28,851 nt of DNA from Polyangiaceae bacterium (GTDB lineage: Bacteria > Myxococcota_A > Polyangia > Polyangiales > Polyangiaceae): assembly GCA_036520475.1 (NCBI GenBank), contig DATDJP010000348.1, positions 1 to 28,851 on the forward strand. Reading direction: 5' to 3'. The position numbers and the translations under genes were made by a program. Positions within the stretch are counted from its first letter, which is position 1. Every line of letters starts with the position of its first letter. The notes under the pieces are model-generated. The model was not told the origin of the DNA. It did no database searches and worked only from the letters and a program-made list of their open reading frames with translations. Positions 1 through 28,851 of the stretch are shown piece by piece.

Positions 1-259
1 AACGAAACTGAATGCTTCGAGCGGCTTGATTTTGGGGGGATAGCGCGGGGCGACGCGTGCGCCAGTGGGTCGGAGTTCGCGGACGGACGGCAATCGGGAC
101 TGTCGCTCGGGCTTTCTGATTTTGCACTCGTGCTCGGCCGCTTCAAGGGGCTTCGCCCGCGCTGCGCGCGGCGCCTGCGGCGCCCTTGACCCGGCCTGCG
201 ACGCGAGAGCGTGGCGGGCCGCCTGGTTCGCGCCGGTCGGCGCAGAAAGGCAGAACGCT

Positions 260-586
260 ATGTTGCGGATTTATCCTGTTGCTCTCGAATGGCTCAAGGC
301 GGTGCGTCCTTTGATCGCTCAGATTGCTCGTCACGACGGTGACCTGGCGAAGCAGCTCCGGAGGTCGAGCTCGTCCGTAATTCTCAATCTCGGTGAGGGC
401 ATGTATTCGCGAGGGGGACATCGCACGAATGCTTACGGCGTGGCGCTGCGCGAGATGGGTGAGAGCTATTCGGCGCTGCAAGCGGCGCAGGTGCACGGGT
501 ACGTCACAGCGCTCGAGCCTGCCTTTGAAGCGCAGTGTCGCAGGATTCTGGGCACGCTCGTGAAGCTCGCGTTGCCGGCCAAGTGA
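260..586 (+). CDS. Four-helix-bundle protein (23S rRNA intervening-sequence protein family, TIGR02436-like); start moved to the internal ATG
   Basis: The ~108-aa C-terminal part of ORF 65-586 has the family's helical pattern and an NxxEGxxR-like motif (LNLGEGMYSRGG). The upstream 65 codons are Arg/Cys-rich junk typical of a high-GC read-through. AAAGG lies 8-12 nt before ATG260. Confidence 0.55.
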   Translation: MLRIYPVALEWLKAVRPLIAQIARHDGDLAKQLRRSSSSVILNLGEGMYSRGGHRTNAYGVALREMGESYSALQAAQVHGYVTALEPAFEAQCRRILGTLVKLALPAK

Positions 587-684
587 CGGAAACAATGCGC
601 GGTGTCGAGGGGGACACCGCGCATCCAGGGGCTTGCCGACGCGCGACTGGGCTCGGCTCCGTCACCCTCGAGGCCTCCTCAGTT

Positions 685-1671
685 TCAGCGCATGCCGCCG
701 TCGGTCATCCACTTGCGGAGGGCGTCGCGCAGGTACTGCGGCTTCGGATACGCCGTGTTCGCGAAACGGAACGCCCACGGATCACTGCCGCACGCCCAGC
801 CCTGAGCGCCGCCATAGAACTGAAACGGATCGACGAGCGGCGCTGAAACGCCGTTCTTGGCTACGGGTGGACGGTACGGATTGATGTCCGTCGAGTTGTG
901 GCAGCCGGAGCAGCGCATGCCGTCGGAGCGGCCGGCGTAGACGCTGCTCACGATGTCCTGGAGCGAGCTGCCGGCCGCGAACTTGCCGCCCATGGCCGCC
1001 GTGGGCGCAGTGCCGAGGGTGGCGGCGTTCAGCGGTGACGTCCACGTCAGCCGGCACTTGATGCCCGTTTCGTACGCCAGGGTGCTGCGCGTATCGTTCG
1101 CGAAAGCGCTGGCCGCAGTTTGCATGTTGCGGTCCACGTCGATCTGAACCGAGTAGCTGCCGCAAGGCGACAGCAAGTTCGGTGCAATGCGCACGAGCAG
1201 ATAACCGCGCTCGCCTGGGTTGACCGTGTTCGCCGCCGTCGCCGTGCCGCCCCAGTACTGATACAGCGTCGTGGTGTAGATCGAGCCCGCGATGATCACG
1301 CGCCCCGAGGGGCCGTACGCGGGCGTCGTGCCGATGTTGGTGACGTCGATCTGCAGACCCAAGGTGGGCTGCGCTGGCCCGTAGTAGCGCATGGCGCCTT
1401 CCGGGCGCAGGTCGGAGTTGGGCGTCGGGTCGGCCACCACGACGGGTCCAATCGGTCCGACCGGCGGCTTGAAGATGCCGCCGAAGCCGAGCTTGATGGG
1501 TTGCGTGTACTGAGTCTGCAGCGTCGTGGAGCCGGCCGCGTTGAACGTCAGGGACTCCTGGCTTTCGCCCAGCTCGTCGGCGCCGTCGAGGGAGCTGTTT
1601 TCGCTCGCCCCGCCACAAGCGGTCGAGAGTCCAACAGTCAGTAGGGCCAGCAACTCCGTGATTCGACGCAT
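685..1671 (-). CDS. Secreted lipoprotein, hypothetical; C-terminal CXXCH motif, so a possible c-type haem domain
   Basis: Start taken at the internal Met (MRRITELLALLTVGLSTAC...). It has a clear signal peptide and lipobox (LSTAC), and GAGGAG sits 6 nt upstream on the minus strand. The C-terminus contains CSGCH. The upstream 50 codons of ORF 685-1821 are not supported. Confidence 0.6.
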   Translation of the reverse strand: MRRITELLALLTVGLSTACGGASENSSLDGADELGESQESLTFNAAGSTTLQTQYTQPIKLGFGGIFKPPVGPIGPVVVADPTPNSDLRPEGAMRYYGPAQPTLGLQIDVTNIGTTPAYGPSGRVIIAGSIYTTTLYQYWGGTATAANTVNPGERGYLLVRIAPNLLSPCGSYSVQIDVDRNMQTAASAFANDTRSTLAYETGIKCRLTWTSPLNAATLGTAPTAAMGGKFAAGSSLQDIVSSVYAGRSDGMRCSGCHNSTDINPYRPPVAKNGVSAPLVDPFQFYGGAQGWACGSDPWAFRFANTAYPKPQYLRDALRKWMTDGGMR

Positions 1672-1777
1672 TCGGGGATTCTCCTCGTTCGAGCTAGGTC
1701 GAGCCCTTTGCAAGCGCCGAGCCATGGGGCCGGCGGCCGAACAATGACCATTTTTTGCGGCGAATCGCTGGTCTTGG

Positions 1778-1825
1778 TGCAACGCAGGCCGCCGCTGCAA
1801 CCCCGCGTGGGTTGCATGCAACGCA
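1778..1825. promoter_or_regulatory. TGCAAC half-site array (two direct copies plus the palindrome TGCAACCC-CGCGT-GGGTTGCA) in a divergent intergenic region
   Basis: tgcaacgca at 1778-1786, the 7+5+7 palindrome at 1796-1816, and tgcaacgca again at 1817-1825. It lies between two divergently transcribed lipoprotein genes. Confidence 0.3.
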
Positions 1826-2006
1826 TGGAAACGGCGACGCAGGGCCGCTGTGCGTACAGCGCTGTCCGTGCGCAGCGCTTTGCGCCCGCCGGCGTGAGCG
1901 ACACGTGGGGGCTGAAACGCGCCAGGGGCTGAGTTAGGCTGGCGCGCCGCGCGCGCGATTGGCGCGCGTGACCGCGTCAGAGTGACGCACGAGGAGGGGG
2001 ATCAGC

Positions 2007-2570
2007 ATGCGTACGCTAATCGGCGCTTTGATGGCATTGTCGCTCAACGGTATCCACGGCTGCGAGCCTCCTATTCCGCCAGGAGGAGCCGGGGGTAGTC
2101 CTCCCACGGCTTGCGCGATCGCGTTGCCTCCCTTCACGCCGAACAGCCCGTGGGCGTGCGAGCAGACTCGCCCGTGCAGCGCCTTCCACATGGGCCAGGA
2201 TGGCCGGCTCTACACGCAATCCATGCACCTTGAAAACCCCGGCACAATCGAGGACGTGCGCTGCGTGCTTCGCAGCCTGCGCGACGGGACCTCCGGGCAG
2301 TATTCGTTTGTGCTGGATACGCCGTCGATGCCCGGTTTTCTCGTCGATTATCACAGGCTCAATGTGCTTCCCAATGACAATGTCGTGCGCTCCGTCGATC
2401 CGTTTCGCGACATGAGTCCGACGACCGTCAGTCACGCTTACATGACGCGAAAACCCGGGGCATTTTTCGACGCTTGTTTGGCGCTGCAACCGGGGCCCGA
2501 GCTGTTCGCCTGTCTCACGACCTGGTCGGACGCGCTCGCCAGCGGCTGTCCGGTTTGCCCGGCGCCCTGA
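2007..2570 (+). CDS. Secreted (lipo)protein, hypothetical
   Basis: Strong RBS GAGGAGGGGG 6 nt upstream. The N-terminal signal peptide MRTLIGALMALSLNGIHGC ends in a Cys. The overlapping minus ORF 2016-2489 is Arg-rich antisense. Confidence 0.55.
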   Translation: MRTLIGALMALSLNGIHGCEPPIPPGGAGGSPPTACAIALPPFTPNSPWACEQTRPCSAFHMGQDGRLYTQSMHLENPGTIEDVRCVLRSLRDGTSGQYSFVLDTPSMPGFLVDYHRLNVLPNDNVVRSVDPFRDMSPTTVSHAYMTRKPGAFFDACLALQPGPELFACLTTWSDALASGCPVCPAP

Positions 2571-2733
2571 CGACTGCGCAAGCTATCGAAGAGGTCGGAC
2601 GCGCTGCCGGTTTTGGCAGTGCGTGCCGGAACTGACACGCCGCTTGCGGCGCAGCGTCTCGCGTCACGGCGCGCAAACCCTTGTGTAGAGCGCGTCGGGG
2701 CGTTGGTGCGCCGCTTGCTAAAGCAGGCCGTCG

Positions 2734-3162
2734 ATGACTGACGTACTGATTTGTCCCGCCTGTCGTGGCCCGGTCCTGCGCACTTCAGCGGCGTGCCCAC
2801 ACTGCAGCACCGCTCTGATCAAAACGAGCCGCGGTCGAGTGGTCTTGCACTTGAAGCAGTTCGCGCTGGCGGCCTCGGCGAGCATGACCTTGACGGCCTG
2901 CTATGGCGGGCCGGTGCCGCCCACGGAGTGGGAGCCGCCGCCGGGCACTGCTGGCACGGGCGGGGTTCTGTATCCGCGCTGTGATCAGCTCGCCGAGAGC
3001 CTGCGCACGCCGGATCTCGATGCCGACGAGTATTGCGGGATCTTCGATTGTGACGAAGAAGATCCGTCGGTTCACGCCAACGCGGTCGACGTTCCCGGCG
3101 ACGGCGTGGATCAGGATTGTACGGGCTCGGACGCGCCGCGTCCCCCGGACGCTGGTCAGTAG
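2734..3162 (+). CDS. Small zinc-ribbon / TM-lipobox / MopE-like Cys-Asp-rich metal-binding motif protein
   Basis: N-terminal CPACRG...CPHC zinc ribbon (CxxC-x11-CxxC). A hydrophobic segment ends in the lipobox-like LTAC. The C-terminus DEYCGIFDCDEEDPSVHANAVDVPGDGVDQDCTGSD matches the myxobacterial putative metal-binding (MopE-type, DCDDxD...PGAxExCDGxDxDCDG) motif. Its stop lies 8 nt before the rSAM start. An alternative GTG start at 2839 would give a pure lipoprotein. Confidence 0.5.
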   Translation: MTDVLICPACRGPVLRTSAACPHCSTALIKTSRGRVVLHLKQFALAASASMTLTACYGGPVPPTEWEPPPGTAGTGGVLYPRCDQLAESLRTPDLDADEYCGIFDCDEEDPSVHANAVDVPGDGVDQDCTGSDAPRPPDAGQ

Positions 3163-3170
3163 CGGACATC

Positions 3171-4445
3171 ATGGGCGCGGCGACCGGTGTGCCGGTGTAC
3201 AGCCGGGCGGAGCAAGCCGCCCGGCGCCGGCTGCGCGTGGTGGATACGGCGCGCGTTCCGGCGTACGTGGTCTGGGAGCTCACGCTGCAATGCGATCACG
3301 CTTGCCATCACTGCGGCTCGCGGGCGGCCCGTCCCCGGCCGGGTGAGCTCACGACCGAGCAGGCGCTGGCCGTCGTGGCAGAGCTCGCCAAGCTCGGCAC
3401 ACGCGAGCTGGTGTTGATCGGCGGAGAAGCCTATCTGCACCCCGGGTTTCTCGATGTGGTGCGCGCTGCAGCGCAGCATGGCATCACGCCGATCATGACC
3501 ACGGGTGGCGCCGGCATCACGCCCGAGCTCGCGGTGGCCATGAAGACGGCGGGCATGGCGCGCGTTTCCGTCAGCGTCGATGGACTTGCGGCTCAGCACG
3601 ATCGGATCCGGGCCAAGCGCGGCTCGTTCGCTGCCGCGACGGACGCTTTGCGCAGCCTGAAGGAGGCGTCGATCGACACGGCCGCGAACACGAACATCAA
3701 CCGCATCAACCTGGCGGATCTGGAGCTTCTGTATCAACACCTGCGCGATCTCGGGATTTTATCCTGGCAGGTCCAGTTGACGGTGCCGCTCGGGCGCGGG
3801 GCGGATCATCCCGACATGCTGCTCCAGCCCTGGATGCTCCTCGACCTGCTGCCGCGACTCGACGCGCTCAAGACGCGCGCGCTCCGCGACGGCATTCTGC
3901 TGATGCCGGGGAACAACCTGGGTTACTTCGGACCAGAGGAGTTCCGGCTGCGCTCGCAGAAGCTCGCGGGCTCGGACCACTTTCGCGGCTGCCAGGCTGG
4001 CCGCTTCGTGATGGGGATCGAGTCGGACGGCGGAATCAAGGGTTGTCCATCGCTACAGAGCGCCAGCTACGTCGTCGGTCGCTGGGGCGCGGAAGGTGAC
4101 GTCGAGACGCTCTGGAACAGCGAATCCGACGCGCTGCGCTTCAACGAGCGGAGCCGCAAACGCGAGCTCTGGGGCCGCTGTGCGAGCTGCGAGTTCGCCA
4201 AGGTGTGCCAGGCCGGCTGTAGTTTCACGGCTCACGCGTTCTTTGGCCGACGCGGGAACAATCCATACTGCCACTACCGTGCGATTCGCCTGCGACGTGA
4301 GGGCCTGCGCGAGCGGCTCGTCATGAAGCGCCGCGCGCCCGGCGTGCCCTTCGATCACGCACAATTCGGCATCGTCGAGGAGCCGTTCGACGCTCCGGTG
4401 GACGACGTGCCCGTGGACCTGATCCAGCTTCGTAGAAGACGCTGA
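3171..4445 (+). CDS. Radical SAM enzyme with C-terminal SPASM domain (PqqE/MftC/anSME-like peptide or protein maturase)
   Basis: CxxxCxxC at WELTLQCDHACHHCGS. GGE motif (LIGGEAYLHPG). PqqE-like core. C-terminal Cys cluster GCQAG...GIKGCPS...CASCEFAKVCQAGCSF is typical of SPASM auxiliary Fe-S sites. Start placed at ATG3171, just after the upstream gene's stop; ORF 3117 overlaps upstream in frame. Confidence 0.85.
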   Translation: MGAATGVPVYSRAEQAARRRLRVVDTARVPAYVVWELTLQCDHACHHCGSRAARPRPGELTTEQALAVVAELAKLGTRELVLIGGEAYLHPGFLDVVRAAAQHGITPIMTTGGAGITPELAVAMKTAGMARVSVSVDGLAAQHDRIRAKRGSFAAATDALRSLKEASIDTAANTNINRINLADLELLYQHLRDLGILSWQVQLTVPLGRGADHPDMLLQPWMLLDLLPRLDALKTRALRDGILLMPGNNLGYFGPEEFRLRSQKLAGSDHFRGCQAGRFVMGIESDGGIKGCPSLQSASYVVGRWGAEGDVETLWNSESDALRFNERSRKRELWGRCASCEFAKVCQAGCSFTAHAFFGRRGNNPYCHYRAIRLRREGLRERLVMKRRAPGVPFDHAQFGIVEEPFDAPVDDVPVDLIQLRRRR

Positions 4446-4504
4446 TCGGCTGCGCACACGCTTGTCCCTTTGTATGCCGTGACGGCGGCTATACGGTCCC
4501 GGGC

Positions 4505-5827
4505 ATGGCATCGGCGTCGTCGTTGGGGCTTCGAACCTGGGTAATTTTACCCGCTCTTTTGTGCGCGTGCGGTGAGCCCGTGCTCTATCGATCCGACATC
4601 CGGCCGGTGACCAGCGTCGCTGAGGCAAAACCCGGCGTTTTCATCCCGCCGTTTCGTGAGTGCAAGAGCCCGTTGCCGGGCGAGACGGGCAACGGCCCGA
4701 ATGGGGCGGTCTGCACCAACGTCGCGATCTCGGGCAGTACGGAGGCCGGCAAGTCGTTCGCCGCCTATGCTGCGTGTGACGTCGTGCGCACGCAGCGGCC
4801 GTACTGGTCCGCGCCGCCCGCGCGCGTTCCCGCTGCGGACGACCCGCGTCTCTCCGATGCGGCGTACGTCGACGACCTCGCGTGGGTCAAAAGTCAAATC
4901 GCGTCGAGCGGCTGCGTTTGTTGTCACGACTCGCGCGTCGTCGCGTCGGCGCAGTGGGACATCGACCGGGGACCGCTCTGGCTCGACTCGTTGTCCGATC
5001 CGGGGCTCGCCCTGTTCACCGGCCTCGCGGACTCGACGGTGCTGGGTGCATACCCGAAGCACGAGAACAACGGCTTCGATCGCACGATCACCGGCATTCC
5101 GACCAACGACACGCCGCGCATGCAGGCCATCCTGTTTCGCGAGCTCGAGCGGCGCGGTATCACCCGCGAGCAAGCAGCGGCCGTGCCGCCATTCGGGGGG
5201 CCGATTTACGCGAATCAGGTGACACCGCCGGGCATCTGCACGGCAGGGGAGGGCGTGACGAGCGACGGCCGCGTCCTCTGGAAAGCGGGCGGCGCGCGCT
5301 ACGTGTACGTGATGGCGGAGAGCGCGAAGAATCCCGGTGTACCGCCGAACCTCGATTTGCCGAGCGGTACGATTTGGCGGCTCGACGTGCTCGCACGCGC
5401 CGACGCGGTCCAGAGCGGGATCGCCTACGGAACGACGCCGCCCGGCACCTTCCAGGCCGTACCCGACCGGGTGCGCGCCCCGCTGCTGGTGGCCGGTACG
5501 AAGTATCACTTCACCGTGCTCAGGGATGTCGGTGTGCCGAGCACGAACTGCATCTTCACATATCCCGCCGCTCCGGCGCCGGTGACGGATGCTGGCCCCG
5601 GACCCGGGCCGAGCTGCGACGCCGGCACGGCGCTCGGACGCGCGTGCACCGACGACGCGGCGTGCGGCTGTGGAGCCCCGTATTGCGCCCTCCAGCCGGG
5701 CCAGACGCAGGGGTATTGCACGGTCACGGGTTGCAAAGAAAACCCGGGCGTCTGTGCTGCCGGGTGGTCGTGTTTCGACCTCGGCGTCTTCGCGCCCGGT
5801 CAGCCGTCCATTTGCACCAAGCCGTAG
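4505..5827 (+). CDS. Secreted lipoprotein with one CXXCH (planctomycete-cytochrome-like PSCyt signature) and a C-terminal 10-Cys domain
   Basis: Signal peptide and lipobox MASASSLGLRTWVILPALLCAC. AWVKSQIASSGCVCCHDS...LWLDSLSD resembles the PSCyt1 pattern. The C-terminal ~70 aa are Cys-rich. It starts 60 bp after the rSAM gene. The overlapping 526-aa minus ORF is rejected as antisense. Confidence 0.65.
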   Translation: MASASSLGLRTWVILPALLCACGEPVLYRSDIRPVTSVAEAKPGVFIPPFRECKSPLPGETGNGPNGAVCTNVAISGSTEAGKSFAAYAACDVVRTQRPYWSAPPARVPAADDPRLSDAAYVDDLAWVKSQIASSGCVCCHDSRVVASAQWDIDRGPLWLDSLSDPGLALFTGLADSTVLGAYPKHENNGFDRTITGIPTNDTPRMQAILFRELERRGITREQAAAVPPFGGPIYANQVTPPGICTAGEGVTSDGRVLWKAGGARYVYVMAESAKNPGVPPNLDLPSGTIWRLDVLARADAVQSGIAYGTTPPGTFQAVPDRVRAPLLVAGTKYHFTVLRDVGVPSTNCIFTYPAAPAPVTDAGPGPGPSCDAGTALGRACTDDAACGCGAPYCALQPGQTQGYCTVTGCKENPGVCAAGWSCFDLGVFAPGQPSICTKP

Positions 5828-6181
5828 GGATCCGTCCCTGAATCCGTTCCGGCCCGTGACGTGAACGTCTGAGCATTCATCGCATCGCGTCCATGTTTTA
5901 GGGCGATGACCTGGACTTTCTGCAGGCGCGCGCCGAGCGCCGTGGGGGCGTGAAGCCCGCCGGAGCACTCGTCGGTAAAGCCGCCGAGGGGCTGCCACGT
6001 GGTCCACGACGTCCTTGACGCGCAGCGCACCGGCGAGGTCGCCTACAGCGAAGGTGGCGGCGACGTCGCAGCGCACCGCGAAGATGCGCGCGTGAGATCG
6101 CGAGAACACGACGCCATCCGGCGCCACCCTGAGTTGTGGCTGAGTTGTGGGGTGGCGCTGGTAGCCACCCCGCGTCGTCTA

Positions 6182-6814
6182 CTACGGCGCGATGTTTGGC
6201 GGCACCAACAGGGCCAACGCGGCTCGCAGCAGCGATTCGGGTTTGGGTTCGATCGCGCGCGCTCGAAGCTTGCTAACCGCTTGCGCGACTTCGTGCTTGC
6301 GAAACCCCATCTTGCAAAGCGCCGAGGAGACCGTGGTCTCGATAGGCTCGCGTGAATCGGACTGCGCCGCGTCCGTGGGCCGAGCCTCGGCCTGCTTTGC
6401 CGGCACGTCACGCGCTTTGCGCTCACGACGCTTCTTCTCGATGTGCGCCTCGCCGAAGACCTGGCGTGCAGTATGGGCGTTATGACTCGCGCACAAAAGG
6501 CAGAGGTTCTCTACGAACGATGGTCCCCCGCATGCATGCGGCTGCACGTGCTCGATTGTCAGGAACCGCCGAGCGCTGGTCGTCAACGAAATTGTGAACG
6601 GTCGCCATTTTTTGGCGGTGCCGCAGAGCCCGACGCGCGACGTCGTGTGGCAACACGCTTCGAGCTCGCCATTAATCCAGATGGCGAGCCGGCAACCACC
6701 TCCGCAGTCTCGGCCGCGTGTTCGAGCTTCCCGCGTGCCCTGGTTGGCCCGCGCGTACTGCTCGCGTCGCGCGAGGAGTGAGCCTCCTCGTCGTTCTAGA
6801 TCGGGCGCGAGCAA
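6182..6814 (-). CDS. HNH endonuclease family protein, C-terminal part only (5'-truncated relative to the DUF222-HNH family)
   Basis: HNH core EHVQPHACGGPSFVENLCLLCASHNAHTA (HH...GG...NL..LC..HN..H) preceded by a Cys cluster. The C-terminal MGF...EA..A helical tail is as in full-length family members. The ~250-aa N-terminal domain expected upstream is absent. Confidence 0.6.
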   Translation of the reverse strand: MLAPDLERRGGSLLARREQYARANQGTREARTRGRDCGGGCRLAIWINGELEACCHTTSRVGLCGTAKKWRPFTISLTTSARRFLTIEHVQPHACGGPSFVENLCLLCASHNAHTARQVFGEAHIEKKRRERKARDVPAKQAEARPTDAAQSDSREPIETTVSSALCKMGFRKHEVAQAVSKLRARAIEPKPESLLRAALALLVPPNIAP

Positions 6815-7032
6815 ACACGTGGCCGACGATCGAGGTCACGCGGCGTGTGGAGAAGACGTCAACCATCGCGGCAAGGACCGCCTACGTTGGTACCATCCCA
6901 GCGCCATTCGGAAGCTCCCAACAGGCTACCAGACTTGCCAGCTGTGGCAGCCCGCGCCCTTCGAATAGCTCAGGGTCTTGCACAATTCGCCTGATGCCCC
7001 CGCCAGCGACGACGACTCGTGATGAATGACCA

Positions 7033-7236
7033 GACGTGAAGGTGAACGTGAACGGGCCCGAATTTCGGACGCCGTCAGCCCGCAAAACTCCTCCCCACTG
7101 CCGCCCGCGTCGCCCCGCGCAAACCCCAAAAAATCAAGCCGCCCCAAGTATCGAGCTTCCTTCAAACTCCGGGCGACTTGTGCCCAATCATCAGACGGAC
7201 ACGTTCACGTTCACGTTCACGGGGGGGCCGATTCGG
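7033..7236. repeat. Paired hexamer-repeat elements: (GTGAAC)3 plus a GGGCCCGAAnTTCGGG palindrome at 7033-7068, and (GTTCAC)3 plus GGGGCCGATTCGGG at 7197-7236, separated by a C-rich 128-bp spacer, 80 bp upstream of the DAHP synthase gene
   Basis: Read directly: cagacgTGAAGGTGAACGTGAACGggcccgaatttcgg versus cagacgGACACGTTCACGTTCACGTTCACGggggggccgattcggg. Flanks are direct and the core is inverted. Confidence 0.5.
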
Positions 7237-7318
7237 GCACCAGCCCTGATCGCGTCGTCTCGGTGAGTGCTTTGCTGGCCAAATCGCGCTACACCGCTCG
7301 CCACGGGACCATAGCCGA

Positions 7319-8389
7319 ATGCCGTTCTCGACAGACGATCTGCGTATCCGCGGGCTGAGACCGCTCTTGCCACCCGCGATCTTGATGGAGGAAATTCCGG
7401 TCAGCGCCGAGGCGTCGGAAACCGTCACCCGCGGACGGCTGGAGGTCGGACGCATCTTACGGGGAGAAGACGATCGCTTGGTGATCGTCGTCGGACCCTG
7501 CTCGATCCATGACCCGGCAGCTGGACTCGAGTACGCGAAGCGGCTCCGCCAGGTGGCCGACGCGCATCGCTCGACCCTGTGCGTCGTGATGCGCGTGTAT
7601 TTCGAGAAGCCGCGCACGACCATTGGCTGGAAGGGTCTGATCAACGATCCGCGGCTCGACTACAGCTACGCGATCAACGACGGACTGCGCAGCGCGCGGC
7701 GCTTCCTGCTGGACGTCGCCGATCTGGGCTTGCCGGGTGGCACCGAGTTTCTCGATCCGATCACGCCGCAGTTCATCGCCGATCTCGTGTCCTGGGGAGC
7801 GATCGGCGCGCGCACCGTGGAAAGCCAGGTGCATCGCGAGCTCGCGTCCGGCCTGTCCATGCCCGTGGGCTTCAAGAACGGAACGGGAGGCACGGTACAG
7901 ATCGCGATCGACGCCGTCGAATCGAGCGCACACCCGCACCACTTCCTTTCGGTGACGAAGCAAGGTGTGGCCGCGATCGTATCCACTGCCGGCAACCCGG
8001 AGTGCCACGTGATCTTGCGCGGCGGCAAGGACGGGCCGAACTACGCGCCGGATCGGGTCCGGGCAGCCGTCGCTGCGCTCACGCAGGCGAACCTGCCCGC
8101 GCGGCTGATGATTGATTGTAGCCACGCGAACAGCGGCAAGAAATCCGAACGTCAACCCGAGGTCTTGCGTGCGATCGCCGCTCAGGTGGCAGACGGTGTC
8201 GAGGGTATTTTCGGCGTGATGCTCGAGAGCTTCCTGGTCGAGGGCCGACAGGACCACGTACCAGGTGTCGATCTGCGCTTCGGGCAGAGCATCACGGACG
8301 CTTGCATGAGCTGGGAGCGCACGCTGCCACTCTTCGACGAGTTGTCCGCCGCTGTAGAGCAGCGGCGGCGCGCCGTTACTCGACCTTGA
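7319..8389 (+). CDS. aroG: 3-deoxy-7-phosphoheptulonate (DAHP) synthase, class I-alpha (AroG/F/H type)
   Basis: The N-terminus aligns with E. coli AroG (DDLRI...LLPP..L...P; VIVVGPCSIHD). It also carries KPRTTxGWKGL and PVGFKNGT motifs. Length is 356 aa. The isozyme cannot be assigned. Confidence 0.9.
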   Translation: MPFSTDDLRIRGLRPLLPPAILMEEIPVSAEASETVTRGRLEVGRILRGEDDRLVIVVGPCSIHDPAAGLEYAKRLRQVADAHRSTLCVVMRVYFEKPRTTIGWKGLINDPRLDYSYAINDGLRSARRFLLDVADLGLPGGTEFLDPITPQFIADLVSWGAIGARTVESQVHRELASGLSMPVGFKNGTGGTVQIAIDAVESSAHPHHFLSVTKQGVAAIVSTAGNPECHVILRGGKDGPNYAPDRVRAAVAALTQANLPARLMIDCSHANSGKKSERQPEVLRAIAAQVADGVEGIFGVMLESFLVEGRQDHVPGVDLRFGQSITDACMSWERTLPLFDELSAAVEQRRRAVTRP

Positions 8390-8412
8390 CCGCCAATCGG
8401 CCGCCTTCGGCG

Positions 8413-9309
8413 CTACGGAAACGGGGCCGCGCGCAGCCGGCTCACGGTCAAATCGACGAAGCGACGCAGCTTGGTCGAGACGCGCCGGCCGCCTGCATGC
8501 ACCACCTGCACCGGTAGCGCCGGCGGCTCGAACGGCGCGAGCACGATCTCGAGGCGGCCGGCTCGCACGGCTTCGTCCACTTGATACGACAGCAGCCGCA
8601 CGAGGCCTCGACCTGCCACGGCCGCTGCGAGCGCGACGTCCACGGTGTTAACGAGCAGGCGCGCGCGCGGATGAATCACCACGGGTTTGCTCCGGGCCAC
8701 GAACCTCCACTCCGGCGCTGAGGGCGCCGCGCCGAAGGCGATCGCCTCGTGTTCGACGATGTCCGCGGGCCTCTGGGGCACGCCGTGCTCCGCGAGATAT
8801 GCCGGCGCTGCGCACACGACGCGGCGCACGCTGCCGACGCGCACGGCGGTCAGGGTGGAATCGGGCAGCTCCGCGATGCGGACCGCGACGTCGAGGCCCT
8901 CGTCCACGAGATCCACGATGCGGTCAAGGAACAGCGTTCGCACGGAGACTTGCGCGTGCGCGGCCAGGAACTCCACGACCACGGGCGCGACGAAGCGACG
9001 ACCGAAGTTGACCGGCGCCGTCACACCGAGTTGCCCGCGCAGCGCTCCGTGCAGGTCGCCAGCGAATTGCTCGGCTTCCTCGATATCGGCCAGGATACGG
9101 CGCGAGTCCGACAGAAAGCGCTCGCCCGCCTCCGTGAGACGCACGCTGCGGGTCGTGCGTTTCAAGAGCTCCGTCCCGATCCGTGCCTCGAGCGCCGCGA
9201 TCGCACGCGTCACCGATGGCGGTGACATGCCGAGCCGGCGGGCGGCAGCGGCGAACCCTCGCTGTTCTGCGACCGTGACGAAAACGTGCAGGGTTTCCAG
9301 GCGATCCAC
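8413..9309 (-). CDS. LysR-family transcriptional regulator
   Basis: N-terminal HTH METLHVFVTVAEQRGFAAAARRLGMSPPSVTRAIAALE with a ~300-aa LysR substrate-binding domain. Transcribed divergently from the GST gene. Confidence 0.9.
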   Translation of the reverse strand: MDRLETLHVFVTVAEQRGFAAAARRLGMSPPSVTRAIAALEARIGTELLKRTTRSVRLTEAGERFLSDSRRILADIEEAEQFAGDLHGALRGQLGVTAPVNFGRRFVAPVVVEFLAAHAQVSVRTLFLDRIVDLVDEGLDVAVRIAELPDSTLTAVRVGSVRRVVCAAPAYLAEHGVPQRPADIVEHEAIAFGAAPSAPEWRFVARSKPVVIHPRARLLVNTVDVALAAAVAGRGLVRLLSYQVDEAVRAGRLEIVLAPFEPPALPVQVVHAGGRRVSTKLRRFVDLTVSRLRAAPFP

Positions 9310-9311
9310 GG

Positions 9312-9334
9312 ATTATTTCAGTCAGCGAAATAAT
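9312..9334. promoter_or_regulatory. Perfect palindrome ATTATTTC-N7-GAAATAAT (LysR-type T-N11-A-like box) in the LysR/GST divergent intergenic region
   Basis: attatttcagtcagcgaaataat. This is a 23-bp AT-rich dyad in a ~70% GC genome, 3 bp from the LysR start codon and ~55 bp upstream of the GST start. Confidence 0.5.
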
Positions 9335-9389
9335 CTTTTGTCAAGCGCGACGCTTCTCCGCCGCGGCCGCACGCGCCAGGTTCCCACGC

Positions 9390-10007
9390 ATGACATCGAA
9401 GCTCAGGTTGTACGGTTTCAAATTGTCGGGCCACACACACCGCGCGGAGCTGTTTCTGTCGATCCTCGGGCTTCCGTTCGAAAAGATCGAGGTGGACGTG
9501 CTGAAGGGGGCTCACAAGCAGCCCGAATTTCTGGCGATGAACCCGCTGGGGCAGGTTCCGGTTCTGCAAGACGGCGACTGGACGATCGCCGACAGCAACG
9601 CCATCCTCGTATACCTCGCGCTCGAGTACGACACGTCCCGGCAATGGTATCCGCTGGACGCCAGGCGCGCCGCGCGCGTTCAACGCTGGTTGTCGATCGC
9701 CGCCGGCGAGCTCCGGGAAGGGCCGGGCGCGGCGCGATTGGTGCGGCTGCTCGGCGCGAAGCTCGATCACGAACGCGCCAAGAGCATCGCCGCGACCTTG
9801 TATGGCGTGGTCGATCGAGAGCTCGCCAGCACGCCCTACCTGGCCTGTGCGACACCGACGATCGCCGATCTAGCGCTCTATTCTTACACAGCAGTAGCGA
9901 CCGAGGGGGACGTCTCGCTCGAACCGTGGCCCAACGTCCGGGCGTGGCTCGCTCGGATCGAGAGCATCGAACGCTTCGTCGCCATGCCGCAAAGCTCGAG
10001 CGCATGA
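9390..10007 (+). CDS. Glutathione S-transferase
   Basis: GST N-terminal thioredoxin-like fold (LYGFKLSGHTHRAELFL...NPLGQVPVL) followed by a GST C-terminal helical domain. 205 aa. Confidence 0.85.
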   Translation: MTSKLRLYGFKLSGHTHRAELFLSILGLPFEKIEVDVLKGAHKQPEFLAMNPLGQVPVLQDGDWTIADSNAILVYLALEYDTSRQWYPLDARRAARVQRWLSIAAGELREGPGAARLVRLLGAKLDHERAKSIAATLYGVVDRELASTPYLACATPTIADLALYSYTAVATEGDVSLEPWPNVRAWLARIESIERFVAMPQSSSA

Positions 10008-10990
10008 CGACCGCGGACCCGCATGGCGCCACTCCCTTTCACGACGGGGAGCTCGCGCTCCAGACCAGAGCCGGAGTAAAGGAGAAGATCGCGCGCTATG
10101 GGCAACGCGCGATTCGCAGCTTTCTTACCGAAGAGCAGCGCGAGTTCTTCGAAGAGCTGCCGTACGTGTTCGTCGCGAGCCTCGACGGCTCCGGCCAGCC
10201 CTGGGCGTCGATGGTCTGGGGAGTGCCGGGCTTCGCGAGCTCTCCCGAGCCCACGCTGCTGCGGCTGGCGGGCGCGACGGCCTCGGGCGATCCGCTGGCG
10301 CGCCAGCTCGCCTCGGGAGCGGCCGTGGGTGTGCTCGGGATCCAGCTCGAGACGCGCCGCCGCAACCGCGTGAACGGCGTCGTGACGGCTCACCAGGGGA
10401 GTAGCTTTTCCCTGCAGGTGACGCAGGCTTTCGGCAACTGCCAGAAGTACATCCAGGTCCGGCGTGCGAAGTTCCAGCGCGATCCTGGCGCACGCGTCGA
10501 CGCGCCGGTGTTTCGGGAAAATTCGCAACTGTCCGAGGAAGCGCGTCGCATGCTGAGCGCGGCAGACACGGTGTTCATGGCGTCGCGCTCCGAGCAGCCG
10601 TCGGCCAGCCTACGCGGAGAAGGCGTCGATGTGTCGCATCGCGGCGGTCTGCCGGGCTTCTTGCGGCTGAGCGACGACGCCGCGCGGACCACACTCACGC
10701 TTCCGGACTACACGGGCAATTTCCTGTTCAATACGCTCGGCAATCTCGAGCGCGATCCGCGTGCGGGCCTCTTGGTCGTCGACTTCGAGCGAGGCGGCTT
10801 GCTCACCTTGACCGGAGACGCCCACGTGATCTGGGAGGGATCCGAGGTGCGTGCGGTGCCGGGCGCGCAGCGCCTCGTCCGAATCGCCGTGCGCGAGGGC
10901 GTGCGCATGGAAAGCGTGCTGCCTTTTACGTGGACTGCGCCGGAGTTCTCAGCGCAGCTGCCGCCGGGCGCGTATCACCAGCGCCCGTAG
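10004..10990 (+). CDS. Pyridoxamine-5'-phosphate-oxidase-like (FMN-binding split-barrel) family protein
   Basis: Start ATG10004 overlaps the GST stop (ATGA), so the two are translationally coupled. PNPOx-like patterns (PYVFVASLDGSGQPW...; ...LLVVDFERGGLLTLTGDAHV). The first 439 codons of ORF 8687-10990 are antisense to the LysR gene and out of frame with the GST gene, and were rejected. Confidence 0.7.
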   Translation: MTTADPHGATPFHDGELALQTRAGVKEKIARYGQRAIRSFLTEEQREFFEELPYVFVASLDGSGQPWASMVWGVPGFASSPEPTLLRLAGATASGDPLARQLASGAAVGVLGIQLETRRRNRVNGVVTAHQGSSFSLQVTQAFGNCQKYIQVRRAKFQRDPGARVDAPVFRENSQLSEEARRMLSAADTVFMASRSEQPSASLRGEGVDVSHRGGLPGFLRLSDDAARTTLTLPDYTGNFLFNTLGNLERDPRAGLLVVDFERGGLLTLTGDAHVIWEGSEVRAVPGAQRLVRIAVREGVRMESVLPFTWTAPEFSAQLPPGAYHQRP

Positions 10991-11196
10991 GGCAAGAACT
11001 TGCCGCTGATCGTGATTACGACGCGGTCGCGTTTCGGGTTTTCTTCGTCGGTGCGGTTTCTTCCCCAAACGGCGCTGGAGTCGGAATACACGCGAACGCA
11101 AAAGGGTTTTGCATACCAGCCTGGAACATCGCGGTCATCGTGGCGCCACACGACTGTGAGACCTATGTCAGGACAGGTTTTGGAGGAAAAATCCGC

Positions 11197-11814
11197 ATGC
11201 CCCTTTCCAAGCTGGTCCTGAGCCGACTCGCCGCGGCGTCGATGGCGCTCGGTGCCTCTGCTGCGGCCGCCACGCTAGAAGTTCCGGCGGATGTGCTGGC
11301 CGAGTGGGTCGAGGACGACCTGCGGAGAAGCCCACCGCTGACGCCACTGCGCGCGGTGGATAGCGCGGACCGCGCCGCGACGCGGACGCGCACCACTGTC
11401 GGAGCGCTGTGGTCGAGCGCCAAGGAGCGGGTCGAAGCGCTGGTGCAGCGGATGGCTCGCGACGACTCGCTCGCGGTGCGCATTGGAGCGGCGGCGGGCC
11501 TTGGCCGTATGATCGAGCTTTCGTCCCCTGTCGAGCGGGTCGAGCTCGTGTGTCGTTGGACGCTGGCGGACGACGCCCGCGAACGGGTCGCCCTGGCGCG
11601 CGCGCTGGCCCTGCCCACGCCGGTGTTCGTTGCCGACTTGGTCGTCAGCGAGCTGGCGCGTGATGCTGATCACGACGTGCGCGCGGCAGCCGCTCGCGCG
11701 CTGCGCACCCATTTTCGAGCGGACCCCGAGCGCTTCGCGCGGCTGGCCAGTGAGCTCATGAGCGACGCGCATCCCGCGGTGCGGAGCGCGGCGCAGGAAC
11801 CAGCGCTCACCTGA
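11197..11814 (+). CDS. Secreted HEAT/PBS-lyase-type repeat protein
   Basis: GGAGGA RBS 10 nt upstream of ATG11197. Signal peptide MPLSKLVLSRLAAASMALGASAAAA. Repeated ...D.D..VR.AAA.AL... HEAT-like units. The upstream part of ORF 10930 overlaps the PNPOx-like gene. Confidence 0.55.
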   Translation: MPLSKLVLSRLAAASMALGASAAAATLEVPADVLAEWVEDDLRRSPPLTPLRAVDSADRAATRTRTTVGALWSSAKERVEALVQRMARDDSLAVRIGAAAGLGRMIELSSPVERVELVCRWTLADDARERVALARALALPTPVFVADLVVSELARDADHDVRAAAARALRTHFRADPERFARLASELMSDAHPAVRSAAQEPALT

Positions 11815-12267
11815 GGGTCTCGTGATTGGTCACAGCCATCGGTGCCGAATGGATGAAACTCGGCGGACTCGCTGAGCGACTCTGCAAGATTGAACATGAG
11901 GTTCGGGAGGCGGGACGCGGGACGGGTCCATGCCTTCTTGATGCGTAGGCGCACGGTCGCATTCGCCTAGAGCGAAGCGGACGCTGACGGTAGGTCCGGA
12001 CGAGCGCGCACGGTAGTGGCGCGCCGGCGCCTGCAAGTGTCTATGGGCGAGGGGACAAACAATGTCTGCTCACCGCGATGTGCCGCAGTCGATTTTGCTC
12101 GACAGGGTTTGCTCGCGACCGAGTCGTGACTGATGATCGTGACCGAGAACGGCCGTGCCACCACGCAGCGCGCGTCCTCGCAGCGTTTCCTGGAGCATGA
12201 CACTGCGAAACTCATCATCGGCCCCGAAAACGCGTCCTGACGCATTCTCGGGCAAAACAAATCACGG

Positions 12268-12900
12268 GTGTATGACATGGACATGCCGAGCCTTCCCGAA
12301 TTCGAAGCAATCACCGACGATCAGCTGCTCGTGAGTGTGCGAATGCTAGTCGCACGCTCCAATAACGCGCTCGCCGAGTTGCTCGCGCATCTGGCCGAGG
12401 TGGAGGCGCGCGGAATTTATCGGCAGCGTGTCGCGCGCACAACGACCTCGCGGCCGAACAAGACTTCGGGAGAGAGCACATGGCGAGGGCGAGAGGCGAG
12501 CCGACAGGCGAGCCGCGCCAGCGCGGCCCAAAGCGGGGTGCGGGCCGGATCATGCCGGGGTGGCGCGCGAGCGTCCCTGACCCAAGCGCACCGGCGCTCG
12601 ATCTCCCCCAAGTACTCGATGAGCTCGGCGGCGGCGCTCGCTCGCGCGTGGGCAACACGGGCACGTGAGCGAGAAGCTCGGAATCGGAAAATGCTCGATA
12701 GTGCGCGCTTACGGGGCGATTCGGTGTCGATCTTCCGGCGTGCCCCGGCCCGCGCGTCGCGTCGCGAGTTAATCCCAGCGCTATTCGGAAGCTCCGACAG
12801 GCCCACGCTCTCGTCCGCCGGTCCAGATGAAACGTTGCCACGCCGGGCCACGGTCATGGTTGTGAGCTCGCCACCATACGCACCGTTAAAATGCGACCCA
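12268..12900 (+). pseudogene. Degraded N-terminal fragment of a DUF222-HNH endonuclease family gene (frameshifted)
   Basis: Frame 1 carries ...DDQLLVSVRMLVARSNNALAELLAHLAEVEARGIYRQ, the family N-terminal helix. The family then continues in another frame (...LPQVLDEL... in ORF 12480-12668) before stopping. No HNH domain follows. The rest of ORF 12268-13185 is Ser/Arg-rich and runs antisense into the GT4 gene. Confidence 0.45.
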
Positions 12901-12930
12901 TCGCTAGCGTCTGAGGGTGGGGGGTGGCCG

Positions 12931-14130
12931 TCAGGCGAGGCGGCGCAGGAACGCGAACGGGCTCGAGCTGCGCGGTTTTGGCTTCGGGGCGTCAGCTGGG
13001 GCGGGCTGCTCGGTGGCCTTTGCGAAGAGCACGCGCCGATACCGTTCGGCCATGGCCCGCCCGGAAAACTCACGCTCGGCACGCACGCGCGCGGCGTCGC
13101 CGAGGCGCTTGCAGAGCGCCGGATCGTCGCGAAGCTGGGTGATGGCGCGGGTGAGCCCATCGATGTCGTACAGATCGACGAGTAGCCCCGTCTTCCCGTG
13201 CTCGACCGCGAACGGAACACCTCCCACTCGCGTCGCGACGCTCGGGACTCCGTAGTACGCGGCTTCGATGAACACGAGCCCGAAGCCCTCCATGTGAGAC
13301 GGCAACGCAAACACATCCGACGCCGCGTACAAGTCGCCGGAATTATCGATGCGTCCCAGGAACTGCGCGCGCCCTGGTAGGCGCGCAGCAGCTCGTTCGC
13401 GAAGCGCGTCGGCGGCTGGGCCAGCGCCAGCGATGACCAGTTGCAAACGCTGTTCGGGATCCGGCATCTGCGCGACGGCGTCGATCAACTCCGCGATGCC
13501 CTTCTCGGGCGTCAAGCGAGCGAGACAGCCGACGACGAACGCGCTCGCAGGTAGTCCCAACCTGCGTCGCGCGCCGTCCCGCGAGCTTCGCTTGCTCGGG
13601 GGTTTTACAGAAGGAGGGATCACGTGGATCGACTCTGCTGGCACCTTTGCTTCGAGCAGGACGTCTCGTGCAGCTTCCGTGCTCACCACGATGGCGTCCG
13701 CCAGGCGGGCACCAAGCCGCGTCATCAGGCGATGACGCCGCGCCTCGATGCGGTTGGCGTGTTGCACCGAGACCACGCAGGTGACGCCCGCGGCGCGAAT
13801 GGCCGCGACGTCTTTGAAGGAAAAATGACTGCCCCCGTACTGAATGTTGACGGCGACCGCTCCGCTCTCCTGCACGAGCTTGCGAAGCTTCAGCAGCGAC
13901 TTGAGCGTGTGCCGCTGGTAGATCGTGAGCACGTCGGGGCTCGCGGACGCCTGCACGCCTTCACGCTCGAACCATTCCAGGGTGGCACTCACGTCGTCGT
14001 CCTCAGCCAGCACGGTTTGCACGTCGCAGTCCAGCTTGCGCATGCCCTTGGCGAGGTTGAGAACCAGCTGCTCGGTGCCGCCGATTTTCGACGTCGTACT
14101 CAGCAGCAGAAGTCGGTGTTTCCCTGACAT
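12931..14130 (-). CDS. Glycosyltransferase family 4 (GT-B, glycosyl transferase group 1)
   Basis: N-terminal LLLLSTTSKIGGTEQLV and a C-terminal GT1 domain (...ALPSHMEGFGLVFIEAAYYGVPSVATRVGGV..E). Start taken at MSGKHRLLLL. Confidence 0.85.
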   Translation of the reverse strand: MSGKHRLLLLSTTSKIGGTEQLVLNLAKGMRKLDCDVQTVLAEDDDVSATLEWFEREGVQASASPDVLTIYQRHTLKSLLKLRKLVQESGAVAVNIQYGGSHFSFKDVAAIRAAGVTCVVSVQHANRIEARRHRLMTRLGARLADAIVVSTEAARDVLLEAKVPAESIHVIPPSVKPPSKRSSRDGARRRLGLPASAFVVGCLARLTPEKGIAELIDAVAQMPDPEQRLQLVIAGAGPAADALRERAAARLPGRAQFLGRIDNSGDLYAASDVFALPSHMEGFGLVFIEAAYYGVPSVATRVGGVPFAVEHGKTGLLVDLYDIDGLTRAITQLRDDPALCKRLGDAARVRAEREFSGRAMAERYRRVLFAKATEQPAPADAPKPKPRSSSPFAFLRRLA

Positions 14131-14408
14131 GGTGCGAAAGTCTGTATGGGCGTCGTTGCGCGTCATGTCAACGCGACTGGGCGCACGCGCCGCCCGCTCT
14201 CGGCGCCGCGCACGCCTCGCACGAGGGCCGCACGCCGGTACCGTGTCTCCGCCGTTTCACGCACGAGCACTGAATGCAAGAGTGTTCACGCATTCGAAAA
14301 ACAGTGCGGGTGCTCGCCACCGTGTCGTGACTGTGCGCGAGCGTCTGTCACCATGAGAGAACCTTTGTCGGGTTCCGTTCCCGAGCCGAGTGTCTTAGGA
14401 AGCGCTGA

Positions 14409-14813
14409 GTGAAATTTTTTCCCCTGTTGGTTGTCGGCCTCTGCGCTCTGTCCGGGTGCGAGCAGCGTCGTACGGCGCCTGACGAACGGGGCCGGGCGGA
14501 ACCGGCCCGCCAACCGGGTGCGGTCACGCCGGCGACTGCGGACAACCCCTTTGCCAAGGCCGCTCCCGCGCCTGCCGCTCACTCCCGCTTCACGGGACGA
14601 GTCATCCAGCGCCTCGACGCTGGATCCTACGTTTACCTGGAGGTGGAAAAGCCCGGCAGCGGTCCGACCTGGATCGTGACGGCGGAAGCGCTCGCTCCCG
14701 ACGCGGATCGCGTCGCTGTGCACGTGGTCAAGCGCGTTGAACATTTCGAATCGCGGCGTCTGCAGCGGAGCTTTTCTCCGCTCGGTTTCGCGATCGTCAG
14801 AAAGGATGACTGA
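14409..14813 (+). CDS. Small lipoprotein, hypothetical
   Basis: MKFFPLLVVGLCALSGC signal and lipobox. 134 aa. Confidence 0.6.
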   Translation: MKFFPLLVVGLCALSGCEQRRTAPDERGRAEPARQPGAVTPATADNPFAKAAPAPAAHSRFTGRVIQRLDAGSYVYLEVEKPGSGPTWIVTAEALAPDADRVAVHVVKRVEHFESRRLQRSFSPLGFAIVRKDD

Positions 14814-15359
14814 ATGAAGCTGGGTTGGCTCTGCGGTGTGTTGTTGGTGCCATTGGCGACGGCCTGCGGCTCGTCCGATGACGAGGCCGGAGAGGGCGAA
14901 CCGACGGACGGCTGTACGCGGGGCGAGCTCGAACAGGACATCGAGTATGTCCCCGTGCGGCTTGAGGGGTCACCTGGTCCGCTCGCGGCTCCGCCTGCAG
15001 AAGGCTACGTCGTGAGCACTACCTACCTGCGTTTGAAGCATGACGACGCCGCAAAGAGCCGCTTCCGTACGCTCAATGGCCCCATTATGGAAGATCTGTT
15101 GGCGCGTTCGGGCTTGGTGGCGCTCGAGTTCGCGATCGAAGCCGAGTGCAACACGGCTCGTACGAAATCCGTGTGGACGTCTACGGAAGCCATGTACGAG
15201 TTCGTGACGAGTGAGGCACACGGCGCTGCCGTGCAATCCGTCGGCGAGCTGAGCCGGGGCGGCAGCGTCGTCACGCACTGGACGGCAAAGACACTCGACG
15301 AAACCACCTGGGACGAGGCGACGGCGCGGCTCAACGGCGACAAAGGGCCGATCTACTGA
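14814..15359 (+). CDS. Lipoprotein, possibly DUF3291 / ABM-like alpha-beta barrel domain
   Basis: The ATG directly abuts the previous stop (TGAATG). Signal and lipobox MKLGWLCGVLLVPLATAC. The domain call is from weak memory of the pattern (...LEFAIEAE...SVWTSTEAMYEFV...H). Confidence 0.55.
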   Translation: MKLGWLCGVLLVPLATACGSSDDEAGEGEPTDGCTRGELEQDIEYVPVRLEGSPGPLAAPPAEGYVVSTTYLRLKHDDAAKSRFRTLNGPIMEDLLARSGLVALEFAIEAECNTARTKSVWTSTEAMYEFVTSEAHGAAVQSVGELSRGGSVVTHWTAKTLDETTWDEATARLNGDKGPIY

Positions 15360-15375
15360 GGGTCGCGGTTTCGTC

Positions 15376-16404
15376 GTGCACGCCAGATTGCGGATCCCAA
15401 CCAGCACGCTCGCCGGCTTCCTGGGCTTGCTCTTGGCCACGGTGGCAGCCGGCTGCGACGGCGGGAGTGACGATGGCCAGTCGCACGAGGATGCAGGTGG
15501 AGCGCCTGATGGCGGATCGACTCGACCGAGCCCCGGGTGCGGGCGCAACGGCAACGTGTACTTCGCAGGCACGACCCCGGGCACGCTGAATTTCGGAGGT
15601 GGAGAGCGCAGCTTTCGCGTGCACGTGCCGGCGGGCGAACGTGGAGATCAGCCGCTGCCGCTCGTCTTGATGCTGCACGGCGGTGGGGGCAGTGGCGAAC
15701 AACTGCAAACGCGTTCGGCGCGCATGGATCCCATCGCCGAGCGCGAGGGGTTCATCACCGTCTATCCGGATGGCACGGGCGTGCTTCGCACATGGAACGG
15801 TGGCGCGTGCTGTGGCAGAGCGGTCAGCGAGGACATCGACGACGTGGGCTTCATCGCCGCGTTGCTCGATCACCTCGAAGCCGAGCTGTGCGTCGATCGC
15901 AGCCGCGTGTTCGCCACGGGCATGTCCAACGGCGGCTTGCTCAGTCACCGGCTCGCCTGCGAGCTCTCCACGCGCATCGCTGCGGTCGCCCCCGTCGCAG
16001 GCACGCTGGGTATCCCCAATTGCCAGCCCGCGCGGCCCGTGCCGGTGCTGCACATTCACGGCACGAGCGACGGGCACGTGCCATGGAGTGGCGGTCAGGG
16101 CTGCGGTCCTTCGGGCGCCGCTTTCACCTCGGTGCCGGACACCATCGATACTTGGCGCTCTCGCAACGCCTGTGGCCCTTCGACCTCCACGTATTTCGAA
16201 CAGGGTGAGGGGCGCTGCACCGCTCACGACGGTTGCCAGGCGCCGGTGGTTCTGTGCGCCATCGAGGGTGGGGGGCACAGCTGGCCCGGAGGGGTCGGCA
16301 AAGAGCCAGTGGTTCAGTGCCTGACAGATGGCTTTCAGAGCCAGGATTTTCTCGCGAGCGAAGTTGCCTGGCGCTTCTTCGAGGAGAACCCACTACCGAA
16401 CTGA
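15376..16404 (+). CDS. PHB-depolymerase-family esterase (LpqC-like alpha/beta hydrolase) lipoprotein
   Basis: Lipobox LLLATVAAGC. LVLMLHGGGGSGEQ, nucleophile elbow GMSNGG, HGTSDGHVP and HSWPGG. The overlapping 315-aa minus ORF is rejected as antisense. Confidence 0.8.
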   Translation: MHARLRIPTSTLAGFLGLLLATVAAGCDGGSDDGQSHEDAGGAPDGGSTRPSPGCGRNGNVYFAGTTPGTLNFGGGERSFRVHVPAGERGDQPLPLVLMLHGGGGSGEQLQTRSARMDPIAEREGFITVYPDGTGVLRTWNGGACCGRAVSEDIDDVGFIAALLDHLEAELCVDRSRVFATGMSNGGLLSHRLACELSTRIAAVAPVAGTLGIPNCQPARPVPVLHIHGTSDGHVPWSGGQGCGPSGAAFTSVPDTIDTWRSRNACGPSTSTYFEQGEGRCTAHDGCQAPVVLCAIEGGGHSWPGGVGKEPVVQCLTDGFQSQDFLASEVAWRFFEENPLPN

Positions 16405-16502
16405 GGCGAGCGTGGGTCCCGAGTGTCGCTTGCCGTCTGCGGGCACCGAAGACGGACACCGTCTCGCGGACGCTGGCCGTTGAATGGGCCGGCCGCTGAA
16501 CG

Positions 16503-17252
16503 CTACAGGCGATTCACGTGCGAGGCGACTGCCGCCTCATCGACGAAGAACGTGACGATACCCTGCTGTGGCAACACGCCGCGCGCCGGAATTCGGGACA
16601 CGGGCGCGTTGCCCGCGATCACTTCATGCAAGGCGTCCGCCTTGTCGGCCCCGCTCACCAAAAACAGCACCTGCGCGGCGGCATTGAGCACGGGAAAGGT
16701 GAGCGTGATGCGTTCCGCGTCGAGCCCGTCCACGCGCTGGGCGACGACCCACGCTTCCTGCTCGACCAGCGCTGGAGATTCGGGGAACAGCGAGGCGGTG
16801 TGACCGTCCGAACCCAGGCCGAGCAAAATCAAATCGAAACGGGGCAGCGTCGCACCCGGGAACAGGCCGCGCAACGTCTGCTCGTATTCGCGCGCCGCGT
16901 CTGCTGCGGGAAGCTCGCCACGGATGCGATGCACGCGCGCTTTTGGCACGAAATCGCGGTGAGTGAGCGCCTGTGCCACCATGCGCGCGTTGCTCGCCTC
17001 GTGTTCCGGTGGCACGGCCCGCTCGTCGCCGAAACACAGCTCCATCTGACTCCAGGGCAGCTCCGGGTGCTCGGACAAGAGCTGGTACAGCGCGCGCGGC
17101 GTCGAGCCGCCTGACAACGCCAGCGTGAAGCGCCCCTGCTTGCGTACCGAGCTCAGGGCCAGCTCTTCCAGGTGACGTGCGGCCGCCGCGGCTACCGCGC
17201 TGGCATCGGAGAAAACTCGAACGCGCCGGGCGGGCTGCGAGACATTCGACAT
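16503..17252 (-). CDS. pgl: 6-phosphogluconolactonase
   Basis: FTLALSGGSTP motif and ...LLGLGSDGHTASLFP. 249 aa. Located 10 bp downstream of zwf. Confidence 0.85.
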   Translation of the reverse strand: MSNVSQPARRVRVFSDASAVAAAAARHLEELALSSVRKQGRFTLALSGGSTPRALYQLLSEHPELPWSQMELCFGDERAVPPEHEASNARMVAQALTHRDFVPKARVHRIRGELPAADAAREYEQTLRGLFPGATLPRFDLILLGLGSDGHTASLFPESPALVEQEAWVVAQRVDGLDAERITLTFPVLNAAAQVLFLVSGADKADALHEVIAGNAPVSRIPARGVLPQQGIVTFFVDEAAVASHVNRL

Positions 17253-17261
17253 GGCGCTGAC

Positions 17262-18827
17262 CTACTGCGACGCGAGCGGTCGCCACGCACCGCCCGTGCC
17301 GTCGAAGAGCCGCTGCGCTTGCTCGGGTCCCTCGCCAAAAGGGCGATAGTTCGGAAAAGCGGGAGGTGGCAGGTTCGCCCAGCCGGCGTGGACGGCGCTG
17401 ATGAAGCGCCAGGCATGCTCCACCTCGTCGGAGCGCGTGAACAGCGAAGCGTCGCCCCGCAGCGCGTCCAGGAGCAAGCGCTCGTAGGCTTCGGGTGAGC
17501 GCTTCTGGAACGCCTTGTAGAAAAAATCCATCCGCACCTCGTCGAGGTGTACCTGCATCCCGGGCTGCTTGCTGGCGAACGTCAAGCCGATGCCTTCGTC
17601 CGGCTGGATGCGGAGTATCAGCACGTTCGAGAGCGGTCGCGCCGCCTCTGTCTCGTCTTCTACGAGCTCCCGGAACAGGTGCAGCGGCGGCTGCTTGAAC
17701 GTTACGGCGATTTCGGACACGCGACTCGCCAGCCGCTTGCCGGTACGCAGCAGAAACGGCACACCAGCCCAGCGCCAGTTGTCGACCGACAGGCGCAGGG
17801 CGACGTACGACTCGGTCGTGGAGCCAGGATTGACGCCCGCTTCATCGCGATACGCGCGGACCGTTTCGTCGTTCGTCTCGAGCCTTCCGTACTGACCGCG
17901 CACCGTATTCTTTGCCACCTGCTCGCGGCTCATCGGCTCGAGCGCGCGCAGCACCTTGACCTTCTCGTCGCGCAGCGCCTGCGCCTCCATCGACGACGGC
18001 GGCTCCATCGCGATCAGGCACAAGAGCTGGAGCATGTGGTTTTGCACCATGTCGCGGAGCGCGCCCGAATTGTCGTAGTACGCGCCGCGCTTGCCTTCCA
18101 TGCCCAGCGTCTCGGCCACGCTGATCTGGACGTGGTCTACGTACTTTCGATTGAACAGCGGCTCGAAGATGGCGTTGCCAAAGCGAAAGCTGAAGATGTT
18201 CTGGACGGTCTCCTTACCCAGATAGTGATCGATGCGGTACGCCTGTGTCTCGTCGAGGTGCTCGGTGATGTGCCCATTCAGAGCGCGCGCGCTGTCCAGA
18301 TCGCGACCGAAGGGTTTCTCGATGATGACGCGCGACCAGGTTCGGTCGCTGCGGCGGCGGATCATGTGCGCGTTCGCCAGCTGCTCGACGATGGTCGGGA
18401 AGAACTCGGGCGACACGGACAAGTAGTAGACACGATTGCCGGGCAGGTCGCGCTCGCGCTCGAGCTCCGTCAGGCGCCGTTCGAGGCGCTGGAACGATGC
18501 AGGATCCGCGTTGTCTCCGCTCACGTAGAACAGCGACCCAAGCAGTTTGTTCCGCGCGCTTACCGCGGACGGTTCGTTGTCCAGCGCGCGCGCCATGGCG
18601 TCGCGGTAGGCGTCATCGCCGAGCTCGCTGCGCGAGAAACCGACGACGAGGTATCGCTCCGAGAGGTACCCATCGAGCTCGAGGTGGAACAACGCGGGCA
18701 GCAGCTTGCGCTGCGCCAGATCCCCCGAAGCGCCGAAAATGACGAGCGTGAAGGGATCGCGTGCGCAGAACGCCTCGCGGTTCGCTTCGCTCGCGGCAGT
18801 GCCGACGACGTGAGTGGTGCAATCCAT
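17262..18827 (-). CDS. zwf: Glucose-6-phosphate 1-dehydrogenase
   Basis: NADP-binding LVIFGASGDLAQRKLLPALF, RIDHYLGKE and EKPFG motifs. 521 aa. Confidence 0.92.
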   Translation of the reverse strand: MDCTTHVVGTAASEANREAFCARDPFTLVIFGASGDLAQRKLLPALFHLELDGYLSERYLVVGFSRSELGDDAYRDAMARALDNEPSAVSARNKLLGSLFYVSGDNADPASFQRLERRLTELERERDLPGNRVYYLSVSPEFFPTIVEQLANAHMIRRRSDRTWSRVIIEKPFGRDLDSARALNGHITEHLDETQAYRIDHYLGKETVQNIFSFRFGNAIFEPLFNRKYVDHVQISVAETLGMEGKRGAYYDNSGALRDMVQNHMLQLLCLIAMEPPSSMEAQALRDEKVKVLRALEPMSREQVAKNTVRGQYGRLETNDETVRAYRDEAGVNPGSTTESYVALRLSVDNWRWAGVPFLLRTGKRLASRVSEIAVTFKQPPLHLFRELVEDETEAARPLSNVLILRIQPDEGIGLTFASKQPGMQVHLDEVRMDFFYKAFQKRSPEAYERLLLDALRGDASLFTRSDEVEHAWRFISAVHAGWANLPPPAFPNYRPFGEGPEQAQRLFDGTGGAWRPLASQ

Positions 18828-18850
18828 GATCGTCTCCGGGGCAGCCTTGC

Positions 18851-20263
18851 TCAGGCGCGCTCGTCTCGGGCCAGCCAGTCCGTGTGGAAGTGGCCCGGCT
18901 TGTCGGTGCGCTCGTACGTGTGCGCGCCGAAGTAATCACGCTGGGCCTGCGTCAGGTTCTGGGGCAACCGCTCGCGTCGAATCGTGTCGTAATACGCGAG
19001 GGCGCTCGCGTGTCCCGGGAGCGCCAGGCCCCGTTCGACACCCAGAGCGACCAGCCGGCGCCACGCAGCCTGACGCTCGGCGAGCTCGCGCTGAAATGCG
19101 GGATCTACGAGCAGGTTGGGCAGGTCAGGGGTACGCAGAAACGCTTCCTTGATGCGCCCCAGAAACTGCGCGCGGATGATGCATCCTCCGGTCCAGATGC
19201 GGGCGAGCTCTGAAAGATTCAAGTTCCAGTCGTAGCTGCGCGACGCTGCCTGCAGCAGCGACATCCCTTGCGCATACGCGCACGCCTTTGCGGCATACAG
19301 CGCCGCGCGCACGTCCGAGACGAGCTCTGCGCGGCTCTTGCCCGCGGCCTGGGGCGCGGGCCCGGGTAGCACGCGGGTCTGCTTTCGACTCGGGTCGCCG
19401 GAGAGCACCCGCGCATCGACAGCGGCTGCGATCGTCGGCACGGGCGCGCCGATCTCCGCGGCTTGTTGCACGGTCCACTTGCCGGTGCCCTTCATGGACG
19501 CAGCATCGGAGATGACGTCGATGAGCGAGCCCGTGCCCTCGGGGTCGGCCTTGCGGAAGATGTTGGCGGTGATCTCGATCAAGAACGACTCGAGCTCGCC
19601 GCGGTTCCACTCCGCGAAGGTATCGGCGATCTCCGCGTTGGAAAGGCCCGCAGCGAGCAGCACGTCGTAAGCTTCGGCGATCAGCTGCATGTCGGCGTAT
19701 TCGATGCCGTTGTGCACCATCTTGACGAAGTGTCCGCTGCCGCCCGGGCCGACGTACGTCACACACGCGCCGTCGGCCTTGGCGGCGATCGCGGTCAGCA
19801 TCGCCGCCATCTCATCGTAGCCGGCGCGGTCGCCACCCGGCATCAGGGACGGGCCATGACGGGCGCCCTCTTCGCCGCCGGAAACGCCCATGCCGAAAAA
19901 GCGCAGCCCCCGGGCGCTGAGCTCCGCAGCGCGGCGCTCGGTATTCCTGAAAAATTCGTTGCCCCCGTCGATCACCATGTCTCCCGCTTGCAGCAGGGGC
20001 ATGAGCGCGGCGAGCGTGTGGTCGACCACGTCGCCGGCTTTGACGAGCAGGATGATGCGTCGTGGCCGAGACAGAGACCCGACGAACGCAGGCAACGCCG
20101 AAAATGCGTGCACGGGCGCGGCCCCGGCGAGCCGTTGCATGCGCTCGATGGGCTCGGGCCAAGCGTCGTACGCGGCCACCGAGTGACCCTTTTCGGCCAG
20201 GTTGAGCGCGAGATTCTGCCCCATCACTCCGAGGCCCAACATGCCGACGTCTAGGTTCATCAT
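18851..20263 (-). CDS. gnd: 6-phosphogluconate dehydrogenase (decarboxylating)
   Basis: N-terminus MGLGVMGQNLALNLAEKGHSVAAYD, GGNEFF, and a C-terminal 6PGD domain. 470 aa. Confidence 0.92.
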   Translation of the reverse strand: MMNLDVGMLGLGVMGQNLALNLAEKGHSVAAYDAWPEPIERMQRLAGAAPVHAFSALPAFVGSLSRPRRIILLVKAGDVVDHTLAALMPLLQAGDMVIDGGNEFFRNTERRAAELSARGLRFFGMGVSGGEEGARHGPSLMPGGDRAGYDEMAAMLTAIAAKADGACVTYVGPGGSGHFVKMVHNGIEYADMQLIAEAYDVLLAAGLSNAEIADTFAEWNRGELESFLIEITANIFRKADPEGTGSLIDVISDAASMKGTGKWTVQQAAEIGAPVPTIAAAVDARVLSGDPSRKQTRVLPGPAPQAAGKSRAELVSDVRAALYAAKACAYAQGMSLLQAASRSYDWNLNLSELARIWTGGCIIRAQFLGRIKEAFLRTPDLPNLLVDPAFQRELAERQAAWRRLVALGVERGLALPGHASALAYYDTIRRERLPQNLTQAQRDYFGAHTYERTDKPGHFHTDWLARDERA

Positions 20264-20300
20264 CTCTTTCTGCTCCCCGGCTGCGCTTCTGGCAACGGTG

Positions 20301-21821
20301 CTACTTACCCGGTGCTCGTCCCTTGTTCAGTGCAAAGGTTTCTTCGGGTGACAAGATCAAGCGGTGGCGGCCGAAAGCTGCGAAGTAGGCCAGACCCGCC
20401 ACGTACCAGGCCAGCGCAGCGTACACGCCCTTGAGGTACGCCTCGTCCTGAAGCTGATAGTAAAGAGTGAAGAGCGCGATTCCGATGGTGACTGCCGCCC
20501 CGAAGATGCCGAAGGGGCTCCGGTACGGGCGTTCGATGTCCGGCATTTTGAGCCGCAGAAGGATGAACGACATGGCCTGTAGCGCGTAGGAGATCATTGC
20601 CCCGAACACGGCCATGTTGAGGAGGGTTCCGCCGATCACGGAGCTGCCCTGGGTCTCACCGCGCGTGAACCAGATCGTGAGCAGCACACCGAGACCGATC
20701 ACGGCGCCCGCGATCAGCCCCATGTACGGCGTCTTGCGGCTGCCGTGCGTCAGCGAGAGCAGCGGCGGGTAGTAGCCGGCGCGCGCGAGCGAGTAGATCT
20801 GTCGTCCATACGCGAAGATGATCGTGTGAAAGCTGGCGACGAGCCCCACCACGGCGAACAGCGCGACCAGCTTGGCGATGCCGCCGCCGTAGATGGTGCG
20901 AAAGCCGTCGAGCAGCGGCTCAGCGGAAGTCGCCAGCGAATAGGCGCCGCGCAGCTGGCCGTGCTGGTCGCCGCCGATCGACGCATTCAAGAACATGACC
21001 AGGAGCGCCGAGACGATCAGGGTGGCGATTCCCAGGCGCAGTGCGGTCGGCATGTCGCGTTTCGGGTCGTGCGATTCCTCGGCGGCCAGGGGCAGCTCCT
21101 CGATCGCCAGAAACAGCCAGACCGCGAACGGCATGGCCGCGAACGCGCCGCCCAACCCGAACGGCAAGAACGCCCCGCCGCCCTCCGGAAGCTCCACGAT
21201 CTTGCCGTCCACACCCGCGGCGATATTGAGCGCCCAGCGCGAAAAGTCGGCGTGCGGTAGCGCGCTAGCGAAGAAGAACGCGAGCACCGCGAGCGCCAGC
21301 AACGTGACCGTCACCGAGACTCTGAACGAGAGCTCCACCCCCCAGTAGTTGAGCAGCACGAACACGCAATAGCCGCCCGTCCACCACAGCGGCTGCAGAG
21401 CCGGTGCGGTCTCGAAGATGCCGGTCATGTACGAGCCCATGAAGAACACGATCACGGCGGGCGTCATGATGTACTCGATGCTTTCGGCCAAGCCCGTGAT
21501 GAACCCGCCCCATGGCCCCATGGTGCTGCGCGCGAACGAATAGGCGCCGCCGGTGTGCGGCAAGGCCGGCGACATCTCTGCCAGCGAGAAACACAAACCG
21601 ACATACATGAGCGCGATCAGGACCGCGGCCACGAACAGCCCACCCCAGCCGCCTGACGCGATACCCAGGTTCCACCCGGAAAAATGACCCGAAATGACGG
21701 CGCCGACGCCCAGCGCCCAGAGCGAGCCCACGCGAGCGTGGCGTTTGAGCCCGCGCTTCTCGAAGTATGCGGCGTCGACGCTCTTGTACGTGACGCTGCC
21801 CACGGGTTTGGGTTCGGTCAT
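20301..21821 (-). CDS. APC-family permease, ethanolamine-permease (Eat) type
   Basis: Start at MTEPKPV. YKSVDAAYFEKRGLKRHARVGSLWALGVGAVISGHFSGWN matches the Eat signature. About 12 TM segments. The upstream 35 codons of ORF 20301-21926 are unsupported. Confidence 0.8.
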   Translation of the reverse strand: MTEPKPVGSVTYKSVDAAYFEKRGLKRHARVGSLWALGVGAVISGHFSGWNLGIASGGWGGLFVAAVLIALMYVGLCFSLAEMSPALPHTGGAYSFARSTMGPWGGFITGLAESIEYIMTPAVIVFFMGSYMTGIFETAPALQPLWWTGGYCVFVLLNYWGVELSFRVSVTVTLLALAVLAFFFASALPHADFSRWALNIAAGVDGKIVELPEGGGAFLPFGLGGAFAAMPFAVWLFLAIEELPLAAEESHDPKRDMPTALRLGIATLIVSALLVMFLNASIGGDQHGQLRGAYSLATSAEPLLDGFRTIYGGGIAKLVALFAVVGLVASFHTIIFAYGRQIYSLARAGYYPPLLSLTHGSRKTPYMGLIAGAVIGLGVLLTIWFTRGETQGSSVIGGTLLNMAVFGAMISYALQAMSFILLRLKMPDIERPYRSPFGIFGAAVTIGIALFTLYYQLQDEAYLKGVYAALAWYVAGLAYFAAFGRHRLILSPEETFALNKGRAPGK

Positions 21822-21919
21822 GGATGAAACCCTTAGTACCACGGCAATTGCGCCCAGGTGCCGCAGCGCCCGCCGCTGACGAGCCGCGTGCTCGTGGTTA
21901 GCCTGGCGATACACAGCGT

Positions 21920-24484
21920 ATGGCAAGCCGAAACTACTCGTTCGTCGGCAAAGAATCGGCCAATTTCGTGCGCGTTCGCGGCGCGCGCGAGAACAACCTC
22001 AAGGGCATCGACGTGGACCTCCCGCGCGACGCGCTGGTGGTGTTCACGGGTGTCTCCGGGTCCGGCAAGTCGTCGCTGGCCTTCGGTACGCTCTACGCTG
22101 AAGCGCAGCGTCGGTATCTCGAGTCCGTGTCGCCGTATGCGCGGCGCTTGTTCGACCAGATGCCCGTGCCGGACGTCGACGCCATCGACGGCCTGCCTCC
22201 TGCGGTCGCGCTCCAGCAGCAACGCGGGGCGCCCACGACTCGCTCGTCCGTCGGTAGTGTCACGACGCTGTCCAATCTGCTCCGCATGCTGTATTCGCGC
22301 GCCGGCACGTATCCGCGCAGCCAGTCGCACCTGGATGCTGAGGCGTTTTCGCCTAACACGCCCGCTGGCGCATGTCCGAAGTGCCACGGCCTCGGGCGCG
22401 TGTACGAAGTCACTGAACGATCCATGGTGCCGGACGATTCGCTCACGATCCGGGAGCGGGCAATCGCGGCCTGGCCGCCGGCGTGGCATGGCGGGAACCT
22501 GCGCGACATGCTGATCACGCTCGGCTACGACGTCGATCGTCCCTGGCGCGCGCTCTCGAGAAAGGATCGAGATTGGATCCTGTTCACTGACGAGCAGCCC
22601 GTCGTGCCCGTGTACATCGGCTACGACGCGGCCGAAGTGAAGAGGGCCCGCAAGCGCAAAGAGGAGCCGAGCTATCACGGCAATTTTTCGAGCGCCAGGC
22701 GCTACGTGCTCGAGACGTTCGCGACGACTCAGAGCGCGTCGATCAAAAAACGCGTGGCGCGCTACATGGAGAGCGCCGACTGCGCGCTGTGTCACGGCAA
22801 GCGCCTGCGCCGGGAGTCGCTGTCGGTGACCTTTGCGGGTCTGGACATCGCGGAGATGTCGCGGCTACCGCTGAAGCGCCTCCGCTGCGTGCTGGAGCAC
22901 TTCGAAACCGGCGCCGCCTTTCGGCAGGTCGCCCGGGGTCACCCCGAGAAAGCGCTCGCGGCTCAGCGCATCGTCGAGGATTTTCGCGCGCGCCTGAGCG
23001 TGCTCCTGGACCTGGGGCTCGGGTACCTCCAGCTAGAACGCAGCACGCCGACGCTCTCGCCCGGCGAGCTGCAACGCTTGAGGCTCGCCACGCAGGTGCG
23101 CTCCAACTTGTTCGGCGTGGTCTACGTGCTCGACGAGCCCTCCGCCGGACTTCATCCCGCCGACACGGAGGCGCTGCTCGTGGCGCTCGATCGCCTCAAA
23201 GCATCGGGCAACTCACTGTTCGTCGTCGAACACGAGCTGGACGTGATTCGCCACGCAGACTGGATTGTCGACGTGGGTCCCGCCGCTGGTGAGCACGGCG
23301 GGCGCATTCTGTACAGCGGTCAGCCAGCGGGCCTCGCGCGCGTGGACGCCTCGCAGACGCGGCGGCACCTGTTCGGGGAGCAAGCGCTGCCGGCGCGCGC
23401 GCCACGAGAAGCTCGCGGCCGGCTGGAGCTGAGCGGGGTGACACGCAACAACTTGCACGAGCTGGAGGTGGCGTTTCCACTCGGCGTGCTGACCACGGTA
23501 ACGGGCGTTTCCGGCTCCGGAAAGTCCACGCTCGTGAGCCAGGTGCTGGTCGAGCTGGTCGGGCGTGAGCTGGGCCAGCACGTCGCCCTGGAGGAGGACG
23601 AGGGCGAGGAGCTCGAGCGCGCCCCGGTGCTCACCCTCGGCGGACGCGTCAACGCGGGTATGGATCACGTGAAGCGACTCGTACGCGTCGATCAGAAAGC
23701 CATCGGTCGCACCCCGCGCTCCAATCTGGCCACGTACACTGGCCTCTTCGACCACGTGCGCAAGCTCTTCGCCAAGACCAAGGCGGCGCGCGCTCGCCAC
23801 TACGATGCCAGCCGCTTTTCCTTCAACTTGCCGAAAGGACGCTGCGAGACCTGTGAAGGGGAGGGGTTCGTGATGGTCGAGCTATTGTTCCTGCCCAGCG
23901 TCTACGCGCCCTGCCAGGCGTGTCACGGTGCGCGTTACAACGCCAAGACCCTGGAAATCCGCTATCGCGAGCAGAATATCGCGGACGTCCTCCAGATGAC
24001 GGTCGACGCGGCCTGGGAGTTTTTCGCCGAGGAGCCGCAGGTCCAGCGCGCGCTCTCCGTGCTGCGCGAGGTGGGCGTCGGCTATCTTCGACTCGGACAG
24101 CCCGCCACGGAGCTGTCGGGCGGGGAGGCCCAGCGCGTCAAGCTCGCCACCGAGCTCCAGCGCGTGCACCGCGGCGACACGCTCTACGTGCTCGACGAGC
24201 CCACTACGGGCCTTCACCCTGCGGACGTGGAGAAGCTCATGGCTCAGCTCGAGCGGCTCGTCGACGCCGGCAACACCGTGATCGTCGTCGAACACGACAT
24301 GCGCGTCGTCGCGGGCAGCGACTGGGTGATCGACGTCGGACCGGGCGCGGGGGACGAAGGCGGACGAATCGTCGCGTTCGGGACACCCGACGCCCTGGCG
24401 CGCGCCAAAAAAAGTCGCACAGCTCCATACCTTGCGCGATTTCTCAGCGATGCACAGCGCGCGAGAACGGCGCGTGCAGGCTGA
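21920..24484 (+). CDS. uvrA: UvrA-family ABC ATPase, class II paralog (UvrA2/DrrC-like; UvrB-binding domain absent)
   Basis: Two ABC modules ([10 protein letters not shown]; second GVSGSGKST), signature LSGGE, zinc-finger Cys pairs. Only ~15 aa separate ...[15 protein letters not shown] from ...[12 protein letters not shown], where E. coli UvrA carries the ~150-aa UvrB-binding domain. 854 aa. Confidence 0.85.
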
Positions 24485-24778
24485 TTGGCGCCCGCGCCCA
24501 CACACGCGCTGCTCGCGGACGGACTATGACGCTTTAGCGGGAAAGACGATCAAACTCCGCACCGACTGCGCACACGCATGCGTCCATGCCGAGCTGCGCG
24601 GAAGCACTCTAGCAGTACGAGTCTGCTGCCAGTCCGTCTCCTCCCGCCGCACTTGCGGCCGCGTCTCCTGAGCGCCGTCGCAGAGTCGAGCACGCCCAGA
24701 GCCGCTAGACCCCGCGCGAACTCGGACTCACGAAAGAACTGTAAACCGAGGCGCGCTTCATCGTACGCTGACCGTTCC

Positions 24779-26515
24779 ATGGTCATACGAGCGGAGTTTT
24801 CGTGCATCGGGTTGGGCTTCATCTTGTCGTTTGGGTGTTCGCCGGGCCTCGGGGACACGGAGTTTCCGACGGGCAAGGAGTGCAACGCCTTGCGCCCGCC
24901 CAGCGAACCGGACCTGCTCGCGCTTGAACCGGCGGATCGCGCGGCCTTCGCGTCGATCCGTGCCCAGGGCATCGCGGTCGTGCACTACGAGCAGAAAGGG
25001 TGCGACATGCGGCTCGAGCTGCTGAGCAATTGCCTGGTGCGCGGCGAGTATCAGTTCGTTCCGTATTGGGAGCAGGATACGAAGTCCGCTCGCACCGCGA
25101 AGGAACTTTTCACCAAGCTGCCGGTCGGCGCCTTCAGCGTCGCCGGCAAGGTGACGCGCGAACGGTCGCTTCGTGCGGACTACATGCTCGCCGGCATGGC
25201 TCAGCTCCCAATCGGCTACCGCTTCGACGCGAGCCATCTTGTCGGCGAGTGCATGCGGGCCACGCACGTCGTCACGCGCATGTACCTCGGTGGATTCACC
25301 CTTGCGGCCGGCAAATCCGACGAGCTCGCGGCGCAAGCTTCCGTGTTCGTCGAGACAGGCGCCCGAACCACGTCTTCGTTCGAACGCGTGCGCTACGCGG
25401 GAGACCCGAAGTCCTGCGAGGATTCGCGTAAAACGCGGAGGGAAGATCTTGGCTGCGCGACGCCGCTCAGACTCACCCTCATGCCGCTCGCAGAGACTCG
25501 CGAATGCATCGGCGTCGCCGAATGCCAGGCGCGCTGCAACGGCGGGGAAGCTGCGAGCTGTGTGAGCCTGGGTGGGATTTACCTGAACGGCAACGGAGTC
25601 CCCGCGGATCTGGTGCGTGGCTCGCAGCTCCTCAAGCAAGCCTGTGATCGCGGAGACATGTCCGGTTGCGCCAATCTCGGCATTTCCTACCTGAAGGGCG
25701 TCGGAGTGACGCAGGACTTCCGGCAAGCGTCGTCGCTGTTGCATCGCGCCTGCGAGGTCGGAATTTCCTGGAGCTGCGGCCACCTCGGCTCGATGCACGT
25801 CTCGGGTTCGGGGATGCCCGTGGATCTGCTCGCTGGGGGCTCGCTGTTTCAGCGAGCCTGTGCCGGCGGCGATGCCGGCGGCTGCACGGCCGCCGTCGAA
25901 GCGCTGAATGAGGTGTGCAACGCCGGCGACGAACGCGGTTGCTTCGAGCTCGGTGGCATGTACGGCCGCGGCGAAGGCGTGTCGAAGGATCCGAAACGCA
26001 CCGGCGAGCTCATGACGCTCGCTTGCAACAAGGGGCTCACGAAAGCGTGCCTCCAGCTCGCGACGCTGCATCTTCGCGGGTTCGGCGTGCCCGTCGATCC
26101 GTCGAAAGCGGTCGAGCTCTACTCGCGTTACTGTAACAGCGTCCAGTCGGACGGCTGTCTCGCGCTCGGGCTCATCTTCATGGACGGGGATGGTGTCGCG
26201 CAGGACTACGGCAAGGCGATGGCGCACTTCCAGCGTGCGTGCGATGCCGGCGATCCGATGGGTTGCGGCGGAGTCGCGCAGATGCTCCTCGACGGCAAGG
26301 GCGTGGCCGTCGACCAGGCGCGCGCTCTCGCGCTTTTCGTAGGCGGCTGCGACGCGAACTGCGCCGGGTGCTGCTCGGGAGTCGCCGACATCTACGAAAA
26401 CGGCAGGGGCGTGAAGGCCGACCTTCGGCAGGCGCGCGAATTCTACCTTCGTGCCTGCAATGGCGGCGACGAAGACTCGTGCCGCGCCGTAGAGCGCCTC
26501 AAGAGTGCGCGCTGA
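24779..26515 (+). CDS. Secreted Sel1-repeat (HcpA-like, Cys-bridged TPR-like) protein with a ~270-aa N-terminal domain of unknown function
   Basis: Start at MVIRAEFSCIGLGFILSFGC (signal). From ~aa 290 there are at least 8 repeats of ...AC..G...GC..LG..Y..G.GV..D...A.... The upstream 67 codons of ORF 24578 are Arg/Pro-rich and rejected. Confidence 0.8.
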   Translation: MVIRAEFSCIGLGFILSFGCSPGLGDTEFPTGKECNALRPPSEPDLLALEPADRAAFASIRAQGIAVVHYEQKGCDMRLELLSNCLVRGEYQFVPYWEQDTKSARTAKELFTKLPVGAFSVAGKVTRERSLRADYMLAGMAQLPIGYRFDASHLVGECMRATHVVTRMYLGGFTLAAGKSDELAAQASVFVETGARTTSSFERVRYAGDPKSCEDSRKTRREDLGCATPLRLTLMPLAETRECIGVAECQARCNGGEAASCVSLGGIYLNGNGVPADLVRGSQLLKQACDRGDMSGCANLGISYLKGVGVTQDFRQASSLLHRACEVGISWSCGHLGSMHVSGSGMPVDLLAGGSLFQRACAGGDAGGCTAAVEALNEVCNAGDERGCFELGGMYGRGEGVSKDPKRTGELMTLACNKGLTKACLQLATLHLRGFGVPVDPSKAVELYSRYCNSVQSDGCLALGLIFMDGDGVAQDYGKAMAHFQRACDAGDPMGCGGVAQMLLDGKGVAVDQARALALFVGGCDANCAGCCSGVADIYENGRGVKADLRQAREFYLRACNGGDEDSCRAVERLKSAR

Positions 26516-26618
26516 CGGAGCGCCCCTTGCGCCCGAGCCGAGAGACTCTGACGTGCGCGTGAAGATGTGGAGTCGCCCCTTGACACAGATGGGGTGCTTG
26601 CTGCATATACAGTGTCGT

Positions 26619-26650
26619 GGGGCGCGCACTTCGCGTGCCCCATTTTCGTT
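26619..26650 (+). terminator. Intrinsic-terminator-like hairpin (9-bp GC stem, 5-nt loop) followed by ATTTTCGTT
   Basis: ggggcgcgc-acttc-gcgtgcccc then attttcgtt. It lies 104 bp after the Sel1 stop and directly after a TTGACA-N18-CATATA promoter-like site (26580-26609). Confidence 0.45.
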
Positions 26651-26833
26651 CCAAGGTCAGGTCATGAGGCTCCATCGCTATCCAACGGACACGCAGCGCC
26701 TGCCGCAAGCAGGGCAGCTCGCGTGTACGCGTGCTAGCGGCGCAAATTCGCGTTTCATAGCGGATTTGTGGCTCTCCACTGCGGAGGGTTTCGCCTAGGC
26801 GGTCCGAGTCGTTCTCGAAAGAGTAGCGCTCGC

Positions 26834-26880
26834 AAGGCCGCCTCGGGAAACCAGGCGGCCTTCGCCGTTTGTGGTTTCTC
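26834..26880 (+). terminator. Second terminator-like hairpin (10-bp stem aaggccgcct/aggcggcctt, 9-nt loop) with a T-rich tail gtttgtggtttctc
   Basis: Read directly. It lies in a ~1-kb stretch without convincing CDS. Confidence 0.4.
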
Positions 26881-27137
26881 GCACTGGTCAGTTTTCGCGA
26901 GCTCGGGCGTGCCATCACACTGGCGGTCACGTCACGGGGTCGTTTTGCGCGAGGTCATCATGGCACACATCAAGCTTTGTCTCTGAGGCGCTAACCCGTT
27001 TAGCGCTTCAGATATCGAGTCAGCGGCGGCACTGCGTCACTCGGACTTCCAACGAAGTCTCCGAGCGTACGTCCGGATGCTCGCATCGACCACGCTGTCT
27101 CACACGCTGGACGGCAAACCAGCTGAACCCCAATGTA

Positions 27138-27211
27138 GCCGGTTCAACCCCGGTCTGCACACCGCTGCAGTAGCTCATTGGTAGAGCATGGGACACGACC
27201 TGATAAGTCGT
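27138..27211 (+). other. Permuted or fragmentary tRNA-like element: T-arm plus 3' acceptor strand, followed by a 5' acceptor strand, D-arm and an Ile(GAT) anticodon arm
   Basis: GCCGG-TTCAACC-CCGGT-CTGCACA-CC, then GCTGCAG-TA-GCTC-ATTGGTA-GAGC-(atgggac)-ACGAC-CTGATAA-GTCGT. Five of 7 acceptor pairs are possible after circular permutation. There is no T-arm downstream, so this is not a canonical tRNA. Confidence 0.35.
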
Positions 27212-27558
27212 TTGGCATCACCAGGTACCGAGAGCTCAGAGATCCACTCCGGCCATTAGACCCGGTCTATCTGCCGGAACTTCTCGGCGCACCGACAGTG
27301 ACGCGCTCCAGGCGCAAACGAGGGCCGTCGTACGGCGATCGCCCGAGTCCCCGCCTCGAAGCCCAGAGCTGCTCGCCGCGCCGGAAAGCCGCGACGTTCG
27401 AGCGCGACAGCGCAATCCCGAGCTTCCGTAGAAGCTCGGCGAGCAGCGCTGTGCCCTCGACGTCAGGAAGCTCGAGCTCTCGGTACCGTTTTTTTTACTT
27501 CGCGACCTCACGTCGAGATCGCCCGCGAACCGACGGCATCGGCAAGGAGCATCCTCTC

Positions 27559-28662
27559 ATGTTGAAACGAATTCGAGTCAAGCTGAGCGAGCGGGTGGTC
27601 ATTTTCAAGAACGGCCTTCCGCTTCGCGCCTACGGTCCGGGCCGACACCTGCTCTGGGGTCGCAATCTCAGCGAGCAGCGCTGGGACACCGACAAGCTCG
27701 TGTTCCACGCGCTCCCGGAGGTGCGCGCGGCGCTGCCGGCCGAGTGGTACCGCGAGGTGACGCTGGGCGCGCTCGAGCGTGGTGTGCTTTACCGCGACGG
27801 CGTACCGGTGGGCTTCCTGCGTCCGGGCGTGCACCGCTACTGGACCGCAGATCCGTCCGTGCGCCTTTCGGTGTTCGATGTCGCCGAACCGCTGCCGCCG
27901 CTCACGGCGGAGCTCGAGGCGCTCATTCCGAGCTCGGAGTACATCGACGTAACTGTGCAAGCGCACGAAAAGGGTTTGCGTTTCGAGCAGGGCCGCCTGG
28001 TCACCGTGCTCGGACCGGGGCGTTACAAATTGTGGACGCACCCGGAAGCGCGCAGCCAGATCGCGAACGTCGACATGCGTCGCACGGAAGTGAGCATCGC
28101 GGGCCAGGAGCTGATGACCCGTGACAAGGTGACCTTGCGCCTGACTTTGACGGTGGAATACGCCATCGAGGATGCGGTGCTGGCCACTCAGAAGCTCACG
28201 AACCTGCGCGACTCGGTGTACCTGGCCGTTCAGCTCGCCGCTCGTGACTATGTCGCGGGCGTCACGCTGGATCAGCTGCTCGAAGGCCGCGAGGCTCTGA
28301 CTCGCTACCTCGAGCAGGACGTCGTGCCGAAGGCGGCGCGTTTCGGCGCGCGCGTCGAACGGGTGGGCGTCAAGGACGTGGTCTTGCCGGGCGAGATGAA
28401 GACCCTGTTGAACCGCGTGATCGAGGCCGAGAAGGAAGCCGCGGCCAACGTCATTCTCCGCCGGGAGGAGACGGCGGCGACCCGCTCGCTCGTGAACACG
28501 GCGCGCCTGATGGCGGAGCAGCCAATTTTGCTGCGCCTGAAGGAGCTCGAGGCCATGAAGGAGATCGCCGGGCAGATCAAGGAAGTGCGCGTGGTCGTCG
28601 GTTCCGACAACCTCAAGGCGCTTCTGCCTGCTGAGCTGCTCGGCAAAGCTCAGCTGTCCTGA
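27559..28662 (+). CDS. SPFH (band-7/stomatin-prohibitin-like) domain protein, soluble, with a triplicated N-terminal motif
   Basis: AAGGAG RBS 8 nt upstream of ATG27559. Classic SPFH core (...VTLRLTLTVEYAIEDAV..., coiled-coil EAEKEAAANVILRREE...). No TM helix. Three ~45-aa repeats of E[RQ]GV..R.G.P....PG.H..W precede the core. The upstream 127 codons of ORF 27178 are Ser/Arg-rich junk. Confidence 0.85.
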   Translation: MLKRIRVKLSERVVIFKNGLPLRAYGPGRHLLWGRNLSEQRWDTDKLVFHALPEVRAALPAEWYREVTLGALERGVLYRDGVPVGFLRPGVHRYWTADPSVRLSVFDVAEPLPPLTAELEALIPSSEYIDVTVQAHEKGLRFEQGRLVTVLGPGRYKLWTHPEARSQIANVDMRRTEVSIAGQELMTRDKVTLRLTLTVEYAIEDAVLATQKLTNLRDSVYLAVQLAARDYVAGVTLDQLLEGREALTRYLEQDVVPKAARFGARVERVGVKDVVLPGEMKTLLNRVIEAEKEAAANVILRREETAATRSLVNTARLMAEQPILLRLKELEAMKEIAGQIKEVRVVVGSDNLKALLPAELLGKAQLS

Positions 28663-28679
28663 GACGCTGCGCGAGGACG

Positions 28680-28730
28680 GCCCTCGGTTGCCCTGACCGG
28701 CGACCGAGGGCTAGCACTACTCTGACAGAT
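28680..28730 (+). terminator. Hairpin (9-bp stem gccctcggt/accgagggc, 14-nt loop) 17 bp after the SPFH stop, with a weak distal T-rich run
   Basis: Read directly. The U-tract is not adjacent, so this is weak. Confidence 0.3.
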
Positions 28731-28851
28731 TTTACTTTCCATCTGCGCCAGAGTTTGCTCCATTGCGCGCCGTGCAAAGCGCGGTAGCAAAGCAGGACCC
28801 TTACGAGCGGGAGTTTGACCGATGGGTTGAGCCGTTCCTCGAAGCGTTCCA

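Follow-up and report, generated by a model that had tools for sequence, protein, structure and literature searches.

A radical SAM/SPASM enzyme and its conserved small partner protein in Myxococcota form a predicted binary splicease pair

Comparative analysis of a 28,851-nt stretch of DNA from a Polyangiaceae bacterium (contig DATDJP010000348.1; hereafter the window) suggests that two neighboring genes, coding for a 142-aa small protein and a radical SAM (rSAM)/SPASM enzyme, constitute a binary splicease pair in which the enzyme would excise tyramine from the small protein at Cys56-Tyr57-Gly58. We assign this reading, which is drawn from sequence comparison, a probability of about 0.6. If it is correct, splicing extends to a protein family conserved across many Myxococcota lineages and also present in Leptospira. 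The predicted ketoamide residue would be the lipobox cysteine, an unexpected site at which lipoprotein maturation and backbone editing by radical chemistry would coincide. The system is compact, with two genes, one sharply defined site and a zinc ribbon as candidate recognition module, and could also serve protein engineering with beta-amino acids.

Results

The conserved unit comprises two genes

The original prediction described three co-directional genes as one maturation unit, and all three ORFs are present (Table 1), separated by gaps of 8 nt (small gene to rSAM gene) and 59 nt (rSAM gene to 440-aa gene). A promoter/terminator scan found no terminator-like site in either gap, and an Rfam scan of the locus added nothing. 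The rSAM ORF codes for 424 aa from its ATG, and a longer ORF with a TTG start begins at 3117. The downstream 440-aa protein indeed has the lipobox (LLCAC), the single CXXCH motif (CVCCH) and the tail with ten cysteines (within the last ~75 residues) ascribed to it, and it matched no Pfam or NCBIfam family.

Comparison with related loci nevertheless did not support a three-gene unit. By tblastn, the 440-aa, 378-aa and 187-aa neighbors had no homologue in 82 related loci, and all-against-all clustering of neighboring ORFs returned no conserved neighbor other than the rSAM itself, the small partner being too divergent for the clustering threshold and recovered only through iterative search. The 440-aa gene is syntenic only in one 88%-identical relative, and it is missing beside rSAM relatives with 85%, 81% and 76% rSAM identity. 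The 440-aa CXXCH gene is a local neighbor only, and the conserved unit consists of two genes.

Table 1 Features of the locus (positions in the window; aa, residues of the encoded protein)
Feature	Position	Strand	Evidence
Small partner/putative substrate gene	2734..3162	+	142-aa ORF; rSAM-adjoining homologue in 80/83 loci; motif covaries with rSAM tree
Zinc ribbon, aa 7-24, CPAC...CPHC	2752..2805	+	Partner alignment; weak Pfam zinc-ribbon matches
Uncharged h-region after basic residues, closing in lipobox L-T-A-C, aa 43-56	2860..2901	+	Sequence
Cys56-Tyr57-Gly58 (tgc tat ggc), predicted XYG splice site	2899..2907	+	Alignment; XYG rule
MopE-type Cys/Asp motif of the exported tail, putatively metal-binding, aa 105-133	3046..3132	+	Pfam PF11617
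rSAM/SPASM enzyme gene (predicted "X protein", the tyramine splicease of a binary pair)	3171..4445	+	Pfam, NCBIfam
CX3CX2C cluster motif, C41/C45/C48	3291..3314	+	Invariant in alignment A1
SPASM domain, seven-Cys pattern C274, C292, C337, C340, C346, C350, C367	3990..4271	+	Pfam; A1 columns invariant or nearly so
CXXCH lipoprotein gene	4505..5827	+	440-aa ORF

The role of the small protein as a conserved partner and likely substrate, which had been proposed from the window, is supported by the comparison of loci. The main analysis placed a homologue of this protein beside the rSAM gene at 80 of 83 loci, each time directly upstream and either co-directional or divergent, and with two later close relatives added the count is 81 of 85, a pairing far beyond chance. 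Used alone as a query, the small protein retrieves only five close homologues. The loci come from Myxococcota, apart from one in Leptospira and one in a MAG that was binned as Sericytochromatia; the Myxococcota carriers of the pair include cultured Corallococcus, Archangium, Vitiosangium, Citreicoccus and Plesiocystis. Partner motif subtype and gene orientation follow the rSAM tree, and MAGs that carry two enzyme copies carry two distinct partners.

Two aspects of this distribution count against a splicease. Three loci (L010, L044 and L062) have no zinc-ribbon or YG ORF near the rSAM gene and a fourth, on a short contig of 4.5 kb (L091), has none anywhere on the contig; relaxed tblastn over these four loci likewise found no partner. 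In addition, the rSAM is ~60% identical phylum-wide and its chromosomal neighbors are housekeeping genes, a degree of conservation and a setting that are unusual for RiPP maturases.

The enzyme forms its own clade among homologues of nif11-class maturases

The middle gene was correctly recognized as an rSAM/SPASM enzyme of the peptide- or protein-modifying type. It combines the CX3CX2C motif with a full SPASM auxiliary-cluster domain, as a splicease should, and matches the Pfam families Radical_SAM (78 bits) and SPASM (22.5 bits over aa 274-341). The top NCBIfam model is TIGR04103, "nif11-class peptide radical SAM maturase 3", which aligns over the full length with 441.5 bits (E 2e-132). This score lies well below the curated cut-off of 725 bits, so the enzyme is homologous to the family but stands in a clade of its own rather than being an equivalog, and its reaction could differ. 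The other of its best models, TIGR03913 for the GDL-motif maturases, likewise falls below the cut-off (350.8 against 591.75 bits). Over aa 31-410 it shares 45% identity (E 1e-125) with the Nostoc edaphicum protein P0392, which NCBI names as TIGR04103, and alignment A1 of the window enzyme, TIGR04103, TIGR03913 and outgroups holds 67 invariant columns, including the C-terminal PFD region.

The PqqE/MftC-like label initially given to the enzyme is not supported, and the enzyme is not QhpD-like either. With cut-offs of 381 bits for PqqE (TIGR02109) and 265 for MftC (TIGR03962), it scores 70 and 117.8 bits, respectively, and QhpD is absent from the 25 best NCBIfam models. Among solved structures SkfB is the best match with only 72 bits, and PqqE in the PDB reaches 38.5 bits. 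The scores for AhbD (144 bits, cut-off 500) and NirJ (116 bits, cut-off 515) also fall short of membership.

Zinc ribbons of a kind similar to that of the small partner occur fused to related enzymes: 13 of 54 representatives of TIGR03913-like rSAMs carry one at the C-terminus, and P0136 has one at its N-terminus, at a locus that gave no information on the substrate (L094).

Related enzymes adjoin XYG-bearing genes

Enzymes to which the window rSAM is homologous over its full length lie beside XYG-bearing precursor genes. At the Nostoc edaphicum locus (L092), the TIGR04103 enzyme adjoins a Nif11 precursor whose core contains PLYGV, PMYGI and PMYGV, and a 54-aa gene follows the rSAM gene. This layout matches the published type I arrangement PlpA/PlpX/PlpY with its MYG/LYG sites (PMC10533398, PMC11414181), in which PlpX is of a SPASM rSAM subclass occurring with Nif11/NHLP precursors (PMC11002830, PMC10849128); TIGR04103 is linked to PlpX here by family name, by the InterPro subclass cited in PMC11002830 and by the matching gene layout.

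Of five more distant relatives that were inspected, four likewise have neighbors with YG motifs. DUF1843 proteins with two and five LYG motifs, the second protein also having one PYG, lie beside a true TIGR03913 member (771 bits; L086); at the other loci the neighbor is a peptide ending in PLYGVWV (L083), a protein with repeated G[DVI]YG[SG]G (L090) or a zinc-ribbon lipoprotein with VPYG and PPYG (L087). The neighbor at L088 carries MYA in place of YG, which counts against the splicease reading. Given the 45% identity to TIGR04103 enzymes beside XYG-bearing Nif11 precursors, and a partner of its own with an invariant XYG, the enzyme and its partner can no longer be regarded as lacking recognizable homology to described systems.

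The small partner ends its signal-like helix in C-Y-G

Sequence features support the proposed architecture of the small protein, which places a zinc ribbon in the cytoplasm, followed by a segment with a lipobox and a tail that is exported. Its conserved core comprises the zinc ribbon, of which the full motif is present in 75 sequences of the partner alignment, a signal-like helix and the motif T-L-M-A-C-Y-G. Tyr and Gly are invariant (78 of 78 partners), and the X position is Cys in 74 partners, Ile in two, Leu in one and His in one. An adjacent precursor with a conserved X-Tyr-Gly is what a spliceotide system would have, as splice sites follow the XYG rule (PMC11414181, PMC10533398, PMC9811515). 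In many partners a second Cys lies 4-5 residues downstream of the Tyr.

Cys56 doubles as the lipobox cysteine. The partners show the elements of a lipoprotein signal, namely a basic n-region, an uncharged h-region (13-25 residues in all partners) and a lipobox, which reads L-[MSTA]-A-C in most of them, with Leu(-4) in 70, Ala(-2) in 77 and Cys(-1) in 74 of 78 partners. In four variants the Cys lies further upstream and the lipobox matches less well, and where X is not Cys or the YG lies far downstream (L017, L029, L056, L066 and L087) a Cys still ends the hydrophobic stretch. As a lipoprotein the layout is atypical, with a zinc ribbon of ~35 residues ahead of the signal and the Cys at position 56, beyond the usual window of 15-35. 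Both this late position of the lipobox Cys and a predicted splice site that falls right where a hydrophobic signal segment ends count against the splicease reading.

The tail behind this segment is hypervariable across loci and 30-150 residues long. The tails carry even numbers of Cys, which fits export, and their acidic, Pro-rich composition is typical of exported proteins. The MopE-like module, originally highlighted as a part of the substrate, is present in the window protein, with a Cu-binding_MopE match barely above threshold (28.5 bits, cut-off 27). As a conserved target of the enzyme it does not stand, as only 16 of 82 partner tails have the Cys/Asp motif and 10 tails are free of Cys; the motif is a clade-specific accessory outside the conserved core.

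Searches of the small protein found no Nif11/NHLP match in Pfam or NCBIfam, no DUF1843 match in Pfam and no GDL signature. A precursor without a Nif11/NHLP leader, at a locus without a PlpY-like gene, likewise speaks against a splicease.

Discussion

In the mechanism that we propose, the cytoplasmic rSAM/SPASM enzyme would bind the freshly made small protein, probably via its N-terminal zinc ribbon and the adjoining helix, and remove a tyramine equivalent (C8H9NO, -135.07 Da) from Tyr57 at the XYG site, which would leave an alpha-ketoamide. Because C-Y-G closes a segment of lipoprotein type (L-x-A-C), the protein would probably be exported after splicing, lipidated on the same Cys and cut by signal peptidase II. 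The predicted product would be anchored in the membrane, begin with an electrophilic ketoamide and expose, outside the cytoplasm, an acidic tail that is variable and disulfide-bonded. Spliceases are bound and activated by a leader or by a Y element (PMC11414181), and since the enzyme-fused ribbons of other clades parallel this activation, we propose the zinc ribbon of the partner as a recognition or activation module for the rSAM. Precedent for RiPP precursors that pass through the lipoprotein pathway comes from the DAG-RiPPs (PMC13056109).

Any function of the product is a guess by analogy with the activity of characterized spliceotides, which would suggest a membrane-tethered inhibitor of serine or cysteine proteases. 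The fuller picture is tentative and, on the sequence features at hand, possible rather than probable: the membrane-anchored ketoamide might, for example, be an endogenous tethered factor that inhibits or regulates a serine or cysteine protease of the envelope, the ribbon of the substrate might act in trans as the recognition or activation module that enzymes of other clades contain as a fused domain, and the pair might thus perform backbone splicing of an exported structural protein instead of producing a secreted RiPP.

Splicing might also take place with no lipoprotein involved, the hydrophobic segment being a signal anchor or an enzyme-bound leader helix and the Cys being kept only as the X of the splice site. 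The position of the Cys outside the usual lipoprotein window and the long N-terminal domain before the signal peptide would both be explained in this way, as would the conservation of T-L-M-A beyond the needs of a lipobox, and published spliceases do employ a leader helix (PMC11414181). That a Cys closes the hydrophobic stretch even where X is another residue or the YG is distant, however, is what a lipobox would predict, and the composition of the tails is that of exported proteins; we regard splicing without lipidation as unlikely, yet worth keeping in view.

We consider it improbable that the rSAM modifies the small protein in another way, as the original prediction suggested, e.g., by a thioether (of the sactionine, ranthionine or QhpD-type Cys-to-Asp/Glu kind) or a Tyr-centered cross-link, at or near C-Y-G or in the Cys/Asp tail. 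SPASM enzymes often form thioethers, the window protein has its Cys/Asp-rich MopE module, and many partners have the second Cys past the Tyr; the sub-cut-off TIGR04103 score would moreover allow a diverged function. Yet this module is confined to a minority of tails, QhpD is missing from the best models and SkfB scores low, the invariant element is Y-G rather than a pair of Cys and acceptor, and the nearest enzyme families adjoin XYG neighbors.

Little probability likewise falls to the view that the small protein is no substrate but serves as a regulator or anchors the rSAM at the membrane, recruiting it by the zinc ribbon, and that the enzyme has another, housekeeping substrate, e.g., a tetrapyrrole or a lipid. 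It would account for the phylum-wide conservation of the enzyme amid housekeeping genes and is in line with the fused zinc ribbons of related enzymes. An invariant T-L-M-A-C-Y-G would be superfluous in a mere anchor, though, and this motif agrees with the one seen in substrates of the related families. The tetrapyrrole version drew on hemE, hemH and hemY downstream at L081, on hemE downstream at about five loci and on databases of which some label TIGR04103 homologues "heme biosynthesis protein". A role in the heme pathway was dropped because AhbD and NirJ models reach only 116-144 bits compared with 441 for TIGR04103 and because hem genes adjoin the pair in a small clade only (~5 of 83 loci).

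Comparison with known systems

Like QhpD, which acts on QhpC of quinohemoprotein amine dehydrogenase, the enzyme is a SPASM rSAM predicted to act in the cytoplasm on a small Cys-containing protein before export. No specific sequence relationship to QhpD was found among the best models, however; the Cys/Asp-Glu region is not conserved among the partners, and no dehydrogenase subunits are encoded nearby.

With the type I spliceotides (PlpA/PlpX/PlpY, PcpAXY of Pleurocapsa, and TIGR04103 systems such as L092) the pair shares a homologous rSAM/SPASM enzyme and an adjacent substrate gene. It falls outside type I proper in that its precursor has, in place of the Nif11/NHLP leader, a zinc ribbon and a lipoprotein-type signal, with a single site in which X is Cys and a long exported tail, and in that no small ORF at the locus corresponds to the 54-aa gene of L092. 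Nor is the pair part of a RiPP gene cluster; it is conserved among housekeeping genes throughout the phylum.

Binary spliceotide types without a Y protein have been published (PMC11414181), and the type II systems RhaX/RhaA and RasX/RcsX of Rheinheimera (PMC11414181, PMC11626197) resemble the pair in having two components and in an element of the substrate's N-terminal region that is proposed to dock on and activate the enzyme. In RhaA the docking element is a leader alpha-helix, whereas the zinc ribbon is the candidate here, and the Rheinheimera products are short secreted peptides of RiPP clusters. TIGR03913, the "GDL motif peptide-associated radical SAM/SPASM maturase", together with DUF1843 (L086), offers the same rSAM superfamily, partners with LYG repeats and a zinc ribbon of similar pattern; there the ribbon sits at the C-terminus of the enzyme instead of on the substrate, and the partners are helical, look cytoplasmic and contain several sites.

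The predicted route of the product has its closest parallel in the DAG-RiPPs, MNIO-modified precursors that are routed through Lgt/LspA/Lnt (PMC13056109): a precursor modified in the cytoplasm, with a signal ending in a lipobox, is then exported and lipidated on its N-terminal Cys, as we predict here. The modifying enzyme is an MNIO there and an rSAM here, and the residues modified in DAG-RiPPs lie far from the lipobox Cys, whereas in the Myxococcota pair the lipobox Cys itself would be modified, behind a folded zinc ribbon that stands ahead of the signal segment.

The conserved unit

ORF analysis, Pfam searches and motif inspection confirmed that the window holds three co-directional ORFs (2734-5827) with gaps of 8 nt and then 59 nt. 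The middle protein matches Radical_SAM and SPASM in Pfam and carries both the CX3CX2C motif and the seven-Cys SPASM pattern, the small protein gives a marginal match to Cu-binding_MopE (28.5 bits, cut-off 27) along with weak zinc-ribbon matches, and the lipobox-like segments, as well as the single CVCCH and the ten-Cys C-terminal region of the 440-aa lipoprotein (lipobox LLCAC), were all verified. The original prediction had read these ORFs as a candidate three-gene maturation system with a PqqE/MftC-like enzyme, a MopE-type target region and a CXXCH lipoprotein. The enzyme class and the upstream small protein as partner of the radical SAM (rSAM) enzyme were borne out. The prediction failed on membership of the third gene, on the target region and on the enzyme family that is closest.

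Homologues of the rSAM enzyme number in the thousands, with about 60% identity across Myxococcota, and we sampled the neighbourhood in 80 genome loci and two metagenome loci. When ORFs within 1.5 kb were searched iteratively with a profile, 80 of 83 loci proved to encode a small-protein homologue, among them one Leptospira locus with AT-rich codon usage; four loci had no partner gene within reach of the rSAM gene. Cultured carriers include Corallococcus, Archangium minus and Plesiocystis pacifica. The partner gene lies directly upstream, co-directional and divergent arrangements being about equally frequent, and both its motif subtype and the gene orientation track the rSAM tree, with MAGs that harbor two rSAM copies encoding two distinct partners. 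Since the partner is retained so widely and its subtypes follow the enzyme phylogeny, the conserved unit consists of two genes, the rSAM gene and its small partner. None of the fetched loci contained a homologue of the 440-aa lipoprotein, of the opposite-strand 378-aa CSGCH lipoprotein or of the 187-aa upstream protein. The one contig that shares synteny for the 440-aa and 187-aa genes is L095, whose rSAM is 88% identical, and the downstream gene differs where rSAM identity is 85%, 81% or 76%. The setting and conservation of the pair look housekeeping-like, with genes for DAHP synthase, G6PD, 6PGD and a LysR regulator nearby.

Two tandem partner genes occur in L081 (5433-5944), L014, L067, L079 and L080. 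Every copy encodes a separate zinc ribbon and a TLMACYG motif, which reads TSCACYG in the second L079 copy, and in L081 the rSAM gene is followed by genes for a DUF4136 protein and a PAP2 phosphatase and by hemE-hemH-hemY. In one clade only, in L038 (456-3368) and some 11 Kofleriaceae-type relatives, a gene for a secreted M36 (fungalysin-like) metallopeptidase of about 960 aa lies about 2.6 kb upstream of the rSAM gene; at least some loci of this clade, e.g., L038, have MopE-type partner tails.

Other features of the window

Features of the window discussed in the text
Feature	Coordinates	Strand	Description
378-aa protein	685-1821	-	CSGCH motif; no family
187-aa protein	2007-2570	+	no family; 72% identity to L095 counterpart
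Small protein (partner)	2734-3162	+	ORF, 142 aa
rSAM/SPASM protein	3171-4445	+	ORF, 424 aa
CXXCH lipoprotein	4505-5827	+	ORF, 440 aa
HNH ORF	6182-6814	-	210-aa HNH endonuclease with RuvA_C-like domain, inside insertion
Hexamer repeat arrays (two)	7034-7054 and 7200-7221		in insertion

The 440-aa lipoprotein matched no Pfam or NCBIfam family, and its 87% identity to the L095 counterpart argues for a real, constrained gene that is linked to the rSAM gene only among the closest relatives. The 378-aa and 187-aa proteins, absent from the 82 other loci, look like lipoproteins, because each has an N-terminal hydrophobic segment closing with Cys. Compared with L095, which has only about 30 bp there, the window carries an insertion of about 1.44 kb (5818-7261) that separates the 440-aa gene from the one for DAHP synthase. 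Besides the HNH ORF, it contains two short hexamer arrays spaced by about 145 bp, one of (ACGTGA)x3.5 and one with the unit in reverse complement, (CACGTT)x3.7. The insertion may be a mobile HNH element.

Enzyme family and YG-motif neighbours

The best NCBIfam model for the window enzyme was TIGR04103, "nif11-class peptide radical SAM maturase 3" (441 bits, E 2e-132, below the cut-off of 725), followed by TIGR03913, "GDL motif peptide-associated maturase" (351 bits, below the cut-off of 592), with far lower scores for AhbD (144), MftC (118) and PqqE (70), so that the predicted PqqE/MftC affiliation gives way to these peptide maturases. By sequence, the top solved structure was SkfB (72 bits). 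Among 1.84 billion cluster representatives searched, 436 were relatives at E<1e-30, and 19 of 20 that were scanned matched both TIGR04103 and TIGR03913. With a Nostoc edaphicum protein named TIGR04103 by NCBI the window enzyme shares 45% identity (E 1e-125, aa 31-410); the locus of that protein encodes a Nif11 precursor with the core ...PLYGV...PMYGI...PMYGV... and has a 54-aa gene 3' of the rSAM gene.

The gene context of five relatives from the cluster search was inspected. Downstream of a true TIGR03913 member lie two DUF1843 proteins with 2 and 5 LYG motifs, the second also with one PYG; a 61-aa peptide upstream of P0133 ends C-terminally in PLYGVWV, the neighbour of P0131 repeats G[DVI]YG[SG]G, that of P0127 is a zinc-ribbon lipoprotein containing VPYG and PPYG, and that of P0130, a TIGR03913-like rSAM, is a DUF1843 protein with MYA at the equivalent position. 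This last neighbour (L088, 758-937) reads N-M-Y-A-G where relatives have L-Y-G-V, perhaps a naturally occurring X-Y-A form of the site. P0133 (locus L083, 4001-5371) has Ser in place of C274 and Asp in place of both C292 and C350, and because these three SPASM Cys are conserved elsewhere this enzyme may lack an auxiliary cluster.

Conserved core and variable tail of the partner

The partner core comprises a zinc ribbon, C-x2-C-x-G-F-x-P...C-P-x-C, followed by basic residues, 13-25 uncharged residues and T-L-M-A-C-Y-G-x-P, which contains the proposed site (Cys56-Tyr57-Gly58 in the window). Tyr and Gly occur in every one of 78 sequences, Ala(-2) in 77, and Thr(-5) and Cys(-1) in 74 each. Four variant partners have Leu, Ile or His as X and a stretch-closing Cys displaced 3-8 residues upstream, and in the outgroup locus L087 about 30 residues separate the lipobox Cys from two X-Y-G sites; this spacing argues that lipobox Cys and Y-G are separable features, yet they coincide in the main clade.

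Tail length is hypervariable, from 26 to >150 residues, with Asp, Gly, Ala and Pro abundant. The number of Cys in the tail is nearly always even (0, 2, 4, 6, 8 or 14), consistent with a region that is exported and disulfide-bonded. Just 16 of the 82 tails contain the MopE-type Cys/Asp motif, originally taken to mark the target region, which speaks against that role.

The zinc ribbon on enzyme and putative substrate

In an alignment of the window enzyme with TIGR04103 and TIGR03913 enzymes and outgroups, TIGR03913-like enzymes carry a C-terminal ribbon, C-x2-C-x2-[FY]...C-P-x-C, whose pattern resembles the substrate-borne ribbon of the Myxococcota clade. Pattern search located a C-terminal CxxC...CxxC element in 13 of 54 full-length representatives, ten matching the TIGR03913-like pattern, with a distinct Cys-rich variant in P0189, P0230, P0231 and P0233; an N-terminal ribbon was seen in one representative, P0136. 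TIGR03913-type carriers of the C-terminal ribbon are P0135, P0130, P0138, P0140, P0141, P0143, P0144, P0146 and P0151. The partner-ribbon profile weakly matched two C-terminal enzyme ribbons (E about 3e-4 in a 394-protein set). By pattern, the ribbon is a domain shifting between enzyme and substrate: some clades have it as part of the enzyme, and in this clade the substrate bears it. This placement suggests docking to the enzyme, much as the Y protein or the leader helix does in published systems.

Discussion

Type I spliceotide systems combine Nif11/NHLP precursors, MYG/LYG sites and a small Y protein, and binary types do without Y, a leader helix taking its place (PMC11414181, PMC10533398, PMC9811515, PMC11626197). 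PlpX has been described as a SPASM rSAM subclass (InterPro IPR026482) that occurs with Nif11/NHLP precursors (PMC11002830); the family name, the published PlpX description and the matching locus suggest that TIGR04103 is probably the PlpX family. The best explanation for the pair, to which we give a probability of roughly 0.6 from sequence comparison, is a binary splicease-type system with a zinc-ribbon lipoprotein as substrate.

In such a system the cytoplasmic enzyme would recognise the ribbon and helix of the partner and remove a tyramine equivalent (C8H9NO) at Cys56-Tyr57-Gly58. The signal-like segment would then carry the partner through export and, if L-x-A-C serves as lipobox and a spliced Cys is accepted by Lgt and LspA, the same Cys would be lipidated and become the N-terminus. 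Routing of RiPP precursors through the lipoprotein pathway was recently demonstrated for MNIO enzymes (PMC13056109). As characterised spliceotides inhibit serine and cysteine proteases (PMC11626197), a membrane-tethered protease inhibitor is a reasonable guess for the product.

PlpX-like enzymes whose neighbours are rich in YG were reported from 189 genera by a 2022 survey, as summarised in PMC10849128, and this clade may already be listed there. Judged by title and abstract, none of the papers listed in a literature search on spliceotides and Myxococc* appears to connect the two, and among the ranked matches listed in a combined term search spliceotides were paired with neither lipoproteins nor zinc ribbons. 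Points against the splicease reading are that the window enzyme scores below the TIGR04103 family cut-off, that conservation and setting of the pair look housekeeping-like, and that the partner represents an atypical precursor type relative to known splicease precursors.
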